From the NCBI GenBank assembly GCA_964505635.1, contig CAZDIP010000001.1, forward strand, positions 116,386 to 180,385: a stretch of 64,000 bases of DNA, written 5' to 3'. Positions 1-64,000 of the stretch are shown here, piece by piece. This stretch comes from an uncultured Candidatus Saccharibacteria bacterium (lineage in GTDB: Bacteria; Patescibacteriota; Doudnabacteria; UBA920). Under the pieces are notes generated by a model, which was not told where the DNA came from, ran no database searches, and was given only the letters and a program-made list of their open reading frames with translations. A program made the translations under genes and the position numbers. Position 1 is the first letter of the stretch. Each line of letters starts with the position of its first letter.

Positions 1-30
1 GGCGCGCATGTCCAGAGCAGACTGCGCGCC
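1..30 (-). terminator. GC-rich hairpin (GGCGCGCA-N14-TGCGCGCC) 3' of the minus-strand lytic transglycosylase gene
   Basis: Perfect 8-bp inverted repeat read directly, immediately downstream (minus strand) of the TAG at 36..34. The U-tract would lie outside the window. Confidence 0.3.
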
Positions 31-33
31 TTA

Positions 34-1432
34 CTATTTTATTGCCAATTCCTGGCCGTTGAAATGTTGTATAACTTTGTAAATTTTTTGTAAATAATTG
101 ACTGTTTCTTGCCTTAAGGCGGCTGGTTGTAAAGTATCCAGCTGAGAGTTTATGCCGGCTAATTCGGTTTGGGCTTTAGCAAGCTGGGATTTTAGGCTGT
201 TTTGAGTTTTTTTGTCAGGAGCCTTTTTAATTTTTGCTTTTAAATTTTTTATTTGCGTATTAGCTTTGTTGGCCTGGTCTTTTAGTATCGCAATTTGTCC
301 ATTACGATCTTCATTCCAGGTATCCCCAAAAGCATTGACCGCTCTGGCCACTCTGGTCGTTCCGCCATTGTAAGAAGCCGCGGCATAGTCAAAAACTCGG
401 CCAGAGGCAAAGCCGTAACTCGCCTTGATTCTCACCGCTCCCGCGTAGTCGTCCAGCAGTAAATACATGGCTTTTATAGCATTTCTGTGATCCGACATGC
501 CGTCTACAAAATTTGCTATTAAGTTTAAATCAGCATGTCTTTTAACCAGCGATTCGTAGGTGGAAGGAATAAATTGGGCTATTCCGCGTGCGCCGGCGGA
601 AGAAACGCTGTATTTATAGGTATCGCCTGTATTTAAAGCCAGTAAAATATTTAACTGGTTAATTGTGCCCTGGGCATTATTGTTAACTAGCACTTGCGCG
701 GTGTCTGTATGTTCGGCATAAACCAGTGCTTTTATTAAACTCGGTTTTATGGCTTCGGTGATGGTAAGTCCCGGCACTGCTTGGGAGGGAATATGGCTTA
801 AACTTTGGGCAACGTCTGAAATTACATTATTTAAGTAATTCGCGCCGTAATTTAAAACATCCGAAGAATTGAAATTTGGATTATAAGGCACATATAAAGC
901 ATCATAAATACCGGCTTCAATTTTTGCTTTGTTGCCGCTCTCCGGATTAGTAATTAAATATTTTATTGCAATGACTTGGGCGTTTTCAGGCTTTGTTACT
1001 GAAAACCGGCTATTTACTCCGTTAAACCTGACCAAGCTAACCTCTGTATCACTTTTGGGGAAAGTCATGGTCTTGCCGTTTTGTTTACCCACCACAATTT
1101 TTATGTTGTTAGTGTTGGGGTCTAATACTGCAACAGCAATATCCTTGCTGGTTAAATTGTAGGAAGAAATGGTCTTTGTTGTTTTACCGGTTTTTTTGTT
1201 CTTTACGTTTTTGTAAACCGGAGTTAAACTATAACTCAATTTTATCTGGCTTAATTTTGCTTTTGCTTCCGCAGCGGCGAGGATCAAAGAAGGTGCCGTG
1301 CTCGTGCTTTGCCCTAAAATTAAAGTCGGCGTTGTTGAAGCCTGAACCGAATTTGAAAAATTTATCAGGCCTAGGCCTGATAATAAAGTTGCGCACAAAA
1401 ATAAAAGACAATTTTTTGTTTGTAATTTCATG
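34..1432 (-). CDS. secreted lytic transglycosylase (SLT domain) with C-terminal coiled-coil region
   Basis: Signal-peptide-like N-terminus MKLQTKNCLLFLCATLLSG..VQA. SLT-type motif AEH ... SSAGARGIAQFIPSTYESL. The internal Met at 1432 is preferred over the track start at 1482. Confidence 0.6.
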
Positions 1433-1463
1433 CTATTATTATAACATATCAATTTTTCGTTCC

Positions 1464-2912
1464 ATGACCAATTTAGTAACAAAAAATATATTTTGGCTCA
1501 GCTTTTCCAGAATTTCCGCGTTAGTAATGCTCTTTTTTGCCTATACTCAGTTGTTTAGGTATTTGGGTCCTGAAATCTACGGCCAGTACCAGTTTGTTTT
1601 GTCCTATGTAATGCTTTTTTCCACAGTGGTTGACTTCGGTATTCAGCAGTTTATTCAAAAAAAAATCAGTGAAGAACCGGCTAAAACAAAAAAGTATTTC
1701 CAAGATTTTTTAAATTTTGAAATTTTTGCAGCCGGGTTTTTGTTTGGCGCCTTAATTTTAATTGCTTACTTAAATAGTTACCCGAGGGAAATTTTTTACG
1801 GCATACTTGTGGCGGGTTTTGGTATGTCTATAAATGCATTATGCTATCCCTACTTGGCTGTCATGTCCGCTTTCCAGGATTTAAAAAAAGTAGCGTTAAT
1901 AAATTTTATTAACTCGTTTGTTAACATTACGATAATTTTTTTAGCAATTTGGCTAAAATTTGAAATTGTGTTTTTGGCCGCTATTCAGTTGGTGTTTGGC
2001 GCGGTTGATTTAATCCTGTATAAGGTTTTTACAAAAAAATATTTAAAAAACAACCAACAACCCTACCAGTTTAGAGGTTTTTTTGTGGATATAGTTGGGA
2101 TTTTAAAAAAAGGCTGGCCGTTTGTACTCCTGGTAGGTTTTAGCTCTATTTATAATCGCATAGACATGGTAATTATTTCCCACTTAAAAGGCTTTGAACA
2201 GACAGGTTATTATGCAGCGGCATACAAGCTTTTTGATCTTTTGGCTTTTTTCCCCGCCATAGTTTCGCACGCCTTATACCCCTTTTTTGCCGCCAGCGTT
2301 GCTAAAAATTTATTTTTTGAAATTAAAGAAACTTTGGAAAAATATTTAAGACTTATGTTTTTGCTGGCGTTACCCATGGCAGTCGGCGGAACCTTATTGT
2401 CGGAGGGTTTAATTAAGCTGATTGCCGGACCTGAATATTTATCGGCCGCTCCCGTGTTCGCGATTTTGATTTGGGCAGCGGCTTTGTTATTTATGTATAT
2501 TCCCTTAAACGCCTTTGTCATTTCGCAGTTTACTAAAAAAGCGGCCTTTATAACCGGCGTAAATGTTTTTTTAAATATCGCCGGTAATTTGTTTTTTATG
2601 GGTTATCTGGGTTATGGAATTTGGAGCGCTGCCGTAATGACAATTTTAAGCGAATTATTACAGGGCGCATTTTACTTTTATTTGGTTAAGACTAAGTTAA
2701 ATGGCCTGGTTTTTAAAAAAAATTTTTGGCCTCCTTTTTTCGCTTCAGCGGGAATGGGGGTCATTTTATATTTTTTGAAACCGGCAAATTTAGTATTTGG
2801 TTTGTTAACAGGCGGTTTTACCTACCTAATTCTTTTATTTTTAATGGGCTATATAAAAAAAACGGACATTCTTTTTATTCAGTCTTTTATATCGCTGAAA
2901 AAGCATGACTAA
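1464..2912 (+). CDS. Wzx-like polysaccharide flippase (MOP superfamily membrane protein)
   Basis: About 482 aa, polytopic, hydrophobic. N-terminus MTNLVTKNIFWLSFSRIS is typical of O-unit flippases. The track start at 1176 would overlap the divergent gene, so the ATG at 1464 is used. Confidence 0.55.
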   Translation: MTNLVTKNIFWLSFSRISALVMLFFAYTQLFRYLGPEIYGQYQFVLSYVMLFSTVVDFGIQQFIQKKISEEPAKTKKYFQDFLNFEIFAAGFLFGALILIAYLNSYPREIFYGILVAGFGMSINALCYPYLAVMSAFQDLKKVALINFINSFVNITIIFLAIWLKFEIVFLAAIQLVFGAVDLILYKVFTKKYLKNNQQPYQFRGFFVDIVGILKKGWPFVLLVGFSSIYNRIDMVIISHLKGFEQTGYYAAAYKLFDLLAFFPAIVSHALYPFFAASVAKNLFFEIKETLEKYLRLMFLLALPMAVGGTLLSEGLIKLIAGPEYLSAAPVFAILIWAAALLFMYIPLNAFVISQFTKKAAFITGVNVFLNIAGNLFFMGYLGYGIWSAAVMTILSELLQGAFYFYLVKTKLNGLVFKKNFWPPFFASAGMGVILYFLKPANLVFGLLTGGFTYLILLFLMGYIKKTDILFIQSFISLKKHD

Positions 2913-3336
2913 ACGCAATCTTACCAAAATTATGGTTTTTGGAACATTTGATATTCTGCATAAAGGCCATATAAGTTTTTTTAAACAGGCTAGAAAGCTG
3001 GCAAAAAAACCTTACTTGATTGTAAGCGTGGCGCGCGATAAAAATGTAAAAAAAATTAAAAAACATTCCCCATTTTATTCCGAGGCGCGGAGATTATATA
3101 ATCTAAAAAAGTTAAAATTTGTTGACAAGGTAGTTTTAGGCTCTAAAAGCGGCTATTTAAAACACATATTAAATAACAAGCCTGACATTGTGGCTCTTGG
3201 TTATGACCAAAAAGCTTACACTAAGAATTTGTTTCAAAAGCTTAATAATCAAGGGTTGAAGGTAGTAATTAAAAGACTAAGGCCTTTTAAAGCCCAAATC
3301 TATAAATCTTCGCTTTTTTTAAAAAAAATGTTATAA
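2905..3336 (+). CDS. cytidylyltransferase-like nucleotidyltransferase (TagD/RibL family)
   Basis: FGTFDILHKGH (HxGH nucleotidyltransferase motif). Small Rossmann-like protein within a glycan gene cluster. Confidence 0.55.
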   Translation: MTKRNLTKIMVFGTFDILHKGHISFFKQARKLAKKPYLIVSVARDKNVKKIKKHSPFYSEARRLYNLKKLKFVDKVVLGSKSGYLKHILNNKPDIVALGYDQKAYTKNLFQKLNNQGLKVVIKRLRPFKAQIYKSSLFLKKML

Positions 3337-3354
3337 TTAAAAAAATAGGTATAT

Positions 3355-4014
3355 ATGGAAATAAATAATACAAATAATATCAGCACCCAGACACCAACCA
3401 GCATCCAAACAGAAAACAACAAGCAATTTAAAAGTTTTTGGCCGGTAATAATTATTGCTACTTTATCAGCCTTAGTAGGCGGTTTGGTAGTTTGGAGTGT
3501 GAATAATACAAATTTGGAGCAAGATGCGCTAAGTCTTTTACCCGGAAGTTCTTATTCTAAAGTTCACGAACAGGTAGAGAAAGACAAGGTAACCCAAAAC
3601 CAGACTTACAGTATGCTGGCTGAAGCCGGTGAAATTCAGGCAAAAAATTGGTTGACTTATAAGAATCAAGAGTATGGTTTTAAGTTGAGTTTTCCGCCAA
3701 CATGGGAAGGGTACAAGGTATTCATATCATCGGGAAGCAACGGAGTAGGAGCTCCAACATATTTGAGTTTTTCAATGCCGACAGTAGACAAATTGAGTTT
3801 TGTTGCTAGCCAAACAGAGCAAGTATATGGTTATGCGTCAATTTTTGAAATAACTGTTATAGCTAAAGAGAGGCAGTATCAGGGAACTGGCACTAAAATG
3901 GCCGAAGATAAAGACAATGTTTATTATTATACAGTCAATGGTGTTCCCGGGGATTTAAAAAATATAAATTTTGAAACCCAGAAAATTATTTCTACTTTTG
4001 AATTCATAAAATAA
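3355..4014 (+). CDS. hypothetical membrane-anchored protein
   Basis: ORF with one N-terminal TM segment (FWPVIIIATLSALVGGLVVW). No recognisable motif. Confidence 0.4.
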   Translation: MEINNTNNISTQTPTSIQTENNKQFKSFWPVIIIATLSALVGGLVVWSVNNTNLEQDALSLLPGSSYSKVHEQVEKDKVTQNQTYSMLAEAGEIQAKNWLTYKNQEYGFKLSFPPTWEGYKVFISSGSNGVGAPTYLSFSMPTVDKLSFVASQTEQVYGYASIFEITVIAKERQYQGTGTKMAEDKDNVYYYTVNGVPGDLKNINFETQKIISTFEFIK

Positions 4015-5094
4015 ATGTTAATTGGCATAGAAGCAGAAAGGGCGAATAATCCGGAAAAGACCGGAGTGGAGCATTATGCCAAGCAGCTTATTCTGCATTT
4101 GGCAAAAATTGATTCTGTTAACGAATATGTACTATTCCTCCGGACTAAACCGGAGGAATGGTTTTTTAAGCTGCCAAAGAACTTTAAAGTAAAAATTATA
4201 CCGTTTCCAATTTTTTGGACGCAAATCCGTCTTTCTTTGGAAATGCTATTTAATCCGGTTGACGTGCTGTTCATTCCGGCTTCGGCTTTGCCGTTTATTC
4301 ATCCAAAATGCAGCATTGTAACAATTCACGATGTAGCTTGGAGGTATTTTCCAAAAAGTTTTACTTGGTTTATGCGCAATTTTTTGGAATGGTCAACAAA
4401 ATTTGCGATTAAGAATGCTTCAAATATTATTGCGGTTTCGGAAAGTACCAAGCGGGATTTGGTAAAATTTTATGGAGTGGGAGAAAAAAAGATCACAGTT
4501 ATTCATCATGGTTTTGAAAGCCCGAATGATCAAAAGCTACAAGCTACCAGCTACAAGCTACCAGCTAAGTATATTTTATTCCTTTCTACCATCCAACCAA
4601 GGAAAAATTTACAAGGGCTCATTGAAGCATTTAAGGATTTAAAAACTGAAAATCCAGAAATTTCTCATAAATTAGTTGTTGTGGGAAGGCCTGGATGGAA
4701 ATACCAGAAAATATTAAAATATATTGATAGTTATAAGGATATCGTTCTGTATTTAGGCCATGTTAGCGATAAAGAGCGATTTAGCATACTCTCAAAAGCG
4801 GATTTATTAGTTTTGCCTAGTTTCTACGAGGGTTTTGGCATGCAAATCTTAGAAGCGTTTGAAGCGGGCACGCCGGTTGCGACTTCCAATGTTTCCAGTA
4901 TGCCAGAAGTAGCCAAAGAAGCAGCGATTTATTTTAATCCTCACAACGCAGCAGAAATAAAAAATTCAATTAAGGCGGTATTGTTGGACAAATCACTGGC
5001 CGACCGCCTGAGACAAAAAGGCTGCGAAAGGCTTAAAGAATTTTCCTGGGAAAAGTGCGCCAGCCAGACTTTGGATTTAATTAAGAATTTTTAG
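4015..5094 (+). CDS. glycosyltransferase family 4 (GT-B fold)
   Basis: C-terminal LPSFYEGFGMQILEAFEAG (E-x7-E GT4 motif). Paralogous to the GT4 genes at 23801 and 24922. Confidence 0.7.
   Translation: MLIGIEAERANNPEKTGVEHYAKQLILHLAKIDSVNEYVLFLRTKPEEWFFKLPKNFKVKIIPFPIFWTQIRLSLEMLFNPVDVLFIPASALPFIHPKCSIVTIHDVAWRYFPKSFTWFMRNFLEWSTKFAIKNASNIIAVSESTKRDLVKFYGVGEKKITVIHHGFESPNDQKLQATSYKLPAKYILFLSTIQPRKNLQGLIEAFKDLKTENPEISHKLVVVGRPGWKYQKILKYIDSYKDIVLYLGHVSDKERFSILSKADLLVLPSFYEGFGMQILEAFEAGTPVATSNVSSMPEVAKEAAIYFNPHNAAEIKNSIKAVLLDKSLADRLRQKGCERLKEFSWEKCASQTLDLIKNF
4534..4569 (+). repeat. 14-bp tandem direct repeat (CAAGCTACCAGCTA x2 plus partial copy) inside the GT4 coding sequence
   Basis: Read directly: 4540..4553 and 4554..4567 are identical. 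The unit length is not a multiple of 3. Confidence 0.6.
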
Positions 5095-5095
5095 T

Positions 5096-6385
5096 ATGGA
5101 TTTATTTTTATTTTTCCTATTTATTGCATTAGCTTTTGGTTTTTTTTGCTTTTTTGTCAGGGGGCCTTACAAGCAAAGTCCTTTATGGCTTATGTTTTCA
5201 GCATGGATGTTGGCCTTGGGTGTACCAAGACTTAATTTATCCCGAATTGAACGTCCCGGAAGTTTTGAATTTTGGATTTTGGTTTTTTTGTCATTGGCAA
5301 GTTTTGCTTTCGGGTTTTTTGTTTTTAAAGCCTGGGCTGATAAGTGGAAAATTTGGGCGCAAATTGCCACTTATTTCAATAACGAGATTTCCCTAAAAAC
5401 TTTACGTATTGTTATCTATATTTTGTGCCTAATTTCTTTAGCCGCTCTTTATTTATTTTATGAAAAAGCCGGAAATTTTCCGCTGTTAGATGTTAGTCCC
5501 GACGAGTTTAGATTTGCGGCGGATGAAAAAGTTCCAGGCTTAATTAATTATTCCGCCCAGCTTGCCAGGTTATTTGTGCCTTTATCTTTTTATCTTATTC
5601 TTAAAGAAGGTTTTGTATTTAAAAAACACCTGGATTTAGTTATTATTAATTTGGTTGGGATATTTGCCCTGATTTTGTTTGCTTCAAGAACCCAGATATA
5701 TTTTATTGACCTGTGGGTTATGGCCTTGTATTTATTTATAAGAAAACCAGACTTAAAAAGGGCTTTAAAATTTTATCCGATCTTTTTGTTAATATCAGTC
5801 GTGGTTCTTTCAGCAATTCCTTTAATAAGACAAGCAAAAAGCTATGGTAGCGACTATTTGGCCGACATAACGGAAATTGACAGCAGGAATTTTTCAAGGC
5901 CAGCGAAACTTTTATTGCCAATTTATGTTGGAATTTCGTTTAATATGCAGGCTCTTATGCACGCAGAGGAATATTATCAACATAACCCTTTGCAAAAAGG
6001 CAAGGTCAGCATGCATCCTTTTACTAATATGCTAGGGCTGAAAAATTTAAAACCGGAATTTGATTTGGGCAAAATTTTTAAACCATGGTGGAATACCGGG
6101 ACTTATTTATTTCCCTTCATTCAGGATTTTGGACGGGTGGCGTTTTTTGCGGTGCCGTTTTTGTTCGCCGGTGTTTTTACAATTTTGTGGAAATTTTTAC
6201 AGACAAACGCTAATTTTTTATCCATAAATTTTTATGCTTACGTTTGCTTTTTTATAGTAATGAGTATTTATTTGTCATTTACAGTAAGAGCTGAAATGTA
6301 CATGGATATTTTTTTTATTTTTCTAATTTATTTTCTAACAAAAAAACCAAACACTAGGTTGCTAGATAGTAACCTAGTGAAATAA
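5096..6385 (+). CDS. Wzy-like O-antigen/oligosaccharide polymerase family membrane protein
   Basis: Polytopic membrane protein with no catalytic motif, located between glycosyltransferases. Assignment rests on context and topology only. Confidence 0.4.
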   Translation: MDLFLFFLFIALAFGFFCFFVRGPYKQSPLWLMFSAWMLALGVPRLNLSRIERPGSFEFWILVFLSLASFAFGFFVFKAWADKWKIWAQIATYFNNEISLKTLRIVIYILCLISLAALYLFYEKAGNFPLLDVSPDEFRFAADEKVPGLINYSAQLARLFVPLSFYLILKEGFVFKKHLDLVIINLVGIFALILFASRTQIYFIDLWVMALYLFIRKPDLKRALKFYPIFLLISVVVLSAIPLIRQAKSYGSDYLADITEIDSRNFSRPAKLLLPIYVGISFNMQALMHAEEYYQHNPLQKGKVSMHPFTNMLGLKNLKPEFDLGKIFKPWWNTGTYLFPFIQDFGRVAFFAVPFLFAGVFTILWKFLQTNANFLSINFYAYVCFFIVMSIYLSFTVRAEMYMDIFFIFLIYFLTKKPNTRLLDSNLVK

Positions 6386-6387
6386 AA

Positions 6388-7341
6388 ATGCCTAAAGTTA
6401 CTGTAATTCAAGTGATTTATAATAACCGCAAGTGGATTCCGTCGGTTTTTGACGCGATTTTTAGACAAACTTTTTCAGATTTTAACGTCGTTGCCGTAAT
6501 TGCGGGAAATCAAGGTGGCAGTAAAGAATATATAGCCGAGCATTATCCGCAAACAGAAATAATTGACCCTGGCTATAATATTGGTTTTGCCAAAGGTCAT
6601 AATTTGGTTTTCTCTTCATCAGATTCTGAATATTTCCAATTAGTAAACCCGGACATGATAATGGAGCCGAATTATATTGAGGAAATATTAAAAGCTTTTA
6701 GTGGTGAAAAAGTAGGCGCGGCAACGGGAAAACTATATAAAATAAGCAATGAACAATCAGCAGTAGGCAGAAAGCAGAATGTTCTTGATACTACAGGGGT
6801 GGTTATTAATAAATCCGGACGGGCATATGACAGGGGACAGCATGAGGTTGACAGCGGGCAATACGACAGCCTGGTTAATGTAGATGCGGTTTCAGCGGCT
6901 GGAGCTATGTATAGCGCAGCTGCCTTAAAGGCTACACGCATAACTATAAATGACAGCATTGAATATTTTGACGAAGACTTTCATAGCTATTGGGAAGATG
7001 TGGACTTAGCTTGGCGAATGAAAAACGCGGGGTACAAAAGCGTTTTTGCGCCTAAAGCCGTAGGCTATCACGGCCGCGGCGCAGGATCTTCCAAAGGCGG
7101 GTATATAAAAATTTTTAGCTTTATTAAACACCACAGAACGCTGCCGGAAAGAATAAGGCAGCTAAATTACAAAAACCATATTTTTATGTATATAAAAAAC
7201 TCGCCGTACTTTTACCCCCAGTTTTTTGTAAGAGAGTTTTTTATGATAATCTATATACTACTGTTTGAAATTTCTACGCTAAAAGTTTTGCCCGAAATGT
7301 TTAAAAGTTTAAGTAAAATGTTTAAAAAAAGAAAAGTTTAA
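6388..7341 (+). CDS. glycosyltransferase family 2
   Basis: N-terminal VTVIQVIYNN..(GT2 Rossmann), later DxD-like and CWR-like (DLAWRMKNAGYK) elements. Confidence 0.6.
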   Translation: MPKVTVIQVIYNNRKWIPSVFDAIFRQTFSDFNVVAVIAGNQGGSKEYIAEHYPQTEIIDPGYNIGFAKGHNLVFSSSDSEYFQLVNPDMIMEPNYIEEILKAFSGEKVGAATGKLYKISNEQSAVGRKQNVLDTTGVVINKSGRAYDRGQHEVDSGQYDSLVNVDAVSAAGAMYSAAALKATRITINDSIEYFDEDFHSYWEDVDLAWRMKNAGYKSVFAPKAVGYHGRGAGSSKGGYIKIFSFIKHHRTLPERIRQLNYKNHIFMYIKNSPYFYPQFFVREFFMIIYILLFEISTLKVLPEMFKSLSKMFKKRKV

Positions 7342-7349
7342 AAAATTCT

Positions 7350-7934
7350 ATGCTTGAGTCAAAATATTATGGTGATCCCTCAGAGTTTGATCATCAATAT
7401 AGAAATAAAACCCGCAGTGAATCTTACGAAAACCTGCTTTCTGAAACTTGGCATCTTCCGAGCGGTTCAAGAATATTGGATATAGCATCCGGAGTCGGGG
7501 ATGAGGCGCAATTTTTGAAAGAAAATTATTCCGCAACGGTTTTTCAGACTGACATTTCACCAAACCTTTCAAATTTAGTCAGGCCGGAAAGTAATTTTAT
7601 TTTTGCCGATTTTAACAACCAGCCATTTAGGGCCGAAAGCTTTGATGGGGTGCATTGTAAAGACGCTTTGGTTCATGTGAAATCCAAAAATAGATTTTTA
7701 AACGAAGCTTATAGGGTTTTAAAACCAGGCGGCAGTTTTTTTTTGGTAAGTCAGGAAAATTTTGATTTTATTACGGCATCCGGAATAAGATATTATTTTG
7801 TATCGCCCAAAAATATAGGAGAAAAAGCAGAAAAAATTCATTTCAAAATTGAAGTTTTTGGTGAATGGAAGCCAAAAAAAGGAGAAAAGAACTGGCATAA
7901 TCAAGAAAGATTTTACTATATTTTTAGAAAATGA
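7350..7934 (+). CDS. class I SAM-dependent methyltransferase
   Basis: Motif I ILDIASGVGDEAQFL. Post-I/II motifs VLKPGGSFFLV. Confidence 0.65.
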   Translation: MLESKYYGDPSEFDHQYRNKTRSESYENLLSETWHLPSGSRILDIASGVGDEAQFLKENYSATVFQTDISPNLSNLVRPESNFIFADFNNQPFRAESFDGVHCKDALVHVKSKNRFLNEAYRVLKPGGSFFLVSQENFDFITASGIRYYFVSPKNIGEKAEKIHFKIEVFGEWKPKKGEKNWHNQERFYYIFRK

Positions 7935-8797
7935 ATTTAAGCAAAATTTCCATAATCATACTGTCTTACAATTCTAAAACCGACTTAGAGCGGCTTTTGC
8001 CGAGTATTTTTGCTAGTGAGGGCAGTATTAATTACGAAGTCATTGTGATTGATAATGGTTCAACTGACGGGACATTGGATTGGTTAAAAGCTGCAATCTA
8101 CAAGCTGACAGCTATTGCAAACGCAAATAATGGATTCGCGCACGGGAATAATTTAGGCATTAAAGAGGCGAACGGAAAATATTTGCTTATTCTCAACCCG
8201 GATACCCGCTTAGAAAAAGATACATTAAAAACAATGTACGAGTTTATGGAAGCCTGTCCGCAAGTCGGCATAAGTACTTGCAAGGTCGTGTTACCAAACG
8301 GAAAATTAGACTTAGCTTGCCGCAGAAGGTTTCCCAATCCGTGGAATAGTTTTAAAATGCTATTTTTAAAAAACAATACCGACTATAATTTTATGGATGT
8401 TGATGAAAATCAGTCCATAGAAATTGACGCTTGCATGGGCGCGTTTATGTTTGTAAGGCATTCTGTTTTGGACAAAATTGGCTATTTTGACGAATCTTTT
8501 TTTATGTATGGGGAGGATTTGGACTTATGCTGGCGAGTAAAAGAAGCCGGATATAAAGTTTGGTATAATCCTAAGGTTTTTATTACTCACTTTAAAGGAT
8601 CTTCCTCCCGTAAAATTGCTTTTAAGGCTCTAAAGTGGTTTTATGATTCCATGTGGATTTTTTATAAGAAACACTATTCGGCTAAGTACCCGGTTGTTTT
8701 TAATTGGATTGTGTTTGTCGGCATTTATTCACTGTATACATATAAGTTTATAATCAACTTTTTTAAATTTGAGCCTGAAGTAAGCAGTCGGGGATAA
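7931..8797 (+). CDS. glycosyltransferase family 2
   Basis: ISIIILSYNS...VIVIDNGSTDGT, DLDLCWRVKEAGYK (GT2_2-like). Confidence 0.7.
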   Translation: MNLSKISIIILSYNSKTDLERLLPSIFASEGSINYEVIVIDNGSTDGTLDWLKAAIYKLTAIANANNGFAHGNNLGIKEANGKYLLILNPDTRLEKDTLKTMYEFMEACPQVGISTCKVVLPNGKLDLACRRRFPNPWNSFKMLFLKNNTDYNFMDVDENQSIEIDACMGAFMFVRHSVLDKIGYFDESFFMYGEDLDLCWRVKEAGYKVWYNPKVFITHFKGSSSRKIAFKALKWFYDSMWIFYKKHYSAKYPVVFNWIVFVGIYSLYTYKFIINFFKFEPEVSSRG

Positions 8798-8853
8798 AGC
8801 TTGGAGTTTGTCATAAAAATTGTTATCATACAAAGGTATAATTAACTCAATTT

Positions 8854-10122
8854 ATGGAAAATTCCGATTTTATTCAGACAAATTTAGAACAGGCGCCCAA
8901 ACCTAAATCCAAGTCCAGGTTTGTTTTAATAATTGGCTTTATTTTAGTAGCTTTTTTTGCTTACCAGTTAGGCTTTAAGGCAGGCAGGGAGGGATATGTT
9001 TTTGATCCAAAAAGCTTTAAAGTAATAAACCAGGCCGATCAACCACAAATAGTAGATTACAGCCTGTTGTGGGATGCTCTAAACATTTTAGACACTAAAT
9101 TTATTGACAAGCCGCTTAACCCTCAAAAAGCCCTTTACGGCTCAATAAGAGGAGCCGTTGCTTCTACGGGGGACCCTTACACGGATTTTTTTGAACCTAA
9201 GGCCTTAGAAACTTTTAAAACCGACCTAAAGGGCAGTTTTGACGGAATTGGCGCTGAGGTTTCAAAAAAAGATGGGCTTATCGTGATTGTTGCTCCGTTA
9301 GACGAAAGTCCGGCTAAAAAAGCAGGCTTAAAAGCTCAAGATATAATTTTAAAAGTAAACGGCGAAGATGTATCCGGATGGTCGGTCGAAGAAGCCGTAA
9401 ATAAGATACGAGGACCAAAAGGCAGCGAGGTAACTTTGACAATTTTTAGGCAGGGTGGAGAGAAGCCTTTTGAAGTCACCATTAAAAGGGATGTAATAAG
9501 AATTAAAAGCGTGAAATGGGAATTTAAAACTCAACAGATAAACGGCCAAAATAAAATCATAGCGGTAATTAACTTAACCAAATTTGGGGATGATACCGAA
9601 ACCTTGTTTAAACAAGCTGTTAATGAATTGTTGCGAAAAGGCGTTGATGGAATTGTTTTAGATTTAAGAAATGACCCGGGCGGTTATTTGCAAACCGCAG
9701 TTGAAATTTCTTCTAATTGGCTAAAGAGCGGAACTTTGGTTGTAACAGAAGCAAAAAGCACAGGGGAAAATATTTTATACAAATCGGAAGGCTCTGGCAG
9801 GCTGTATGGCGTACCTACAGTTGTGCTGATTAATGGCGGAAGCGCTTCGGCATCTGAAATTCTCGCCGGAGCTTTACAAGACCATAAAATGGCTAAATTA
9901 GTTGGTGAAAAATCTTTTGGCAAGGGTAGTGTCCAGGAATTGGTAGAATTAAAAGACGGAAGTGCACTTAAAGTTACTGTTGCCAAATGGGTCACGCCGG
10001 GAGGTAAAAATTTAAACAAAGAGGGATTAACTCCCGATATTGAGATAAAAATTTCAGATGAGGATTTAAAAAACAACAAGGATACACAGCTTGAAAAAGC
10101 TTTGGAAGAAGTAATAAAATAG
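8854..10122 (+). CDS. ctpA: carboxyl-terminal processing protease (S41) with PDZ domain
   Basis: N-terminal TM segment. PDZ region (SPAKKAGLKAQDIILKVNGEDV). S41 catalytic region VLINGGSASASEILAG. Confidence 0.75.
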   Translation: MENSDFIQTNLEQAPKPKSKSRFVLIIGFILVAFFAYQLGFKAGREGYVFDPKSFKVINQADQPQIVDYSLLWDALNILDTKFIDKPLNPQKALYGSIRGAVASTGDPYTDFFEPKALETFKTDLKGSFDGIGAEVSKKDGLIVIVAPLDESPAKKAGLKAQDIILKVNGEDVSGWSVEEAVNKIRGPKGSEVTLTIFRQGGEKPFEVTIKRDVIRIKSVKWEFKTQQINGQNKIIAVINLTKFGDDTETLFKQAVNELLRKGVDGIVLDLRNDPGGYLQTAVEISSNWLKSGTLVVTEAKSTGENILYKSEGSGRLYGVPTVVLINGGSASASEILAGALQDHKMAKLVGEKSFGKGSVQELVELKDGSALKVTVAKWVTPGGKNLNKEGLTPDIEIKISDEDLKNNKDTQLEKALEEVIK

Positions 10123-10194
10123 ACCGCAAAAACGCGAATATTTTAAAAGTACTAACAATATCTGTATTATTCGCATAATTGCAGGTTAGTGATT

Positions 10195-12059
10195 CTATGA
10201 AAATTACAGCCCAAGATTTACGAACTAAATACTTAGAATTTTTTAAATCCAAAGGCCACAGTGTTATTCCTTCGGCCTCTTTGGTGCCGGAAGGGGACTC
10301 TTCCGTGCTGTTTACAACCGCAGGCATGCACCCGTTAGTGCCTTATTTGCTTGGCCAGGAACACCCGAACGGAAAACGACTGGCGAATGTTCAAAAATGC
10401 ATTCGCACCGGCGATATAGAAGAAGTAGGCGACTTAACTCACCTTACCTTTTTTGAAATGTGCGGTAATTGGAGTCTTGGCGATTATTTTAAAAAAGAAG
10501 CCATTACCTGGAGTTTTGAGTTTTTAACTGATCCCAAATGGCTCGGGCTGTCTTTAGACAGACTTGCTTTTACCTGCTTTGCCGGCGACGAAGACGCGCC
10601 CCGCGATACCGAAAGCGCGGAGATTTGGAAGTCTTTGGGCGTGCCAGAAAATCGCATTAGCTTTTTGCCCAAAGAAAAAAATTGGTGGATTGCGGGCGAT
10701 ACGGGCCCTTGCGGGCCTGACACGGAAATGCATTATTGGATAGACGACGGAAGACCAGTGCCTGAAAAATATGATGTCAACGAGCCAAGATGGGTGGAAA
10801 TCTGGAACGACGTCTTTATGCAGTTTGAAAAATTACCTGACGGGAAGCTGATAGCTTTAAAAAAACCCAACGTTGACACAGGTCTTGGCCTGGAAAGGGT
10901 TTTAACTGTTTTAAATGGCAGTAATTCGGTTTATGACACAGAGCTGTTTAAGCCCATGTGGGAGGTTTTGGCTTTAGACCAGAAAATAATGACCAATGAC
11001 GAGGTAAAAAAAGCCAGGATAATTTTAGACCACATTCGCGCAAGCGTATTTATAGTCAGCGACGGAGTAGAACCTTCCAACAAAGACCGAGGTTATGTTT
11101 TACGCAAACTTTTAAGAAGGGCTATGGTTATGGGCAGACTTTTAAACTTAAAACACCATTGGCTGGAAGCGCTGATTGGCAAGGTTGTTAGCAGTTACGC
11201 AAGCAACTATCCCGAACTTGTTGAAAAATCTTCAAAAACATATGAGGTGATTTTGGCAGAGCAAAAAAAGTTTGAAATTGCTTTGGAAAAAGGCTTTAAG
11301 GTCTCGGCGAACATGCTGTCAAAAATTGAAAAAGAGCTAAAACCCATGGCGCGGAGGTTAAAACCAGATGGATCTATATGGGACATGGATGAAGAAATTG
11401 TTAATAGATTGGAGAATAATTTAGCTTTTAATTGGTATCAAACGTACTCGGTTCCTCTTGAGTTCATTATTGAAATAGCGAAAGTTAGAGGATTGCCAAT
11501 TAATGAGGAAGTTTTGACTCAAAAATTTTATGAACAATTAAAACAACACCAGGAACTTTCTAGAACCTCATCTGCCGGGCAGTTTAAAGGCGGACTTGCT
11601 TCGCATAGTGAAAAAATAGTCAGGCTGCACACCGCAACCCACCTTTTAAACGCGGCATTGCGGCAGGTGTTAGGCGAAAATGTATGGCAAAAAGGCAGTA
11701 ATATTACCGAGGAAAGAACCAGGTTTGACTTTACCCACGACAAAAAAATGACACCTGAAGAAATAGCAGCGGTGGAAGTTTTAGTCAATGACTGGATTAC
11801 CCGCGACTTAAAAGTAAAGCGCGAAACAATGCCCTTAGAAGAAGCTAGGAAATTAGGCGCCATAGGCGTGTTCGGAGAAAAATATGCCGACACAGTGTCT
11901 ATATATACAGTCTATGATCCAACCAACGATGAAGTTATCTCCAGAGAATTTTGTGGCGGCCCGCACGTTGAGCATACCGGCGTTATTGGCCAATTTAAAA
12001 TACAAAAAGAAGAAGCAAGCAGCGCCGGGGTTAGAAGAATAAAAGCTCTTATTATATGA
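10195..12059 (+). CDS. alaS: alanine--tRNA ligase, short form ending after the editing domain
   Basis: Class II AlaRS N-terminus MKITAQDLRTKYLEFF, TTAGMHP, FFEMCGNWSLGDYFK. Editing-domain HTATHLLNAAL and CGGPHVEHTG. It stops after the editing domain with no C-Ala domain, about 621 aa. The ATG at 10195 is preferred over the track TTG at 10179. Confidence 0.8.
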
Positions 12060-12445
12060 GCGATTTGGGTAAATTTTTAGACTACGATCAACCCTCATAT
12101 TCTGATATGCCGTTTGGAGAAAAATCAGAAAAAAATCCGATTCCATTTTTATTTCAGAATTTTGTAAACGTTACTATTTTATTTAGTAATAATCATTTCG
12201 AAAAAAATCATTTGGCTCAAGTAAACCCTGATGAAGTTAAAATTTTTTATTCTAGATTGATGGACGTATTAAATAAAGCAGAAGATATGATGAAAAAAGG
12301 AAGCCTTGTTCAAACACAGCAAGCGAACATTAATTCTCTTCAAAAATTTAAAGAATTTTTGCAAGCAACAAGCAAGGAAATAGAGTTTAATTTAAATACT
12401 ATCAATAAAATTTTAAAGGAATTTAGAAGAACTTTTAGGCCTTAA
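12056..12445 (+). CDS. hypothetical protein
   Basis: ORF only. It overlaps the alaS stop by 4 nt (ATGA). Confidence 0.3.
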   Translation: MSDLGKFLDYDQPSYSDMPFGEKSEKNPIPFLFQNFVNVTILFSNNHFEKNHLAQVNPDEVKIFYSRLMDVLNKAEDMMKKGSLVQTQQANINSLQKFKEFLQATSKEIEFNLNTINKILKEFRRTFRP

Positions 12446-12450
12446 ATTTA

Positions 12451-13620
12451 ATGAACCTAGAATTTTACAATTGTCCCAAGCCGGAAGAGTTTGACAAAAA
12501 GCTTTTGCCGAAAGAAAAACCTTTGTTTGTAAATTACCAACCGGATTTCGGTTTGCTAAAAAAACTCACGGAAGAATATAAAAACTTTGAAAATATTTTA
12601 ATCGTGGCCCACGGCGGCAGCATAAACCCCCTATTGGGTATTTACAACGCTTTATATTATCAAAGCCAAAAAAAAGTTTATTTTTTAAACACTGTTGACC
12701 CTGACTATATACATAAGCTTAAAACGGAATTAAACCCAAATAATACTTTGGTTGTTTCTATAAGCAAGTCCGGTGAAACCGTGACCCAACTGGAAGAAAC
12801 TTTTGCTTTTGCTAAATATCCAATCTTAGTAGTGACTGGTAAAGCGAGCCCTTTAAGAGCCATGGCAGACAAGATGAAGTGGGCGGTCATTACACATCCT
12901 CCCATTGGAGGACGTTATACTGCTTTAACAGAAGTTAATTTGCTCGGGGCAGCGCTGGCCGGCTTGGATGTAGAAGGTTTATACCAAGGCGGACAAGAAT
13001 TTTACAACCTTTACGAAAAAGAAAATTTGGCCTGGAAAGCGGCTTCGGTTTTTTATCAGCTAGAGCAAAAAGGCTACGCGGATGTGCTAATGCTTTTTTA
13101 TTCGCATTTTTTATTTCCTTCAAGTTTTGGCATAGTACAGTTATGCCACGAAAGTTTTGGAAAAAACGGCAAAGGCCAGAGTTATTTTGCGCACGAAGGT
13201 CCGGAGGTCCAGCATCATACTATGCAAAGGTACTACGGCGGGCAAAAAAATATTGCCGGCTTATTTGTTACAGCGGATAATTTTATAAATTCCCAAGTAA
13301 CTAATTATCCGCCTCAGGCACACAGTACGCAAATTAAGGGCCATCATTTGGCAGACATAGATAAAATTCCTTTAAAGTATGCTATTTTGGCTGAAGCTTC
13401 GGCAAGCATCGAGGATTCAAGAATTAGGGGAATACCGTGTGTCCATATGTCTCTGGATAATTTTTCAGCTCAAGAAATTGGAAAATTTAACGCTTTTTGG
13501 CAATTGTTCGCGGTTTATTCTTCGCTTTTAAGGCAAGTAGACCCGTTTGACCAGCCTGAAGTGGAAAACAGCAAAAAAATTAGTTTTAGTAAAAGATTAC
13601 AGTATAAAGGTTTATTGTAA
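12451..13620 (+). CDS. pgi: glucose-6-phosphate isomerase (short SIS-domain type)
   Basis: SISKSGETVTQLEE (SKSGxTxE) and IGGRYTALTEVNLLGAALAG (GGRYS..SAVG-like). Confidence 0.65.
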   Translation: MNLEFYNCPKPEEFDKKLLPKEKPLFVNYQPDFGLLKKLTEEYKNFENILIVAHGGSINPLLGIYNALYYQSQKKVYFLNTVDPDYIHKLKTELNPNNTLVVSISKSGETVTQLEETFAFAKYPILVVTGKASPLRAMADKMKWAVITHPPIGGRYTALTEVNLLGAALAGLDVEGLYQGGQEFYNLYEKENLAWKAASVFYQLEQKGYADVLMLFYSHFLFPSSFGIVQLCHESFGKNGKGQSYFAHEGPEVQHHTMQRYYGGQKNIAGLFVTADNFINSQVTNYPPQAHSTQIKGHHLADIDKIPLKYAILAEASASIEDSRIRGIPCVHMSLDNFSAQEIGKFNAFWQLFAVYSSLLRQVDPFDQPEVENSKKISFSKRLQYKGLL

Positions 13621-13621
13621 C

Positions 13622-13650
13622 TTGGTATTTCCCCAAATTTCCTGTATAAT
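13622..13650 (+). promoter_or_regulatory. sigma-70-like promoter TTGGTA-N17-TATAAT
   Basis: Read directly at 13622..13627 and 13645..13650, upstream of the ATG at 13668. Confidence 0.5.
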
Positions 13651-13667
13651 AAAGGCAAATTTACAAC

Positions 13668-15314
13668 ATGACCCCTTCTATTTATATAAATTTAGAAGAT
13701 GATGTAGCAAAAGTTGTAGCCAGGATTAAAAGAGAAAAAAACCCTAGCTTAATTTTGGTTTGTCCAAAACGCTGTTTTTTATTTAACGACAGTATCAATT
13801 TAAGATTGTTAAAAAAACAAACAGAGTTACTAAACAAAGAGGTTTTTATTTTAACCATGGACGAACGGGGCCAGATATACGCAAAAGAAGCGGGTTTTGG
13901 TTTGAAATTTTTGCCTCAGAATAAAAAAGCAGCAGGTTTTACGGATATTCAAAGATCTGTAAAACCCTTAGCTGCCACTATTCAACCAGCCGATAAAAAC
14001 ACAAAAAACGGCCAAAAAAAAGAATCTCAGGCCAACAAACTTACTAAAGGAGGCTTTGCGGCGGCCGAGCCCATAAAAACTCAAGCCAAAGATTTAATTT
14101 TTTCAAAAGAGATAGAAACAACCTATGAGGCAAGAAAGAGAAAAATTTCAAATCAAAGAAAAGTTTTTTTTCTTCTTGGTGCTTGTCTTATTACCGCAGC
14201 TGTTTTAATTATCCTGGTTTTACCTAAGGCCGTACTAACAGTTACAGCAAAGTCAGAACCTATCTCCAGGGAATTATCTATCGGCATTTCTGTAACTAAC
14301 GAGTCTGTGGATGTGGCAAGGTTGTCTATGCCGGCAGTTAAAATTTCCGAGAAACTTCAGGTCAGTAGAAAGTTTACAGCCCAAGGTAAAAAAGAAATTG
14401 GCAATAAGGCATCAGGTTTAGTAAGAATATATAATTTTACTAAGCAACCACTAAATTTGAAAGAATCGACAACCAGCTTAATTTTAGGGAACAGAACCTA
14501 TAAATTAGTTAAAGATGCGATGGCCGTCAAGCCTACTATATACAAAAATCAGATTACCAAAGAAGTTGATGAAAGCAGTCTGGACGCGGTTTTTGAAATT
14601 ATTGCCACTGAAGGAGGAGAGTCTTACAATATACCCAGCGGCACAAGAATAGAGGTTACTAACCAGGTTTTCGGCAGCAGGCCTCAATTTTTATATGCAA
14701 AAACTGAAACCCCAATAATAGGAGGAACTTCCCGGTATTTATCTGTTTTGTCTCAGCTGGATTTGGACTTTGCCAGAAATGAACTTGGAAATGATTTAAT
14801 TACAAGACTAAATGAGAATTTAAAATCCAGAGATTTGAGCGTAGTGGAGAAAGCTTATTCTCTTGAAAATATTGAATTTATAACCGACAAGCAGATAGGT
14901 TCGGAAACCCCAAGTTTTACAGCCAATTTAACCGCGGATGTTACAGCGCTAGCTTTTAATTTAAATCAAATGAATGAGTTGGTTTTTGAAAGGGTAAAAC
15001 AAACCGTGCCTGAAAATAAAAAGGTTTTAGGAGGTTTAAGTCAAAACCTTTCTTATAGGCTTAAATCGGTTGACTTGCCAGCAGCTTCGGGGGTTATATT
15101 GGCAAATTATTCCTCCGTCATGGTTTATGAACTTGATTTGTCAGGCTTGAAAGAAAAATTGACCGGAAAAAGCAGGTCCAAGGTTCAGGAAATATTGCTA
15201 TCACGGCCCGAGGTTGAGGCTGTTGAAATGATTTTGGCGCCTTCTTGGCAAAACTCCTTTCCTTTATTAAAGAGCAGAATCGAGATAAAAGAAGAAAATT
15301 TGGAAAAAAATTGA
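13668..15314 (+). CDS. hypothetical membrane-anchored protein (single TM, large C-terminal domain)
   Basis: ORF with one TM segment (VFFLLGACLITAAVLIILVL) about 160 aa in. No recognisable motif. Confidence 0.4.
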   Translation: MTPSIYINLEDDVAKVVARIKREKNPSLILVCPKRCFLFNDSINLRLLKKQTELLNKEVFILTMDERGQIYAKEAGFGLKFLPQNKKAAGFTDIQRSVKPLAATIQPADKNTKNGQKKESQANKLTKGGFAAAEPIKTQAKDLIFSKEIETTYEARKRKISNQRKVFFLLGACLITAAVLIILVLPKAVLTVTAKSEPISRELSIGISVTNESVDVARLSMPAVKISEKLQVSRKFTAQGKKEIGNKASGLVRIYNFTKQPLNLKESTTSLILGNRTYKLVKDAMAVKPTIYKNQITKEVDESSLDAVFEIIATEGGESYNIPSGTRIEVTNQVFGSRPQFLYAKTETPIIGGTSRYLSVLSQLDLDFARNELGNDLITRLNENLKSRDLSVVEKAYSLENIEFITDKQIGSETPSFTANLTADVTALAFNLNQMNELVFERVKQTVPENKKVLGGLSQNLSYRLKSVDLPAASGVILANYSSVMVYELDLSGLKEKLTGKSRSKVQEILLSRPEVEAVEMILAPSWQNSFPLLKSRIEIKEENLEKN

Positions 15315-15379
15315 GTATTAACAAGAGTTAAATAATTTTTTCCTCATTTTTAAGCCAGAAAAATCAACGCAAGTTTGTG

Positions 15380-15407
15380 TTGACAAATTTATTATTTGTG
15401 TTAGAAT
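15380..15407 (+). promoter_or_regulatory. sigma-70-like promoter TTGACA-N16-TAGAAT heading the infA-ribosomal protein operon
   Basis: Read directly: TTGACA 15380..15385, TAGAAT 15402..15407. Confidence 0.5.
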
Positions 15408-15424
15408 TAGCTAGATAATTTATT

Positions 15425-15694
15425 TTGGGTAATAATATTTATACAAGCAATCACGACTTGGGTCAGACAAGCTCAGGAAAAAATAAAGATGTAATCGAAT
15501 TAGAGGGCAAAGTAATAGAAAGTTTGCCTAATGCTGTTTTTCGCGTCCAATTGGATTCTGGTCAGGTAGTTTTGGGTCATTTATCAGGCAAAATGAGGGT
15601 TAATATGATTCGTGTTTTAACTGGCGATAGAGTAATAATAGAAATGACCCCGTACGATTTAACAAAGGGCAGGATTACCCGCCGAATGAGGTAG
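15425..15694 (+). CDS. infA: translation initiation factor IF-1
   Basis: [60 protein letters not shown]. The start is a non-ATG codon: TTG at 15425, or an in-frame TTG further downstream. Confidence 0.8.
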
Positions 15695-15719
15695 TTTATT
15701 AATTTTAAATCTTATACGT

Positions 15720-15833
15720 ATGAAAGTTAGAGCCAGCGTAAAAATAATGTGCAAAAAATGCAAAGTTGTTAAGAGATTTGGGCGAATTTATATTATTTGT
15801 GAGAATCCCAAGCATAAGCAGCGACAGGGCTAA
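15720..15833 (+). CDS. rpmJ: 50S ribosomal protein L36
   Basis: Not in the ORF track (37 aa). Translates to [37 protein letters not shown], with canonical position between infA and rpsM. Confidence 0.85.
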
Positions 15834-15890
15834 TTTAATTATTTAATAAAATCAGCTGGTGCTTTATTTTAAGTTCCACTGCGAAAACAT

Positions 15891-16280
15891 ATGGCTAGAA
15901 TTGCAGGTATCAATATACCGAATGAAAAAAGAATAGAGGCCGCATTACCGTATATTTATGGAGTGGGTTTAACACTTTCAAAAAAAATTTTAGCGGCTAC
16001 CTCAATTAATCCAAATACCCGTACCAAAGATTTGTCTGAGGCAGAACTAAACCGGATAAGGGATTATATAGAAAGAAATTTTAAAGTTGAAGGTGAGTTG
16101 AGGCAGCAGGTGCTTTTGAATATCAAGCGAATGAAGGAAATTCAAAGCTACCGGGGAATCCGACACATACGCGGATTGCCAGTGCGAGGTCAGAGAACTA
16201 AAACCAACTCAAGAACAAGAAGAGGTAACGTAAGAAAAACAGCGGGTTCGGGTCGTAAGGCCGCCGCAGAAAAGACCTAA
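15891..16280 (+). CDS. rpsM: 30S ribosomal protein S13
   Basis: [26 protein letters not shown]. Confidence 0.9.
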
Positions 16281-16298
16281 ACATAACTAACTATTTTC

Positions 16299-16760
16299 AT
16301 GTCTGAAGAAATAACACAGCAAACAAGTACAGATGTAGTAACCGCGGAAAATTCGGCGGTTTCATCTGTTGCGCCAAAAATAAAGGGATCAAAGAAAAAG
16401 AAGACTAAAGTAAAAATTTCCAAAGGTAAAATTTTCGTAAACTCAACGTACAATAATACCATTATTTCAGTTACAGACACAGCAGGTAATGTATTGATCT
16501 GGGGAAGCGCCGGCAAAATTGGTTTTAAGGGCTCAAAAAAATCTACCCCTTATGCCGGACAAAGAACCATGGAAGATGTTTTATTGAGATTGAAAGAAAG
16601 AGGCTTAACAGAGGTTGATGTTTTTATAAAAGGTATTGGTTCAGGCAGGGAGTCTGCCATCAGAGCTTTGCAGGGGTCAGGTCTGAACGTTATTAGTATA
16701 AAAGATCAAACACCTATCCCTCACGGCGGAGTCAGGCCAAAAAAACCGAGACGGGTTTAG
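16299..16760 (+). CDS. rpsK: 30S ribosomal protein S11 with Lys-rich N-terminal extension
   Basis: KIFVNSTYNNTIISVTDTAGNVLIWGSAGKIGFKGSKKSTPYAGQ. Confidence 0.9.
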   Translation: MSEEITQQTSTDVVTAENSAVSSVAPKIKGSKKKKTKVKISKGKIFVNSTYNNTIISVTDTAGNVLIWGSAGKIGFKGSKKSTPYAGQRTMEDVLLRLKERGLTEVDVFIKGIGSGRESAIRALQGSGLNVISIKDQTPIPHGGVRPKKPRRV

Positions 16761-16853
16761 TGAGCTGCAAATTTCAAGGTATCAGGTTGGAAGTTTATAG
16801 AAAGCAATTAAATGACTTGATAACCTTATAACTTTTAACTTGATAATTTATTT

Positions 16854-17462
16854 ATGAGATATACGGGACCAAAAGCGAAAAAAGCAAGAAGATTAGGCTT
16901 GGCTTTTACACCTAAGGAAGCTAGGGTTTTGCAAAAAAGAGCGTATGCACCTGGTCAACACGGTAAAAACCGCGCTAGGCTTTCCGAATACGGTATGCAG
17001 TTAAAGGAAAAGCAAAAAGCAAAATTTGCATACGGAATTTTGGAAAAACAATTTTCTAACTATTTTCAAAAAGCACTAAAACAACCCGGCGTTACTGGCG
17101 ATAATTTACTTAGATTGCTGGAATCTAGGTTAGATAACATTATTTTCAGGTTAGGATTTTCGGAAACTCGGGCTCAGGCCAGACAGATGGTCAATCATGG
17201 GTTTTTTGAAGTAAACGGAAAGAAAGTTGATATACCCTCTTTTTTGGTTAAAGTCGGGGATGTGGTTGCTTTAAGGCAATCTAAGTTAAAATCTAAATTA
17301 GCTGAAAAGCTTAAAGAAAAACTTAAATCTTACAAAAGCGCAGAGTGGTTAGAGTTAAGTTCAGCTAAATTTTCAGGCCGGGTTTTAAGCACACCTGAGC
17401 CAGAAGACATGAAAAACTTAATTAATACTCAACTGATTGTTGAGCATTATAGCCGTACTTAA
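16854..17462 (+). CDS. rpsD: 30S ribosomal protein S4
   Basis: MRYTGPKAKKARRLG and S4 domain. Confidence 0.9.
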   Translation: MRYTGPKAKKARRLGLAFTPKEARVLQKRAYAPGQHGKNRARLSEYGMQLKEKQKAKFAYGILEKQFSNYFQKALKQPGVTGDNLLRLLESRLDNIIFRLGFSETRAQARQMVNHGFFEVNGKKVDIPSFLVKVGDVVALRQSKLKSKLAEKLKEKLKSYKSAEWLELSSAKFSGRVLSTPEPEDMKNLINTQLIVEHYSRT

Positions 17463-17551
17463 AACAAGCTAATAAATAAACTACTTATAACCGATAACCT
17501 AAAGAGGGAGTTATTGGTTATCAATTATCTGTTATAAGTTTTGGAGACAAT

Positions 17552-18490
17552 ATGGAAGCCCTACCCTTGCCCAATCGGGCAAAAGTTAAAGACCTAGGCA
17601 ATAACAAATACAGCCTCACTTTGGAACCCTTATACCCCGGATACGGTGTTACTATTGGTAATGCCATGAGAAGGGTATTGCTTTCATCTATGCCGGGAGC
17701 CGCTGTTACCGCGGTAAAAATAAAATTTGTCGACCACGAATTTTCGACTGTCCCTAATATAAAGGAAGATGTTATTCAAATTATCTTAAATTTAAAACAA
17801 CTTAGAATTAAAAGTTTTAGCTCTGAACCTATTCGTTTGTCAATTAAAGTAAAAGGAGAAAGGGTAGTTACGGCTGCTGATATTAAAACCACCGACCAGG
17901 TTCAAATAATTAACACAAACTTGCCAATTGCGACCATAGACAATAAAAATGGGGAGTTTGAGGCGGATTTAGTGGTCGAACAGGGAAGAGGTTATTTACC
18001 GGTTGAAGCTAGGGAAAACCAGAAGCTGGAAATTGGAATGATTGCTGTAGATGCAATATTTACCCCTATAAAATCAGTTCATTACGAAGTTTCCAATGTT
18101 AGAGTTGGACAGCTGACCAACTTTGATAAGCTGGAAATTATTATGGAGACAGACGGAAGTCTTACGGGCAATGAAGCCGCAGACATCTCGGCTCATATAT
18201 TGGTTGACCATTTTAGTATGTTGTTTGGCGAGGATTTTTCGCAGGAGAATACCGTTGTTACATCACAGGAAATTCCGGTTACGGCTGAAGATATGGCTTC
18301 AGAGAACCCTGTGGAAGCAAATGAAATTAATGACTCAACTTTGTCAACAAGGGCGAAGAATGCGCTGGTCAAAAGTGGAATCACCACAATGAGTGCCTTA
18401 GAAGCTTTATCTAATGAAGAAATATCAGCCCTTCAAGGATTAGGCGAGAAGACAATAAATGAAATTTTTGAGTTTTTAAAAAGACAGTAA
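17552..18490 (+). CDS. rpoA: DNA-directed RNA polymerase subunit alpha
   Basis: Alpha N-terminal domain (LEPLYPGYGVTIGNAMRRVLLSS) and C-terminal domain. Confidence 0.9.
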   Translation: MEALPLPNRAKVKDLGNNKYSLTLEPLYPGYGVTIGNAMRRVLLSSMPGAAVTAVKIKFVDHEFSTVPNIKEDVIQIILNLKQLRIKSFSSEPIRLSIKVKGERVVTAADIKTTDQVQIINTNLPIATIDNKNGEFEADLVVEQGRGYLPVEARENQKLEIGMIAVDAIFTPIKSVHYEVSNVRVGQLTNFDKLEIIMETDGSLTGNEAADISAHILVDHFSMLFGEDFSQENTVVTSQEIPVTAEDMASENPVEANEINDSTLSTRAKNALVKSGITTMSALEALSNEEISALQGLGEKTINEIFEFLKRQ

Positions 18491-18535
18491 TAAAAATCTT
18501 TTCCGCACAAAGTTTGTATATAAAGGAATTCAATC

Positions 18536-18880
18536 ATGCGACATTTAAAGAAGAAAAAATTTGGTAAGGGAAACGATCATAGAAGGAAGTTATTAAGAAC
18601 TTTGGCCTCCTCCCTGTTTTTGTATGAAAAAATTCAGACCACTTATGCTAATGCCAAAGCAGTAAAATCATACGCGGAAAAACTAATTACTAAAGCCAAA
18701 ATAAATACATTGCATAGTCGCAGGCAGCTTTTGGCTTTACTTTCACCCATGGCAGCCAAAAAAGCGATTGAGGTTATAGGCATGAAATATAAGGATAGAA
18801 AAGGCGGATACACCCGATTGACTAAACTAAATAATCCAAAAGCGGGGCAATCTAAAGCCGTGGTGGAATTAGTAGAGTAA
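18536..18880 (+). CDS. rplQ: 50S ribosomal protein L17
   Basis: MRHLKKKKFGKGNDHRRKLLRTLASSLF. Confidence 0.9.
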   Translation: MRHLKKKKFGKGNDHRRKLLRTLASSLFLYEKIQTTYANAKAVKSYAEKLITKAKINTLHSRRQLLALLSPMAAKKAIEVIGMKYKDRKGGYTRLTKLNNPKAGQSKAVVELVE

Positions 18881-18898
18881 TATATTCATTTTTATTAT

Positions 18899-19324
18899 AT
18901 GAAGTCACAAAAAAGTTCATTATCAAAATTAGTTGACAGAAAGTGGTTTGAAATAGACGCTTCCAAAATCTCAATGGGCAGAGTGGCTAGCTTAATAGCC
19001 AATTTGCTTAGAGGCAAAGGAAAAAGGTTTTTTACACCCCATTCTGACATGGGTGATTTTGTGGTTGCAATAAATTGCGAGAAATTGAAATTTTCAGGGA
19101 GGAAGGTCGCGCAAAAAAAATATTTTAGGCATTCAGGCTATTTAGGAGGCTTAAAAATTTCAACTTTAAAAACTGAACTAGACAAACACCCCGAACAGGT
19201 TTTAAAAAGGGCGGTTTATAGTATGCTGGATGAAGTGAAATTCAGAAAAACAATGATTGCCCGGCTAAAATTGGTCAGGGGAGAAAGTCATTCATTTAAG
19301 GTAGATAAGAAAATTATTATATAA
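18899..19324 (+). CDS. rplM: 50S ribosomal protein L13
   Basis: KWFEIDASKISMGRVASLIANLLRGKGK. Confidence 0.9.
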   Translation: MKSQKSSLSKLVDRKWFEIDASKISMGRVASLIANLLRGKGKRFFTPHSDMGDFVVAINCEKLKFSGRKVAQKKYFRHSGYLGGLKISTLKTELDKHPEQVLKRAVYSMLDEVKFRKTMIARLKLVRGESHSFKVDKKIII

Positions 19325-19360
19325 CCCTTTTATGGGTATGTATAGGGCTAATTTCTATAT

Positions 19361-19903
19361 ATGGTAAAAGAACCTACAACTAAAGCGCCAACTAAAGCAA
19401 CAAAAAAACCTAAAAGTCCGACAGTGGCTAAAAAGAGAAGTTCTGAGCCTGGTAGCCATCAGTCAACATCTCAGTCGGTTCATCATAAAATATCCGAAAA
19501 GCCTCCTGTAACTAAAGGCAAGTACATTTTTGCTACTGGTCGGCGCAAAACGGCCATAGCTAATGTGCGATTGTTTTCTGGGCAGTCCGAGAGTCTTGTG
19601 AATAAAATTCCTTTTAAACAGTATTTTGGATATATTTTTCACCAGCACGAAATTTTAAAGCCCTTTGAGCTGACAGGCTTAAAAGGGGATTATTATTTTG
19701 TTGCGAATTTAAATGGTGGAGGCCAGCATGCTCAGGCAGGAGCCCTAAGTCACGGTATTTCTACAGCTTTGGGTAAAATTTCTGAAGAAGTTAGAAAAGT
19801 TTTAAAGAAAAATGGGCTATTAACCCGGGATGATAGAAAGAAAGAAAGAAAGAAACCAGGTCTAAAGCGGGCCCGCAGAAGTCCGCAGTGGGCAAAAAGA
19901 TAG
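19361..19903 (+). CDS. rpsI: 30S ribosomal protein S9 with about 50-aa Lys/Ser/Thr-rich N-terminal extension
   Basis: GRRKTAIANVRLFSG ... GGGQHAQAGALSHGISTAL ... RRSPQWAKR (canonical S9 C-terminus). Confidence 0.9.
   Translation: MVKEPTTKAPTKATKKPKSPTVAKKRSSEPGSHQSTSQSVHHKISEKPPVTKGKYIFATGRRKTAIANVRLFSGQSESLVNKIPFKQYFGYIFHQHEILKPFELTGLKGDYYFVANLNGGGQHAQAGALSHGISTALGKISEEVRKVLKKNGLLTRDDRKKERKKPGLKRARRSPQWAKR
19835..19855 (+). repeat. (AGAA)5 tetranucleotide microsatellite inside rpsI 3' end
   Basis: Read directly. Encodes the RKKERKK segment. Confidence 0.7.
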
Positions 19904-19915
19904 TGTTAAAAATAT

Positions 19916-19948
19916 AAAAACACCTCCAATGTTCGGGGGTGTTTTTAT
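19916..19948 (+). terminator. rho-independent terminator after rpsI
   Basis: AACACCTCC / GGGGGTGTT stem (9 bp with one GU) followed by TTTTT. Confidence 0.5.
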
Positions 19949-20012
19949 ATCCACGTTACTTTTTTGAATTTTTGTCGTATAATTAAGTAAAATAATTAAA
20001 ATAATATATTTT

Positions 20013-20783
20013 ATGAACGAAGTGTTACCCAAATGGCTTGTTTCAGCCTTAGGCAGCCTTTTAATAGTTTTTGTCGCGCTATTAATAGCAGGTAAAGCCA
20101 AAGATTTAAGCGATACTTACAGTAACAAAAACCCGAAGAACACCATGAGCGTTTCAGCTGAAGGTAAAGTTTCCGCAACCCCCGATCTCGCAACTGTTAC
20201 TTTAGGTGTGGTTTCTCAAGGTAAAAACGCAGCTGAAGTTCAGGATCAAAACAGCTCAAAAATTAATAAGATAATTGATTTTGTTAAACAGCAAGGGATA
20301 ACCAAAGACGATATCTCCACTTCACAATTCAATATTTATCCTCGCTACGACTATGTCAGCGGAAAAAACGAAATTAACGGTTATGAGGCAAGGCAGACTA
20401 TTACAATTAAAGTTCGTGGAATAAATCAAGGCACTGAAAAACTTGGAAAAGTAATAGACGGTGCAACTAACAACGGCGCGAATGAGGTTAGCGGAGTGTC
20501 GTTAAGTTTCGAAGATCCTGATAATTTAAGGCAAACGGCAAGACAGAAAGCAATAGAAAAGGCCAAAGAAAAAGCTGAAGAACTGGCGAAATCCGCGGGT
20601 ATTAGACTCGGTAAAGTTGTAAGTGTTTCCGAAAGCAGCGGATACGGCTATCCTGTTCCTATGTACGCTGAAGGTATGGGTGGCGGTTTCGCTTTAGACT
20701 CCGTAAAATCAGCCTCTCCAAATATTGAGCCCGGTAGCCAGGATATTATTGCTCAAATGACAGTGGTATTTGAGGTTAAATAA
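20013..20783 (+). CDS. SIMPL-domain (DUF541) periplasmic protein
   Basis: N-terminal TM. The SIMPL-like pattern is not verified by search. Confidence 0.55.
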   Translation: MNEVLPKWLVSALGSLLIVFVALLIAGKAKDLSDTYSNKNPKNTMSVSAEGKVSATPDLATVTLGVVSQGKNAAEVQDQNSSKINKIIDFVKQQGITKDDISTSQFNIYPRYDYVSGKNEINGYEARQTITIKVRGINQGTEKLGKVIDGATNNGANEVSGVSLSFEDPDNLRQTARQKAIEKAKEKAEELAKSAGIRLGKVVSVSESSGYGYPVPMYAEGMGGGFALDSVKSASPNIEPGSQDIIAQMTVVFEVK

Positions 20784-20792
20784 ATCAGCAAC

Positions 20793-20820
20793 AAAAAAAC
20801 CTTCTTTAAAGGTTTTTTTG
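20793..20820. terminator. bidirectional rho-independent terminator (A-tract, AACCTT-CTTTA-AAGGTT, T-tract)
   Basis: Symmetric hairpin with an A-run on one side and a T-run on the other. Serves the + SIMPL gene and the minus-strand rnpB 3' end. Confidence 0.6.
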
Positions 20821-20822
20821 TT

Positions 20823-21202
20823 GCTCTAAGCAAACTCATAAGCCGAATTCTGTTTACCCAAAATAAATTTTAGGTTTAATAATCATCTATCTGCCGTCGG
20901 TATTACTACCGAGGTCAAGCAGCCTACCAAATTTGGCCTTGCACTCAAGTAAGGATTTAGCCGTTTCACCTCAAATATTTCTATAAGAGATCGCCCTGTC
21001 ATTTTTGACAGGGCGTTTTATTTCTTTCGAAATAAAACGTTTCTGTTCGCACCTCGCGTTTTACAACGGACGGGTGTTACCCGCTACTCTTTTGATAACT
21101 CTATAGAGGTCATCAATAAGTGTTCGGACTTTCCTCCCCATTCATTGTTTGCAAAATTTTGCAGCTTCCAATCAATGGGCGATTATTCGGTTTGCTTAGA
21201 GC
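20823..21202 (-). ncRNA. rnpB: RNase P RNA (bacterial type A-like)
   Basis: On the minus strand: 13-bp P1 helix between 21190..21202 and 20823..20835. P4 5' strand GAGGAAAGUCCGAAC (rc of 21121..21137) and P4 3' strand ACAGAAUUCGGCUUAU (rc of 20839..20854). GGUAGGCUGCUUGA (P15-like, rc of 20905..20918). GGUGCG and a GAAA-tetraloop hairpin. Length is about 380 nt. Confidence 0.85.
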
Positions 21203-21208
21203 TTAAAA

Positions 21209-21237
21209 ATGTTAGCATTTTGATTTGTTTTTGTCAA
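21209..21237 (-). promoter_or_regulatory. rnpB promoter TTGACA-N17-TAACAT (minus strand)
   Basis: rc of 21232..21237 = TTGACA and rc of 21209..21214 = TAACAT. The inferred TSS is about 7 nt upstream of the P1 5' strand. Confidence 0.55.
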
Positions 21238-21244
21238 GTAAAAA

Positions 21245-21253
21245 TGGTATAAT
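21245..21253 (+). promoter_or_regulatory. extended -10 element TGGTATAAT upstream of the sugar-transferase gene
   Basis: Read directly, 13 nt upstream of the ATG at 21266. The -35 is unclear. Confidence 0.35.
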
Positions 21254-21265
21254 TTAAATCTAAAT

Positions 21266-22702
21266 ATGAAAAAATCAGAACTTGTTTTTAATTTAATTTC
21301 AATACCTGCTGATATAGTTATGCTTTTTTTAGCAGGCATAATTTCCTTTTATTTAAGGCAAGAAACCACCAATATAGTGGGCCCGATTATTTATCAGTTA
21401 GACCTGAAAGACTTTTTGAATATAAGCTACAAAATTATTGCATCCTTGTCGCTAATTTTCGCATTCTTGGGACTTTATAATTTAAAAGGCACAAGAAAAT
21501 TCACAACGGAACTTGGAAAAATAATTATTGGGGTTTCATTAGGACTTTTGATTATCATATTGCTTTTTTTCTTTAATCAAAGCATTTTTCCTTCAAGGTT
21601 TATTATTTTGGCGACTTGGGCATTGGGTATTATTTTTGTTATATTCGGCAGACTGGTCATTAAATTTGTTCAGCGCTGGTATTTTTTAAAAGGCGTGGGG
21701 CTGCACAAGCTCGCAATCATTAGTGGTGACAATCCTCTCGCAAAAGCTGTGGATGCGGTTTATACCAAAAAACAATATGGGTATGAAGTTGTCGGCAGGT
21801 TTAAATATGACAGTGATGTGACTTTGAAATTAGAGGAGTTGTTTAAAAATAGCCGGCTGGATGAAATTTTACAGACTGATTACTTGTTATCTGATGAACA
21901 AAATTTAAGTTTGGTTGAATTTGCCCGTGCCAAGGGTTTAAGTTTCAGTTTTGTTCCAAATCTTTTTGAAGTTCAGCGCAATGCCATAGAAATTTATAAT
22001 GATTCGGGAATCCCTGTCATAGCTTTGAAAAATACTCCTTTGGACGGGTGGGGTAAGGTAGCAAAAAGAATTTTTGATGTTTTTTCCAGCACGATCTGTT
22101 TAATTTTAACCTTGCCATTATTTATATTTATTTCTTTTGCGATTAAAATTAACAGCCCCGGCAGAGTTATTTATGCCTCGCCACGGGGCGGCAAGGGCAA
22201 TAATTTTCAATTTTATAAATTTAGAAGCATGTTTAGTCATTTAAGCGTAGGCAGTAATTATGGGGGCGAGGGGGCTGAAAAAATCAGACAAGAGCTTTGG
22301 AAAAAAAATGACAGGGGGGGAGAAAATTCTCCCTTTTTGAAAATTAAGAAAGACCCCCGCGTAACCAGTGTAGGCAGGTTTTTACGCAAAACTAAATTAG
22401 ATGAAATACCCCAATTTTGGAATGTTTTAAAGGGTGATATGAGTATGGTTGGGCCAAGAGCACATGTCTTAGACGAAGTACAGCGCTATAAAGACAGGTA
22501 TCCTAGAATGTTCAGTATTAAACCGGGTATTTTTGGTTTTTCTCAAGTTGCCCAGCTAAGCTGGCCAGACTTGCCGTTTGAAGAAGAAATTAGATTAAAT
22601 ATTTTTTATATTGAAAATTGGTCTCTGTGGCTGGATATAAAGATTTTAACCAAGAGTTTTGTTTTATTATTTTTTGGAAAAAAAAATTTGGAAGATTACT
22701 AA
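21266..22702 (+). CDS. polyprenyl-phosphate sugar phosphotransferase (bacterial sugar transferase family, WbaP/PglC-like)
   Basis: N-terminal TM helices. C-terminal domain KRIFDVFSSTICLILTLPLFIFISFAIK, YKFRSM, DEIPQFWNVLKGDMSMVGPRA. Confidence 0.75.
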   Translation: MKKSELVFNLISIPADIVMLFLAGIISFYLRQETTNIVGPIIYQLDLKDFLNISYKIIASLSLIFAFLGLYNLKGTRKFTTELGKIIIGVSLGLLIIILLFFFNQSIFPSRFIILATWALGIIFVIFGRLVIKFVQRWYFLKGVGLHKLAIISGDNPLAKAVDAVYTKKQYGYEVVGRFKYDSDVTLKLEELFKNSRLDEILQTDYLLSDEQNLSLVEFARAKGLSFSFVPNLFEVQRNAIEIYNDSGIPVIALKNTPLDGWGKVAKRIFDVFSSTICLILTLPLFIFISFAIKINSPGRVIYASPRGGKGNNFQFYKFRSMFSHLSVGSNYGGEGAEKIRQELWKKNDRGGENSPFLKIKKDPRVTSVGRFLRKTKLDEIPQFWNVLKGDMSMVGPRAHVLDEVQRYKDRYPRMFSIKPGIFGFSQVAQLSWPDLPFEEEIRLNIFYIENWSLWLDIKILTKSFVLLFFGKKNLEDY

Positions 22703-22736
22703 AGAACGCCCTATTTATGAGTGAACATTTAAAAGG

Positions 22737-23804
22737 ATGAAAGTAGCAATAATACATGACAGTTTTACTCAAATGGGGGGTGCTGAGCGAGTAGTGGAGA
22801 ATTTACACGAGCTTTTTCCAAATGCCCCGGTTTTTACTTTGGTTTTTGACAAAAAGTTTGCCAAAAAGTATGAAGATTGGGATATACGAACCTCTTCTTT
22901 GCAGGTTTTATACTATATTTTTGGCAAATTTCAATATTTGTTACCGTGGATGGTTTGGGGTGTCAATCAATTAAATTTTAACGAGTATGATGTTGTAATT
23001 TCCTCGTCTTCCGGATTTGTAAAAAATATCCAGGTTTCAAAAAATACCAAACATATTTGTTACTGTCATACGCCACCTAGATTTTTGTGGATAGATAACG
23101 AATATGTGAACCATGAGGTTCCTTTTCCTATCCGCCCGCTTGCAAGGTATATATTATTCAAAATGCGCAAATGGGATTTAAATGGTTCAAAGCGCGTAAG
23201 TTTATTTATTGCCAACTCCAAAGAAGTTCAAAAGAGGATTAAAGATATTTATGAAAGGAATAGCGAAGTTGTTTACCCGGGGGTTGACACTGAATTTTGG
23301 CGGCCAACCAGATCTAAAAGTGATTACTTTTTAATAGCAGGCCGTTTACAGACTCATAAGAATAACGAGTTGGCAGTGGAAATTTTTAATAGTTTAGAGA
23401 TACCTCTGCATATTATCGGTACAGGCAGGCAGGAAAAATACTTGAAATCTTTGGCTAAACCCAACATTACTTTTTTAGGAGCTGTGGATGACAATAAATT
23501 GCGTGACGAATATAGCGGGGCCTTGGGTTTTATTTACCCTCAGGTGGAAGATTTTGGCCTTATGCCGCTTGAAGCCGCGGCTTGCGGTACGGCAACCATT
23601 GCTTTAAATAAGGGTGGCGCTCTGGAAACAGTTCTGCCCGGAGTTACTGGGGAATTCTTTAACCATAAAGATGAATTAAAGCAGATTATTTTAAACTGGC
23701 AAGCTAAAAAATATTTACCCGCGAACCTTCATAGACAGGCCTTAAATTTTAGCAAGGACAAGTTTAAGGAAAAATTATCAAAACTTTTGGAAAATATCTT
23801 ATGA
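22737..23804 (+). CDS. glycosyltransferase family 4
   Basis: GT-B fold. LMPLEAAACGTATIALNKGG in the C-terminal half. Confidence 0.6.
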   Translation: MKVAIIHDSFTQMGGAERVVENLHELFPNAPVFTLVFDKKFAKKYEDWDIRTSSLQVLYYIFGKFQYLLPWMVWGVNQLNFNEYDVVISSSSGFVKNIQVSKNTKHICYCHTPPRFLWIDNEYVNHEVPFPIRPLARYILFKMRKWDLNGSKRVSLFIANSKEVQKRIKDIYERNSEVVYPGVDTEFWRPTRSKSDYFLIAGRLQTHKNNELAVEIFNSLEIPLHIIGTGRQEKYLKSLAKPNITFLGAVDDNKLRDEYSGALGFIYPQVEDFGLMPLEAAACGTATIALNKGGALETVLPGVTGEFFNHKDELKQIILNWQAKKYLPANLHRQALNFSKDKFKEKLSKLLENIL

Positions 23805-24934
23805 AAATTGCTATTGATTTAAGGAGCCTATCAAGCGGAAGTGTGAGCGGTGTAGAAAACTACACCCTGAATTTGCTTGACTATCTTTTAAAAATTGACC
23901 GTGAAAATACCTACGTCTTATTCTTCAATTCTTTTTTTAAAGTTAAGTTGCCCGAATTTGGTTATGTTAATGCTAAAGTTAAGTTTACCCGCTGGCCGAA
24001 CAAACTTTTAAATTTTTTATTTAAATTCAGATTAATTTCTTTAGAAAAACTTATTGGGAATTTTGATGTTTTGTTTATGCCTAATTTAAACCAATTCAAT
24101 ATAAACACTGGGGCTAAACTAGCTTTAACCGTACACGATTTATCTCCTTTGGTTACTCCTGAATTTTATGATTTTAAAAGAAGAGTTTGGCATTATTTTT
24201 TAAACTATGAAAAAGCTTTTAATAGAGCCGATGTGATTTTTGCAGTTTCGGAATATACTAAAAATGATCTACTTAAACTTTTTAGTGTAAAAAAAGATAA
24301 AATTAAAGTTATATATCCGGGCATAGACCAAAAAATCTTTAATACGCAAATACCTGTTTCTACATTACGTGATGTACGAAATAAATACAGTCTCCCCGGA
24401 GATTATATTTTATTTTTAAACACGATTGAGCCTCGTAAAAATTTGAGCAATCTAATAAAAGCTTTTGAAAATGTTTCAGAACCTTATTATTTAGTTATTG
24501 CTGGTAAGAAGGGTTGGAAATATTCACAGCTATTTAAAGAAGTTAAGAATAGCCGAAAAAATTTTAGAATTAAATATTTGGGATATTTGCCGGAAGAGGA
24601 CAAGCCCGCAGTTATCAAACTTGCGAAAATGCTGGTTTATCCTTCTTTCTACGAGGGTTTTGGCTTCCAGCCTTTAGAGGCTTTATTTTGCGGAACCCCC
24701 GCTATTGTATCCAACGTAACTTCTTTGCCTGAAATTGTTGGTAAGGCCGGGTATTTAGTAAACCCATATAATATCTCAGAAATTCAAAAATCTATAGAAG
24801 CCTTAATTAAAAACGAGGGTTCAGAAAATGATGTGCAAATGGATGTCAAAAATTTAAACCTAAAAGAAAAGTATGATTGGCAACTTACCGCCAAACAGAC
24901 CCTTAACGAAATTAAATTGATATGTCAAAAATAG
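23801..24934 (+). CDS. glycosyltransferase family 4 (paralog of 4015 and 24922)
   Basis: YPSFYEGFGFQPLEALFCGTP. N-terminus MKIAIDLRSL resembles MLIGIEAERA and MSKIGIDLRMV of the paralogs. Confidence 0.7.
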   Translation: MKIAIDLRSLSSGSVSGVENYTLNLLDYLLKIDRENTYVLFFNSFFKVKLPEFGYVNAKVKFTRWPNKLLNFLFKFRLISLEKLIGNFDVLFMPNLNQFNINTGAKLALTVHDLSPLVTPEFYDFKRRVWHYFLNYEKAFNRADVIFAVSEYTKNDLLKLFSVKKDKIKVIYPGIDQKIFNTQIPVSTLRDVRNKYSLPGDYILFLNTIEPRKNLSNLIKAFENVSEPYYLVIAGKKGWKYSQLFKEVKNSRKNFRIKYLGYLPEEDKPAVIKLAKMLVYPSFYEGFGFQPLEALFCGTPAIVSNVTSLPEIVGKAGYLVNPYNISEIQKSIEALIKNEGSENDVQMDVKNLNLKEKYDWQLTAKQTLNEIKLICQK

Positions 24935-26052
24935 GTATTGATTTACGAATGGTGACTGAGGGGCAAAGCGGCATTAGCCGATATTCTTTAGAATTATCCA
25001 GGCATTTAGTAGGACTTGATTCCGGCCACCAATATACTTTGTTTTTTAATCAAGCAGGAGAAAAAATTGTTACAAAGTGTTTTAGCGGCCAGCCAAATGT
25101 AATTTTAGTAATGGCCAATGTGAGGCATTATTCTTTTGCCGAGCAGGCCGGGTTTGTCAGGATGCTTAATAAGCACAACCTGGATTTAATGCATTTTACT
25201 AACTTCAATGTGCCTATCATGTATAAAAAGCCTTATGTTGTAACAATCCATGATGTTGTACACCATAAAATCAGCGGGCAAAAAAAAGTAAGATTTTTTA
25301 AGTTTTTGGCCTACAAAAAAATTATTTCTACAGCTGTAAAAAATTCCAGAGCCATAATCACAGTTTCTCAATTTTCAAAAAGTGATATAATAAAAACCTT
25401 TAAAATTCCTGCTAGAAAAGTTGAAGTGATTCACGAAGGAGCTAGTTTAAATACTGATTTTACGGAAGAGGATGTTAATAAAATAAAAAATAAGTATCTT
25501 TTAAACAAGCCTTATTTTCTGTTTGTCGGGGTTCTTGAAAGGAAAAAAAATATAATAAATTTAACTCGCGGTTTTGACAAATTTTTGGAAAATTTTAATC
25601 TTGATATGGATTTGGTTATTGCGGGTCCAGCCGATAAGCATTACCCGGAAATTAGACATAAAGCACAGGATATAAGTAATAAAAACAGGCTTGTTTTTAC
25701 TGATTTTGTAGAAGACCGCGATTTAGGCGCGCTTTATAAAGGCGCTTTTGCTTTTGTCTCCGCCTCGTTACATGAAGGGTTCGGTTTACCCGGAGTGGAA
25801 GCTATGCGCTTTGGGCTGCCTTTGATTGTCTCTAATTTAGATGTTTTTAATGAAGTATACGATAACGCAGCAGTTTATTTTGATCCTCAAAACCCAGAGG
25901 ATATAGCAGAAAAACTTTTTTTGCTCGCCAACGACCATAAATATTACGAAGAACTTTCCAAAAAAAGCTTGATAAGGGCTAAGTTTTTTAACTGGCCGGA
26001 ATGCGCACAAAAAACTTTAAATTTGTACAACCAAATAACGGTTATTGAATAA
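24922..26052 (+). CDS. glycosyltransferase family 4
   Basis: SASLHEGFGLPGVEAMRFGLP. Confidence 0.7.
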   Translation: MSKIGIDLRMVTEGQSGISRYSLELSRHLVGLDSGHQYTLFFNQAGEKIVTKCFSGQPNVILVMANVRHYSFAEQAGFVRMLNKHNLDLMHFTNFNVPIMYKKPYVVTIHDVVHHKISGQKKVRFFKFLAYKKIISTAVKNSRAIITVSQFSKSDIIKTFKIPARKVEVIHEGASLNTDFTEEDVNKIKNKYLLNKPYFLFVGVLERKKNIINLTRGFDKFLENFNLDMDLVIAGPADKHYPEIRHKAQDISNKNRLVFTDFVEDRDLGALYKGAFAFVSASLHEGFGLPGVEAMRFGLPLIVSNLDVFNEVYDNAAVYFDPQNPEDIAEKLFLLANDHKYYEELSKKSLIRAKFFNWPECAQKTLNLYNQITVIE

Positions 26053-26054
26053 TT

Positions 26055-27143
26055 ATGAAAATTTTACTAGTCGGCGGAGGTAGTGGAGGCAGCGTTTCCC
26101 CGCTACTTGCTGTTGCTGAAAAAATCAAACAAAAACAGCCGGGAAGTTTGTTTTTGTTTGTCGGCGGATTCAAAGGGCCGGAGAGGGAAATGGCGGAAAA
26201 AGCCGGTATGCCGTTTGTTAAAATTCCGGCAGGTAAGTTGCGCAGGTACTTTAGTTTAAAAAATTTATTTGCGCCTTTTTTAACACTGGTTGGTTTTATT
26301 TTAGCCATAAAAATATTAAAGCAATTTAAACCCCGATGTGTTTTTGGTACCGGCAGTTTCTTACAAGTCCCCGTAATTTGGGCGGCCTGGTTTCTAAAAA
26401 TACCCAGTGTAATCCACCAGCAAGATATAATCCCGAGTTTGGCTAACAAATTATGCCAGTGGCCGGCAAAAAAAATTACTGTTACGTTTGAACAGTCAGC
26501 AAAAGATTTTAGTTCCGGCCTCGGACTTTTTTACAGTAAACTTGAAAATAAAGCGGTTCTAACCGGAAATCCTTTTAGGCACAATTTAGAAGGTTTTACG
26601 CGTGAATCAGGGCTTAGGCATTTTGGACTTTCGCCGGATTTTCCCACGTTATTAGTTTTAGGCGGTGGAACAGGCGCGGAATTTTTAAATAAACTTGTTG
26701 AAAAAAGTCTTGGTGATTTAATTAAATACGTGCAAATTATACATTCAACCGGCAGAGGAAAAATAACTCGCACGCAAATTTATAACAGGTACAAGCGCTA
26801 TGAGTTCATTTCAGAAATGGGGCAGGCATTTGCAGCGTCGGATTTTGTGCTCAGCCGGGCCGGACTTTCTACAATAACAGAACTTTCCAACTTACAAAAA
26901 GTCAGCATTTTGGTTCCGATACCTAAAACACACCAAGAAATTAACGCCTTGCTATTAATGGAAAAAAAATGCGCATTGGTTGTTCCGCAAAAAGCTTTGA
27001 ACACAGAAACTTTTGTACGGCTTATCCGTAAGCTTATTTTTGAGAACCAGCTACAAAAAAATTTACAAAAAAACATTGGAAAAATCATGCCTAAAAACTC
27101 AGCCGAAAAAATTTCTGATATTATTATTAAACTAGCAAACTAA
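26055..27143 (+). CDS. murG: undecaprenyldiphospho-muramoylpentapeptide beta-N-acetylglucosaminyltransferase
   Basis: MKILLVGGGSGGSVSPLLAVA (G-loop) and C-terminal RAGLSTITEL ... QEINALLL (GT28). Confidence 0.7.
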   Translation: MKILLVGGGSGGSVSPLLAVAEKIKQKQPGSLFLFVGGFKGPEREMAEKAGMPFVKIPAGKLRRYFSLKNLFAPFLTLVGFILAIKILKQFKPRCVFGTGSFLQVPVIWAAWFLKIPSVIHQQDIIPSLANKLCQWPAKKITVTFEQSAKDFSSGLGLFYSKLENKAVLTGNPFRHNLEGFTRESGLRHFGLSPDFPTLLVLGGGTGAEFLNKLVEKSLGDLIKYVQIIHSTGRGKITRTQIYNRYKRYEFISEMGQAFAASDFVLSRAGLSTITELSNLQKVSILVPIPKTHQEINALLLMEKKCALVVPQKALNTETFVRLIRKLIFENQLQKNLQKNIGKIMPKNSAEKISDIIIKLAN

Positions 27144-28087
27144 TGGTTAAAGATAGGCCTACTTTAGGACTCGCTTTAAGTGGAAGCGGTAACCGAACCG
27201 CATTTTATATTGGATTTTTGGAATATCTCAAAACTCAGGAAATTCAAATACACTACATAACGGCTATGTCAGGGGGTTCTTTGGCAGCTGCCGCCTTTGC
27301 GTGCGGAAGCCTGGATCAATTAAAAAATATCACCTTAAACTTAAACAGTAAAAATATAAAAAAATATTTTGTGAAAGCAAGCGGCCACGGCGGACTTTAC
27401 AGCTTAGATATTGTGGAAGAAGAAATGCGAAATTTAACCCAGGGCAAAAATTTTGAGGATGTAAGGCCTATTATGACCTTTATTGGAGTTGATGTTGAGT
27501 CGGGTGAGTTGTTGGAAATGTGTATGGGAGATATTGCGCGAGCAGCTAGAGTTTCGTGTACTTTACCGGGGATTTTTGAACCCGTTAAATGGGGTAATAA
27601 AACTTTAGTCGATGGAGGTTTGCTTTCTCAGGTCCCAACAGCTTCCTTGAAAAAATTCCAGCCTGATGTGACAATTGGCATTAATATGCGAGGCACAAAG
27701 CACATTTTTACCGAACGGCAAATCTCACTAAAAAAAATCTTTAATTTTATAAAGAAAATTTTGTTTTTAGACGAAATCGGATTGTTTGTGAACGGAGTAG
27801 GAACAGGACTTTTTGGATCTGACCTCAATAAAGAAAAAGAGTTGAGTATTTTTAGTATATTGGGCAAAAGTATGGATTTGGCCATAAAGGCAAACCAAAA
27901 TGCTGAAACAGAAAAAATTGAGTGTGACTTGCTTATTACCCCAAATATTCCCAAACTAAAACGCTCTGAATTGTCGGAAGAAAGTATGATATATTATTAT
28001 GAATTAGGTATGAAAACAGCTAAAGACTATCTGCCAAAAATTTCAAAATTGTTGGAGAAAGGAAAAATCTATGAAAAACAGCTCTGA
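27143..28087 (+). CDS. patatin-like phospholipase
   Basis: Oxyanion-hole region LALSGSGNRTAFYIG. Nucleophile elbow AMSGGS. Catalytic-dyad region LVDGGLLSQVP. Confidence 0.55.
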   Translation: MVKDRPTLGLALSGSGNRTAFYIGFLEYLKTQEIQIHYITAMSGGSLAAAAFACGSLDQLKNITLNLNSKNIKKYFVKASGHGGLYSLDIVEEEMRNLTQGKNFEDVRPIMTFIGVDVESGELLEMCMGDIARAARVSCTLPGIFEPVKWGNKTLVDGGLLSQVPTASLKKFQPDVTIGINMRGTKHIFTERQISLKKIFNFIKKILFLDEIGLFVNGVGTGLFGSDLNKEKELSIFSILGKSMDLAIKANQNAETEKIECDLLITPNIPKLKRSELSEESMIYYYELGMKTAKDYLPKISKLLEKGKIYEKQL

Positions 28088-29528
28088 ATTAAATAATTTA
28101 CTAGAAGGCGTCGAAAAAGTTTACTTTGTCGGAATTGGCGGTATCGCCATGTCAGCTGCTGCTAACTTAGCTAAACTTACTGGTTTGGAAGTTTTGGGCA
28201 GCGATAGCAAAACCGTCTATGACCCGGCAAAGGGAGTCTTAGATGAAAATCAAATCGCATATAAGGTAGGTTACGATGAAAAAAATGTAGCAAAAAATCC
28301 AGCTGATTTATATGTTCTTTCGGCAGGCGAAGGCTTAGAAAACCCGGAAGTCAAATATATTGTTGAAAAAAACTGGGTGAGAACAGGTTTAGCTGAATTT
28401 TTATTTAATTTAAGCAGGCAGAAACTCCGTGTAGTTATTGCCGGTACTCACGGTAAATCCACCACAGCGGCATTTTTGGGCCACATGCTAAAGAATCTTG
28501 ACGACTCTTCATTTATGGCTGGCGCCGTGCTCCAGAATTACCAAAGTAATTTTTATTTAGGAGAGGGTAATTATTTTATTTTTGAGGGCGATGAATATAA
28601 AGAACAATTTGACGACCCAAGCCCGAAATTTCATTATTACAAGCCGGATATTTTAGTTTTGACAAATTTGGAATATGATCACCCCGATCTTTTTGAAAGT
28701 TTCGATATTTTGGAAAATGAATTTAGGCAACTTATAGCCAACATGCCTGAAGACGGCCTTATAATTTATAACGGCGACGACGCAAATTTAACCAAGCTTG
28801 TCCATGAGTCAAACGTTTCAAGCGCAAGTTTTGGCGTAGAGAATGAGGCAGATTTTAAAATTGAAAACATCCAATACGGCCAATATACCAAATTCAGCCT
28901 TTATAATAAATTTTCAAAAAATCTATCCGCCCAGTTGGGCCAGCAGCTGGAAGAATACCAAATTCAGCTGCCCGGTAAACTAAATGTTTACAATGCTTTG
29001 GCGGTTGTCTCTACTTTAAGGGCCTTAGGCTTTCAGCCCGACCAGATTGCTTTGGATTTATTAACCTATGCCGGTGTTAAACGCAGGTTTGAAGTGGTAG
29101 GAGTAAAAAACGGCGTTACTATTATTGACGACTACGCGCATCACCCAACAGCGGTTATGGAAACGCTAAAGGCTGCCAAGTTAAAGTACCCTAATTCTAA
29201 ACTCTGGGCAGTGTTTGAACCCCACACTTTTAGCCGAACCCAGGCTACCTTGCCGGAATTGATTAAGGCTTTTGAGTCCGCTGATGAAGTTTTGATCTCA
29301 GAAATTTACCCGGCCAGGGAAAAAATTTCCAATGCGCCTATATCATCAACCGACATAATAAAAGAAATGGTTAATAAAAAACATAAAACCAAAGATACCG
29401 TCCGTCTTGTCCCTGACAAACAGGCAGCTCTAGATATTTTAAAAAAGGAAACTAAAGAAGGTGATGTAATAGTTGTTATGGCCGTAGGAGACTTTAACCT
29501 TTTAGCTTATAATTTAATACAGCAATAA
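28071..29528 (+). CDS. murC: UDP-N-acetylmuramate--L-alanine ligase (MurC/Mpl family Mur ligase)
   Basis: VYFVGIGGIAMSAAANLAKLTGLEVLGSD. ATP-binding VIAGTHGKSTTAAFL. Confidence 0.65.
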   Translation: MKNSSELNNLLEGVEKVYFVGIGGIAMSAAANLAKLTGLEVLGSDSKTVYDPAKGVLDENQIAYKVGYDEKNVAKNPADLYVLSAGEGLENPEVKYIVEKNWVRTGLAEFLFNLSRQKLRVVIAGTHGKSTTAAFLGHMLKNLDDSSFMAGAVLQNYQSNFYLGEGNYFIFEGDEYKEQFDDPSPKFHYYKPDILVLTNLEYDHPDLFESFDILENEFRQLIANMPEDGLIIYNGDDANLTKLVHESNVSSASFGVENEADFKIENIQYGQYTKFSLYNKFSKNLSAQLGQQLEEYQIQLPGKLNVYNALAVVSTLRALGFQPDQIALDLLTYAGVKRRFEVVGVKNGVTIIDDYAHHPTAVMETLKAAKLKYPNSKLWAVFEPHTFSRTQATLPELIKAFESADEVLISEIYPAREKISNAPISSTDIIKEMVNKKHKTKDTVRLVPDKQAALDILKKETKEGDVIVVMAVGDFNLLAYNLIQQ

Positions 29529-30368
29529 ATGCACCCGGTTATTAGACATTTAAAATCTCGTAAAAACAAAGCAATGCCATTTTGCGATCGAAGAAAAATT
29601 GCGCTAGTTAATTTCGGCGGTTTTATGAGTGGTGTAAGAAATGCCGGTGCTATGGTTGCTTTATTGGAAATGGGCTACGGAAAATCGTTTGATTCTATTT
29701 ACACCATATCCAGCGGATTTTTTAATGCATTAAGTTTTTTATCAGGTGACGGACAAAAAAATATAAGCGTGTATTATGAGAATCTTATCTCAAAAAATTT
29801 TTTTAACCCCCTTAGGCTATACAAATTAATTGACTCTGATTATTTAGTGAATATTCTTAATAAAGCTAAAAAAGTTAACATTGAAAATATTTTAGAACAA
29901 AAAACCGAGTTATTTTTAAGAGTAAGAAACCTAGGCAAAAATCGCGATGAATATTTAGAAGTACATAAATTTAAAAAGCCTTCTTTTAAAAAACTTTTTA
30001 AACTCGCTGCATCGGCTCCATATTTATCGCCAGGTTATGTAAGATTAAGACTAAATAATTATAAGGATCCACAAATGACCGAACTTCAAACAATCGAGCA
30101 TGTCAACTATGTTTTAAATTCCAAGGCCACCGATATTTTGATATTATATAATGAAAAATCCCAATATCTTTACGCAAAAAAACATGTGCCGGCTATTAAT
30201 AGTGACAGAATCTTTAATATTTATCCGTTGCAAAGCAGTATATTAGATAGGGTGGAAACTAGCCCAAAAAAATTAATGGTCAGCGCCGCGAGCATGGGAC
30301 GCTTATGTAAAAAGGCTTTTGGGCTAAGAAGCTCAATAAAACTTTATAAAAGTCCGGATAAAAAATAA
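29529..30368 (+). CDS. hypothetical protein, possibly a degenerate patatin-like fold
   Basis: VNFGGFMSGVRNAG resembles the patatin oxyanion-hole motif. TISSG occupies the GxSxG position but lacks the first Gly. Confidence 0.3.
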   Translation: MHPVIRHLKSRKNKAMPFCDRRKIALVNFGGFMSGVRNAGAMVALLEMGYGKSFDSIYTISSGFFNALSFLSGDGQKNISVYYENLISKNFFNPLRLYKLIDSDYLVNILNKAKKVNIENILEQKTELFLRVRNLGKNRDEYLEVHKFKKPSFKKLFKLAASAPYLSPGYVRLRLNNYKDPQMTELQTIEHVNYVLNSKATDILILYNEKSQYLYAKKHVPAINSDRIFNIYPLQSSILDRVETSPKKLMVSAASMGRLCKKAFGLRSSIKLYKSPDKK

Positions 30369-30406
30369 TGTTTTAATAAAAAATTTTATAATTTAATCGA
30401 TCAAAA

Positions 30407-31093
30407 ATGAATAAAGTAATTATAATTTCCGGAGGCGCCGAGGGTTTAGGCCAGGCTTTGGCCGAAAAACTAAGCAAAAATAACCGGGTGGTTATTTTAG
30501 CCCGCGACGAAAAAAAGGCCAAACAGGCTGCAGAGCAACTTAAATGTGATTATAAATTATGCGACGTGTCTGTTTACAGCCAGGTCGAAAAGGCGGTTTT
30601 GGAAATTATAAAAACTTACAAAAAAATAGATGTGGTTGTAAACAACGCAGGGCTTTGGATAGAAGGGGATTTGGAAAAAAATGACCCAAATCGTATTAAA
30701 GAAGTTATAAACTCTAATACCTTAGGCACCATTTTTTTAACCCGGGCTGTTTTGCCACACTTTAAAAAACGAAAAAGCGGGGCAATTATAAACGTAATTT
30801 CCCGTGCCGGGGTGAATTTAAAGCCAGAGCGCTCGGTTTACCAGGCTTCCAAATGGGCGATTACTGGTTTTACCAAATCTTTGGAAATTGAGCTCGCGCC
30901 CTTTAATATACGGGTGTGTGGAATCTACCCGGGCAAAATCAATACAAGCTTGTTTAAAAACGCTGGAGTAAAGAAAAATTTATCTGATTCTTTAAAAGCA
31001 GGGGATGTGGCAAACGCAGTGGAGTTTATGATAAATATTAAGGAAAGTGTAAGAATTCCGCATTTAGAAATAGTAAGTATGAAAAATTTTTAA
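30407..31093 (+). CDS. short-chain dehydrogenase/reductase (SDR)
   Basis: VIIISGGAEGLGQALA (TGxxxGxG-like), NNAG, YQASKWAITGF (YxxxK). Confidence 0.75.
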   Translation: MNKVIIISGGAEGLGQALAEKLSKNNRVVILARDEKKAKQAAEQLKCDYKLCDVSVYSQVEKAVLEIIKTYKKIDVVVNNAGLWIEGDLEKNDPNRIKEVINSNTLGTIFLTRAVLPHFKKRKSGAIINVISRAGVNLKPERSVYQASKWAITGFTKSLEIELAPFNIRVCGIYPGKINTSLFKNAGVKKNLSDSLKAGDVANAVEFMINIKESVRIPHLEIVSMKNF

Positions 31094-31094
31094 T

Positions 31095-31279
31095 AAATTT
31101 GAAGGGCGGGCACATACAGCGTGCCCGCCCAAAGGAGTTAGTCTTTAGAGGTTGCGCGTTCTAGCAACGCGCGTCTCACCTCCCAAGACAGCCCGCGGAT
31201 TTGTAGAAACCGTTGGGCCTCCTCCTTTGTCATGGGCCCGATGTCAATCGGGCCCTCAGCTGGTTTTTCATTTCGCATA
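31095..31279 (-). ncRNA. candidate structured RNA element (GC-rich multi-hairpin region); orientation uncertain
   Basis: About 55 percent GC island in AT-rich DNA. Three perfect hairpins: GGGCGGGCAC/GUGCCCGCCC at 31108..31134, GCGCGTT/AACGCGC at 31155..31173, GGGCCCGAT/ATCGGGCCC at 31234..31255. An enclosing CAAAGGAG / CTCCTTTG pairing spans 31131..31138 and 31222..31229. A minus-strand promoter lies at 31286..31314. Confidence 0.3.
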
Positions 31280-31285
31280 ACTCAT

Positions 31286-31314
31286 ATTTTAACATAAATT
31301 TAGTTATTTGTCAA
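31286..31314 (-). promoter_or_regulatory. consensus-like promoter TTGACA-N17-TAAAAT on the minus strand reading into the GC-rich element
   Basis: rc of 31309..31314 = TTGACA and rc of 31286..31291 = TAAAAT. It overlaps the murB start region. Confidence 0.35.
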
Positions 31315-32423
31315 TGGAAATTAAAGAAAAAATAAACTTAAAACCCTATACCACGTTTAAAATTGGGGGCTTTGCCGAGTACTTTTGCGAAGTTGAAGAC
31401 CAGTTTGATGCTTTAACGGCTTTTGAATTTGCCGCGGAAAAAAAACTTCAGGTATTTATTTTGGGCGGTGGCAGCAACTTGCTTATAAGCGATAAGGGTT
31501 TTGGCGGTTTGGTTGTAAGGGTTATAAATAAAGGCATTGAAATTATTTCAAAAAGCCAGGGTGAAAGCGAATCGGATACAATTTATTTAAAAGTTGCTTC
31601 GGGCGAGAATTGGGATAGCGTAGTTGAGTTCGCGGTTAAAAATAATTGGTGGGGCATGGAAAATTTGTCCCATATTCCCGGCTCTACCGGAGCCATTGCG
31701 GTGCAAAACGTCGGAGCCTACGGACAGGAGGCTAAAAATATTATTGATTCAGTCACGGTGTTTGACACAAAAACCCGGCAAATTTTAAATTTGGCCGCCA
31801 AAGATTGCGGTTTTGAATATAGGAAAAGCATGTTTAACAATTCCCAAAAAGGGCGCTATATAATTTTTTATATTACTTTTAAATTATCCAAGACACCTAA
31901 ACCGCTTTTAGAGTACAAGGATTTAAAAAAAAGTTTTTCCAATACCCAGGCCAAAACCATGCAGTTACTTTCTGAAATAAGACAGGCTGTAATATCTATC
32001 CGCGATAAAAAATTTCCTTTCCCAACACAGGCAAAAAACGGCAATGCCGGTTCATTTTTTAAAAACCTAATTTTAAGTGGTGAAGAGTATTTAGCTTTAA
32101 AAGCAAAGGTTGAAGTAACCAGTGGAAGCGAAGCTTCGCAGCAATTGGAGAATAAAAAATTTAACGAAGGTAATATTATAAAAATTCCAACAGCTTTTTT
32201 AATGGATATTTGCGATTTGAAAAATTTAGAAGAAGGCGGGGCAGCTATCAACCATAACCAACCTTTGGTAATTATCAATAAAAATGGAAAAGCGACAGCT
32301 GAAAATGTTTTAAATTTGGCAAAAAAAGTAAAGAATACCGTTTATAAAAGATTGGGTATAAATATCCACATAGAACCGGAATTACTGGGGTTTTCTCCAG
32401 AAGAATTGAATGGTATAATATGA
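31314..32423 (+). CDS. murB: UDP-N-acetylenolpyruvoylglucosamine reductase, C-terminally extended
   Basis: KPYTTFKIGGFAEYF ... ILGGGSNLLISD (FAD-binding). About 370 aa. The ATG at 31314 is preferred over the track TTG at 31308. Confidence 0.75.
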   Translation: MEIKEKINLKPYTTFKIGGFAEYFCEVEDQFDALTAFEFAAEKKLQVFILGGGSNLLISDKGFGGLVVRVINKGIEIISKSQGESESDTIYLKVASGENWDSVVEFAVKNNWWGMENLSHIPGSTGAIAVQNVGAYGQEAKNIIDSVTVFDTKTRQILNLAAKDCGFEYRKSMFNNSQKGRYIIFYITFKLSKTPKPLLEYKDLKKSFSNTQAKTMQLLSEIRQAVISIRDKKFPFPTQAKNGNAGSFFKNLILSGEEYLALKAKVEVTSGSEASQQLENKKFNEGNIIKIPTAFLMDICDLKNLEEGGAAINHNQPLVIINKNGKATAENVLNLAKKVKNTVYKRLGINIHIEPELLGFSPEELNGII

Positions 32424-32569
32424 GAAGAAAATGAACGCATACCGGCTGGTAGAGTTTTATAGCGAGTCCCAACTAAAGAATAAATAGATTAATTCGCTTA
32501 TACACTCCTCTGAATGCAGACATCGTCCGTTACCTGATTCAATATAAGTTTAATATTAATACAAAATCC

Positions 32570-32893
32570 GTGAACATAAATATAAAGGCCACCAATACTA
32601 CTTTGACACCGGCAATTAGGCAAACAATAGAAGACAAAATTCAAGTTTTAGATAAATTCGTCAAAGCTGAGCACAAAATTCGGGTTGAATTGGAGGTTTT
32701 AAAAAAACATCACAAGGGCCTGGTGCACAGAGCGGAAATTGATATTCAGCCGGGAGGCTACTACGCCGACAGTCTGGGTGTGGACTTTTATGCGGCTTTG
32801 GATTTGGTTTTGCCAAAAATCAGGGAACAACTGGCTAAAAAGAAAGACAAAGAGGTGAGTATGCGCAGGCGAGCCGCAAGGAAGAGTATTTGA
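32570..32893 (+). CDS. hpf: ribosome hibernation promoting factor (RaiA/HPF, S30AE family)
   Basis: NINIKATNTTLTPAIRQTIEDKI ... VHRAEIDI. GTG start. Confidence 0.75.
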   Translation: MNINIKATNTTLTPAIRQTIEDKIQVLDKFVKAEHKIRVELEVLKKHHKGLVHRAEIDIQPGGYYADSLGVDFYAALDLVLPKIREQLAKKKDKEVSMRRRAARKSI

Positions 32894-33006
32894 CAATAAA
32901 AAAAATTACTTTATACTTGTACTATGTTAAGTTTCGGATTAAATTTAAATAATTCCTGGCCTTGGTTTTGCGTCACTTCGCAAAGCCGTGGTTTTAAAGT
33001 ACTTAC

Positions 33007-33022
33007 TTAATTACGTAATTAA
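33007..33022. promoter_or_regulatory. perfect 16-bp palindrome TTAATTACGTAATTAA
   Basis: Read directly, flanked by ACTTAC direct repeats. It lies upstream of the GC-rich gene. Confidence 0.4.
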
Positions 33023-33030
33023 TTACTTAC

Positions 33031-33058
33031 CCACCTTCTTTGCGAAGGTGGTTTTTTT
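33031..33058 (+). terminator. rho-independent terminator CCACCTTC-TTTGC-GAAGGTGG + T7
   Basis: 8-bp stem followed by TTTTTTT, read directly. Confidence 0.65.
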
Positions 33059-33066
33059 GTGCGGTT

Positions 33067-33101
33067 TAATAACTAATCTTACTTTATCAGGTTAGTTATT
33101 A
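33067..33101. promoter_or_regulatory. inverted repeat TAATAACTAA-N15-TTAGTTATTA (candidate operator) upstream of the GC-rich gene
   Basis: Perfect 10-bp arms, read directly, 30 to 65 nt upstream of the ATG at 33134. Confidence 0.4.
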
Positions 33102-33133
33102 GCCCACACATTAGGGCTATACTTATAGGAGGC

Positions 33134-33946
33134 TTGATGGGGACAAGAAGCTCGCAAGAACTATACAGGCTTTGCAACCTCGTTTTTCCTGTCTCTGAAC
33201 TTTTGCCCGAAATCCCAGATTGGGTAAAACGGGCGATTGGCCAGAGATTGACACGCGATAAAATAACCCTGGTTTCGGCAGTTTGTCCTGACTACGAAAT
33301 CAAGAACGGTAAATTCACTTACAAGGCCATGGGTCGTGATGCGCCACACACAGCGCTTCAGCACCTCAAATTAATGAAGGGTGCATGTGACGCATTGGAA
33401 AGTTTGGGTGTAGAGGTGGATTACCAGATGACACTGGCCGATACGGAGCTTGACCTGCCTTTAGTGGTAAATAACCTCGCCGGAGGAAGCAAGGACATTT
33501 TTCTTGAGAAGTGCCAGGAAAGTTGCAGAGTTCTTGAGCGACAAGCCGAGAGACTCGGAGTTCGGCTGCTGGGATGCAGGCGCTTTACGGAAGCATTCAG
33601 CAACTGGTACTGTGTTTACGAACGTGCCCGGCAGGTCCTGGAGGCGGAGATGTCGAATTCCTGGGCGCTCAAGCACGAATTAAACATCAGTTCACAAAGC
33701 CGCCTGCCACTTTACAAAGCCATGGCCGGACAGCAGGTTGGCCTGGATTACTGCCGTGAAATGGTAGTGCGCCAGTGGGCGCAATACATGACTTGGGGTG
33801 AATGTGCCGAAGGTTTGTACGGGTCTGGTTTGGTAATGATTAACCATTCAACACCCAACTTGGGCAAGGTTAACTATCCCAAATTTCGGGCTGGGAAACA
33901 ACGAATACCCATTCTGAAACTCAACATCTCTACCATGCCCGAATAG
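33134..33946 (+). CDS. hypothetical protein encoded by a GC-rich (about 50 percent GC) island; family not recognised
   Basis: 270-aa ORF with a strong SD (TAGGAGG, 5 nt before ATG), its own terminator, and compositionally foreign codon usage (CTG, CGC, GCC rich). Nine Cys. No recognisable catalytic motif. Confidence 0.5.
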   Translation: MMGTRSSQELYRLCNLVFPVSELLPEIPDWVKRAIGQRLTRDKITLVSAVCPDYEIKNGKFTYKAMGRDAPHTALQHLKLMKGACDALESLGVEVDYQMTLADTELDLPLVVNNLAGGSKDIFLEKCQESCRVLERQAERLGVRLLGCRRFTEAFSNWYCVYERARQVLEAEMSNSWALKHELNISSQSRLPLYKAMAGQQVGLDYCREMVVRQWAQYMTWGECAEGLYGSGLVMINHSTPNLGKVNYPKFRAGKQRIPILKLNISTMPE

Positions 33947-33966
33947 GTGAGCAACTTGTAAACGCG

Positions 33967-33999
33967 CGGCTCTCTGCAAAGGGAGCCGTGAAATTTTTG
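33967..33999 (+). terminator. terminator hairpin CGGCTCTC-TGCAAA-GGGAGCCG followed by T-rich tract
   Basis: 8-bp stem with one GU, then TGAAATTTTTGTT. Confidence 0.5.
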
Positions 34000-34017
34000 T
34001 TATAATTAAGTAAATTT

Positions 34018-34665
34018 ATGAAAAATATTTTTTTAATCACGAGTGCCCCCATAATAAATGCCATACACCCCTATGGCCTATATGACTCGTATAGTTTGGT
34101 TTCTCAAGACAAGTTATTTGCACCTTTAGCAAGTAAAGCAAAAAAATTACTTTTCTTTAAAAAAAAGAAAATTTTAAAAGAGCGGGTAAGCAAAATTTTC
34201 AGCGCTGAAAAAGGTCAGACGCTTGAAACAGCTAAACTTTTAAAAACTAAAGGCGTTAAAATTTTTCCTACCAAGGCCTTAAAAAATATAACATTTTCCA
34301 TGGAATCCTGTATTTCAAAAAATACCTTTATGTCTTTAGGTACTAAAGAAGCGCTTAAAGTTGCAAGGAAACAATTCGTAATTCAATTATTTAACAATAA
34401 TCTGGGTGAGTCAATGGATTCAGTTATTTTGCGCTCAAAAATTTTAATAAATATTATGAAAAAGGAAAATAAAAACTCACTTTTTATTGGCCATAGTTTT
34501 TTTATAAAAATCTTTGAAATATTTTTAACCGACCCGAAAGCCCTTTTAAATCAACGTAAATTTGTTAATCGCTTTAATGCCGCAAATAAGCCATTCAACC
34601 CTCTTGAAGGACTAAAGATTGAATTTATCAATGGTTCAATTAGGGTTTTCAAATACAGGCTTTAA
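34018..34665 (+). CDS. hypothetical protein
   Basis: AT-rich ORF. LFIGHSFFIKIF might hint at a histidine-phosphatase-like fold, but this is not supported further. Confidence 0.35.
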   Translation: MKNIFLITSAPIINAIHPYGLYDSYSLVSQDKLFAPLASKAKKLLFFKKKKILKERVSKIFSAEKGQTLETAKLLKTKGVKIFPTKALKNITFSMESCISKNTFMSLGTKEALKVARKQFVIQLFNNNLGESMDSVILRSKILINIMKKENKNSLFIGHSFFIKIFEIFLTDPKALLNQRKFVNRFNAANKPFNPLEGLKIEFINGSIRVFKYRL

Positions 34666-34698
34666 TGCTATAATCAGCTAGTATTTATTGAATTTATT

Positions 34699-37392
34699 AT
34701 GTCTTTTTTAAGCAAATTATTCGGTGAAAAGTCAGCCTGGGATAAATATTTTTCCGAACTTGGCTATGTCAATTCGGCAAAAACGGAAATAGCAGGTTTA
34801 TCGCAAGAACAAATTAAGCAAGAAATCGCCGGTTTTAAATCCGACGTGTCGGTTTTAGAAAATAAAGAAGAAATAGCAAAAAAACTTAAAGAAATCAGGC
34901 CTAGAGTTTTTGCATTAGTCAGAGAGGCGGGCAAGCGTGTTTTAAATCAAACTCACTACGACGTGCAAATAGTTGGCGGACTTTCCTTATCTGACAACAA
35001 AATTGCGGAAATGAAAACCGGTGAGGGAAAAACCCTGACTGCCACATTGCCCCTGGTTTTGTTTGCTTTAGCCGGGAAAGGTTCGCATTTAGTTACGGTT
35101 AACGACTATTTGGCTCGGTGGCAGGCCTCCTTAATGGGCCCCTTGTTTCATTATCTGGGACTTTCAGTGGCTTCCATTCAGCACGAAGCTTCGTTTTTGT
35201 ATGACCCTGACTATAAACCGGATGAAGAAGAAATCAAGAAGGTGGAAAGCCGGACAGAGGGGCTGATTATGGACGTAAAACATATGCGTCCGGTTAGCAG
35301 AAAAGAAGCTTACGCGACTGATATTACTTATGGCACAAATAACGAGTTTGGTTTTGATTATTTGCGCGACAACATGGTCCAGCATTTTAGCCAAATGGTT
35401 CAGCGCGACCTATTTTTTGCCATTGTGGACGAAGTTGACTCAATTTTGATAGACGAAGCCCGCACCCCGTTAATAATAAGCGCGCCGGATACTGAGCCCA
35501 CCAGTAAGTATTATGATTTTGCCAAGTTAGTTGAAAGACTGGAAGAAAAAAATGACTATACGGTAGACGAAAAACACAAAGCCGCTTCTTTAAATGACGA
35601 AGGTATAAGCAAAATTGAAGAAATATTAAAGGTCCCTAATATTTACGATACGTCTAAAGGGGTTACCACTATCCACCATATAGAACAAGCTCTTCGGGCA
35701 AAAACTTTGTTTAAAAAAGACCGCGACTACGTGGTTAGAGATGGCGAAATAATTATTGTAGACGAATTTACCGGCAGACTTATGTTTGGACGCCGTTATA
35801 GCGAAGGACTTCACCAAGCTATAGAAGCCAAAGAAAACGTTAAGATCCAGCAGGAAAGTAAAACTCTGGCAACTATTACCTTCCAGAACCTTTTTAGGCT
35901 CTACATGTTTTTATCCGGCATGACAGGCACGGCTAAAACTGAGGAGGAGGAATTTTTTAAGATTTATCGCCTCACGGTTGAGCAGATACCTACGAACAAG
36001 CCCATGGTCAGAAAAGACGCTTCCGATATGGTGTACAAAACCGAAGAGGCAAAATTTATAGCTATAGCCAGGGAAGTAAAAGAGCGGAACAAAGCCGGCC
36101 AGCCGGTTTTAATTGGCACGGTGTCCATTGCAAAAAATGAAATGCTGGCCGAGGTTTTAAAAAAAGAAGGCGTACAGTTTGAAATTTTAAATGCTAAAAA
36201 CCACGAACGAGAAGCGCATATTATCTCCCAGGCAGGCCGTTTTAAAGCGGTTACATTGGCAACCAATATTGCGGGCCGCGGCGTGGACATCCTGCTCGGC
36301 GGCAATCCTGTTAGCGCTGAAGAGGCCGAAGCTGTAAAACAGGCCGGCGGACTCCATATTTTAGGTACCGAAAGGCATGAGTCCAGGCGCATAGACAACC
36401 AACTTAGGGGCCGCAGCGGCCGCCAGGGCGACCCTGGCAGCAGCCAATTTTTTGTTTCCATGGAAGACGACTTAATGCGTCTGTTTGGCGGTGAACGCAT
36501 GAAATCTTTAATGGACACTCTGGGCCTGCCTGACGACCAGCCAATAGAAGCAGGTCTCGTTTCTAAGTCAATTGAGCAAGCGCAAAAGAAAATAGAAGGA
36601 CTGAACTTTGATACCCGCAAACACGTATTGGAATTTGATGATGTGTTAAACCACCAACGTAATATAATATATAAAATACGCAGGCGTTATTTGCCGGGTT
36701 ACCCGAAAGAAAAAATAGAAGAGCAAAAAAATCTAAAACAGGAGTTTTTGGATTTGATAAAAACCGAATTTGCAGAACTTGTATCGTTGCATTTAAATGC
36801 TATTGACGAAAAGGGAAATACGACGGAAGACTGGGACAATTTAATAAAAATTTTGGGCACAATTTTGCCAATGGACACTGAATTTGTTAATTCCATAAAA
36901 GAAGAGGCAAAAAACTCGGGCAGCAAAGAATTTGCAGTGATTGATGCGCTTAACCAGAAGGCGGAAAAGTTGTTGGAAGACAAAGAAAAACAAATGGGGC
37001 AGGAAATTTTTGACGGGGCAATGCGTTTTGTCGCCCTGCAGTCCCTAGACACCCTGTGGATGGAACACCTAGACACCATGGACCACTTGCGCGACTCTGT
37101 GAGGCTTAGGGGTTACGGGCAAAGGGATCCTTTAGTAGAATACAAAAAGGAAGGGTTTTTAATGTTCCAGAACCTGGTAAAAGAAATGAACAAGCAGATG
37201 GTTTATACCATTTTCCATATTAACGTTCAAAAAGCCCCGGAGGTGCAGGAGCAAAAAAACCTGATTACCAACCAGCCGCAGGCTTCAAATCATTCTGAAG
37301 CCTCGAGTGACCCCAAATTCCAAAATATAGGCCGCAACGACCCTTGCCCGTGCGGCAGCGGAAAAAAATATAAGAAGTGTCATGGTAAATAA
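34699..37392 (+). CDS. secA: preprotein translocase ATPase SecA
   Basis: MKTGEGKTLTATLP (Walker A), DEVDSILIDEARTPLIIS, C-terminal zinc finger CPCGSGKKYKKCHG. Confidence 0.95.
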   Translation: MSFLSKLFGEKSAWDKYFSELGYVNSAKTEIAGLSQEQIKQEIAGFKSDVSVLENKEEIAKKLKEIRPRVFALVREAGKRVLNQTHYDVQIVGGLSLSDNKIAEMKTGEGKTLTATLPLVLFALAGKGSHLVTVNDYLARWQASLMGPLFHYLGLSVASIQHEASFLYDPDYKPDEEEIKKVESRTEGLIMDVKHMRPVSRKEAYATDITYGTNNEFGFDYLRDNMVQHFSQMVQRDLFFAIVDEVDSILIDEARTPLIISAPDTEPTSKYYDFAKLVERLEEKNDYTVDEKHKAASLNDEGISKIEEILKVPNIYDTSKGVTTIHHIEQALRAKTLFKKDRDYVVRDGEIIIVDEFTGRLMFGRRYSEGLHQAIEAKENVKIQQESKTLATITFQNLFRLYMFLSGMTGTAKTEEEEFFKIYRLTVEQIPTNKPMVRKDASDMVYKTEEAKFIAIAREVKERNKAGQPVLIGTVSIAKNEMLAEVLKKEGVQFEILNAKNHEREAHIISQAGRFKAVTLATNIAGRGVDILLGGNPVSAEEAEAVKQAGGLHILGTERHESRRIDNQLRGRSGRQGDPGSSQFFVSMEDDLMRLFGGERMKSLMDTLGLPDDQPIEAGLVSKSIEQAQKKIEGLNFDTRKHVLEFDDVLNHQRNIIYKIRRRYLPGYPKEKIEEQKNLKQEFLDLIKTEFAELVSLHLNAIDEKGNTTEDWDNLIKILGTILPMDTEFVNSIKEEAKNSGSKEFAVIDALNQKAEKLLEDKEKQMGQEIFDGAMRFVALQSLDTLWMEHLDTMDHLRDSVRLRGYGQRDPLVEYKKEGFLMFQNLVKEMNKQMVYTIFHINVQKAPEVQEQKNLITNQPQASNHSEASSDPKFQNIGRNDPCPCGSGKKYKKCHGK

Positions 37393-37831
37393 AGAACGGT
37401 TCAAACTAATCCCCGAAGTGCATTTAGTCCTTGTGCATGATGAAAAAATTTTGCTATCCCGAAGATTTAAGACAGGATATGAAGATGGAAATTACAGTAT
37501 GATTGCCGGACATGCAGACGGGGGAGAAACAATGCGAGAGGCAGTTGCACGAGAGGCATTGGAAGAGGGAGGTATTATCGTAAACCCGCAAGAACTTAAA
37601 CACCTGCTGACCATGCACCGCTGGTGCGGCGACCATGAACGAATAGCTTTTTTCTTTAAAGCAGAGAGGTGGCAAGGCGACATCCGCAATATGGAGCCTG
37701 GTAAATGTGACGACCTGCAATGGTTCCCGTTAAGTAAATTGCCAGATAATACCGTGTCCTACATTAGTAAAGCCATTGACTGCTGTATGAGCGGACAAAA
37801 TTACTGTGAATTTGGGTGGGGTAGTAAATAA
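37382..37831 (+). CDS. NUDIX hydrolase
   Basis: NUDIX box GHADGGETMREAVAREALEEGGI. Overlaps the secA stop by 11 nt. The coding DNA is noticeably more GC-rich than its neighbours. Confidence 0.7.
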   Translation: MVNKERFKLIPEVHLVLVHDEKILLSRRFKTGYEDGNYSMIAGHADGGETMREAVAREALEEGGIIVNPQELKHLLTMHRWCGDHERIAFFFKAERWQGDIRNMEPGKCDDLQWFPLSKLPDNTVSYISKAIDCCMSGQNYCEFGWGSK

Positions 37832-37842
37832 ATATTTTATAT

Positions 37843-38475
37843 ATGACGGACAGTAAAAAAACAACTCACCTAAAACTTGCGAGTTTTATTTACGAAACCG
37901 GGATACACAGCAAAACCCCCCGTTCGGGTTTTTGGCTTTTGGGCAGCGGTAGCCAGTCCGTAGCTGAACATTTATTCCACACGGCCATGATAGCGTATGC
38001 CCTGGCTAATTTGTACCCAAAGGCCGATATAGGAAAAATAGTCTTAATGGCTTTATTGCATGACATAGGCGAAGGCAGAACCTCCGACCACAATTATATG
38101 CACCAACGCTACGGCAGGCTTTCGGAAAGCGAGGCGGTTAAAGACTTGTCGCAAAGCGTGCCTTTCGGAAAAGAAATTTTAAACCTTTATACTGAAGAGC
38201 AGGCCAAAGTCACTTTAGAAGCGAAAATTGTCAAAGATGCCGACATTTTAGAGTGGATCTCAACGTTAAGAGTAGAAGAAATAAAAGGCAACAGCAAAGC
38301 CAAAGAGTGGATTAATATAGCAAAAAAGGGGTTAAAAACCAAGGAAGGTAAAAGTCTATGCAAGAGTTTAATAAAAATGCACCCGGATGAATGGTGGTTT
38401 AACAAAAAAGATCCTTGGTTTGTTCACCGCAAAGCCAAAGATAGGGAGTGGCAAAAAAAATATGGAAAAAAGTAA
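37843..38475 (+). CDS. HD-domain phosphohydrolase (YfbR-like 5'-deoxynucleotidase family)
   Basis: AEHLFHTAMIAYALA ... ALLHDIGEGRTSD (H..HD metal motif). Confidence 0.7.
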   Translation: MTDSKKTTHLKLASFIYETGIHSKTPRSGFWLLGSGSQSVAEHLFHTAMIAYALANLYPKADIGKIVLMALLHDIGEGRTSDHNYMHQRYGRLSESEAVKDLSQSVPFGKEILNLYTEEQAKVTLEAKIVKDADILEWISTLRVEEIKGNSKAKEWINIAKKGLKTKEGKSLCKSLIKMHPDEWWFNKKDPWFVHRKAKDREWQKKYGKK

Positions 38476-38962
38476 GTTTATTATTTGTAAAGACATTCAC
38501 AATAAAGAGTATAAAATTAGTACAGCTAAAATTGAATTCAGGCCAAGCGTATACGCGGTAATTGTAAAAAACAGCAGTGTACTTTTAGTGCCACAATGGG
38601 ATGGCTACGATTTTCCCGGAGGGGGAATGCACAAAACCGAATCAATAAAACAGGCTTTTAAAAGGGAAGTCTGGGAGGAAACAGGACTTAATGCGGAAAT
38701 AGGGGCATTACTTCTCTGTGACAATGATTTTTTTTATTCTCGCTCACAAAAACAAGGATACAATACCATTTTAATGTATTTTTCAGTAAAAAATTTCTTT
38801 GGAAAAGTAACTGATGCTAATTTTGACTCCCATGAAAAAACTTACGCAAAAAAAGCAGAATGGATTAAACTTAATAATATTAAAAGATTAAAATTTTATA
38901 ACGCTATAAACAGCGTGGAATTAATAAGAAAGGCGGAAAAAACCTATGGCAAGCGATTTTAA
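38462..38962 (+). CDS. NUDIX hydrolase (second copy)
   Basis: NUDIX box GGGMHKTESIKQAFKREVWEETGL. The internal ATG at 38462 overlaps the HD gene by 14 nt. The track start at 38387 is rejected. Confidence 0.65.
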   Translation: MEKSKFIICKDIHNKEYKISTAKIEFRPSVYAVIVKNSSVLLVPQWDGYDFPGGGMHKTESIKQAFKREVWEETGLNAEIGALLLCDNDFFYSRSQKQGYNTILMYFSVKNFFGKVTDANFDSHEKTYAKKAEWIKLNNIKRLKFYNAINSVELIRKAEKTYGKRF

Positions 38963-39209
38963 ACATAAGCAGCCAACCAAAACCGAAATGGCTTTATACG
39001 AATTAGCAAGCCATATGCAGGTAATGGACCGTAATTTGGTTACTAACTCGGCTTTTGTAGCCATATTGGCCATGCTTTCAAAAACTGACCCTAAAACCAT
39101 TGCTGAATATTTAACAACAAAACGCCAGGAAGTCCAGGATTTCAGCAAAAAAATAAACGAAGCTATAGACGAAATGGAAAAATCAGCTAAGCAGGAAATT
39201 AAGGCTTAA
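38946..39209 (+). CDS. hypothetical small helical protein
   Basis: 87-aa ORF translationally coupled between NUDIX and CYTH genes (overlap upstream, abutting downstream). Confidence 0.3.
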   Translation: MASDFKHKQPTKTEMALYELASHMQVMDRNLVTNSAFVAILAMLSKTDPKTIAEYLTTKRQEVQDFSKKINEAIDEMEKSAKQEIKA

Positions 39210-39811
39210 TGCAAGTTAACCAAACCGGCAAAGAAATTGAAGTCAGATTCTTAGAAATTAACCAACAGGAAATCATATCCAGGCTGGCTTTTTTAGGTTT
39301 TGAAGATAAAGGAGAAGATTTTTTTACAGAAATAATTTTTTATGACGCGGCGGGCAAATGGATTGAGGAAAGGAAAATAATCACCCGGTATGTGAGGCTG
39401 CGAAAAAATAACCAAAAAACTATCCTAACTTATAAAATGCACAGGCAAGATATACCGACAACCGAAGCTCGGGAGATTGAGTTTGAAGTTTCCGACATTT
39501 TGGCCGCTTCCGAACTTTTGGAAATTTTAGGTCTTAAGGCCTTCAGGAAACAGGAAAAAAAACGGCATAAATTTACAAAAGGAGATGTTACTGTTGATAT
39601 AGATACATGGCCACGGGTGCCGACTTATCTGGAAATTGAAGCCCCCACTGAAGAACATTTAAAAAACACGGCGTCGGATTTAGGTTTTGGGTGGGATAAA
39701 GCTGTTTATGAGAACGCCGGAAACCTAATTGAAAAATATTACGATTTAATGGTAAGTAAAATGAGTGTGTATACTTTTTCAGAAATAACTTACAGGGATA
39801 AAGGTGATTAA
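39209..39811 (+). CDS. CYTH-domain protein (CyaB/thiamine-triphosphatase-like triphosphate tunnel metalloenzyme)
   Basis: N-terminal EIEVRFLEI (ExExK-like CYTH signature). Later acidic strands EIEFEV, YLEIEAP. Confidence 0.55.
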   Translation: MQVNQTGKEIEVRFLEINQQEIISRLAFLGFEDKGEDFFTEIIFYDAAGKWIEERKIITRYVRLRKNNQKTILTYKMHRQDIPTTEAREIEFEVSDILAASELLEILGLKAFRKQEKKRHKFTKGDVTVDIDTWPRVPTYLEIEAPTEEHLKNTASDLGFGWDKAVYENAGNLIEKYYDLMVSKMSVYTFSEITYRDKGD

Positions 39812-40361
39812 TTCTAAAAGAACAACATTTGTTACTGGAAATAAAATAAAAGCCGATTACATGGCTGAGTTTTTAGGCATGCCAATTAATCATACTAGTT
39901 TAGAGTTGGACGAAATCCAGTCCTTGGATTTAAAAAAAATAGTTGAGCACAAGCTTAGACAAGCCTACAGGCTTTTAAATCGGCCGGTTGTGGTAGAAGA
40001 CGTTTCTTTGGAATTTAAAGCTTTAGGAGGGCTGCCCGGCCCTTTTATAAAATTTTTTGTTGAAAAAGTGCCTTTTAAAATTTTGTGTTCCTCAGTTCCA
40101 AACTCAAACAGACAGGCCGCAGCCAAGTGCGTAATCGGATTTTACGACGGGGTACAGATAAAATTATTTGAGGGTGGCGTGCAGGGTAAAATTGCAAAGA
40201 AGCCCCAAGGCGCCGGGGGTTTTGGCTGGGATAAAATATTCATACCCAAGGGCTACAAAGTAACCAGGGCAGCGCTTTCTAAAAAAGATGATAAAAAAAC
40301 TTATTTAAAAATAAAGCCTTTGAAAAGGTTAAAAAAATTTTTAGAGGATTATGAAAAATAA
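39804..40361 (+). CDS. non-canonical purine NTP pyrophosphatase (Ham1/RdgB/ITPase family)
   Basis: TFVTGNKIKADY ... VVVEDVSLEFKALGGLPGPFIKFF. Confidence 0.75.
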   Translation: MINSKRTTFVTGNKIKADYMAEFLGMPINHTSLELDEIQSLDLKKIVEHKLRQAYRLLNRPVVVEDVSLEFKALGGLPGPFIKFFVEKVPFKILCSSVPNSNRQAAAKCVIGFYDGVQIKLFEGGVQGKIAKKPQGAGGFGWDKIFIPKGYKVTRAALSKKDDKKTYLKIKPLKRLKKFLEDYEK

Positions 40362-42897
40362 AATCAGACTTCCGCATCATATAAAACCTGAAAATTACCG
40401 CCTACTTATTAAACCCGATCTGGATGGATTTACTTTTGAAGGTGAAGAGGCAATAGATTTAAAAGTTGAGAAAGCGGTTTTTAGCATTACCTTGCATTCA
40501 AAAGATTTGAAAATCTGGGATGTAAACTATATACACAAAAGCCAAAAACAGCATGCAAAAAAAGTTGAATATAACTTAAAGGCCGAAACAGCTACGTTGT
40601 TTTTCTCAAGCAGAATAACTGCCGGTATAGGACAGTTATCTTTAAAATTCCGAGGGATTTTAAATGACAAAATGAGGGGGTTTTACAGAAGCAAGTACTC
40701 TCATGGTGGGCAGGAAAAATATTTGGCCACAACCCAATTTGAAGCCACAGATGCACGCCGCGCCTTTCCGTGCTTCGATGAGCCAGCCCACAAGGCCAGC
40801 TTTGACGTTACCATAATGACACCAAAAGGCTTAACAGTTATCTCAAATACGATAGAATCTTCAATTTCAGAACACCATTCGGGTTATCAATTGGTAAAAT
40901 TTGAGCCAACTCCTAAAATGTCCACTTATTTATTAGCGTTCATTGTCGGTGATTTTGAATTTTTAGAGAGTAAAACAAAACGCGGGGTTAAAGTCAGAGT
41001 ATTTGTTACCCCTGGTAAAAAACATCAGGCAAAATTCGCACTAAAGACCGCGATAAAGGCTTTGGAATTTTATGAAAAATATTTTAATATAAACTACCCG
41101 CTACCGGTCTTGGACATGATAGCCATCCCTGATTTTAACAGCGCGGCTATGGAAAACTGGGGTGCTATCACTTATCGGGAATCAGCAATTTTGGTAGATG
41201 AAAAAAATTCATCCTTAAGCAACAAGCAGTGGGTAGCGATTGTTATAGCCCACGAAATTGCCCACCAGTGGTTTGGTAATTTGGTTACCATGGAATGGTG
41301 GACCCACTTATGGCTTAACGAGGGGTTTGCTTCATATATGGAATACCTGTGCGTGGACAAATTGTTCCCCAAATGGAAAATTTGGCAACAGTACGTGGCA
41401 GAAAGGTTTAACACCGCTATGGAATTAGACGCGCTTTCTAACACCCACCCTATAGAAGTTGAGGTGCATCACCCGGAAGAAATAAGCGAAATTTTTGACG
41501 CGGTCAGCTACGCTAAAGGCTCGGTAGTTATACGCATGCTGGCCGAATATTTGGGAGAAAGGCAATTTAGGGATGGTTTAAGGTACTATTTAAAAAAACA
41601 CTCTTACCAAAATACCTCCACTATCCACTTGTGGGAAGCCTTTGAAAAGGTTTCCAAAAAACCTGTCACTAAAATCATGAGGGGATGGACTGAATATCCC
41701 GGATACCCTTTAATTGAAGTTAAAGAACAAAACAATAATGTAGTCTTAAATCAGCTAAGATATTTTTCCAGCTCTCTTTCTAAAACAAATAATAAAATCC
41801 AGGGTTGGAAAATACCTTTAACCTATTGCTTTGGCGGAAAAAAAACTGCGAAAATTTTATTTGAAGGCAAATCAGTTAGCTTGCCGTACCCCAAAAAAAC
41901 CTGGTTAAAACTGAATTATGGAGAAACCGGCTTGTTTAGAGTAAATTACCCGGCAGCTTTTAGCAAAAAATTTTATTATCCTATAAAAAACAAGGTCTTA
42001 AAAGCCCCAGACCGCCTGGGAATAATTAGGGATGCTTTCGCATTGGCTGAGTCAGGCAAAAAGTCAACAATTGAGGCTTTAGAACTGGCTGAACAATATC
42101 AAAACGAGGCTGATTACAATGTTTGGGTTATTTTAGCTACCGGTCTTTATGCTGTAGAAGGAATTATGAGAAATACAAAAAGCTATAAAGAATATAAAAA
42201 ATTCTGTTTAAATCTGTTTGAGCAGATTTTAAAAAAAACCAAATTAAAAGCTAAAAAAGGCGAGGATAGCTCTCAAACTTTTTTAAGGAGCCTGATTTTG
42301 CAACAAGCTATCAGATGGGAGCACGGCCCGACAATTGCAAAACTTAGAGGTTTGTTCAAGAATAAGCCGGCAATTAATGTAAATTTAAGATCTGTTGTTT
42401 ACTATGCAGCCGCTAAATTTGGGGATATAAAAACCCATAATAAATTTGTTGAGCTTTATATAAAAGAGCCTCTACAGGCTGAAAAAGACCGTTTAGCCCG
42501 GGCATTAACTCTGTTTTCGGATCCTCATTTGCTTAAAAAAACTTTGGATTTTGCGTTTAGTGAACACGTTAAGGATCAGGATGCTCCCTTTATTTTAGCC
42601 GCGGTTCTAAAAAATCCGGCTGGAGCTGACTTAGGTTTAGATTACGCCTTTAAAAATTGGTCTAAACTTTTAAATAAATATTCTGCCGGCCTCAGCATGA
42701 TTTCTAGAATTGTGGGGGCAATGGATAATTTTTATTCCGAAAATAAAGCAAATGAAATTGAAAACTTTTTTATAAAACACAAAACCCCGGGCGCAACAAG
42801 GGCGGTTAAGCAAACTTTGGAAAAAATCAGATCCCAGGCTAGCTGGCTAAAACGCGATGGAGAAAAACTGGAAAAATATTTGGAAAACAATGTTTAA
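40351..42897 (+). CDS. pepN: M1-family aminopeptidase N
   Basis: GAMEN-type AAMENWG. Zinc site VIAHEIAHQWFGNLVTMEWWTHLWLNEGFASY. Confidence 0.85.
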   Translation: MKNKIRLPHHIKPENYRLLIKPDLDGFTFEGEEAIDLKVEKAVFSITLHSKDLKIWDVNYIHKSQKQHAKKVEYNLKAETATLFFSSRITAGIGQLSLKFRGILNDKMRGFYRSKYSHGGQEKYLATTQFEATDARRAFPCFDEPAHKASFDVTIMTPKGLTVISNTIESSISEHHSGYQLVKFEPTPKMSTYLLAFIVGDFEFLESKTKRGVKVRVFVTPGKKHQAKFALKTAIKALEFYEKYFNINYPLPVLDMIAIPDFNSAAMENWGAITYRESAILVDEKNSSLSNKQWVAIVIAHEIAHQWFGNLVTMEWWTHLWLNEGFASYMEYLCVDKLFPKWKIWQQYVAERFNTAMELDALSNTHPIEVEVHHPEEISEIFDAVSYAKGSVVIRMLAEYLGERQFRDGLRYYLKKHSYQNTSTIHLWEAFEKVSKKPVTKIMRGWTEYPGYPLIEVKEQNNNVVLNQLRYFSSSLSKTNNKIQGWKIPLTYCFGGKKTAKILFEGKSVSLPYPKKTWLKLNYGETGLFRVNYPAAFSKKFYYPIKNKVLKAPDRLGIIRDAFALAESGKKSTIEALELAEQYQNEADYNVWVILATGLYAVEGIMRNTKSYKEYKKFCLNLFEQILKKTKLKAKKGEDSSQTFLRSLILQQAIRWEHGPTIAKLRGLFKNKPAINVNLRSVVYYAAAKFGDIKTHNKFVELYIKEPLQAEKDRLARALTLFSDPHLLKKTLDFAFSEHVKDQDAPFILAAVLKNPAGADLGLDYAFKNWSKLLNKYSAGLSMISRIVGAMDNFYSENKANEIENFFIKHKTPGATRAVKQTLEKIRSQASWLKRDGEKLEKYLENNV

Positions 42898-43576
42898 ATT
42901 AAAAAAAGAAAATCTCATTTTAGGCTTTTCCGAAAAAAATAATGGCCAAATGGCAGTCCAAAGCTCTAAAATCTCAAATTTAAATAGCCGCATAAGATTT
43001 TTAAGGAAGGTTTATCCCCAAATAAACAATATAGCCGCTGCCATTCAAACACATTCCAACAGGGTTAAAAACATAAAGACTTCTGTAATCCGGAAAATTT
43101 ATATTAATTATGACGGTCTAATTACCGACAAAAGGGGAGTTTGGTTAACGTTGAGTTTTGCGGACTGTTTTCCGGTTTACTTTTATAACAGCCAAACCAA
43201 AGCTATCGGGATAGCCCATTGCGGTTGGCGGGGCAGCTTGAATACTTTGTTACCCAAATGTTTAAATTTATTAAAGCCAATTAATCACCTAAAAATTTGG
43301 ACAGGTCCGGGAATTCAGAAGTGCCATTTTGAAATAAAAGATGACATTATAAAAAAATTCAAAAAATTTACCGGTTGCATCAAAAATAAAAACTCAAAAT
43401 ACTACGCAGATATTCCAAAAATTATAAAGACTCAATTAATACAATTAGGCGTTCGGAGTGATCAAATTTTCCTTAACAACGAATGCACCTATTGTGAGAA
43501 AAACCTCTATTTCTCTTTCAGGAGGGACCGTCCAAAAAAAGTTCAATCCATGGTAGGTTATATTGGATTAATATAG
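42890..43576 (+). CDS. pgeF: YfiH/PgeF-family (DUF152, Cu-oxidase_4) peptidoglycan editing factor-like protein
   Basis: GIAHCGWRGS motif. The internal ATG at 42890 overlaps the pepN stop by 8 nt. Confidence 0.65.
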   Translation: MFKLKKENLILGFSEKNNGQMAVQSSKISNLNSRIRFLRKVYPQINNIAAAIQTHSNRVKNIKTSVIRKIYINYDGLITDKRGVWLTLSFADCFPVYFYNSQTKAIGIAHCGWRGSLNTLLPKCLNLLKPINHLKIWTGPGIQKCHFEIKDDIIKKFKKFTGCIKNKNSKYYADIPKIIKTQLIQLGVRSDQIFLNNECTYCEKNLYFSFRRDRPKKVQSMVGYIGLI

Positions 43577-43582
43577 TACAAA

Positions 43583-43610
43583 TTGCCAAAAAATCCAGGT
43601 TTGCTATAAT
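43583..43610 (+). promoter_or_regulatory. sigma-70-like promoter TTGCCA-N16-TATAAT upstream of secD
   Basis: Read directly. Confidence 0.45.
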
Positions 43611-43631
43611 ATCTCAAGTTTACTAAATTTT

Positions 43632-45107
43632 ATGAACCAAAAAAACAAGCTTTTTCTTTCTTTGTTCGGAATACTACTATTGGCTTTGGCCTCCGCGTTT
43701 ATTGTTCATCCAAAAGGGAGCAAAATTGACCTAAATAAGCTCAAAATTCCTTACCAACAGGAGTTTAAAATCCATCTGGGCTTGGACTTGCAGGGCGGTA
43801 GTCATTTAGTTTATCAAGCTGATTTTAAAGATATTAAAGAAGGGGATAGAGCCGATGCCCTTAATTCCATCCGTGACACTATTGAAAGAAGGGTTAATAG
43901 CTTCGGCGTATCGGAACCGCTGGTTCAAGTGGCGGGCAACGACAGAATTATTGTTGAGCTGCCCGGCATAAAAGATATTAATCAGGCAATAAAACAGATC
44001 GGACAGACTCCTTATTTGGAATTTAGAGTTATTAATCCCAAAGCCGAGGAAGTAAAGCCAAATGAAAGCGGAGAAGTAACAGTTGACCCTCTTTCTCAAT
44101 GGGACGCCACAGGTCTTTCCGGTAAACAACTAAGCAAGGCTAACGTCGATTTTCAAATCGGCCAGGGCATAAACAACCAGGTAGTGGTTAAGTTGGAATT
44201 TAATAATGATGGAAAAAAGTTATTTTCGGAAATAACCTCGGCTAATATAGGAAAACCCGTGGCTATTATTTTAGACGGTCAGGTTATCAGCGCTCCCACC
44301 GTTCAAAATGCGATCACGGACGGGGTGGCAATTATTACTGGCGACTTTACAACCGAGCAGGCCAAAGAGCTAGCAACCAGGCTTAATAGCGGAGCCTTGC
44401 CGGTACCAATTAAGCTTATTTCTCAACAAAATGTTGGCGCAAGCTTGGGACAGGACTCAATACATAAATCAATTGTTGCTGGCTTAATTGGAATGGCCCT
44501 TATTGCTTTATTTATGGTAACTTATTATCGTTTTCCGGGCTTGCTGGCAGTTTTGGCGCTGCTTATATATGCGCTAGTTTCCTTAGCAATATTTAAAATT
44601 GGAATCTCATTTACTGCCGTGCTTTTAGTTGGTATATTTTTATTCTTAGGCCTCACTGTTAATCCTTGGTTTGGGCTGGCCGGTCTTTTAAGCTATATTT
44701 CACTTATTCTATTGAAGGGTTTGTCCCCTGTAACTCTAACCTTAGCTGGCATAGCGGGATTTATTCTTTCAATCGGGATGGCGGTTGATGCTAACATTTT
44801 AATTTTTGAAAGACTAAAAGAAGAAATAAGACTTGGGAAAGATATTTCAAAGGCAGTTGAAGAAGGGTTTGCAAGAGCCTGGCTTTCTATAAGAGATTCA
44901 AATGTTTCCAGCTTAATTACCACGGCTATACTTTATATGTTCGGCACGCCGGCAATTAAAGGATTTGCCGTGACTTTGGCAATCGGTATCCTTATTTCCA
45001 TGCTAACAGCCATTTATATTACAAAAGTATTTCTTAAGCTATTTGTGGGAAATAACGTCTTAACCCATCCGTGGCTTTTTGGCGCATCGAGATTAAAAAA
45101 GGACTAA
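43632..45107 (+). CDS. secD: protein-export membrane protein SecD
   Basis: LGLDLQGGSHLVY ... C-terminal TM bundle. Confidence 0.85.
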   Translation: MNQKNKLFLSLFGILLLALASAFIVHPKGSKIDLNKLKIPYQQEFKIHLGLDLQGGSHLVYQADFKDIKEGDRADALNSIRDTIERRVNSFGVSEPLVQVAGNDRIIVELPGIKDINQAIKQIGQTPYLEFRVINPKAEEVKPNESGEVTVDPLSQWDATGLSGKQLSKANVDFQIGQGINNQVVVKLEFNNDGKKLFSEITSANIGKPVAIILDGQVISAPTVQNAITDGVAIITGDFTTEQAKELATRLNSGALPVPIKLISQQNVGASLGQDSIHKSIVAGLIGMALIALFMVTYYRFPGLLAVLALLIYALVSLAIFKIGISFTAVLLVGIFLFLGLTVNPWFGLAGLLSYISLILLKGLSPVTLTLAGIAGFILSIGMAVDANILIFERLKEEIRLGKDISKAVEEGFARAWLSIRDSNVSSLITTAILYMFGTPAIKGFAVTLAIGILISMLTAIYITKVFLKLFVGNNVLTHPWLFGASRLKKD

Positions 45108-45126
45108 TTATATATACAAAACAGCT

Positions 45127-46014
45127 ATGTTTAACCTACTCAAATATTCAAAGGTCTGGCTTTCTATTTCAGCTCTAATTGTATTGTTTGGAATTATTTC
45201 TTTATCGGTTTACGGCCTTAATTTAGGTATTGATTTTAAGGGCGGAACCTTAACTGAAATTCAGTTTGTTAATACTTTTGAACAAGAAAAAGTAAAAGAA
45301 GGCGTTATAAAAACAGGGGTGGAAAACTTTCACTTACAGTCTGCGGAAAACAATAAAATAATAATAAAAACCCCGAGTCTTGAAAAAGAAAAGCATGACG
45401 AAATGCTAAACAATATAAAAGCTTCTGCCGGTGAATTTACTGAAAACAAACTTGATTCAATTGGACCCACAATAGGAAGGGAGCTTAAAAGAAATGCTTT
45501 ATATCAGCTTATTTTAGTCTCATTGGGTATTGTCTTATATATAGGCTATGCTTTTAGAAAAGTGCCTAAACCGGTTACTTCTTGGGGCTTTGGCGGAGCC
45601 GCTATTGCGGCTTTGTTGCACGATCTTTTATTTGTGTTAGGTATTTTTTCTATCCTGGGGCATTTTAAAGGGGTGGAGATAGACAGTTTATTTGTTACTG
45701 CCATGTTGACTGTATTAGGCTTTTCTGTCCATGACACCATAGTAGTTTTTGACAGAATAAGAGAAAATTTAAAAATTTATCCGGGGCAAAGTATAGACAG
45801 TGTAGTTAACCACAGCATTACTCAAACAGTAGTCAGATCCTTAAATACCAGTTTAACTGTGCTTTTTGTGTTACTAGCTTTGCTTATGTTCGGTGGTGAA
45901 AGCATAAAATATTTTGTTTTGGCACTGTTTATAGGGATAATTGTTGGGACGTACTCGTCAATTTTTATTGCAAGCCCAGTCTTAATTTATTGGCAAAAGT
46001 ATAAATCAAAGTAA
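45127..46014 (+). CDS. secF: protein-export membrane protein SecF
   Basis: GIDFKGGTLTEIQF and C-terminal TM bundle. Confidence 0.85.
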   Translation: MFNLLKYSKVWLSISALIVLFGIISLSVYGLNLGIDFKGGTLTEIQFVNTFEQEKVKEGVIKTGVENFHLQSAENNKIIIKTPSLEKEKHDEMLNNIKASAGEFTENKLDSIGPTIGRELKRNALYQLILVSLGIVLYIGYAFRKVPKPVTSWGFGGAAIAALLHDLLFVLGIFSILGHFKGVEIDSLFVTAMLTVLGFSVHDTIVVFDRIRENLKIYPGQSIDSVVNHSITQTVVRSLNTSLTVLFVLLALLMFGGESIKYFVLALFIGIIVGTYSSIFIASPVLIYWQKYKSK

Positions 46015-46024
46015 CAAATTTTTT

Positions 46025-46052
46025 AAAAAGCCTCTTAATTAAGAGGCTTTTT
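46025..46052. terminator. perfect palindromic terminator AAAAAGCCTCTT-AATT-AAGAGGCTTTTT
   Basis: Read directly, after secF. Confidence 0.7.
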
Positions 46053-46068
46053 AAATTTATTAGTATAA

Positions 46069-46097
46069 TTGACAAGTTTAAAGCTTTATGCTATACT
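46069..46097 (+). promoter_or_regulatory. sigma-70-like promoter TTGACA-N17-TATACT
   Basis: Read directly. Heads the three-gene module 46137..50330. Confidence 0.5.
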
Positions 46098-46136
46098 AAA
46101 TTAAATTTATTCTTCCTTCGTCACACAGTAAAACAT

Positions 46137-47219
46137 ATGGGAATTTTAGATACAATAATCACCACTAAACAGCAGCAATCTTTAAACGAGTTTGAGCCCT
46201 CTAAAGTAGTAGAGGAGTTGTTTGGAACTTTAAAAGAACGGGATAAGCAAATTCTTCTTTACAGATACGGCCTTTTGGGCAGGCCTGCAAAAACATTGGC
46301 TTCCATTGGGCAAGAACATAATTTAACAAGGGAAAGAGTCAGGCAAATAGAAAAAGACATAATTAAACAACTTAGAAAAACTTCGCTTTCGGCTAAAAAT
46401 TTTGTTTTAACAAAAGATTTTTTATTAAATATTATTGCGGAACACGGAAAAGTCATCGCTGAAGAAAATTTATTTTTATTTTTAAATCTAAAAGAACAAT
46501 CTGAAAAAAACGCTGTAATTTTCTTATTGAGCCTGATTGATGAAATAGAAAATTTCATCCACGAAAATTATAAAAAAGCTTGGGTTCACACTCTTTTTAA
46601 GAACGAAATACTCCATAATTTCGTTAAAGAAAGCAGGTTAATTTTTGAATCTAAAAAAATACCTCTTAGTGCTGAGGAATTCTTAGAACATTTTAGACAG
46701 ACAGATTTTTTTACCCAAAACAAGCAAGATTTAAACGACAAAATTTTGCTAAATTTTTTGGATTTGGCTGTGGAAATAGAAAAGAATGTTTTTGGTTTTT
46801 GGGGTTTGGACTATTGGAAAGAAGTTAAGCCAAAAGACGTGGGCGATAAGGCCTATTTGGTGATGAAATATCACAAAAAACCCGAGCACTATGCTCAAAT
46901 AACCGAAATGATAAATAAGGCGAACTTTGACAGCCGCATAGCTTATAAAGAAACAGTTCACAATGAGTTAATTAAAGATAAACGATTTATTTTAATAGGC
47001 CGGGGTATTTATGCTCTTTCCGAATGGGGATACAAACCCGGCGTAGTAGCAGATGTTATCCGCGAAGTGTTGGCTGAGTCCAAAGAGCCGATGACAAAGG
47101 AAAAAATTATTGAGGAGGTTTTAAAACGAAGAATGGTCAAAAAGAATACTATTTTAGTTGGCTTATCGGATAAAACACAATTTCAAAAAATCGGAAAAAA
47201 TTTGTTTTCCCTGGTTTAA
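46137..47219 (+). CDS. DNA-binding protein with N-terminal sigma-70 region-4-like HTH and C-terminal HARE-HTH-like domain
   Basis: ERDKQILLYRYGLLGRPAKTLASIGQEHNLTRERVRQIEKDIIKQLRK (region 4). C-terminal ILIGRGIYALSEWGYK (GRGxYxL HARE-HTH signature). Confidence 0.5.
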   Translation: MGILDTIITTKQQQSLNEFEPSKVVEELFGTLKERDKQILLYRYGLLGRPAKTLASIGQEHNLTRERVRQIEKDIIKQLRKTSLSAKNFVLTKDFLLNIIAEHGKVIAEENLFLFLNLKEQSEKNAVIFLLSLIDEIENFIHENYKKAWVHTLFKNEILHNFVKESRLIFESKKIPLSAEEFLEHFRQTDFFTQNKQDLNDKILLNFLDLAVEIEKNVFGFWGLDYWKEVKPKDVGDKAYLVMKYHKKPEHYAQITEMINKANFDSRIAYKETVHNELIKDKRFILIGRGIYALSEWGYKPGVVADVIREVLAESKEPMTKEKIIEEVLKRRMVKKNTILVGLSDKTQFQKIGKNLFSLV

Positions 47220-47239
47220 GTCAAAGCAAAAGAAATAAA

Positions 47240-48571
47240 ATGAATCAAACCATAAATATTGTTCCAGATATTTTCGAAATTTTCCGTATTTTCGGCGTTT
47301 TGTTCATTAAAGGCGGTTGGGTTTTGTTCGCCATAATGATAGTTTATTTACTTTGGAGGTCATATTTACATGAAATTCAACATCAATACGTTCATAGCCA
47401 GGAATGGATTTTTTTAAACATAAAAGTTCCCAAAGAAAATCTTGTAAGTACGCTAGCCGTAGAAACCATTTTTACCCAGATGCACGCGCTACACTCAGCA
47501 AAAACTTTTGCCGATAGATTTGTAGAGGGTCAAATTCAGCTTTGGTACAGCCTTGAAGTGGTTAGTTTAGGCGGCAAAGTTTCTTTAATCATGCGTATTC
47601 CGAAAAAAGTTAAAGAGTTAGTGGAAGCAGCTTTTTATTCTCAATATCCGCAAGCTGAAATTGACGAATGCGACGACTATCTCTCTAATTTTAATTACGA
47701 TCCAAACAATCCGGGGGAATACGAAATTTGGGGGACAGAGTGGAAACTCTTGGAATCGGACGTGATTCCTTTAAAAACTTATCGGGATTTTGAACATCCC
47801 GCGGCCGAAGAAAGCATTATTGACCCTCTTTCAAATTTTTTTGAAGCTATGGGAAAAATGGCTCCTTACGAACTTTTTTCTGTGCAAATAATAATTCAGC
47901 CTTTAGGTGATGAGGAATGGAAGCCGAAAGGAGAGGCTAAAATAAAAGATTTGATAGGGGAGGAACCAGTACATGAAGTTTCTTTTACAGGAGCAGCCTT
48001 ATCGCCGCTTTCAAAATTTTCCCAATTTAGTTACAAAAATGCCGTATTGGGAGGAGGACATGGACACGGAACCGAAGAAAATAAGCCTAAAAATAACTGG
48101 CTTAATATGACCGAGGCTGAAAAAGAGCGCGTTACTTTAGTAGAACGAAAAATCAGCAAACCAGGCTATAAAACAAAAATTCGTTTTTTGTATATTGCCC
48201 CTAAAGACTTATTTGATCCGAACAAAAAGAGTTTGGTTATTGGAGCCTATCGTCCATTAGGGTCATCAATGACTAATAAACTTAAGCCTGATGGAAAAAC
48301 TTGGACGGGTGTTGAATACAAATTTTCGAAAAATCTGGAGAAAAGTTATCTAGATTGGTTACTTAATAAAAAGAAAAGGTATATTATAAAAGGCTTTAAA
48401 TCCAGGGAAATTCACATAGGTTCTCCCATGTTTATATTAAATGTTGAAGAAATTGCAACTTTATATCATTTCCCAATAACTACTAAAACTACTACGGTAC
48501 CTTCTGCTATAGAAAAAACCATGGCTCGCAAGGCTCAGCCGCCAACCAACTTACCAATAGCCGAACAATAA
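47240..48571 (+). CDS. hypothetical membrane-anchored protein (single N-terminal TM)
   Basis: ORF with TM segment GVLFIKGGWVLFAIMIVYLLW. No known motif. Confidence 0.4.
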   Translation: MNQTINIVPDIFEIFRIFGVLFIKGGWVLFAIMIVYLLWRSYLHEIQHQYVHSQEWIFLNIKVPKENLVSTLAVETIFTQMHALHSAKTFADRFVEGQIQLWYSLEVVSLGGKVSLIMRIPKKVKELVEAAFYSQYPQAEIDECDDYLSNFNYDPNNPGEYEIWGTEWKLLESDVIPLKTYRDFEHPAAEESIIDPLSNFFEAMGKMAPYELFSVQIIIQPLGDEEWKPKGEAKIKDLIGEEPVHEVSFTGAALSPLSKFSQFSYKNAVLGGGHGHGTEENKPKNNWLNMTEAEKERVTLVERKISKPGYKTKIRFLYIAPKDLFDPNKKSLVIGAYRPLGSSMTNKLKPDGKTWTGVEYKFSKNLEKSYLDWLLNKKKRYIIKGFKSREIHIGSPMFILNVEEIATLYHFPITTKTTTVPSAIEKTMARKAQPPTNLPIAEQ

Positions 48572-48575
48572 AAAC

Positions 48576-50330
48576 ATGGATAACACCGAAAACAAAATTA
48601 CGGTTTTTGCTAAAACAAATTTCCGAAATAAGGAAGTCGCTTTTGGCATAAAAACGGACGATCGCCGCAGGCATATGTACCTGATTGGAAAAACCGGCAT
48701 GGGAAAAACAACCATGATGGAAAACATGGTTATTCAGGATATTCGCAATGGAAACGGGGTAGCCTTTTTAGATCCCCATGGGGATTCTATTCAAAGAATA
48801 CTAAATTCTATTCCTTCCAGCCGAGTTAATGATGTCATCCACTTTAATCCCGCTGATCTGGAATATCCAGTCGCTTTTAACATCTTAGAAGCGGTTGATG
48901 CAAAATATAAGCACTTAGTTGCTAGTGGATTAATGGGTGTGTTTACAAAAATTTGGGCGAATTTGTGGTCAGCAAGAATGGAATATATCTTAAATAATAC
49001 CATCCTAGCTCTTTTAGACAGTCCTGGTAACACGCTTTTAGGTATTACACGCATGTATGTGGATAAAAAATATCGGAAGCGAATTGTTGATAATATTAAA
49101 GACCCGATGGTTAAAGCCTTTTGGGTGGACGAATTTGCCAATTATAACGAAAAGTATAGAACCGAAGCAATTGCCCCGATCCAAAATAAAGTTGGACAAT
49201 TTTTGTCTTCCGGAATCATCAGAAATATTGTTGGCCAGCCTAAAAGTACCATAGATTTAAGGGAAATCATGGACAAAAGAAAAATATTGATTATGGATTT
49301 ATCCAAAGGAAAAGTAGGCGAAGATAATTCTGCTCTATTGGGTGCGATGATAGTAACAAAGCTGCAGTTGGCCGCTATGTCCAGAACCGACATACCCGAA
49401 CACGAAAGGAAAGATTTCTATCTTTATGTGGATGAGTTTCAAAATTTTGCCACCGAAAGCTTTGCGACAATTTTAAGCGAGGCCAGGAAGTATAGATTAA
49501 ACTTGATTGTCGGGCACCAATATATTGCTCAGCTTGAACAAGATAAAAATACTAAGGTTAGGGACGCGATTTTTGGCAACGTTGGATCAATAGTACTTTT
49601 TCGCATAGGAGCAGCTGATGCGGAATTTTTAGAAACTGAGTTTGATCCCATTTTTACGCCAAATGATATGGTTAACCTGCCTAAATACCAGATTATTTTA
49701 AAGCTAATGATTAACGGCGTAGCCAGCGAGCCTTTTTCTGCAATTACTTTACCCCCTAGTCCCGATTATTACACAGGTAATATGGAAAAGGTCATAAAAG
49801 TTTCAAGGGAACGATACTCGAATTCAGTGACAGAAGTTGAAGAAAAAATATCCCGGTGGATGGGGGCTGAATTCCACCAGGAAACCGCGGTGTTGGTTGG
49901 CGATGTTTTGGTATCTCAAAAAACGGGGCAAGATAATCAAACTAAAATTCCCGAGTTTGAAAAGGAAGCTTCCGATGCTGATGACAAAAATTCCAAAGAA
50001 CCAAAAAGAAACGAGGTATTAAAATCTGAGAAAAAACCCCAAAATCCCGTCCAGCACCTAATTCAGGATGAAAAAGATAAAATTAAAAAATCAAAGCATT
50101 CAGTTAGTAAAATAGGACGGGTGAAAAAAGAGAATCCAATTTGGAATACCGTAGCGCAAATTAATCATACAAAAATTAAAGAAATTTTTGAAAAAAAAAT
50201 TCCTGAAAATAATGCACAAACTTCAGTTGTTAACGACAATAAAAAAAATTCAGGCGCTTCGGAAATAAAATTAGGATCTAGCAACCAGCCAACAGTTTTA
50301 GAACCCGGTAAAACTCATCTTATTAACTAA
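48576..50330 (+). CDS. soluble TraG/VirD4/TraD-like (type IV coupling protein family) P-loop ATPase
   Basis: Walker A IGKTGMGKTT. Walker B YLYVDEFQNF followed by ARKYRLNLIVGHQ (TraG-D_C-like). No TM helices. Lys/Glu-rich C-terminal tail. Confidence 0.55.
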   Translation: MDNTENKITVFAKTNFRNKEVAFGIKTDDRRRHMYLIGKTGMGKTTMMENMVIQDIRNGNGVAFLDPHGDSIQRILNSIPSSRVNDVIHFNPADLEYPVAFNILEAVDAKYKHLVASGLMGVFTKIWANLWSARMEYILNNTILALLDSPGNTLLGITRMYVDKKYRKRIVDNIKDPMVKAFWVDEFANYNEKYRTEAIAPIQNKVGQFLSSGIIRNIVGQPKSTIDLREIMDKRKILIMDLSKGKVGEDNSALLGAMIVTKLQLAAMSRTDIPEHERKDFYLYVDEFQNFATESFATILSEARKYRLNLIVGHQYIAQLEQDKNTKVRDAIFGNVGSIVLFRIGAADAEFLETEFDPIFTPNDMVNLPKYQIILKLMINGVASEPFSAITLPPSPDYYTGNMEKVIKVSRERYSNSVTEVEEKISRWMGAEFHQETAVLVGDVLVSQKTGQDNQTKIPEFEKEASDADDKNSKEPKRNEVLKSEKKPQNPVQHLIQDEKDKIKKSKHSVSKIGRVKKENPIWNTVAQINHTKIKEIFEKKIPENNAQTSVVNDNKKNSGASEIKLGSSNQPTVLEPGKTHLIN

Positions 50331-50358
50331 AATTCCCCCGCCTAGGCGGGGGAATTTT
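50331..50358. terminator. perfect palindrome AATTCCCCCGCC-TAG-GCGGGGGAATT, bidirectional terminator
   Basis: Read directly between the convergent ATPase gene (+) and trxA (-). Confidence 0.7.
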
Positions 50359-50360
50359 AG

Positions 50361-50681
50361 TTAAAGATACTTGTCTATTTCTGTTTTAAGTATTTCCTTT
50401 GGAGCAGCTCCGACAATTTCCCCAACAACCTTTCCTGCTTTAAAAATTTTTAAAGTTGGGATACTCATTACCCCATATTGTGAAGCTAAGGCATTGTTTT
50501 CATCTACATTTACCTTACCTATTTTTAACTTTCCCTGGTAATCTTGAGACAATTCTTCAACAATCGGTCCAATAATTTTACATGGACCGCACCAAACTGC
50601 CCAAAAATCCACCAATACCGGCACTTGGGAGTCTAAAACTTCATTTTTAAAATTAGATTCGCTTAATTTAATTGTTGGCAT
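50361..50681 (-). CDS. trxA: thioredoxin
   Basis: VDFWAVWCGPCK active site. Confidence 0.85.
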   Translation of the reverse strand: MPTIKLSESNFKNEVLDSQVPVLVDFWAVWCGPCKIIGPIVEELSQDYQGKLKIGKVNVDENNALASQYGVMSIPTLKIFKAGKVVGEIVGAAPKEILKTEIDKYL

Positions 50682-50801
50682 ATGTGTATTTAAATTAATT
50701 TAGCCTGTTTTATTATATTATCCACATCCATGGTCTTTGTCAATGCTTAAATCAATTATATAATTGTTTATATAAGCACAATAAAAATTTGAATAAAAAA
50801 A

Positions 50802-51758
50802 GTGTTAACACCAAAACAAAATTTTAAACTTGCGGCTTTGGCCACTTTTTTTTTATTTGCCCTGGGCCCGTATTTTTACCCAAAATTTACTAAATTACAA
50901 ATAAAAAAAGAGCCTATCTTAGGCAGCCAACAACCGGCGATTTTGGGGGAGTCCGTCACTTTCACCGAAAATCCGATTTTGGAAAATCCTAAACCCTACA
51001 TTTCGTTTGATTTAGAAAAACTCGCAAAAATAAAAGCAAAAAGTTTTTTAATTTTTAATGAAGATACGGGGGAAGACTTGTTGGAAAAATCTTCGGCAGA
51101 AAAAATGGGAATTGCGAGCTTAACAAAGCTTTTAACGGCTCTTGTGGCATATAATAAATTGAGTTTGACGGAAGAAATTCAAATTACTGCTAAGGATAGA
51201 TTCAGTGTTTACCCCCGTATTGGACTTGAGCCGGGAGATACAGTAACTGGGCTAGATTTAATAAGTGCCATGATTATAAGTTCGGCAAACGATGCCGCAG
51301 TTTCACTGGCGAATCATACAGAAAAATCAACAGGCAGAAAATTTAATGAGTTGATGAATGAGGCGGCAAAAGAGCTGGAAATGAATAATAGCAACTTCAA
51401 CAACCCTTTGGGCTTTGATAGCAAAAATAACTACTCAACCGCTCAGGATTTAAAAAAACTTGTCAAAGCCACTCAAAATTTAGGCTTGTTTAGGCTTTTA
51501 GGAAGAAAAAAAATTTATTCTTTTCAGGACAAATACGCAAGTAAAAAATTTACCGTCAATACGACAAATAAGCTGCTTAGCACGACACAGAATTTGGAAG
51601 CAATAAAAACAGGCTATACAGAAAATAGCCTAGGTTCAATGATTGTGAGGATTGAAGTTAATAATACCAAATATATAATAATTGTTCTTGGAAGTAAAAA
51701 TCGTGAACAAGACGTTTTGCTGCTCCTAAATTTGCTGCAAAATGCTCTTGAATTGTAG
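50802..51758 (+). CDS. D-alanyl-D-alanine carboxypeptidase (PBP5/6-like serine peptidase)
   Basis: SxxK IASLTKLL. SxN SSANDAA. KTG IKTGYTE. N-terminal TM. Confidence 0.75.
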   Translation: MLTPKQNFKLAALATFFLFALGPYFYPKFTKLQIKKEPILGSQQPAILGESVTFTENPILENPKPYISFDLEKLAKIKAKSFLIFNEDTGEDLLEKSSAEKMGIASLTKLLTALVAYNKLSLTEEIQITAKDRFSVYPRIGLEPGDTVTGLDLISAMIISSANDAAVSLANHTEKSTGRKFNELMNEAAKELEMNNSNFNNPLGFDSKNNYSTAQDLKKLVKATQNLGLFRLLGRKKIYSFQDKYASKKFTVNTTNKLLSTTQNLEAIKTGYTENSLGSMIVRIEVNNTKYIIIVLGSKNREQDVLLLLNLLQNALEL

Positions 51759-51808
51759 CCCATTGACCTTAAATATGGTATAATATTGTATATTTTATCA
51801 TTGTATAA

Positions 51809-52846
51809 ATGGAAATAGCCGGATTAACAAAAATTTTTTTATTAACTGTACTAGGTTTTAGTACTGCTTTATTTTTTACACCAATTTTTACAAACTTTTT
51901 ATACAAAAATAGGTTTGGAAAACATATTCGAAACGACGGCACTACGCCAATTTTTTCCAAATTGCATAGCAACAAAGCAGGAACTCCTACAATGGGAGGA
52001 GTACTAATTTGGGGCACATTAACTTTCTTAATTGCTATATTTTGGTTTTTTGGACAAATTTTAAAAATAGATTTTTTTTCTCAGTTAAATTTTTTTTCCA
52101 GAAAAGAAACACTTTTACCACTCGGGGCTCTACTAGGGGCATCTATTGTAGGAGCTGTTGATGATTGGCTTGATGTAAGACAAATGGGCTATAAAGGCAG
52201 AGGGCTAAAATTCAGATACAAAATTTGGCTATACTTATTAGTCGCAGCTATAGGTGCCTGGTGGTTTTATTTTAAACTAGGTTTTGATTACGTATTCATT
52301 CCGTTTTTTGGAAACTTTAATCTAGGATGGCTATTTATTCCATTTTTTATCTTAGTGGTTATTGCGACCAGCTTTTCAGTTAATCAGACTGACGGCTTAG
52401 ACGGTTTAGCCGGAGGAATTTTAATGATTTCGTTTTTTTCCTACGGCTTAATTGCTTTTTTTGAAAGCAAATACGACCTTGCTGCATTTATAGGAGTAAT
52501 TATCGGGGGCTTGCTGGCTTTTTTGTGGTTTAACGTGTATCCCGCTAGATTTATAATGGGGGACACCGGATCAATGGGCTTAGGCGTTCTGTTGGCAGTA
52601 GTGGCATTTTTAACGAATTCTGTTTTATTGCTCATAATAATAGGTTTTATTTTTGTACTTGAGGGTCTTTCTACCACAATTCAAATTTTTTCAAAACATT
52701 TTTTTAAACGCAAGGTTTTTTTGTCAGCCCCAATCCATCACCATTACCAGGCATTGGGATGGCCGGAAACCAAAGTCACCATGCGATTTTGGATAGTTTC
52801 CGCGGTTATGGGCATCTTAGGGATAATAATTTATTTTGCAAGCTAA
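51809..52846 (+). CDS. mraY: phospho-N-acetylmuramoyl-pentapeptide-transferase
   Basis: VNQTDGLDGLAGG and FIMGDTGSMGLG. Confidence 0.85.
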   Translation: MEIAGLTKIFLLTVLGFSTALFFTPIFTNFLYKNRFGKHIRNDGTTPIFSKLHSNKAGTPTMGGVLIWGTLTFLIAIFWFFGQILKIDFFSQLNFFSRKETLLPLGALLGASIVGAVDDWLDVRQMGYKGRGLKFRYKIWLYLLVAAIGAWWFYFKLGFDYVFIPFFGNFNLGWLFIPFFILVVIATSFSVNQTDGLDGLAGGILMISFFSYGLIAFFESKYDLAAFIGVIIGGLLAFLWFNVYPARFIMGDTGSMGLGVLLAVVAFLTNSVLLLIIIGFIFVLEGLSTTIQIFSKHFFKRKVFLSAPIHHHYQALGWPETKVTMRFWIVSAVMGILGIIIYFAS

Positions 52847-52849
52847 TTT

Positions 52850-54412
52850 ATGTACGACATTCTAATCAAAAAAGCAAAGCTAATTGACGGTTCTGGCAGC
52901 CCAGGAAAAATCTGCGACGTGGCTATTGCCAAAAACAAAGTCGTCAACATCGCGGAAAAAATAGAAACCAAGTCAGAATATGTAATCGACGGAACCGGCA
53001 AAGTTTTATCGCCTGGGTTTATAGATATTCAAAATCACAGCGACAGCTATTGGCAAATTTTTGATAATCCCAAACTCCATAGTCTTGTTAGCCAGGGCTT
53101 CACAACAATTTTAATAGGAAATTGCGGCGCTAGCCTGGCTCCGCTTTTGTCAAAAGACGCTTTGTTATCAATCCAAAAATGGCATAGCCTAGGCGGGGTG
53201 AATATTAATTGGCAAACCTTTGCTGAATATATGGGACAGCTTTCCTCTATGGCTTTTGGTTGCAATATTGCAAGCCTTGTTGGATATTCAACTTTAAGGC
53301 GCGGGGTAGTCGGTGACCAGGTCAGATCTCTGGAAAAAGATGAATTTCAAATTTTAAAAAATGCGCTGATTGAAAGCCTAAAAGCCGGCGCCTTTGGCCT
53401 TTCAAGCGGGCTTTCTTATGCTCACGAGATAATAATTAGTGAACTTGAACTATATGAGCTTGCAAAAATTGTAAAAGATTTTAACGGCCTATTTTCAATA
53501 CATTTGCGGAACGAGGGCTCCGAAGTTAACGAGGCGTTAGCCGAAGCTTTAGATATTGCAAAAAACACGGATTTAAATCTAAAAATTTCCCATTTAAAAG
53601 TCAGGAATGAAAAAAATTGGAACAAATTCAATCAGCTGGTTTCTGAGATTGATACGGCTTTTCATAAAGGTACAAATGTACATTTCGACATCTACCCCTA
53701 TGAGTCAATTTGGCAAGTTTTGTATTCATACTTGCCAAAGTGGGCAATAGAGGGAGGAAGAACTTTAATGCTAAAACATTTTGCCGATCCAGTACAAAAA
53801 AATAAAATCTTAACTTATCTAAACAACAGCGGAATTAAATTTAACAAATTAATGGTCGCTTCATCTACTAACCGACTTAATTTCACCGGAAAAACTATTG
53901 GCCAAATTGCAAAAAATATGGAAATTTCCAGCGAACAAGCCGTTTTACACCTGCTGGAAAACGGCGGTAGCGAGGTATTGGTTTTTGAAGATAATTTAAA
54001 CCCCGAGCATATTCAGACGCTTATGTCCCACCCTCTATCATTGATAGCGACTGACGGTGCTGGTTTTTCAGATCAAAATCAAAACCAACTTGTTCACCCC
54101 CGTTGTTTTGGAAGCGCAACTAAATTCATAAAAACAGTTATAAAAAAAGATTTACTAAGCCTTGAGCAAGCAATATACAAACTTACAGGGGGTCCCGCAA
54201 AAAAAATGAGTTTAAAGGACAGGGGTGTTGTAAAAATAGGAAATTACGCTGATTTGGTACTTTTTGATCCGAAAAATATTTCTGACCGCAGCACTTATGA
54301 AAACCCCAACCAATTCAGTGTTGGTTTAGACTGGGTTTTAGTTAATGGCCAGCCGGTAATTAAAGAAGGTTTAACCACGGGGCTTTTACCAGGGACAGTT
54401 ATAAAAAAATGA
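52850..54412 (+). CDS. amidohydrolase-family N-acyl-D-amino-acid deacylase (D-aminoacylase)-like protein
   Basis: N-terminus MYDILIKKAKLIDGSG ... DVAIAKNKVVNI ... PGFIDIQNHSDSY (metal-binding HxH-like region). Confidence 0.6.
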   Translation: MYDILIKKAKLIDGSGSPGKICDVAIAKNKVVNIAEKIETKSEYVIDGTGKVLSPGFIDIQNHSDSYWQIFDNPKLHSLVSQGFTTILIGNCGASLAPLLSKDALLSIQKWHSLGGVNINWQTFAEYMGQLSSMAFGCNIASLVGYSTLRRGVVGDQVRSLEKDEFQILKNALIESLKAGAFGLSSGLSYAHEIIISELELYELAKIVKDFNGLFSIHLRNEGSEVNEALAEALDIAKNTDLNLKISHLKVRNEKNWNKFNQLVSEIDTAFHKGTNVHFDIYPYESIWQVLYSYLPKWAIEGGRTLMLKHFADPVQKNKILTYLNNSGIKFNKLMVASSTNRLNFTGKTIGQIAKNMEISSEQAVLHLLENGGSEVLVFEDNLNPEHIQTLMSHPLSLIATDGAGFSDQNQNQLVHPRCFGSATKFIKTVIKKDLLSLEQAIYKLTGGPAKKMSLKDRGVVKIGNYADLVLFDPKNISDRSTYENPNQFSVGLDWVLVNGQPVIKEGLTTGLLPGTVIKK

Positions 54413-55788
54413 TTATGGAAATTTCTGATTTAAAAAATCAGCTTGTTGGAATTTTTGGCTACGGGCAGGAAGGGCGGGCAATATCAAAATATTTACTGAA
54501 GCACGGAGTAAAACCCGTGCTCTTTGATCAGCGAACCTTCCAGGAATTTGATTTAGTGCTGCAATCAGAAATAAAAAAATCAGGGTTGAATTTTATATTT
54601 GGACCAGATGCTTTTTTGGAGGCAAAGGGCTTCGATGTTATATTTAGAAGCCCCGGGGTAAAGTTAAAAAAAATTAAAAGTTGTCTTTCAAAAAAAACAA
54701 TTATTACTAGCCAAACCATATGGTTTTTTAAAAACTGTCCGGCAAAAATAATAGGCGTAACCGGAACAAAAGGCAAAGGAACCACCGCATCGTTAATACA
54801 TAAAATTCTGAAGGCTAATTTCAAAAATACAAAAATAAAAAATTATTTGACCGGGAATATCGGGGAAATTCAGCCTTTTGAAATTTTAGACAAGTTGGAA
54901 GCCGTTGATTATGTTACGTATGAACTTTCCAGTTTTCAACTGCAAGATCTTAAAACAAGCCCTCACATTGGAGTTGTGTTAATGACTACGAGCGATCATT
55001 TGGATTATCATAAAAATCTTCGAGAATACTTAGGAGCGAAATCGGCAATTACCAAATATCAATCTAACAAGGATTTTTCTGTAATTAACCAAGATTTTAA
55101 AAATTCAAAAAATATTGGCAATTTCGGAAGCGGAAAAAAAATTTTTTTTAGCCGGCAAAAACAAATAAATCCAGGGGTATATTTTAATGAAAACAAAATT
55201 TTTGTTAAAAATATTTTAGGTAAAAATTATGAAATATCGGTTGATAACTTGCGATTAAAAGGTTTACATAATATTGAAAATATTTGTGCAGCTACAGCCG
55301 CTGCTTTATGCGCAGGCTGCAAAAAGACAATTATCCAAAGCACTATAAAAAAATATACTGGGTTAAAACACCGGTTGCAACTAGTCTCCATTAAAGGCGG
55401 TATAAGCTATTTTGACGACTCATTTTCCACTAACCCGGATACAACCATAGCAGCGATTAACTCATTTCATGAACCCTTAATTTTAATACTTGGGGGTTCC
55501 AGTAAAAATAGCAGCTTTACAGAATTAGCCCGTACCATAAACAATTCTGCCAACATAAAAGCCATCGTTGCCATAGGCGAAGAGGGTAAAAAAATCACTT
55601 CGCTTATAAAAAGAAATACAATTACAGTCCTAGAAAACGCGTCTTCAATGACAGAAATTTTTAAGCAACTTAGAACTGTTGCAAAAAAAGGAGATGTGGT
55701 TTTATTGAGCCCGGCCTGCGCAAGCTTTGGCATGTTTAAAAATTACAAAGACAGGGGTGAGCAATTTATTTTTCACGCTTCAAGATGA
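54409..55788 (+). CDS. murD: UDP-N-acetylmuramoylalanine--D-glutamate ligase
   Basis: GIFGYGQEGRAISKYL N-terminal Rossmann. IIGVTGTKGKGTTASL. Confidence 0.8.
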   Translation: MIMEISDLKNQLVGIFGYGQEGRAISKYLLKHGVKPVLFDQRTFQEFDLVLQSEIKKSGLNFIFGPDAFLEAKGFDVIFRSPGVKLKKIKSCLSKKTIITSQTIWFFKNCPAKIIGVTGTKGKGTTASLIHKILKANFKNTKIKNYLTGNIGEIQPFEILDKLEAVDYVTYELSSFQLQDLKTSPHIGVVLMTTSDHLDYHKNLREYLGAKSAITKYQSNKDFSVINQDFKNSKNIGNFGSGKKIFFSRQKQINPGVYFNENKIFVKNILGKNYEISVDNLRLKGLHNIENICAATAAALCAGCKKTIIQSTIKKYTGLKHRLQLVSIKGGISYFDDSFSTNPDTTIAAINSFHEPLILILGGSSKNSSFTELARTINNSANIKAIVAIGEEGKKITSLIKRNTITVLENASSMTEIFKQLRTVAKKGDVVLLSPACASFGMFKNYKDRGEQFIFHASR

Positions 55789-56906
55789 CTCATTTTAAAA
55801 AAAGCAAATCTTTTAAAAATACGAGCCTTTCGGTTCAGTTGCTTATTGTTATTGGTTTTTTGCTCAGTTTTGGGCTTGTTGCATTATATTCCGCATCCAC
55901 AGTTGAATCCTATAATAACTTTAAAAACACAACCTACTATGTAAAGCACCAACTTTTATACGGCGTTTTGACTGGATTAGTCGGCATGTATATTGCCAGT
56001 AAAATAGACTATCACCTATGGGAAAAATACCTAAAATATATTTTGCTTGGAAGTATTTTTTTACTAATTTTAGTTAAAATACCCAGTTTGGGTTTTAGCG
56101 CCGGAGGTGCAAGCCGCTGGCTAAATATTGGCCCAATATTTTTTCAGCCCTCAGAATTAGCAAAACTTGCCGTGGTTTTTTATATTGCCTCCTGGATTAA
56201 TAAAAGAAAAAATTCTTTAAATGATTTTTTAACTGGGGTACTGCCGAGTTTAAGCATAATTGCAATTTTTGCAAGCTTGATTTTATGGCAGCCTGACATG
56301 GGTACTACTTTAGTGTTAGTTTTGGTTGCAATTTCCATGTTGTTTGTGGCAGGACTGCCATGGAAGTATTTTTTTTGGACCGTGGTCAGCGGCTGTCTAT
56401 CAATTTACGCTTTAATTCATCTGGCGCCTTACCGAGCCAAAAGACTTACTACTTTTTTAAATCCTGAGCTTGACCCAAAAGGCATAAGCTACCACATTAA
56501 CCAAGCTTTACTGGCAATTGGGGCGGGAGGAGTATGGGGCTACGGGTACGGCCTTTCAAGACAGAAGCATAATTATTTGCCTGAAGTTATGGGCGACTCA
56601 ATTTTTGCAGTCACCGCAGAAGAGCTGGGATATATAAGAGTAATTTTAATTATTTTTCTTTTTATTTATTTTATGTTGTTGGGTATCAAGATAGCTAAAG
56701 AGGCTCCGGATATTTTTGGCAAAATGTTAGCCTTTGGAATAACAGCCTGGTTTAGTTTGCAAGCTTTGATTAACATTGGTGCCATGGTTAATCTAATTCC
56801 ACTTACCGGTATTCCATTGCCCTTTTTTAGCTACGGGGGCTCTGCCATGGTTATAAATCTTTTTGCTATTGGTATCTTATTTAACATCCTCAAACGTTCA
56901 GGTTAA
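55785..56906 (+). CDS. ftsW: SEDS-family peptidoglycan glycosyltransferase FtsW/RodA
   Basis: FQPSELAKLAVVFYIASW and 10-TM profile. Confidence 0.8.
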   Translation: MTHFKKSKSFKNTSLSVQLLIVIGFLLSFGLVALYSASTVESYNNFKNTTYYVKHQLLYGVLTGLVGMYIASKIDYHLWEKYLKYILLGSIFLLILVKIPSLGFSAGGASRWLNIGPIFFQPSELAKLAVVFYIASWINKRKNSLNDFLTGVLPSLSIIAIFASLILWQPDMGTTLVLVLVAISMLFVAGLPWKYFFWTVVSGCLSIYALIHLAPYRAKRLTTFLNPELDPKGISYHINQALLAIGAGGVWGYGYGLSRQKHNYLPEVMGDSIFAVTAEELGYIRVILIIFLFIYFMLLGIKIAKEAPDIFGKMLAFGITAWFSLQALINIGAMVNLIPLTGIPLPFFSYGGSAMVINLFAIGILFNILKRSG

Positions 56907-59059
56907 TGAAAAACTTTAAAATATATATTCATTCACATAAAGCAATTAAACTGCCGGTTAATAAACACGGCTGGTTATTCAAATTTTTTTATAAATTTGG
57001 CTTATTGTTTTTAACGTTGCTTAAATTGCCATTTTTGTTCGCCAAAAATCTTATAAGATTTTTGTTATTTTGTTTTCAGCTAATAAAACAAGAACTCCGC
57101 AAAACTTCAGTCAGCCTTAACAAGCGTAAAAATATTTTTTTTTCAAGGCAATATTTACAAACCCTCCTAATATTCTTGCTTATTTCGGCATTTACTTACA
57201 CCTTAATTTTGGCCGGTAAGATGGCTGCAATAGGCATGGAGACCAAAAATCAGATAGTCAGTTCTTCTTACCAGGGACTACTCATGCTCAATGAGGCCAA
57301 AAATTCCCTGAAAACTCAAAATCTGGAAAAAGCAAATCAAAATTTTACTTCAGCCTACCATAACTTTCAAACTGGCCAAGATAGTTTGTCTAAAATTCAA
57401 AAAAAATTCATCAACCTAACCAACTTGTTACCTCAAACTTCTGATGCAAAAAATATTTTGCAAATTGCTAGTATTGTTGCGCAAAGCGGTAAAGATTTCG
57501 TCAATTTTTACAAACAATCCGAGGCCTTTAAACTTAGTCCCGTAGGAATAACTTCCCCCGACCCAAAAGCCTGGCATAAACTAGACGGCTCGCTAAAAAA
57601 CATAGAAAGTAATTTAACTTTAGCGGTTGAGTTGTCAAAAAAAATAAATCCAAACAACCTGCCGCGGGAATTTTCATTGAACTTTTTGGAATCCCAAAAT
57701 GAACTTTTAATGACGCAAAAAGCCTTTTCAAATTTCTCTAAAATTTTTAAACTTTTTTACATAATAAACACCGACCAACATACAGTACTATTGGTTTTTC
57801 AAAACAATAATGAACTTAGGACCACTGGCGGCTTCTTGGGCACTTTTGGCACAATAAATTTTGATAGGGGACAAATTGTGACTCTTCATATTAGCAGTAT
57901 TTATGACCTTGACGGCCAGTTGCGGGAAAACATAATACCCCCAACCCCGATTTTAAATTTAAACTCAAGATGGTTTTTACGCGATAGCAACTGGTTTGTG
58001 GATTTCGCCCATTCGTCAGAAAAAATAACCCAATTTTATGAAAAGGAAGGCGGGGAAACGCCCGACATGGTCCTGGCCATAACACCCAATGTAATTATGG
58101 ACGTGCTCAAAATTACGGGTCCGATAGAAATGCCAAAATACAACTTAACTCTAACGTCCGAAAATTTTTTGGAGCATATTCAGTTAGCCTCTTCTGTGAA
58201 TTACATAGATATTACACCCGGAAAACCAAAACAAGTATTGGCTGATCTGGTTTTAATTTTAATTCAAAAATTGCAGGACATGCCAAAGGAAAACTGGCCC
58301 ATATTTTTTGAGCTCTTACAAAAAAACCTAAATCAAAAAAATATTTTAGCGTCTTCACGAATCGAAGAAATCCAAGAAATTTTAGAAGAGTTTAACTGGG
58401 CGGGTAGAATAACGCCGACAGACAGGGATTATTTGCAAATTTCGACCAGCAATTTAGGCGGTACAAAATCAGACATTTATATCAAACAAAACGCTGAGCT
58501 TAAAACCTTCATACAGCCTGATGGATCAGTAATTTCTGAACTAGAAATTACGAGGCAGAATACTTTACCAAAGGCAGAAAACACTAAAAACACTAGCTAC
58601 GTTAGAATTTTAGTTCCTTTGGGAAGCAAACTGCTATTTAACACGGGATTTGAATATAAATTTTTGGAAAATCAAAAAAAGGCAGAATACAAAACTGACC
58701 CTGATGTTTACGAATGGGAAAAAGGTATGCTAAAAGACGTTTTAACCGGTACTGTCATAGGTGAAGAAGGCGGCAAAACTTTCTTCGCAAATTGGCAGAA
58801 TTTGGAGGGGGGGGAAACAAAAACAATTAGAATAAGTTATGTTTTGCCTTTTAAATTAAAAAGCACTGATCGTTACAGCCTAATTTTCCAAAAGCAGCCC
58901 GGGGTTGAAGCCTACATCCTAAAATGGCACTTAAATTTTAAAAACCATTCATTGGCATGGCAAAATTTTACCTTTAAAAACCTGGAGACAAATTCGGGAC
59001 TTGTTGATATAATTACCGACAAAGACCAAATATTTGGCATAGTAGCGACAGAAAAGTAA
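56906..59059 (+). CDS. large membrane-anchored hypothetical protein (possibly DUF4012-like)
   Basis: N-terminal TM segments. NNNELRTTGGFLGTFGTINF resembles the DUF4012 core, but this is recalled from memory and not verified. Confidence 0.4.
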   Translation: MKNFKIYIHSHKAIKLPVNKHGWLFKFFYKFGLLFLTLLKLPFLFAKNLIRFLLFCFQLIKQELRKTSVSLNKRKNIFFSRQYLQTLLIFLLISAFTYTLILAGKMAAIGMETKNQIVSSSYQGLLMLNEAKNSLKTQNLEKANQNFTSAYHNFQTGQDSLSKIQKKFINLTNLLPQTSDAKNILQIASIVAQSGKDFVNFYKQSEAFKLSPVGITSPDPKAWHKLDGSLKNIESNLTLAVELSKKINPNNLPREFSLNFLESQNELLMTQKAFSNFSKIFKLFYIINTDQHTVLLVFQNNNELRTTGGFLGTFGTINFDRGQIVTLHISSIYDLDGQLRENIIPPTPILNLNSRWFLRDSNWFVDFAHSSEKITQFYEKEGGETPDMVLAITPNVIMDVLKITGPIEMPKYNLTLTSENFLEHIQLASSVNYIDITPGKPKQVLADLVLILIQKLQDMPKENWPIFFELLQKNLNQKNILASSRIEEIQEILEEFNWAGRITPTDRDYLQISTSNLGGTKSDIYIKQNAELKTFIQPDGSVISELEITRQNTLPKAENTKNTSYVRILVPLGSKLLFNTGFEYKFLENQKKAEYKTDPDVYEWEKGMLKDVLTGTVIGEEGGKTFFANWQNLEGGETKTIRISYVLPFKLKSTDRYSLIFQKQPGVEAYILKWHLNFKNHSLAWQNFTFKNLETNSGLVDIITDKDQIFGIVATEK

Positions 59060-59065
59060 AATTAT

Positions 59066-60676
59066 ATGATTAATAAGCTCCGTGTTTGGGAGGCAAAATT
59101 TTCATTATCCAAAGCCGCTTTCATAGTTGGCTTTTTTGCGCTAACTTCAAGGTTTACCGGCCTAATTCGCGACCGTATGCTGGCCGGACGCTTTGGGGCA
59201 GGCGACACCTTAGACAGTTATTATGCCGCCTTCAGGTTGCCTGATTTTATTTTTAACTTGCTAATTTTGGGCACTCTTTCAGCCGCATTTGTGCCGGTAT
59301 TTACCGAGTGGCTTTATAAAGATAAAAAACATGCAAATAAAATCGCCAACACGGTTTTGAACTTTTCTTTTTTAAGCATGTCGGTTATTTGCGTTATTTT
59401 ATTTTTTAACGTGGAATGGCTGACCAAATTAATGGTCCCGGGTTTCAGCGGACAAAAATTCGCAGACACCGTTAACCTAACCCGCATTTTTTTACTTTCT
59501 CCCGTAATATTTACTTTGTCTAATTTTTTTTCCAGCTTGCTTAATGCCAACAAGCGCTTTTTAGTTTCCAGCTTTGCTCCTATTTTATATAACGGCGGCA
59601 TTATAGTTGGCATTCTTTTTTTGTATCCGCGCTATGGGCTTTTTGGCTTGGGCCTTGGGGTGATTCTAGGCGCCCTTTTACACCTTACCGCCCAAATCCT
59701 AGAAAGCCTTTCAACCGGATATTTTTGGCAACCCAATTTTGACACCGCCGATCCGGCAGTAAAAAAAATTGGCGCACTTTTCTTCCCGCGAATTTTTGGA
59801 ATAGATACATCGCAGCTCAGCCTATTAATTGGCTCAATAGTCGGATCTTATTTAAGTTCCGGTTCAATTGCGATTTTAAATTTGGCCAACAATCTTCAGG
59901 CAGTCCCTACTGGCATTTTCGGGGTATCTACGGCTTTGGCCAGCTTTCCCGTGCTTTCTGAAGATTACGCGAAAAAGGATACTATTGGTTTTGCAGAGAA
60001 TTTTTACCAAAGTTTGATGCAAATTCTATATTTTGTTTTGCCGATTTCAATTCTAATTTTTGTCTTTCGAGCCCATATTGTCCGAGTGGTTTATGGAAGC
60101 GGCGAATTTAATTGGGAAGATACTATTTTAACCTTTCAAACCCTGGGTGTTTTTGCATTTGGCCTGTTTAGCCAGGCAGCCATGCCGCTTTTATCACGAA
60201 CTTTTTATGCCCGCCAAAATACGAAAATTCCCGTAGTCGTAGGAGTGGCGTGCATGGCTTTAAACATTTTTCTTTCTTGGTTACTCGCCCCGTCTTTGGG
60301 AGTAGTGGGAATTGCGGCGGCTTTTTCCAGCGTCAGCATAATTAATGCTCTAATTTTATTTTTCATCCTAAGACATAAGCTCATTAAAAATTTTAACGTT
60401 GAAAAGCTGGGATGGAATTTCGACTCCCGATTATCGGGCTTCATTATTAAACTTATCTTATCTAGTATGGCCGCAGGCTCAACTGGCTACTTGATGTTAA
60501 ACTTGATTGAACCGATTTTAAATACTAAGACAGGTTTTGGAATTTTAATGCAAACAGGGGTTTCAGCAGCTGTCGCAACCTTAATTTTTGGTATTATTAG
60601 CCATTACTTACAAATTGAGCATACTAAAAAAACTATAAATTTCATTTTTAAATACTTAAAAATCTGGTCTTTATAA
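59066..60676 (+). CDS. murJ: lipid II flippase MurJ (MviN)
   Basis: SKAAFIVGFFALTSRFTGLIRDRMLAGRFGAGDTLDSYYAAFRLPDF. Confidence 0.8.
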   Translation: MINKLRVWEAKFSLSKAAFIVGFFALTSRFTGLIRDRMLAGRFGAGDTLDSYYAAFRLPDFIFNLLILGTLSAAFVPVFTEWLYKDKKHANKIANTVLNFSFLSMSVICVILFFNVEWLTKLMVPGFSGQKFADTVNLTRIFLLSPVIFTLSNFFSSLLNANKRFLVSSFAPILYNGGIIVGILFLYPRYGLFGLGLGVILGALLHLTAQILESLSTGYFWQPNFDTADPAVKKIGALFFPRIFGIDTSQLSLLIGSIVGSYLSSGSIAILNLANNLQAVPTGIFGVSTALASFPVLSEDYAKKDTIGFAENFYQSLMQILYFVLPISILIFVFRAHIVRVVYGSGEFNWEDTILTFQTLGVFAFGLFSQAAMPLLSRTFYARQNTKIPVVVGVACMALNIFLSWLLAPSLGVVGIAAAFSSVSIINALILFFILRHKLIKNFNVEKLGWNFDSRLSGFIIKLILSSMAAGSTGYLMLNLIEPILNTKTGFGILMQTGVSAAVATLIFGIISHYLQIEHTKKTINFIFKYLKIWSL

Positions 60677-60704
60677 GTTGACGTTTAACTGCTAAACTAA
60701 ACAA

Positions 60705-62501
60705 ATGACGCAGCAAAAAATTAGAAATTTTTGCATAATTGCCCATATTGACCACGGAAAAAGCACCTTGGCCGACAGGCTTTTGGAAATTACGCATACC
60801 GTACAAAAACGGCAGATGAAAGAACAGCTCCTAGACCAAATGGATTTGGAACGAGAGCGGGGAATTACCATAAAACTACAGCCGGTTAGAATGAACTATG
60901 TCTTGGACGACAACAGCGAATACATTCTAAACCTTATAGATACGCCGGGGCACGTTGATTTTACCTACGAGGTTTCGCGTTCGCTGGCCTGCTGTGAAGG
61001 CGCCATTTTGGTTGTTGACTCTACCCAGGGTATTGAAGCTCAAACATTGGCTAATGTATATCTGGCGCTTGAACACGACCTAACCATAATCCCGGTGGTA
61101 AATAAGATTGATTTGCCAAATTCGGACCGGCAAAAAACCGCGGAAGAACTAAAAAGCGCTTTCGGTTTTACGGACGAAGAAATTTTATATGCCAGCGGCA
61201 AAACCGGCGAAGGCGTTGAAGAAATAATAAAAGAAGTTATAAAACGGGTGCCGCCGCCAAAAGGCGACCCTGCCAAGCCGGTCACTGCTTTAATCTTTGA
61301 TTCAATTTATGACATCCATCGCGGGGTGGTGGCTTATGTAAGAGTTTTTGACGGTGAAATTTTTCCGCGTGAAAAAATTTATATGTTAGCCAGCCAGGCT
61401 CAGGGTGAAAGTTTAGAAGTGGGTTACTTTAAACCAAAAATGGAAAAATCGGCTGAAATTTTAACCGGCGAGGTGGGTTATATTGTTACGGGCTTAAGAG
61501 ATGTAAGCAAAGCCAGGGTAGGAGACACTATAACGCTTTTTGAAGGAAGGCAAACAGCAGCCGCCTTGCCGGGATATAAACAAATTAAACCCATGGTTTA
61601 CGCTACTATTTTTCCGGTTTCCGGCGATGACTACCCTGTCTTGCGCGATGCCATGGACAAGCTAAAGCTGAGCGACGCGGCATTGGAGTACGAACCCATA
61701 AACATCCCCAGCATCGGTTTTGGGTTTAGAACCGGCTTTTTGGGACTTTTGCATATGGACATAGTCCAGGAACGCTTAAGCCGGGAATATAATTTAGATC
61801 TGGTTTTAACCGCCCCTTCCGTAGCTTATCGCGTGGTAAAAACCGACAATACTGAAATGGTAATCCATAACCCGGCTGAACTGCCCGACCCGAGCGTAAT
61901 AAAAGAAATGTATGAACCCTGGATGCTGGTGAATATTTTAACGCCCACGGACTACATAGGTTCCATAATGGAAATAGCCACGCAAAGAAGAGCTATAAGC
62001 AAAGATATAAAATATATTTCCAAAGACAGGGTAGATATGTCTTTTGAGATGCCTTTGGCCAATATAATTTTAGATTTTTACGACAAGCTAAAATCTGTAT
62101 CTTCGGGCTACGCCAGCTTAAACTATGACTTCATACAAGAGCGCGTAGGGGATTTGGCCAAGGTGGATATTTTAGTGGCCGGAGAAAAAGTAGACGCCCT
62201 CTCCGCCATAATGCACCGCTCTTTTGCGGCAGAAGAAGGCAAAGAACTGGTGGCCAAACTTAAAGAATTAATCCCAAGACACCAGTTTGAAATCGCGCTT
62301 CAGGCAGCCATAGGAGGAAAAGTTATTGCCCGCGAAACCATTTCTGCCTTGCGCAAAGACGTGACCGGGTATTTGTATGGCGGTGACGTAACTAGAAAAA
62401 TGAAACTTTTAAATAAACAAAAAAAGGGTAAAAAAAGGATGAAAAAGATTGGGAAGGTAGATATTCCCCAAGAAGCCTTTTTGGCAGTGTTAAAAAAATA
62501 A
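60705..62501 (+). CDS. lepA: elongation factor 4 (LepA)
   Basis: IRNFCIIAHIDHGKSTLADRLLE, DTPGHVDF, NKIDLP. Confidence 0.9.
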   Translation: MTQQKIRNFCIIAHIDHGKSTLADRLLEITHTVQKRQMKEQLLDQMDLERERGITIKLQPVRMNYVLDDNSEYILNLIDTPGHVDFTYEVSRSLACCEGAILVVDSTQGIEAQTLANVYLALEHDLTIIPVVNKIDLPNSDRQKTAEELKSAFGFTDEEILYASGKTGEGVEEIIKEVIKRVPPPKGDPAKPVTALIFDSIYDIHRGVVAYVRVFDGEIFPREKIYMLASQAQGESLEVGYFKPKMEKSAEILTGEVGYIVTGLRDVSKARVGDTITLFEGRQTAAALPGYKQIKPMVYATIFPVSGDDYPVLRDAMDKLKLSDAALEYEPINIPSIGFGFRTGFLGLLHMDIVQERLSREYNLDLVLTAPSVAYRVVKTDNTEMVIHNPAELPDPSVIKEMYEPWMLVNILTPTDYIGSIMEIATQRRAISKDIKYISKDRVDMSFEMPLANIILDFYDKLKSVSSGYASLNYDFIQERVGDLAKVDILVAGEKVDALSAIMHRSFAAEEGKELVAKLKELIPRHQFEIALQAAIGGKVIARETISALRKDVTGYLYGGDVTRKMKLLNKQKKGKKRMKKIGKVDIPQEAFLAVLKK

Positions 62502-62550
62502 CGTCAGCCGTGTAACTTTAAATAAAAGTAATTATATAGAAGCTTTTCTA

Positions 62551-62583
62551 AAAAAATCACGGCCACCGAAAACTCAGTGGCCG
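62551..62583 (-). terminator. rho-independent terminator (CGGCCAC-N10-GTGGCCG then U-tract on minus strand)
   Basis: Read directly. It lies 3' of the minus-strand gene 62609..62896. Confidence 0.55.
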
Positions 62584-62608
62584 CAATGTCGCATACCTGG
62601 GCAGTGTG

Positions 62609-62896
62609 CTAGCTCACAAAATCCCGAGCGAAGATCGCCTGATGCTTAGGTGTCTGCAAATCCTCGCTGAACAACTTGAACTGATCTTCTCCCAACAGGC
62701 GAAGCACTTCGCCGGAGGTTATTTTTGTGGTTTTTACGAGCCCTTCAAGGTCTTCTTTGGGGTCACAATCTCCCGACCCCGATAGAGCCAGGCTGTCCAC
62801 CTGCGCGAGTACCTCGCACATTGGGATCATGGGGTCGTCCCCATAGAGTTCGGGGTGATCTTTAAAAAACTGACTCAGATTTTCCAGGTAAACCAT
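62609..62896 (-). CDS. small hypothetical protein (95 aa) encoded in a GC-rich island
   Basis: Strong SD (AAGGAGAGGG) 5 nt upstream of ATG. Starts MVYLENLSQFFKDHPELYGDDP. Composition is clearly more GC-rich than its flanks. No recognised family. The track start at 62929 is rejected. Confidence 0.45.
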   Translation of the reverse strand: MVYLENLSQFFKDHPELYGDDPMIPMCEVLAQVDSLALSGSGDCDPKEDLEGLVKTTKITSGEVLRLLGEDQFKLFSEDLQTPKHQAIFARDFVS

Positions 62897-62983
62897 GCAT
62901 GCCCTCTCCTTTTTTTTGACTGAAAACAAGTTAGATTAGCATAACACCAGTTATTTGGCAATATTTAAAATTTTAAATTTCCC

Positions 62984-63019
62984 TGTTTTTAAAGGCTCAC
63001 TACGTGTGAGCCTTTAAAA
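62984..63019. other. perfect 10-bp-stem hairpin AAAGGCTCAC-TACGT-GTGAGCCTTT flanked by T- and A-runs within a divergent intergenic region
   Basis: Read directly. Terminator-like, but located between divergently transcribed genes. Confidence 0.4.
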
Positions 63020-63115
63020 TTAACTATATTTAAGCCATATTATTTTCTATGACCCTAAAACATTTTTTGAGTCTATATCTTTACACAATATATTTATAGC
63101 AAGGAGCATGTCATT

Positions 63116-63167
63116 GCGAGCCATAGCGAAGCAATCCAATTAATCTAAGTTCTGCGAGCATCCAATT
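63116..63167 (+). promoter_or_regulatory. direct repeats GCGAGC(+12-nt insert)ATCCAATT and GCGAGCATCCAATT overlapping the -35 region of a TATAAT (63174..63179)
   Basis: Read directly. A candidate regulator-binding site for the + gene at 63273. Confidence 0.35.
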
Positions 63168-63272
63168 TTTTGCTATAATCAAAGCACAAATTTTATTACA
63201 TAAAAAAACCGAAATTATGCACCTATAAACTTATTTCAAAAGCAACATTAATAATCAACTAATATAAACTAA

Positions 63273-63884
63273 ATGGATTACAAACCAATTCTGGCAACAG
63301 TTGCAATTATCATAGGCTTCTTTTCTTACTTTATATACTTTAAAGGAATCTTTTATGGGCAAACCAAGCCTCATGTTTTTAGCTGGCTGGTTTGGGGCAT
63401 AATAAATTCAACCGCGTTTTTTGCTCAACTCGTAAAGGGGGCGGGCGCCGGAGCCTGGATTACGGCAGCCAACGCGTCTTTGTGCCTCGCCGTGGCCTGC
63501 GTGGCTTTGTTCAAGGGAGAAAAAAATATAACTTTTACCGACAAAGTTGCATTTTTTGCAGCTCTTGCCGGGATACTGGCTTGGGCATTGACCAAAAACC
63601 CTCTGACTGCCGTTGTTATTGCCTGCGTTGTGGACATTTTTGCCATATACCCAACTTTCCGAAAATCTTACTTTAAACCCTTTGAAGAAAACGCTCTATC
63701 CTTCAGTATTGACCTTATAAGATTTTTCCTGCAGCTTTTTGCTTTTGAAAGCTTTAATTTAACAACAGCCTTGTTTCCCATAACTATTTTGGTTAATGAC
63801 ACTTCACTGGTAACTATGATTCTAATAAGGCGGGCTATTTTAAAAAATAAAAATTTTAAAAATAAACAAGAGCCCGCGACATAA
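63273..63884 (+). CDS. hypothetical polytopic membrane protein
   Basis: Hydrophobic ORF with a Gly/Ala-rich helix (VKGAGAGAWITAANASLCLAVACVALF). No SD. Divergent from the GC-rich small gene. Confidence 0.4.
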   Translation: MDYKPILATVAIIIGFFSYFIYFKGIFYGQTKPHVFSWLVWGIINSTAFFAQLVKGAGAGAWITAANASLCLAVACVALFKGEKNITFTDKVAFFAALAGILAWALTKNPLTAVVIACVVDIFAIYPTFRKSYFKPFEENALSFSIDLIRFFLQLFAFESFNLTTALFPITILVNDTSLVTMILIRRAILKNKNFKNKQEPAT

Positions 63885-64000
63885 GTAGCGGGCTCAGCGG
63901 AAACTGACAACCTAAAGTGGGCTTAGTAGCCGTCTCCCGGTATTTTGTAACCCCTACTTATTTTTGCAAGAGTTAAAAGGTTGCGGGTGCAGCTTTCTAG

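Follow-up and report, generated by a model that had tools for sequence, protein, structure and literature searches.

The GC-rich, strongly folding stretch between an SDR gene and murB in this Candidatus Saccharibacteria DNA is probably a minus-strand gene for an orphan small protein; the gene would have a promoter and a terminator of its own and give a structured, probably leaderless mRNA. It was studied within the 64-kb stretch of DNA under analysis (the window). The proposed gene consists of a 46-codon reading frame with same-strand transcription signals placed exactly at its two ends and, in the one close relative found, this frame has changed as a protein-coding sequence does. The neighbouring genes and the parts of the proposed unit are these:

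30407..31093, plus strand: SDR gene (adh_short, 1.4e-49), convergent with the small ORF
31092..31130, minus strand: terminator-like element, a 10-bp GC hairpin (31104-31130) followed by UUCAAAUUUAUU (31103-31092)
31278..31138, minus strand: 46-codon ATG ORF, MRNEKPAEGPIDIGPMTKEEAQRFLQIRGLSWEVRRALLERATSKD, with stop codon TAA at 31140-31138
31286..31314, minus strand: sigma-70-type promoter match with an extended -10, agreeing at 11 of 12 consensus positions
31314..32423, plus strand: murB (FAD_binding_4, MurB_C), divergent from the small ORF
32570-32893: hpf (Ribosomal_S30AE), after murB

The position of hpf downstream of murB agrees with the first-pass annotation, which had placed it in the murB unit.

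A folded GC-rich island between the SDR gene and murB

The island is about 185 nt long and about 60% GC within a 37.6% GC genome; over 31100-31249 the GC content is 0.59-0.61, compared with 0.376 for the window; the first-pass annotation had put the stretch at roughly 55% GC. Its folding is extreme. The 220 nt of the region reach a minimum energy of -89 to -90 kcal/mol on either strand, corresponding to z = -7.2 (plus strand) and -6.9 (minus strand) against dinucleotide shuffles, none of which (0 of 200) was as stable as the native sequence; the predicted minus-strand transcript alone gave z = -6.3. Perfect GC-containing hairpins of at least 8 bp number about eight in the 64 kb, and two of them lie in the island. 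No second copy of the element was found in the 64-kb window. Folding and hairpin scans gave the following elements:

31104-31113/31121-31130: hairpin 1, perfect, 10 bp, with arms GGGCGGGCAC and GTGCCCGCCC (folding and hairpin scan)
31131..31228: long-range 7-bp stem, AAAGGAG (31131-37) with CTCCTTT (31222-28) (folding)
31141..31189: composite inner hairpin with stems 31141-45/31185-89, 31148-52/31178-82 and 31153-60/31166-73 and loop 31161-65
31153-31160/31166-31173: hairpin of seven Watson-Crick pairs and one G.U pair (folding)
31191..31218: weaker inner hairpin, GCCC..GGGC, with a UUU/AAA tip (folding)
31234-31242/31247-31255: hairpin 3, perfect, 9 bp, GGGCCCGAT-gtca-ATCGGGCCC (folding and hairpin scan)

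Three perfect hairpins and an 8-bp long-range pairing had been described here. The 10- and 9-bp hairpins are indeed perfect, the third contains the G.U pair listed above, and the long-range stem is real at 7 bp. This stem encloses the two inner hairpins and so forms a three-way junction; on the mRNA it would pair codons 17-19 with the 7 nt right after the stop codon. Hairpin 3 falls in codons 8-15 of the ORF, where the encoded peptide is the palindromic GPIDIGP.

Searches for known RNAs gave no family for the island. At Rfam gathering thresholds the sole match in the whole window was a class A RNase P RNA (20823-21198, 115 bits), which lies on the minus strand amid mostly plus-strand genes. 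When the threshold was relaxed to E <= 10 over 30950-31450 (501 nt), only chance-level matches appeared, with raiA, 6S, SRP and riboswitches all unmatched; the best was an L20 leader at 18 bits, against a gathering score of 58.7, and only its terminator stem was matched. The raiA-like motif considered in the first-pass annotation thus found no counterpart in this search. ARAGORN detected no tRNA or tmRNA in the 64 kb.

Other structured elements were seen in the window. Other long perfect hairpins (19, 17 and 14 bp), in or near gene ends, and a canonical terminator downstream of hpf, made of an 8-bp stem and T7, occur at 50323-50364, 20787-20825, 62987-63019 and 33031-33051; together these may serve as a reference for terminators in this genome. 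An 8-nt direct repeat, ATAAATTT, occurs on either side of the island (31093-31100 and 31294-31301) and could be a chance occurrence in AT-rich DNA or an old insertion scar; its left copy is altered in the close relative described below.

Predicted transcription signals around the reading frame

The minus-strand promoter match reported earlier, TTGACA-17-TAAAAT, was recovered with its TG before the -10. It consists of a -35 box TTGACA (31314-31309), which overlaps the A of the murB ATG, a 17-nt spacer ending in TGT, and a -10 box TAAAAT (31291-31286). Matches at 11 or more of 12 positions number 6 in the window versus 3.2 in shuffles, and the same TGnTAnAAT style also precedes many window genes. 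One further promoter-like site, TTGACA-16-TATACT, agrees with the consensus at 11 of 12 positions on the plus strand at 32890-32917, the extreme end of hpf; the gene 3' of it (start ~33134) is among the few with a clear AGGAGG Shine-Dalgarno sequence.

At the far end of the unit, hairpin 1 is followed on the minus strand by the U-rich tail UUCAAAUUUAUU, or UUAAUUUUUU in the close relative. The tail (TTCAAATTTATT and TTAATTTTTT, respectively) fails a strict hairpin-plus-T-run scan requiring at least 5 T in 8, and we therefore call the element terminator-like and not canonical. Thus, of the terminator proposed in the first-pass annotation, the 10-bp hairpin and the U-rich minus-strand tail stand, while the strict scan was negative. 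Read on the plus strand, the same hairpin starts 10 nt past the SDR stop codon and has no U tract on that side.

The layout of the unit on the minus strand is compact: promoter, 8 nt, ATG, the 46-codon ORF, stop codon, 7 nt that make up the 3' arm of the long-range stem, and the hairpin with its U-rich tail. The first-pass annotation had listed only a 33-codon ORF; besides the 46-codon frame, two ORFs starting with TTG, of 42 and 40 codons, are found on the plus strand of the island. As the ATG lies only 8 nt past the -10 hexamer, the mRNA would be leaderless or carry a 1-nt leader, and its first 8 nt are unpaired in the minimum-energy fold. Such a start would be in character for a genome whose genes mostly have no Shine-Dalgarno sequence and whose -10 boxes lie close to the ATG: a Shine-Dalgarno-like motif of any kind precedes only 6 of 51 long ORFs of the window, and many window genes have TGnTATAAT 7-20 nt 5' of their ATG, which suggests that short-leader or leaderless, Shine-Dalgarno-independent translation may be widespread here.

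This anatomy also bears on two earlier suggestions. The promoter and hairpin of a roughly 185-nt minus-strand transcript are as the first-pass annotation had proposed for an sRNA, but the unit between them is filled by an ORF that evolves as protein-coding sequence. As for the proposal that the transcript is antisense to murB, the predicted RNA would begin some 36 nt 5' of the murB ATG and head away from the gene; it would therefore not be antisense to the murB coding region, whose ATG is touched only by the -35 box.

Comparison with the closest homologous locus

A single homologous locus was found. It sits on a Logan contig of 4.35 kb (L008), where the gene order is patatin-murC-SDR-ORF-murB, and all comparative inference therefore comes from one pairwise comparison. 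This contig is 94-95% identical to the window save for an 850-nt indel that removes a 279-aa ORF (29529-30368, plus strand) lying between murC and the SDR gene; that ORF has a sub-threshold patatin match in the window. Its absence from an otherwise so similar locus implies that the murC-SDR spot changed recently. The protein encoded at the small-ORF position on the contig (P0121, 45 aa, 87% identical) is the orthologue of the 46-aa product. With two sequences only, every evolutionary test of the ORF rests on 13 substitutions.

As a reference rate we used the pooled pS of 0.18 from four flanking genes. Across the intergenic 31094-31313 (220 nt) there are 15 substitutions versus 39.8 expected at this synonymous rate (P = 1e-6), a deficit which indicates that the region is under constraint. 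Both ends of the proposed transcription unit are unchanged: the 31 nt of the promoter (31284-31314) carry no substitution versus 5.6 expected (P = 0.002), and the 3'UTR with hairpin 1 (31102-31137) has 0 in 36 nt versus 6.5 expected (P = 8e-4). The first nine codons (31252-31278) have evolved at approximately the neutral rate, with 6 changes in 27 nt plus the sole indel of the ORF, a 3-nt in-frame one at 31261-31263.

The remainder of the frame behaves differently. In the core P10-D46 (37 codons, 31141-31251), whose boundary was chosen after the data were seen, all 7 substitutions are synonymous (P = 5e-5); for the last 31 codons a simulation of the synonymous-only pattern gave P = 8e-4, and with changes restricted to positions tolerated by the fold of either strand the core pattern still gave P ~1e-4. 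Over the whole ORF the Nei-Gojobori method yields pS = 0.26, pN = 0.048 and pN/pS = 0.19 (P = 0.003), while the flanking patatin, murC, SDR and murB genes have pN/pS of 0.06-0.18 and pS of 0.13-0.23. An out-of-frame upstream ATG is lost on the contig and the ATG of the ORF is retained. In the other five frames there are stops, or else most changes are non-synonymous; the 42-aa TTG ORF on the plus strand was rejected with 0 synonymous and 7 non-synonymous changes. Taken at the level of these substitutions, the pattern indicates purifying selection on the amino-acid sequence of the ORF.

The evidence on the RNA fold is weaker. The long-range stem is invariant, and the composite hairpin has only two changes, both in its loop (31164 and 31165) and both synonymous in Leu codons. 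Four substitutions fall in the weaker inner hairpin, all of them synonymous in the ORF, and on the contig the tip of this hairpin refolds into a 5-bp stem. In hairpin 3 the two outer pairs become U.G and G.U on the plus strand and mismatches on the minus strand. The covariation check called for earlier could be made against this one homologue only, and over these two sequences it counted no compensated pair on the minus strand and one on the plus strand (G-C to U.G, in hairpin 3). We scored fold preservation by minimum free energies and not by threaded energies, the latter comparison having been dropped because ViennaRNA scores mismatched pairs leniently. The fold energy on the contig is not clearly better kept than that of random mutants (p = 0.06 for the plus strand, 0.20 for the minus strand) or of random synonymous mutants (p = 0.04 and 0.09).

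Composition and predicted product of the ORF

Several properties of the ORF count against reading it as a gene, namely its codon usage, its orphan status, its strand and the GC hairpins within its frame. Its GC3 is 0.57 versus 0.36 for host genes, and its CAI-like index is 0.58, compared with a mean of 0.74 +/- 0.03 and a minimum of 0.61 among 45 long ORFs. It runs opposite to 49 of the 51 long ORFs (at least 150 aa), which are on the plus strand. Moreover, a stop-free frame of 46 codons is not improbable by itself in sequence of 55-60% GC. Compared with synonymous recodings at the same GC, the native mRNA also folds more stably (z = -3.1, p = 0.002). This extra stability points to RNA-level selection or to an RNA origin of the frame: either selection also acts on the folded RNA, be it for the stability or translational control of the mRNA or for a second function at the RNA level, or the frame originated in a sequence that was already structured.

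An AF2 model of the peptide (mean pLDDT 72.8, about 85 in the helices) places helices at residues 18-27 and 32-43, joined by RGLS; the N-terminal tail (residues 1-9) is poorly constrained and is followed by PIDIGP. The peptide is thus predicted to form a helix-turn-helix hairpin. A role as a small adaptor that binds nucleic acid or protein is no more than a guess. It had no match in Pfam, NCBIfam, PHROGs, PADLOC or a PDB sequence search, and Foldseek of the model against the PDB returned no significant fold match.

Both the NCBI source contig and the Logan contig have the ORF as a called protein, so that it is already in public annotation as an unnamed predicted protein. A word search of 5.8 billion clusters returned only the contig protein as a relative, as did an exhaustive HMMER search of 1.84 billion representatives, in which the other matches were repeat proteins over short stretches. 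One protein from the exhaustive search (P0124, 318 aa) carries four HTH_23-like repeats with the motif xEEAxRFxxLRKxGxS, resembling residues 17-31 of the small ORF; this resemblance is a weak sum over four short stretches and is too weak for homology. A JGI metagenome scan with back-translated peptides found none, and a second JGI scan likewise yielded no further copy; a third degenerate DNA pattern had one match, on a GC-rich contig with a stop-interrupted frame, which we attribute to chance. Viral contigs contained no copy, the phage collection gave no match, and the plasmid collection gave one 28-nt match to a Streptomyces plasmid, likewise taken as chance. Element and peptide are therefore known from only two closely related candidate-phyla-radiation genomes, and for six neighbouring proteins the 90% clusters include no assembly other than these two.

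The murC-murB spacer in related genomes

We compared the locus with seven related loci (L001-L007) whose MurB is 62-73% identical. MurB relatives labelled Candidatus Saccharibacteria or Doudnabacteria have the common order patatin-murC-X-murB-hpf, in which the X slot holds a minus-strand TPR gene in L001, L005 and L006, a 61-aa predicted membrane ORF in L004 (MurB 73% identical), a 147-aa ORF in L007 and other ORFs in L002 and L003. In all seven the murC-murB spacer lacks an SDR gene and a GC-rich island and shows no similarity to the element. An origin from these slot genes was considered and set aside, as BLASTP against the TPR gene and the 147-aa ORF detected no similarity. Homologues of the SDR protein (52-59% identity) lie in unrelated contexts with short downstream spacers, and no such element was found 3' of these distant homologues. 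Its absence from both sets of relatives means that the element is no conserved leader of murB and has no fixed link with the SDR family.

Weighing of the readings

Under the small-protein gene reading, the extended -10 promoter (31314..31286) would start transcription at the ATG (31278) or 1 nt before it, giving a leaderless or near-leaderless mRNA of about 175-185 nt; such an mRNA would suit the genome, because nearly all of its genes are without Shine-Dalgarno sequences. It would encode the 46-residue protein with its predicted hairpin of helix 18-27, RGLS turn and helix 32-43. Transcription would end at the 10-bp GC hairpin and U-rich tail directly past the stop codon, and the folding of the mRNA (three hairpins and a three-way junction) may stabilise the transcript or limit its translation. 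An additional RNA-level role of the mRNA is possible, since it folds more stably than its synonymous recodings; hairpin 3 may also terminate plus-strand transcription between SDR and murB.

The main rival keeps the same promoter and terminator and makes the product a non-coding minus-strand sRNA of about 185 nt, in which the ORF is incidental and function lies in the three-way-junction fold or in pairing with a target or with plus-strand read-through transcripts. We consider it a minority possibility, to be taken seriously. The extreme folding of the predicted transcript (z = -6.3) and its stability relative to synonymous recodings both speak for this reading, and five of the seven core substitutions fall at positions that the minus-strand fold tolerates; terminator, long-range stem and promoter are all invariant, composition and codon usage are unlike those of the genome's genes, and the peptide is an orphan. 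However, an all-synonymous pattern is unexpected for a non-coding RNA even when changes are confined to structure-tolerated positions (P ~1e-4), and the pN/pS equals that of real neighbouring genes. The fold itself argues in the same direction: there are no compensatory pairs on the minus strand, the two outer pairs of hairpin 3 are broken on the contig, and the contig fold is not significantly better kept than in random (p = 0.20) or synonymous (p = 0.09) mutants. The single-stranded 5' tail, usually the seed of an sRNA, is the least conserved part, and Rfam offers no match. An intermediate reading, which we judge unlikely, is a dual-function RNA, that is, a GC-rich three-way-junction sRNA that is acquiring or has acquired a translated 46-codon frame and also acts at the RNA level. 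A gene would then be arising, or have arisen, de novo out of a structured RNA or a terminator region; the transcript, which converges on SDR and lies back to back with the murB promoter, could for example be an antisense or transcriptional-interference insulator against read-through into the essential murB-hpf unit.

Two further readings were weighed. A plus-strand element, whether a 3'UTR or terminator cluster of SDR or a leader or riboswitch of murB-hpf (raiA-like ones included), would accord with a genome in which nearly all genes are on that strand, with hairpin 1 starting 10 nt past the SDR stop codon, and with a T run after hairpin 3 (TCAGCTGGTTTTT in the window, TCAGTTTTTT on the contig). 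Only on this strand is the pairing of hairpin 3 kept, its outer pairs going from G-C to U.G and from G-C to G.U, and the contig fold is marginally better than that of random mutants (p = 0.06; p = 0.04 for synonymous ones). Yet only one pair is compensated, a single event between two sequences, the U-rich tail of hairpin 1 is on the minus side only, and the synonymous-only substitutions of the minus-strand frame are left unexplained. The leader or riboswitch version, which the first-pass annotation had offered as its alternative, further meets the absence of any Rfam family, raiA included, at E <= 10, and the finding that nothing similar lies 5' of murB in the seven related loci, where the spacer holds unrelated genes; the SDR version meets the absence of the element after distant SDR homologues. 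We regard a plus-strand element as distinctly improbable. Still less probable, in our view very much so, is a remnant, now without function, of a GC-rich gene or mobile element that decayed or was acquired horizontally. The island does lie in a murC-murB spacer that has different inserts in different relatives, the SDR gene and, in the window, the extra 279-aa ORF look inserted there, and the direct repeat ATAAATTT flanks the island; but an inert sequence would hardly show 15 substitutions where 39.8 are expected in the 220-nt intergenic region (P = 1e-6), or an ORF under apparent purifying selection. No donor was found in the phage, plasmid, viral or metagenome collections, no terminal inverted repeats were seen, and the contig does not retain the left-hand copy of the repeat ATAAATTT.

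Relation to known systems and implications

Dual-function sRNAs such as SR1/SR1P of Bacillus (39 aa), SgrS/SgrT of E. coli (43 aa) and RNAIII/delta-haemolysin of Staphylococcus resemble the proposed gene in being structured transcripts of about 200 nt with their own promoter, an intrinsic-type terminator and a selected ORF of 40-50 codons. The present unit differs from them in having no sequence or Rfam relationship to them, in an ORF that fills almost the entire transcript from its 5' end, and in its occurrence in two genomes only; the one indirect hint of an RNA-level regulatory activity here is the stability of the mRNA relative to synonymous recodings (z = -3.1). With lineage-specific small ORFs on leaderless or short-leader mRNAs it shares the -10 box 8 nt before the ATG, the absence of a Shine-Dalgarno sequence, a pN/pS below 1 and orphan status, whereas its GC content and codon usage far from those of the host, its perfect GC hairpins in frame and its extra-stable mRNA set it apart.

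The peptide can be likened to SAP/HeH helix-extended-loop-helix and HTH_23-like units by its two predicted helices and RGLS turn, and its motif xEEAxRFxx[LI]RxxGxS resembles the HTH_23 repeats of the 318-aa protein. There is no Pfam match to any such family and no significant structural match, so that this is resemblance only, and the likeness to SAP-like motifs is only a lead.

The island itself has the appearance of candidates from the GC-IGR approach of the Breaker laboratory, which reportedly uses GC-rich intergenic regions of AT-rich genomes to discover structured ncRNAs: it lies between genes, folds strongly and reaches about 60% GC where the genome as a whole has 37.6%. Such candidates are said to be accepted on covariation across many homologues. 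In contrast, the present one has a single close homologue, its minus strand shows no covariation, its plus strand has one compensated pair, and its substitutions fit a reading frame.

The reach of the finding is limited to two closely related genomes and to an ORF already annotated, without a name, as a predicted protein. If the small-protein gene reading is correct, it would be a caution for ncRNA screens based on GC-rich folding islands in AT-rich genomes, as this signature can mark a tiny protein gene instead of a riboswitch or an sRNA. The small proteome of the Patescibacteria, which is poorly known, would also gain one more orphan protein, apparently made from a leaderless mRNA lacking a Shine-Dalgarno sequence; its gene occupies a variable position within the murC-murB cell-wall cluster.

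Follow-up and report, generated by a model that had tools for sequence, protein, structure and literature searches.

A gene with a predicted aminoacyl-tRNA synthetase-like fold and a degenerate phosphatase-fold partner under apparent tryptophan control in CPR bacteria

Introduction

The trpL leader of Escherichia coli and the leader of Streptomyces trpRS1 are ribosome-mediated trp attenuators. Both have a small leader ORF in which the Trp codons lie close together, and both have mutually exclusive 1:2, 2:3 and 3:4 hairpins, with an intrinsic terminator as the last. In Bacillus subtilis the rtpA-ycbK (anti-TRAP) operon, which is not biosynthetic, senses uncharged tRNA(Trp) via a T-box and via the Trp codons of a leader peptide. 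On the protein side, the closest described enzymes by fold are the class-Ic aminoacyl-tRNA synthetases (aaRS) TyrRS and TrpRS, the cyclodipeptide synthases (CDPS; YvmC, AlbC, Rv2275) and the PvcA/IsnA/Dit1 enzymes. The CDPSs (~220-270 aa) consist of one domain that derives from the Rossmann core of class-Ic aaRS and lacks HIGH, KMSKS and the anticodon-binding domain. CPR/Patescibacteria have a minimal metabolism and are thought to be amino-acid scavengers.

In this work we analyzed a GC-rich gene, here called X, its upstream region and its downstream neighbor in a 64-kb stretch of DNA from contig CAZDIP010000001.1 (the window), together with related loci from other genomes and metagenomes. X appears to be an uncharacterized enzyme of a new aaRS-derived family (as judged from the structure model) under tryptophan control. 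Our main reading, to which we assign a probability of roughly 0.7, is that X and its partner form a Trp-regulated CPR operon with a Trp-sensing leader.

Results

Gene X belongs to an undescribed family

The start of ORF X is at 33134/33137 on the forward strand. The initial annotation had read the frame as 33134..33946 with a product of 270 aa; the frame is present, but from the ATG at 33137 (33137..33946) it encodes 269 aa, and this product is identical to database protein P0001. A strong Shine-Dalgarno (SD) sequence had also been claimed, and TAGGAGG was confirmed at 33126..33132 on the same strand, 4 nt 5' of the ATG. X matched nothing in Pfam, NCBIfam, PADLOC, PHROGs or the PDB sequences. 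A set of 57 sequences, X with 56 diverse relatives, was likewise without a match in Pfam, NCBIfam and PDB, in line with the earlier suggestion of an undescribed family. Neither a P-loop, whose absence had been pointed out before, nor any other recognized domain was detected in X. In the literature on CPR/Patescibacteria, CDPSs, aaRS-like proteins, Trp leaders and T-boxes, the operon and the X family were found nowhere described. The family comprises about 440 representative clusters in metagenomes; the contexts of two long, distant members (P0106 and P0174) gave nothing informative. The superfamily signature in X consists of C50-P51-D52-Y53, A101-D102-x-E104, S129, R189, A215-Q216-Y217 and N236..T239..N241. 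C50 is kept in 99% of 160 superfamily sequences, and besides the Cys of C-P-D-Y the residues D102, E104, R189 and Y217 are conserved. X contains 5 Trp residues (1.9%), a Trp-rich composition that is odd for a starvation-induced protein.

The region upstream of X resembles a tryptophan attenuator

A sigma-70-like promoter on the forward strand (32890..32917, TTGACA-16 nt-TATACT) has 11/12 consensus matches. Its -35 box overlaps the hpf stop codon and its -10 box ends 6 nt 5' of the ATG of a leader-peptide ORF, a gap that implies a leaderless transcript (predicted). The leader ORF, MLSFGLNLNNSWPWFCVTSQSRGFKVLT (32924..33010, forward strand), has 28 codons with the stop at 33008-33010, and its Trp codons at 32957-32959 and 32963-32965 specify Trp-Pro-Trp (SWPW); such a Trp ORF arose in 21/5000 shuffles of the leader. 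Three predicted RNA structures follow on the same strand. Hairpin 1:2 (32958..32993, -18.9 kcal/mol) overlaps the second Trp codon with its 5' arm. The antiterminator pairing 2:3 (32976..33047) joins CTTCGCAAAG with CTTTGCGAAG (repeat I10, 100% complementary); its folding energy is -20.9 to -21.7 kcal/mol and it abolishes the terminator. The intrinsic terminator 3:4 (33031..33058) has an 8-bp GC-rich stem followed by T7. The upstream hairpins are parts of a single structured leader (z=-6.6). In Rfam the window leader matched no family, with Trp_leader at 16 bits (E 3.6). The promoter and the small ORF of this leader were absent from the initial annotation.

Two elements had been described there as operator-like. 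The perfect 16-bp palindrome TTAATTACGTAATTAA (33007..33022) is present at the apex of the antiterminator, where it overlaps the leader stop codon, but it is not unusual: ~2.5 perfect 16-bp palindromes are expected per 64 kb, and at least one was found in 91% of simulations (Markov-1). With a frequency within chance and no copies elsewhere, the palindrome was rejected as a protein operator. The inverted repeat described at 33067..33101 with 10-bp arms is also present, but its actual arms are larger. They span 22 nt each (33058-33079 and 33089-33110; -20.5 kcal/mol, z=-5.9) and form an additional long hairpin (33058..33110, forward strand) between the attenuator and the SD. This hairpin was not seen in other loci, and it occurs only once in the window, which gives no support to a MITE origin. 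The claim of dedicated regulation stands, but its "operator-like" elements are better read as RNA parts of a tryptophan attenuator, not as protein operators.

The leader of X appears to be an attenuator of the trpL type, for which transcription start, leaderless translation and attenuation are all predicted. It shares with trpL and trpRS1 the short ORF with closely spaced Trp codons and the set of three mutually exclusive hairpins ending in an intrinsic terminator. Unlike theirs, the window mRNA is apparently leaderless, with the ATG 6 nt past the -10 box, and the leader ORF crosses segment 2 and ends ~20 nt before the terminator. The genes under control also differ from those of trpL and trpRS1, being neither trp biosynthesis genes nor trpS.

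Related loci carry different putative Trp-linked devices

Tandem-Trp leader ORFs recur upstream of X homologs, with SWPW in the window, SWW in L001 and L003, SSSWW in L011 and NWWW in L022; by shuffling, the chance of such a Trp leader ORF is 0.3-2% per leader. The promoter layout is shared by L001 (TTGACT-17-TAGCAT-6-ATG) and L003 (TTGACT-17-TATCAT-6-ATG), as read from the sequences. L001 and L011 both stem from Hainich H41 groundwater. In folding computed with footprint truncation, a ribosome placed at the Trp codons let the antiterminator replace the terminator in the window, L001, L003, L022 and L011, and a ribosome placed at the stop codon let the terminator form in the same loci. Both computational hallmarks of an attenuator were thus found: clustered Trp codons upstream, and mutually exclusive structures positioned to those codons.

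Other related loci (L004, L016, L017 and L021) have T-box leaders directly upstream of X. Their scores of 24-43 bits against RF00230 do not reach the Rfam gathering score of 93 in any of the four; the matches extend over the full length and take in the T-box sequence itself (e.g., AGGGUGGUACCGCG in L016) as well as a terminator further on. Candidate UGG specifiers lie in the Stem I loop or the 3' internal loop of L021, L016 and L017, and the candidate in L004 is UGA, or AUG in another register, not UGG. Genes for tRNA-Trp(CCA) adjoin the operon in L021 and L004, and TrpRS genes are found near X in three different arrangements. TrpR-family genes occur in L001, L003, L008 and L012, where the X promoter carries TACTAGTA or GTACTAGTAC and has operator-like (ACTAGT) sites. 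The 64-kb window itself contains no TrpR or TrpRS homolog. The X operon resembles rtpA-ycbK as a non-biosynthetic operon that would sense uncharged tRNA(Trp). Unlike rtpA-ycbK, whose protein products are unrelated to X and its partner, the CPR loci use either the T-box or the leader peptide in a given genome and not the two in series.

X is paired with a degenerate phosphatase-fold gene

X had been taken for a self-contained cassette. This was not borne out, as a conserved partner gene lies downstream (34018..34665, forward strand). Its product of 215 aa has the fold of histidine phosphatase branch 1 and matches PF00300; it has a pI of 10.2 and zero Trp, and the gene has no SD and a GC content of 0.30. 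The RHG motif is replaced by T-S-A in the window and by T/C-S-A/G in the close family, and the second Arg by Gln. Unlike branch 1 members such as PhoE, CobC, PspA and dPGM, the partner has thus lost the nucleophilic His and both phosphate-binding Arg residues, and their replacement in the close family excludes a canonical phosphatase mechanism. Trp is absent from 12/12 partner members, whose pI is mostly 9-10 (range 7.8-10.2). The only PADLOC result for the partner was a weak, partial match to HamA (E 0.002).

Wherever the locus extends far enough, a partner homolog (~210 aa) lies directly 3' of X, and the pairing holds in distant members with 19-27% identity (L004, L021, L022). Probably, then, X opens an operon of two genes that is conserved in CPR/Patescibacteria-type bacteria. 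Between the two genes there is a GC-rich, terminator-like hairpin with a T-run (33965..33999, forward strand); its stem (33965-33990) has 11 bp (-20.4 kcal/mol, z=-4.4), AAATTTTTGT comes next, and the element corresponds to what the initial annotation called a dedicated terminator. In 8 loci an equivalent strong hairpin separates the two genes. The strong hairpin with its T-run, together with a partner without SD, makes co-transcription of the two genes uncertain. Two further observations concern the partner's surroundings. The identical partner protein is also encoded on a 1.9-kb Logan contig (L024), with a truncated ORF on either side, and in L022 a gene for an additional histidine phosphatase, canonical and RH-containing, precedes X.

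The predicted fold of X resembles a class-Ic synthetase core

The structure model of X (pLDDT 95.9) is a single 269-aa domain that resembles TyrRS/TrpRS cores, cyclodipeptide synthases and PvcA. X has in common with TyrRS/TrpRS that its genome neighborhood and its regulation link it to trpS, tRNA-Trp and Trp sensing. Unlike them, it has neither HIGH nor KMSKS, no anticodon-binding domain and no match to the class-Ic profile PF00579. The one profile-profile alignment to TrpRS, made by hhalign between the X superfamily and the TrpRS of the same loci, had a probability of 0.7%, and is therefore unusable for residue equivalences. As genuine TrpRS genes (HIGN, KMSKS) adjoin X in these loci, the housekeeping TrpRS is a gene other than X. 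The model suggests that X probably derives from a class-Ic aaRS catalytic domain whose ATP motifs were lost, as in CDPS and PvcA/IsnA.

Like the CDPSs, X is a single domain with a class-Ic aaRS-like Rossmann fold, and it lacks the same ATP motifs and the anticodon-binding domain. In the model the near-invariant Cys50 comes after beta-strand 1, and it may be the counterpart of the CDPS catalytic Ser, the residue that aa-tRNA aminoacylates; in both, the first beta-strand would then carry a conserved residue of the nucleophile type at its C-terminal end. The conserved nucleophile, Tyr, Glu and Tyr of X also resemble the catalytic set of the CDPSs, and distant homologs (in Pseudomonas sputi and in a high-GC genome) lie in a quorum-sensing-linked cluster of oxygenases with an acylase. 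X could on these grounds be a CDPS-like or other aminoacyl-tRNA-consuming enzyme that makes a Trp-containing small molecule via a Cys, not a Ser, acyl-enzyme. We consider this improbable. The sequence relationship to CDPS is undetectable, with no match of the Pfam CDPS profile to X at E<=1, none among the 57 sequences and no PDB sequence match, and the X signature C-P-D-Y carries Cys in place of Ser. X has an obligate phosphatase-fold partner that is without counterpart in CDPS pathways, and no tailoring genes adjoin the CPR operons. Unlike CDPS genes, X is not within a secondary-metabolite cluster and is predicted to be induced by low Trp-tRNA; a pathway that consumes Trp-tRNA would call for the reverse of induction when charged tRNA(Trp) runs short.

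The GC contrast recurs across the family

X has a GC content of 0.501 and a GC3 of 0.554 (window means 0.377 and 0.360, respectively); among 57 window ORFs it ranks first by GC (z=3.0) and second by GC3 (z=3.1). The initial annotation was correct on this GC-rich character, and from it had proposed an acquired cassette with foreign GC, protein operators and a function in defence, toxicity or host interaction. Besides the outlier composition, an unannotated family and variable neighborhoods (hpf-secA here, trpS-trpR elsewhere) would fit a horizontally acquired, self-contained cassette. The wider comparison makes that origin unlikely, slightly more so than a CDPS-like function. The AT content of the adjacent partner is above that of the genome, and seven other loci (L001, L003, L007, L011, L013, L016 and L022) show the same X-high/partner-low pattern. 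The GC3 of X exceeds that of the partner by 0.12-0.33 in 8/11 loci, and the partner GC3 is below the mean of neighboring ORFs in 9/9 loci with a computable background. Related low-GC genomes thus have homologs with this same bias, which largely contradicts the cassette proposal, and a contrast that is recurrent in the close family argues only weakly for a recent transfer. Neither PADLOC nor PHROGs returned anything for X that would speak for defence or a toxin. As claimed before, no integrase or transposase is seen among the neighboring ORFs, and there are no other mobility genes or flanking direct repeats in view. The upstream elements are those of an attenuator with a Trp-codon leader, conserved across loci, and the palindrome is within chance expectation. 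We concluded that the high GC of X is probably a lineage-wide property of the gene, not a mark of recent acquisition. The GC3 excess of X in the window is the largest in the family (+0.20), and transfer out of a GC-richer relative may have made some contribution to it. An older transfer or relocation of the X-partner module is possible, because the chromosomal neighborhood differs between lineages.

Two further readings are weighed less heavily. X might, like IsnA/PvcA/Dit1, join the amine of an aromatic amino acid to a sugar phosphate, with the partner binding or processing the phosphorylated co-substrate; the partner's superfamily binds phosphate esters, and the additional phosphatase gene of L022 would suit such chemistry. 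The likeness to these enzymes is at the fold level only, as PF05141 (IsnA/PvcA/Dit1) does not match X and the conserved motifs differ; no partner oxygenase of the IsnB/PvcB type is found in the CPR loci, the phosphate-binding Arg and the His of the partner are lost, and it is difficult to see why a cell short of Trp would make an isonitrile from it, so this function is very doubtful. Least probable of all is that the upstream hairpins, which do lie 3' of hpf with T-runs and have no Rfam family, are tandem hpf terminators with a chance Trp ORF and a constitutive X read from an unrecognized promoter, given that the same promoter-ATG-Trp codons-exclusive hairpins-terminator-SD layout occurs where the upstream gene is not hpf and that the per-leader shuffle frequencies of 0.3-0.5% multiply to roughly 1e-10 (with L001 and L003 counted as one observation).

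Discussion

In the Trp-regulated operon that we favor, the promoter over the hpf stop codon would start a leaderless transcript whose first 28 codons encode a leader peptide with Trp-Pro-Trp. When Trp-tRNA(Trp) is scarce, the ribosome would stall at the Trp codons and cover the 5' arm of hairpin 1, which would free 32976-32985 to pair with 33038-33047 as the antiterminator and allow transcription to reach X. When Trp-tRNA is plentiful, the ribosome would reach the stop codon, the terminator at 33031-33058 would form and transcription would stop. X and its partner may then act on tryptophan or (Trp-)tRNA(Trp), probably via an intermediate bound covalently to Cys50, with the basic partner as a possible tRNA-binding or accessory subunit. 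The result would be that the supply of Trp-tRNA(Trp) is raised or protected in shortage.

A bolder proposal, which we regard as speculative though better placed than any of the alternatives weighed above, is that X and its partner constitute an unrecognized, Trp-starvation-induced pathway supplying Trp or Trp-tRNA(Trp) in CPR bacteria. For example, X might take a tryptophanyl group onto Cys50 from a donor and either free Trp or load tRNA(Trp), and the basic pseudo-phosphatase would serve as the tRNA-binding subunit.

A conserved enzyme pair that is apparently wired to tRNA(Trp) charging by three kinds of device (a leader peptide, a T-box and a TrpR-like repressor) implies a selectively important step in tryptophan handling. 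The regulatory logic also offers an experimental handle, as tryptophan is the variable to manipulate. The locus further illustrates that high GC in an ORF amid AT-rich DNA does not have to mean foreign origin. If the predicted fold is right, X would represent a fourth lineage built on the class-Ic synthetase core, beside the aaRSs, the CDPSs and IsnA/PvcA, with a Cys-based signature. The supply pathway, if true, would be a new route feeding translation in organisms thought to be wholly dependent on imported amino acids.

Gene X, Its Leader and Other Features of the Window

The GC-rich gene X is a real ORF on the + strand (33134/33137..33946); translated from the ATG at 33137, it yields a 269-aa product that matches database protein P0001 exactly. 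As the initial annotation had described, a strong Shine-Dalgarno (SD) sequence precedes it (TAGGAGG at 33126-33132, 4 nt before the ATG) and a terminator-like hairpin follows it (33965-33990, -20.4 kcal/mol, then a T-run). The composition check agreed that a GC-rich gene lies in low-GC DNA: GC of 0.501 and GC3 of 0.554 against window means of 0.377 and 0.360. Among 57 ORFs the gene has the highest GC (z = 3.0) and the second-highest GC3 (z = 3.1). Within the window GC3 peaks (0.598; GC 0.495) in a candidate 106-aa ORF at 62609..62929 (-), which has no Pfam match. It lies on the minority strand, 55 of the 57 called ORFs being on the plus strand; a bacterial RNase P RNA class A (115 bits, 20823..21198), the only Rfam gathering-level match in the window, is also on the minus strand. 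Two patatin-like phospholipase genes (27143..28087 and 29529..30368) flank a putative murC (28071..29528) in a cell-wall gene region.

A near-consensus promoter (TTGACA-16-TATACT, 32890-32917, +) overlaps the stop codon of the upstream gene hpf, and 6 nt after its -10 box is the ATG of a 28-codon leader ORF (32924..33010, +; product MLSFGLNLNNSWPWFCVTSQSRGFKVLT) with Trp codons at 32957 and 32963. The leader (32924-33140) folds at -70 kcal/mol (z = -6.6). In hairpin 1:2 (32958-32993, +) the 5' arm overlaps the second Trp codon. The intrinsic terminator, hairpin 3:4, has its stem at 33031-33051 (+) followed by T7, and a perfectly complementary 10-mer pair (32976-32985 with 33038-33047, +) provides the alternative antiterminator 2:3. 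When the RNA was folded with its 5' part trimmed as far as a ribosome stalled on the Trp codons, 2:3 formed (-20.9 kcal/mol) and the terminator was gone; with the ribosome placed at the leader stop codon, the terminator formed. The leader ORF and these foldings indicate that the region is a tryptophan attenuator, and the elements once called operator-like would be parts of it. The 16-bp palindrome (33007-33022) is present and perfect, overlaps the leader stop codon and forms the antiterminator apex; it is unremarkable in itself because about 2.5 perfect 16-bp palindromes are expected per 64 kb at window composition by Markov simulation. The inverted repeat, described earlier with 10-bp arms, is also present and is larger, with 22-nt arms (33058-33079 and 33089-33110; -20.5 kcal/mol, z = -5.9). 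This extra hairpin separates the attenuator terminator from the SD of X. It is not followed by a T-run, and has no counterpart in the other loci and no second copy within the window.

Nine palindromes of at least 16 bp were observed in the window against ~2.5 predicted by Markov simulations. The very long perfect ones at 50323..50364 (42 bp, between a plus-strand gene and the minus-strand thioredoxin gene at 50361..50681), 46022..46055 (34 bp) and 1362..1383 (22 bp) are probably bidirectional terminators.

Predicted Tryptophan and tRNA Sensing in Other Loci

Among the loci from other genomes that carry X homologs (numbered with L), L001, L003, L011 and the distant L022 have a Trp-clustered leader ORF ahead of X, together with hairpins that exclude one another and a terminator. 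The leader peptides of L001 and L003 end in …LSWWGVKHLAFTSLC and …KSWWGAGSQAFASVC, respectively, and those of L011 and L022 are MNKQITLSSSWWLHRPSTCAVAS and MNHTNQTTTSQNWWWAARLRS; the related leader of L012 contains only one Trp. A Trp-clustered ORF arises in 0.3-2% of shuffles of each leader. L001 and L003 have the same promoter, 6 nt, ATG layout as the window, which suggests that the leader mRNAs are leaderless.

T-box sequences with a terminator were detected directly upstream of X in L004, L016, L021 and L017 as full-length, sub-threshold matches (42.8, 38.9, 36.3 and 24.4 bits, respectively), and a weaker T-box-like leader (16.8 bits) occurs in L007. Predicted loops of Stem I contain GAA-UGG-G in L021 and (G/A)U-UGG-G in L016 and L017, in a position that fits a Trp specifier; the L004 loop reads GAA-UGA-A and is ambiguous. 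A tRNA-Trp(CCA) gene lies 22 nt after the partner (the gene downstream of X) in L021 and ~0.9 kb upstream of X in L004. A genuine TrpRS gene (HIGN and KMSKS) adjoins or nears X in three arrangements (the L001/L003/L008 synteny, L004 and L021). In L001, L003, L008 and L012 a Trp-repressor-family gene (PF01371) is immediately upstream, and TACTAGTA or GTACTAGTAC, which we take to resemble the E. coli trp operator, is found exactly at the X promoter. Beside trpS, L004 (2821..3807, -) and L021 (3181..4263, -) each encode a multi-pass membrane protein outside any Pfam family; the two are homologous (27% identity, E 4e-18) and are candidates for a tryptophan transporter linked to the same neighborhood.

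In total, a Trp-linked or tRNA-sensing element lies ahead of X in 12/12 evaluable loci. We concluded that the X operon is regulated in response to tryptophan (probability roughly 0.85), by regulatory devices of known kinds.

The Partner Gene and the GC Contrast

X had been described as self-contained, which it is not. By tblastn, a homolog of the partner (34018..34665, 215 aa, histidine-phosphatase branch 1 fold) was found directly downstream of X in every locus that extends far enough (L001, L003, L007, L008, L011, L013, L016 and L004; partial in L012), and the two genes very probably form a module. The X relatives comprise 20 close ones at 44-56% identity and one distant at 26%, from sources that include Candidatus Falkowbacteria, an uncultured "Saccharibacteria" MAG and a Patescibacteria MAG. 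In L021, where X has 19% identity to the window protein, the downstream partner is 205 aa long; in L022 (27% identity) His_Phos_1 genes lie on both sides of X, the order being leader (WWW), phosphatase, X and degenerate phosphatase. The additional upstream phosphatase of L022 (5415..5996) keeps the RH catalytic residues. The Falkowbacteria locus L007 has a 75-aa zinc-ribbon-like ORF with two CxxC pairs (5729..5956) between its T-box-like leader and X, where other loci have none.

The catalytic RHG of the partner is T-S-A in the window and T/C-S-A/G across the close family. Gln takes the place of the second phosphate-binding Arg, and the distal His (H159) alone is invariant. The window partner is strongly basic (pI 10.2, net charge +25; family mostly pI 9-10, range 7.8-10.2), and tryptophan is absent from 12/12 members. 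No SD was found before the partner in the window, L001, L003 or L007. A TATAAT lies 11 nt before the partner ATG in the window. Instead of sharing a transcript with X, the partner may have a leaderless one of its own.

The GC3 of X minus the mean of the other ORFs in the same locus was +0.20 in the window, +0.09 in L001, +0.03 in L003, +0.07 in L007, +0.15 in L011, +0.20 in L022 (only two background ORFs), -0.08 in L008, -0.02 in L004 and -0.04 in L021. The partner fell short of background GC3 by 0.04 to 0.30 at each of these nine loci. With L013 and L016 added, for which there are no background ORFs, X had the higher GC3 of the pair by 0.12-0.33 in 8 of 11 loci. Since the pattern repeats across loci, GC-rich X with GC-poor partner is a recurrent close-family trait, not an acquisition scar specific to the window. 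In eight loci X and its partner are separated by a conserved strong hairpin (-23 to -32 kcal/mol); one idea is that differential mRNA stability underlies the contrast, which fits this hairpin and the partner without SD. An ancient relocation or transfer of the entire module is plausible because its neighborhood differs between lineages.

Fold and Proposed Function of X

X has no match in Pfam, NCBIfam, PADLOC, PHROGs or PDB sequences, and the absence of a known family, noted at the outset, holds for X and 56 relatives (none of 57 sequences matches Pfam or NCBIfam). A profile search of 1.84 billion representatives returned 442 clusters at E ≤ 1e-3, only 13 of them at E ≤ 1e-30. With the AlphaFold model of X (pLDDT 95.9, pTM 0.92), Foldseek ranked CDPSs first (E 1e-4, TM ~0.5), with PvcA and PIsnA at TMq 0.53. 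HIGH, KMSKS and an anticodon-binding domain are absent from X, and the sole hhalign result of the X superfamily against TrpRS had 0.7% probability. From the AlphaFold and Foldseek results, X is predicted to be a stand-alone class-Ic synthetase-type Rossmann core. Among 160 superfamily sequences, C50 (99%), P51 (99%), D52 (90%), Y53 (96%), D102 (93%), E104 (99%), S129 (88%), R189 (96%) and Y217 (98%) are conserved. Cys50 directly follows the first beta-strand of the model, the usual active-site position in such a fold, and the set of a putative nucleophile with Tyr, Glu and Tyr recalls the catalytic set of CDPSs. Canonical catalytic motifs are lost in both proteins, and X has one near-invariant Cys.

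If X were a CDPS-like consumer of Trp-tRNA, its fold would be accounted for, as would its distant homologs in a Pseudomonas quorum-sensing-linked oxygenase/acylase cluster, but such an activity is at odds with induction by tRNA(Trp) shortage. That conserved cluster (L010 4101..11083, Pseudomonas sputi; L020 3805..10137) looks like an uncharacterised biosynthetic cluster, in the order LuxR, DUF4902, LuxI, fatty-acid hydroxylase, X homolog, desaturase-like, 2OG-Fe(II) oxygenase and penicillin-amidase-type acylase in L010. The X homologs of the cluster carry an extra N-terminal region (393 aa in L010). IsnA-like chemistry draws on similarity of the modeled fold. The regulation of X argues against the defence or toxin islet suggested by the initial annotation, and neither matches to defence models nor mobility genes were found. 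A chance small ORF combined with hpf terminators is ruled out by recurrence in unrelated contexts.

Module conservation, the layout of the attenuator and its recurrence, the T-box, tRNA-Trp, trpS and TrpR links and both folds are computational results. Under tryptophan-responsive regulation, expression would rise as charged tRNA(Trp) falls, and for this reason the products should add to or protect the pool of Trp or Trp-tRNA(Trp) and not deplete it. Catalysis by X might be covalent (thioester-type) through Cys50, with a tryptophanyl substrate or tRNA(Trp) as its target, and the basic partner may bind tRNA; any specific chemistry for X is tentative, and a biochemistry new in kind is unlikely but a genuine possibility. 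Literature searches returned nothing on the X family or operon. X represents a new branch of the class-Ic synthetase fold that lacks annotation; its catalytic signature is distinct and its partner is a pseudo-phosphatase.

Follow-up and report, generated by a model that had tools for sequence, protein, structure and literature searches.

The locus raises the question of how an ATPase of the coupling-protein family that carries no membrane anchor of its own might work at a membrane, and what it might move there. A preliminary description of the window (the whole 64-kb stretch of DNA that was analysed) had outlined a terminator-bracketed set of three genes encoding a protein with sigma-70 region 4 and a HARE-HTH-like C-terminus, a membrane protein and the ATPase (hereafter P1, P2 and P3), the last two being proposed as a split coupling protein. 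The features of the locus are as follows.

46022–46055, no strand: hairpin 3' of secF, with 15 perfect pairs, a 4-nt loop and A-/T-runs on its flanks
46069–46097, + strand: sigma-70-type promoter, TTGACA (46069–46074), N17, TATACT (46092–46097), with an extended -10 TG
46137–47219, + strand: P1, 360 aa, sigma-70 region 4 joined by a helical linker to a pair of HARE-HTH winged helices (Pfam, NCBIfam)
46224–46379, + strand: P1 sigma-70 region 4 HTH, residues 30–81 (PF04545, E 1.8e-12)
46845–47168, + strand: P1 tandem HARE-HTH, residues 237–297 and 303–344 (PF05066 in two stretches)
47240–48571, + strand: P2, 443 aa, DUF8128 (PF26449), crossing the membrane once, with a large alpha/beta domain on the cytoplasmic side
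47288–47356, + strand: P2 transmembrane (TM) helix, residues 17–39, KD19 2.33, the sole hydrophobic segment
47402–48484, + strand: P2 cytoplasmic domain, about residues 55–415 (roughly 360 aa), predicted VirB4-like fold
48576–50330, + strand: P3, 584 aa, soluble P-loop ATPase of TrwB/VirD4 type, ending in a disordered tail
48597–49904, + strand: P3 motor core, residues 8–443
48687–48713, + strand: P3 Walker A, GKTGMGKTT, from residue 38
49431–49448, + strand: P3 Walker B, DEFQNF, from residue 286
49908–50327, + strand: P3 tail, residues 445–584, K/N/E-rich and of low complexity, with a conserved ENPIW patch
50323–50364, no strand: 42-nt palindrome where the P3 and thioredoxin genes converge

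The three open reading frames are co-oriented on the + strand, separated by gaps of 20 nt (P1–P2) and 4 nt (P2–P3), and both of the strong palindromic hairpins reported to bracket them were recovered. The hairpin on the secF side has a dG of -18 kcal/mol (z = -4.35; 0/200 shuffles fold equally well) and is probably a bidirectional intrinsic terminator. The palindrome at the other end covers the stop codons of both P3 and the convergent thioredoxin gene; folded from either strand it reaches a dG of about -32 kcal/mol, with z near -7.4 and none of 200 shuffles folding as well. It too is probably a bidirectional terminator, and was missed by a consensus terminator scan because its T-tail comprises only 4 T. 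The proposed TTGACA-N17-TATACT promoter lies 40 nt 5' of the P1 start. Its score of 11/12 ties with one other 11/12 site for the best in an 8.5-kb scan, within which matches to the promoter consensus are about as frequent as expected by chance (29 observed versus 26 expected). Of 60 homologous secF–P1 spacers, 40 contain the motif TTGACA-17/18-TG-TATACT/TATAAT and all 60 have a hairpin of dG <= -8, its stem sequence varying between loci. Given this recurrence, promoter and hairpin are conserved and not products of chance, and the promoter motif suggests where transcription of the P1 operon would start. The set is a real three-gene operon that forms a separate unit of transcription, having a promoter of its own and terminators on its flanks.

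The domain composition proposed for P1 is borne out by Pfam, the HARE-HTH match having an E-value of 1.6e-10 and the GRGxYxL motif appearing as GRGIYAL at residues 288–294. P1 resembles both RpoE and sigma-70 region 4 in having DNA/RNAP-contacting modules, here combined. Pfam and NCBIfam models find no sigma region 2 in P1 or its diverse orthologues, region 4 at residues 30–81 being the only sigma region present, and models of RpoD and RpoS match by their C-terminal ends only, far below cutoff. A sigma factor is ruled out by the lack of region 2, the region of core binding and -10 recognition; unlike sigma-70 factors, P1 is without regions 1–3 and cannot direct promoter melting. An RNAP delta subunit (RpoE) was rejected as well: the HARE-HTH is C-terminal, the acidic delta tail is absent, and the RNAP delta N-domain model TIGR04567 matches residues 237–297 with E 1.4e-6 and 28.3 bits, below its cutoff of 42. 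The architecture had been considered unusual, a view that the wider comparison overturns: it is kept in 34/34 diverse P1 orthologues and marks a core, Patescibacteria-enriched family. It was reportedly already described by Aravind and Iyer (2012).

The P1 and ATPase families are both marked as core and Patescibacteria-enriched in Table S1 of Wang et al. 2023 (PMC10633639). In the Tn-seq analysis of Southlakia epibionticum from the same study, the P1 orthologue SEML1_0294 is essential and the adjoining ATPase SEML1_0293 is non-essential. P1 is therefore more than an accessory or a mere component of a module, and its main role is probably a general one, in transcription or the nucleoid. As a sigma-region-4 and HARE-HTH (RNAP-delta-like) protein, P1, which shares its conserved promoter with P2 and P3, would bind DNA and/or RNA polymerase; a link between P1 and the ATPase may exist, and any part of P1 in ATPase function would be secondary. 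The requirement for P1 does not hinge on the ATPase, which makes a functional module of all three genes less likely. The function of the ATPase appears to be conditional, since it is dispensable in S. epibionticum co-culture. The co-encoding of a DNA-binding protein is, in its own right, a hint that the ATPase might handle DNA.

Judged from its sequence, P3 is a P-loop motor of the coupling-protein family (TrwB/VirD4 type) without a membrane anchor, in agreement with the preliminary description. GKTGMGKTT and DEFQNF are followed by an arginine segment (RKYR, or ARKYR) at about residue 304, and no hydrophobic segment is present (maximum KD19 1.32), so that the chain has no N-terminal TM domain and the only TM helix comes from the separate P2. 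Pfam returns TrwB_AAD_bind (1.3e-13), DUF87 (8e-8) and TraG-D_C. A sequence/profile search of the PDB returned TrwB as best match and DotL as second, and nothing else. Alignment by hhalign with TrwB has a probability of 94.6% over 259 columns, from Walker A to beyond Walker B (TrwB residues 118–394), versus 2.5% with VirB4 (TrwK). NCBIfam models of TraD and VirD4-like proteins match below cutoff (SXT_TraD, 50.5 bits versus 366; CD1115, 35.5 versus 250), and there is a weak match to CedD. P3 was also considered as an FtsK/HerA pump and rejected as such, the DUF87 match being weaker than that to TrwB_AAD_bind and the PDB profile search giving TrwB and DotL only. The conserved context of the ATPase includes both of its neighbours, and the outcome that the preliminary description had named as refuting its reading was not observed. 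In other classes the region of the K/N/E-rich tail bears a treble-clef zinc finger (PF23477); a C-terminal zinc finger in many P3 orthologues is a further hint of a DNA substrate.

In comparison to TrwB, VirD4, TraD/TraG and DotL, P3 has the same P-loop motor, including both Walker motifs and a downstream arginine-containing segment. The TrwB_AAD_bind alignment spans residues 27–344, and the long region between Walker A and B, predicted to be helical over residues 100–235, is consistent with the all-alpha domain of coupling proteins; the AF2 model of P3 is unreliable (pLDDT 45). P3 differs from these proteins in that the N-terminal two-helix membrane domain is absent, in scoring far below all curated coupling-protein cutoffs, and in belonging to the chromosomal core rather than a mobile element. 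Canonical coupling proteins are without DUF8128, whereas P3 is partnered with or fused to such a domain. Nor are relaxase or mating-pair genes nearby: relaxase, VirB4 and VirB6 were not found in the window by a Pfam scan of about 30 ORFs, uninformative for three larger ORFs without Pfam matches and for the small ORFs, or by tblastn with R388 and phage queries, and no relaxase or mating-pair-formation genes stand beside the related loci examined. The earlier view that this is not a canonical conjugation set is thus upheld for the ORFs scanned.

The membrane segment is supplied by P2. PF26449 is assigned by precomputed annotation to an identical protein (P0121) and to homologues, within a family of 2538 50%-identity clusters. 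In the AF2 model (pLDDT 75.9) a long helix spans residues 11–53, and the TM segment within it contains an invariant GGW motif, of which G26 and W27 are invariant. The topology would be N-out/C-in, because the homologue in phage G is fused to a cytoplasmic ATPase. The cytoplasmic domain, which terminates in a conserved EE(L/I)ATLYHFP, was compared with solved structures using Foldseek. The top 13 PDB matches are all TrwK/VirB4 chains (E 1.4e-4 to 5e-3, probability 0.97–1.0), with TM-scores that are low, at 0.3–0.4 (TMq 0.28–0.38); beyond these, only unrelated structures were returned (E > 0.02). Matches in BFVD include gp156 of Bacillus phage G (3e-16), the VirB4-like gp155 (4e-6) and an entry annotated as 'component of type IV transporter system'. 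No signal is seen at the sequence or profile level between P2 and VirB4 proteins (TrwK, gp155), the hhalign probability with TrwK being 0.2%, and the Pfam scan of P1–P3 gave no CagE_TrbE_VirB or AAA_10 match. The cytoplasmic fold is accordingly a predicted VirB4-like one, matching VirB4 (TrwK) chains only among solved structures. It probably represents the N-terminal half of VirB4, an indirect assignment in that Foldseek does not report the aligned VirB4 residues.

These observations bear on the proposal of a split coupling protein. The pairing of P2 with P3 and the TM helix in P2 agree with it, but the partner is a DUF8128, VirB4-N-like protein and not the membrane domain of a coupling protein, to whose TM domain P2 has no sequence similarity.

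That P2 and P3 belong together, as suggested earlier, is evident from gene order and from fusion. P3 lies directly 3' of P2 in 38/49 diverse loci and in 69/71 Doudnabacteria-type loci, with a median gap of 16.5 nt; in the other 11 diverse loci no P3 follows immediately. The family phrog_5156 spans both proteins and comprises Bacillus phage G gp156, SPO1 gp27.4 and relatives, true homologues of P2 and P3 fused in a single chain. Residues 8–323 of gp156 match DUF8128 with an hhalign probability of 98%, and residues 373–780 are 27% identical to P3; SPO1 gp27.4 matches P2 only weakly, at a probability of 40%. The phage proteins differ from the pair described here in the absence of a TM helix and of a sigma4–HARE-HTH neighbour. 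The gene for gp156 adjoins that of the VirB4-like ATPase gp155, and gp27.4 adjoins a Replic_Relax nickase and an actin-like partition protein. The nickase beside this fused homologue hints, as a separate observation, at DNA as the substrate.

A comparable arrangement is seen in S. epibionticum (PMC10633639), where the sigma70_r4 and HARE-HTH gene SEML1_0294 is directly upstream of the ATPase gene SEML1_0293, as here. SEML1_0293 shares the TrwB_AAD_bind, TraG-D_C and DUF87 matches of P3 and differs from it in length (921 aa), about 360 unannotated N-terminal residues preceding a P-loop domain that begins near residue 361. It is probably a P2–P3 fusion in Saccharibacteria.

Because the predicted fold of P2 is VirB4-like and P3 matches TrwB, the pair appears to combine the two-domain layout of VirB4 with a motor of VirD4/TrwB type. 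The layout is that of TrwK of R388, in which an N-terminal alpha/beta domain for attachment to the membrane complex precedes a C-terminal motor, and the TM helix before the P2 cytoplasmic domain resembles that of VirB3–VirB4 fusions. The pair differs from VirB4 in that neither protein has sequence-level similarity to TrwK and the halves are on separate polypeptides. We favour the reading, at a probability of about 0.5, that P2 and P3 are the halves of one two-domain ATPase encoded in a core operon of Patescibacteria. P2 would dock a ring of P3, conceivably a hexamer held in a physical complex with P2, on the cytoplasmic side of the membrane, where ATP hydrolysis would power the translocation or other handling of a polymer. 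The pair may act alone or may feed a VirB4-type type IV secretion system (T4SS) encoded elsewhere in the genome. As substrate, we lean slightly towards DNA rather than protein.

The operon was found across Patescibacteria (CPR), in line with the expectation that the module is typical of these bacteria, and the block is part of their core chromosome and not a mobile or defence element. It sits in conserved housekeeping synteny with SecDF, thioredoxin and cell-wall genes as neighbours, and is often preceded by secDF; secA is also nearby within the window. P1 adjacency is less regular and holds in only 32/58 diverse loci. The conserved secDF neighbour, regarded separately, points away from DNA and towards protein export.

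Foremost among the alternatives is a dedicated coupling protein for a patescibacterial VirB4-type T4SS encoded far away, in which the VirB4-N-like P2 would let the motor dock on the inner-membrane partners of VirB4 (VirB3/VirB6/VirB8-like). The coupling-protein type of P3 and the predicted fold of P2 suit this arrangement. A Doudnabacteria genome is marked as VirB4-bearing in Table S1 of PMC12102498, and the same study reports that coupling-protein genes are often distant from virB4. Its survey also tells against a dedicated partnership: coupling-protein homologues, present in 2918 of 3035 genomes, are more widespread than VirB4 (2417 genomes), only 148/5713 are near virB4, and the phylum has almost no relaxases (PMC12102498). 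Moreover, T4SS genes are essential in S. epibionticum and SEML1_0293 is not. On balance we regard this alternative as rather unlikely.

Distinctly less probable is a housekeeping DNA pump or nucleoid–membrane tether in the manner of FtsK, SpoIIIE or HerA, working with the DNA-binding P1 in chromosome segregation, repair or DNA uptake. The core status and synteny of the genes, the co-encoding of P1, the DUF87/HerA and weak CedD matches, and a motor core that keeps 64–91% identity in Doudnabacteria-type loci and in L082, the most divergent GTDB locus, could all be accommodated by such a role. The closest matches are, however, TrwB and DotL, the S. epibionticum ATPase is non-essential, and that organism requires ComEC and type IV pili for transformation (PMC12857230).

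We consider it very unlikely that the pair aids protein export together with SecDF, for instance by supplying the ATPase that feeds or clears a membrane channel, with P1 as an unrelated passenger. Here the genomic neighbourhood is suggestive, as in 25/42 diverse loci secF is found no more than 3 kb 5' of P2 and in 17/58 it is the immediate upstream neighbour, with no intervening P1, secA is close by, and protein transport is known for some T4SS and coupling proteins. Yet secF is cut off from the operon by a conserved, strong terminator, followed by a separate promoter, the proteins have no similarity to Sec components, and the phage homologues stand beside a nickase without any Sec context.

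An anti-phage module pairing a HARE-HTH sensor of modified DNA with an ATPase effector, an option raised at the outset, is highly improbable, and a mobile element is unlikely, given the phylum-wide occurrence of this single-copy core set in fixed housekeeping synteny: PADLOC matches to mad8 (3.4e-16, P3) and MzaA (1.6e-8, sigma4 region of P1) and the HARE-HTH domains of restriction enzymes (PMC11037411) speak for it, but the matches are domain-level only, the full MADS/MZA gene set, nuclease, methylase and other system partners are absent from the locus, and the P1 orthologue is essential.

Returning to the two-domain ATPase, it is possible, and we suggest it tentatively, that DUF8128 and the orphan coupling-type ATPase make up a self-contained membrane translocase, present throughout Patescibacteria, of a hybrid VirB4/VirD4 lineage that retains an N-domain of VirB4 type on a motor of VirD4 type, independent of VirB4-type T4SS and functionally tied to the essential P1. 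If so, it might serve, for example, as a motor that exports or imports DNA or couples nucleoid and membrane in these episymbionts, and the VirB4/VirD4 hybrid would represent a living intermediate for the origin of coupling proteins from VirB4-like ancestors.

The three genes of the operon are located on the + strand exactly where the preliminary description had placed them, with gaps of 20 nt between P1 and P2 and 4 nt between P2 and P3, and the two palindromes and the promoter reported beside them are also present:

46022-46055: upstream palindrome, 15 perfect pairs, -18 kcal/mol, z -4.35
46069-46097, + strand: promoter TTGACA-N17-TATACT with an extended -10 TG, 11/12 consensus match
46137-47219, + strand: P1, ORF of 360 aa, sigma-70 region 4 and HARE-HTH protein
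47240-48571, + strand: P2, ORF of 443 aa, single-pass membrane protein
48576-50330, + strand: P3, ORF of 584 aa, soluble P-loop ATPase
50323-50364: downstream palindrome of 42 nt, about -32 kcal/mol on either strand, z about -7.4

The downstream palindrome covers the stop codons of both P3 and the convergent thioredoxin gene. The promoter is one of two 11/12 sites in an 8.5-kb scan, across which consensus matches occur at chance level (29 observed versus 26 expected), so conservation was taken as the real test. In the secF-P1 spacers of related genomes, a strong hairpin is found in 60/60, with differing stem sequences, and TTGACA-17/18-TG-TATACT/TATAAT is kept in 40 of the 60; the terminator-like hairpin usually lies 3' of secF in homologous loci. 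These elements are the transcription signals of the three-gene operon.

The window is ordinary core chromosome, and identical or near-identical proteins belong to MAGs of Candidatus Doudnabacteria / Patescibacteria. The 5' side of the operon encodes MurB, SecA, HD, NUDIX, CYTH and Ham1 proteins, an M1 peptidase, SecD and SecF, and the 3' side a thioredoxin (- strand), a PBP5-type peptidase, MraY, a Mur ligase and FtsW; AlaRS, MurJ, LepA and RNase P RNA (bacterial class A; 20823-21198, - strand; 115 bits) are more distant. An anti-phage defence module was rejected on genomic context. Neither Pfam scans of about 30 window ORFs nor tblastn searches of the window with R388 and phage proteins detected VirB4, VirB6, a relaxase or a second coupling protein, in agreement with the earlier claim that relaxase and VirB4 are missing here. 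No part of the 64-kb window yielded a tRNA gene, and Pfam matched none of three sizeable + strand ORFs (5096-6385, 12451-13620 and 13668-15314; 429, 389 and 548 aa) at E <= 1e-5. At the window start, the long ORFs 34-1482 (-) and 1176-2912 (+) overlap by about 300 nt; the latter encodes a polysaccharide/MurJ-type flippase, and the former may be spurious.

Judged by its sequence, the P3 motor is of the coupling-protein type and not an FtsK, HerA or VirB4, since searches of PDB sequences with the single protein, and also with a 31-member phylum-wide profile, returned TrwB and DotL/IcmO only, and since profile comparison gave a probability of 94.6% for TrwB (259 columns, from Walker A to beyond Walker B) versus 2.5% for TrwK/VirB4. 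An FtsK/HerA identity, which the preliminary description had named as the contrary outcome, was rejected as TrwB and DotL rank higher in similarity. Pfam matches are to TrwB_AAD_bind (1.3e-13), DUF87 and TraG-D_C; the NCBIfam matches are TraD and VirD4-like models, every one far under cutoff. The motifs earlier read from the proteins were all located: GKTGMGKTT at residue 38, DEFQNF at 286 and RKYR at 304 of P3, and GRGIYAL at residue 288 of P1. No hydrophobic segment is present in P1 or P3, and with Walker A starting at residue 38 there is no room for a membrane domain in P3, which bears out its description as a coupling-protein-family ATPase without a membrane anchor.

The P3 core (residues 8-443) is unusually conserved, with 64-91% identity across Doudnabacteria-type loci and L082, the most divergent GTDB locus; full-length identity to other Patescibacteria lineages is about 50-60%. 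The last 140 residues form a tail rich in K, N and E, in which an ENPIW patch is conserved; in other classes, a treble-clef zinc finger takes the place of this tail. Many orthologues outside Doudnabacteria have this terminal finger as PF23477 (consensus CxxCGK...FxPD..RP..CxxC), for example those at L082:7434-9182, L084:6313-8466 and L088:8236-10254. The AF2 model of P3 (pLDDT 45, from a low-diversity alignment of 22 sequences) was left out of fold searches.

For P2, a scan against a local copy of Pfam gave no match, and an identical database protein carries the precomputed annotation PF26449 (DUF8128). The single hydrophobic segment spans residues 17-39. Word-indexed searches retrieved close Doudnabacteria relatives only, the distant members being reached by exhaustive search of representatives: the HMM search for DUF8128 yielded 2538 clusters at 50% identity, 804 of them at E <= 1e-30. 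The best 150 of the 2538 all stand alone and measure 208-656 aa, the low end of this range coming from partial sequences; one listed protein comes from a Parcubacteria MAG.

In the AF2 model of P2 (pLDDT 75.9, pTM 0.74), an alpha/beta domain comes after a long helix at the N-terminus. When the model was compared with the PDB using Foldseek, the R388 type IV secretion system supplied all of the first 13 matches, each a TrwK/VirB4 chain (E 1.4e-4 to 5e-3, probability 0.97-1.0), and unrelated folds were reached only at E > 0.02. Among predicted viral structures, the best matches were gp156 of Bacillus phage G (3e-16) and proteins of Bacillus phages JL and Slash, followed by the VirB4-like phage G gp155 (4e-6) and a protein labelled 'component of type IV transporter system' (1e-3). 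TM-scores of the structural matches are modest (0.3-0.5). Comparisons of the P2-family profile with TrwK/VirB4 and with gp155 were not significant, and a PDB profile search with P2 found nothing, so that the likeness to VirB4 is solely one of predicted structure. The alignment would fall in the N-terminal half of VirB4, because P2 has no P-loop and the phage homologues match through their N-terminal parts. A predicted fold resembling the VirB4 N domain, short of family membership, is thus moderately supported for DUF8128.

That P2 and P3 constitute one unit is indicated at the sequence level by fusion and adjacency. The phrog_5156 profile (824 positions) matches P2 in its first half and P3 in its second, and both are aligned in the same order along gp156 (825 aa), the DUF8128 family with residues 8-323 (hhalign probability 98%, E 2e-13) and P3, at 27% identity, with residues 373-780. 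A TM helix is absent from this phage fusion. The arrangement is repeated in SPO1 gp27.4 (906 aa), whose N-terminal part is less strongly supported (probability 40%). Loci were sampled from GTDB (80) and from deliberately distant metagenomes (80); as pattern-based retrieval biases this sample, its adjacency counts serve as indications and not frequencies, and in these terms P3 lies immediately 3' of P2 in 69/71 evaluable Doudnabacteria-type and 38/49 distant loci, with a median gap of 16.5 nt. Of the split coupling protein originally proposed, the pairing therefore stands, whereas the predicted fold of P2 resembles that of VirB4. In one sub-lineage (L078, L079, L099, L117, L122 and others), a GT4 glycosyltransferase and then a DUF4012 protein follow P1-P2 in place of P3.

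Further observations concern the phage and viral relatives. In phage G (L083), gp156 is mis-annotated as an 'MsbA-like permease', and directly 5' of it lies gp155, an ATPase that is VirB4-like by AAA_10, P-loop_TraG and weak CagE_TrbE_VirB matches. In SPO1 (L171, gp27.9-gp27.3), gp27.4 is flanked by an actin-like (ALP_N/Alp7A) partition protein and by gp27.3, a Replic_Relax (PF13814) nickase annotated 'replication initiation by nicking'; by analogy, gp27.4 and gp27.3 look like a coupling protein and relaxase within a lytic phage. Scanning viral contigs with the P2 alignment gave no match, and with the P3 alignment 15 P3-like ATPases were recovered, each standing alone, with no DUF8128 detected beside it. 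One of these (L172:5956-7254, 432 aa) is 60% identical to the motor core of the window and is followed by a PLD-like nuclease on a viral contig (GC 0.42) that also encodes a holin and an M23 peptidase and may be a CPR phage with a captured host motor; the other fourteen contigs hold more distant relatives.

The reading of P1 as sigma region 4 plus HARE-HTH was borne out, the domain pair being present in 34/34 diverse orthologues. One of the HARE-HTH domains is similar to the N-domain of RNA polymerase delta, at a score below cutoff, and a sigma factor was rejected as region 2 is absent. P1 lies immediately 5' of P2 in 69/69 Doudnabacteria-type and 32/58 distant loci; in another 17 of the 58 this place is taken by secF, which is found within 3 kb 5' of P2 in 25/42 loci. 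Parcubacteria-type and other lineages share the order secD-secF-P1-P2-P3 and vary in their downstream genes; secD-secF stands directly 5' of P1-P2-P3 or P2-P3 in L084, L085, L087, L089 and many of L090-L169. SecD has PpiC-type rotamase insertions in non-Doudnabacteria lineages; they are absent from L001, a relative of the window SecD.

Quiñonero-Coronel et al. (2025, PMC12102498) counted 5713 VirD4-type coupling-protein homologues in 2918 of 3035 Patescibacteria genomes (about 96%), only 148 of them near virB4; according to these authors, exaptation to another function cannot be excluded. Their table marks one Doudnabacteria genome as VirB4-positive. In Southlakia epibionticum (Wang et al. 2023, PMC10633639 Tables S1/S2), SEML1_0294 is a 349-aa Sigma70_r4 and HARE-HTH protein called essential at all time points. 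In the adjoining SEML1_0293 (921 aa), TrwB_AAD_bind, TraG-D_C and DUF87 begin close to residue 400, and some 360 N-terminal residues have no annotation. This gene is non-essential; its normalised Tn-seq reads drop from 5817 to 1372, a roughly fourfold loss that hints at a cost. The two genes are marked as core and Patescibacteria-enriched (PMC10633639). By synteny and domains, SEML1_0294 is identified as the P1 orthologue, and SEML1_0293 is probably a fused orthologue of P2-P3. The P1 orthologue is essential where the ATPase is not, and P1 is therefore probably a general DNA/RNA-polymerase-binding factor; its link to P2-P3 may be merely co-transcription. A second TraG-D_C / 'TraM recognition' ATPase, SEML1_0142, has a long N-terminal region and its P-loop domain at 381-800 (PMC10633639 Table S2); Patescibacteria may carry two paralogous long coupling-type ATPases.

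The domain identities, the conservation, the transcription signals and the linkage of P2 to P3 by fusion and adjacency are established. Beyond these, we infer that P2 would be a single-pass protein whose large domain faces the cytoplasm, because phage G joins DUF8128 to a cytoplasmic ATPase in one chain. P2 would dock a P3 ring at the membrane, by analogy with the VirB4 N-domain and its motor, and ATP use by P3 would move or remodel a polymer. DNA is the favoured substrate because the motor is TrwB-like, many orthologues end in a zinc finger, the SPO1 homologue adjoins a Replic_Relax nickase and an actin-like partition protein, and a DNA-binding protein is co-encoded. Given the secDF linkage of the block, the pair may instead act in protein export.

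In predicted action the P2-P3 pair resembles a coupling protein or VirB4-type ATPase and fits neither family. It differs from coupling proteins in having no TM domain in cis on the motor, in P3 scores under curated family cutoffs and in lacking relaxase or mating-pair context, and from VirB4 in having no sequence similarity. The pair is best classed with the VirB4/VirD4 ATPases, as a variant of that kind. Coupling-protein homologues and the DUF8128 family are already on record, and a literature search found no paper naming DUF8128 or PF26449. As far as we found, the obligate pairing of DUF8128 with a coupling-type ATPase, its predicted VirB4-like fold and the phylum-wide operon joining P2-P3 with a sigma4-HARE-HTH protein have not been described.

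The analysis accounts for a known oddity and has not yet revealed a new principle. It places a Pfam domain that has no assigned function in a structural context and connects the bacterial genes with fused homologues, so far unexplained, that large Bacillus phages encode. The orphan coupling-protein homologue of Patescibacteria gains a constant partner, DUF8128, split from or fused to the motor; the pair shares a conserved operon with a sigma4/HARE-HTH protein, essential in S. epibionticum, and secDF is often its neighbour. An annotation oddity thereby becomes a defined, putative two-part machine, testable in a tractable organism: as S. epibionticum is genetically accessible and the ATPase is dispensable there, mutants should be obtainable.
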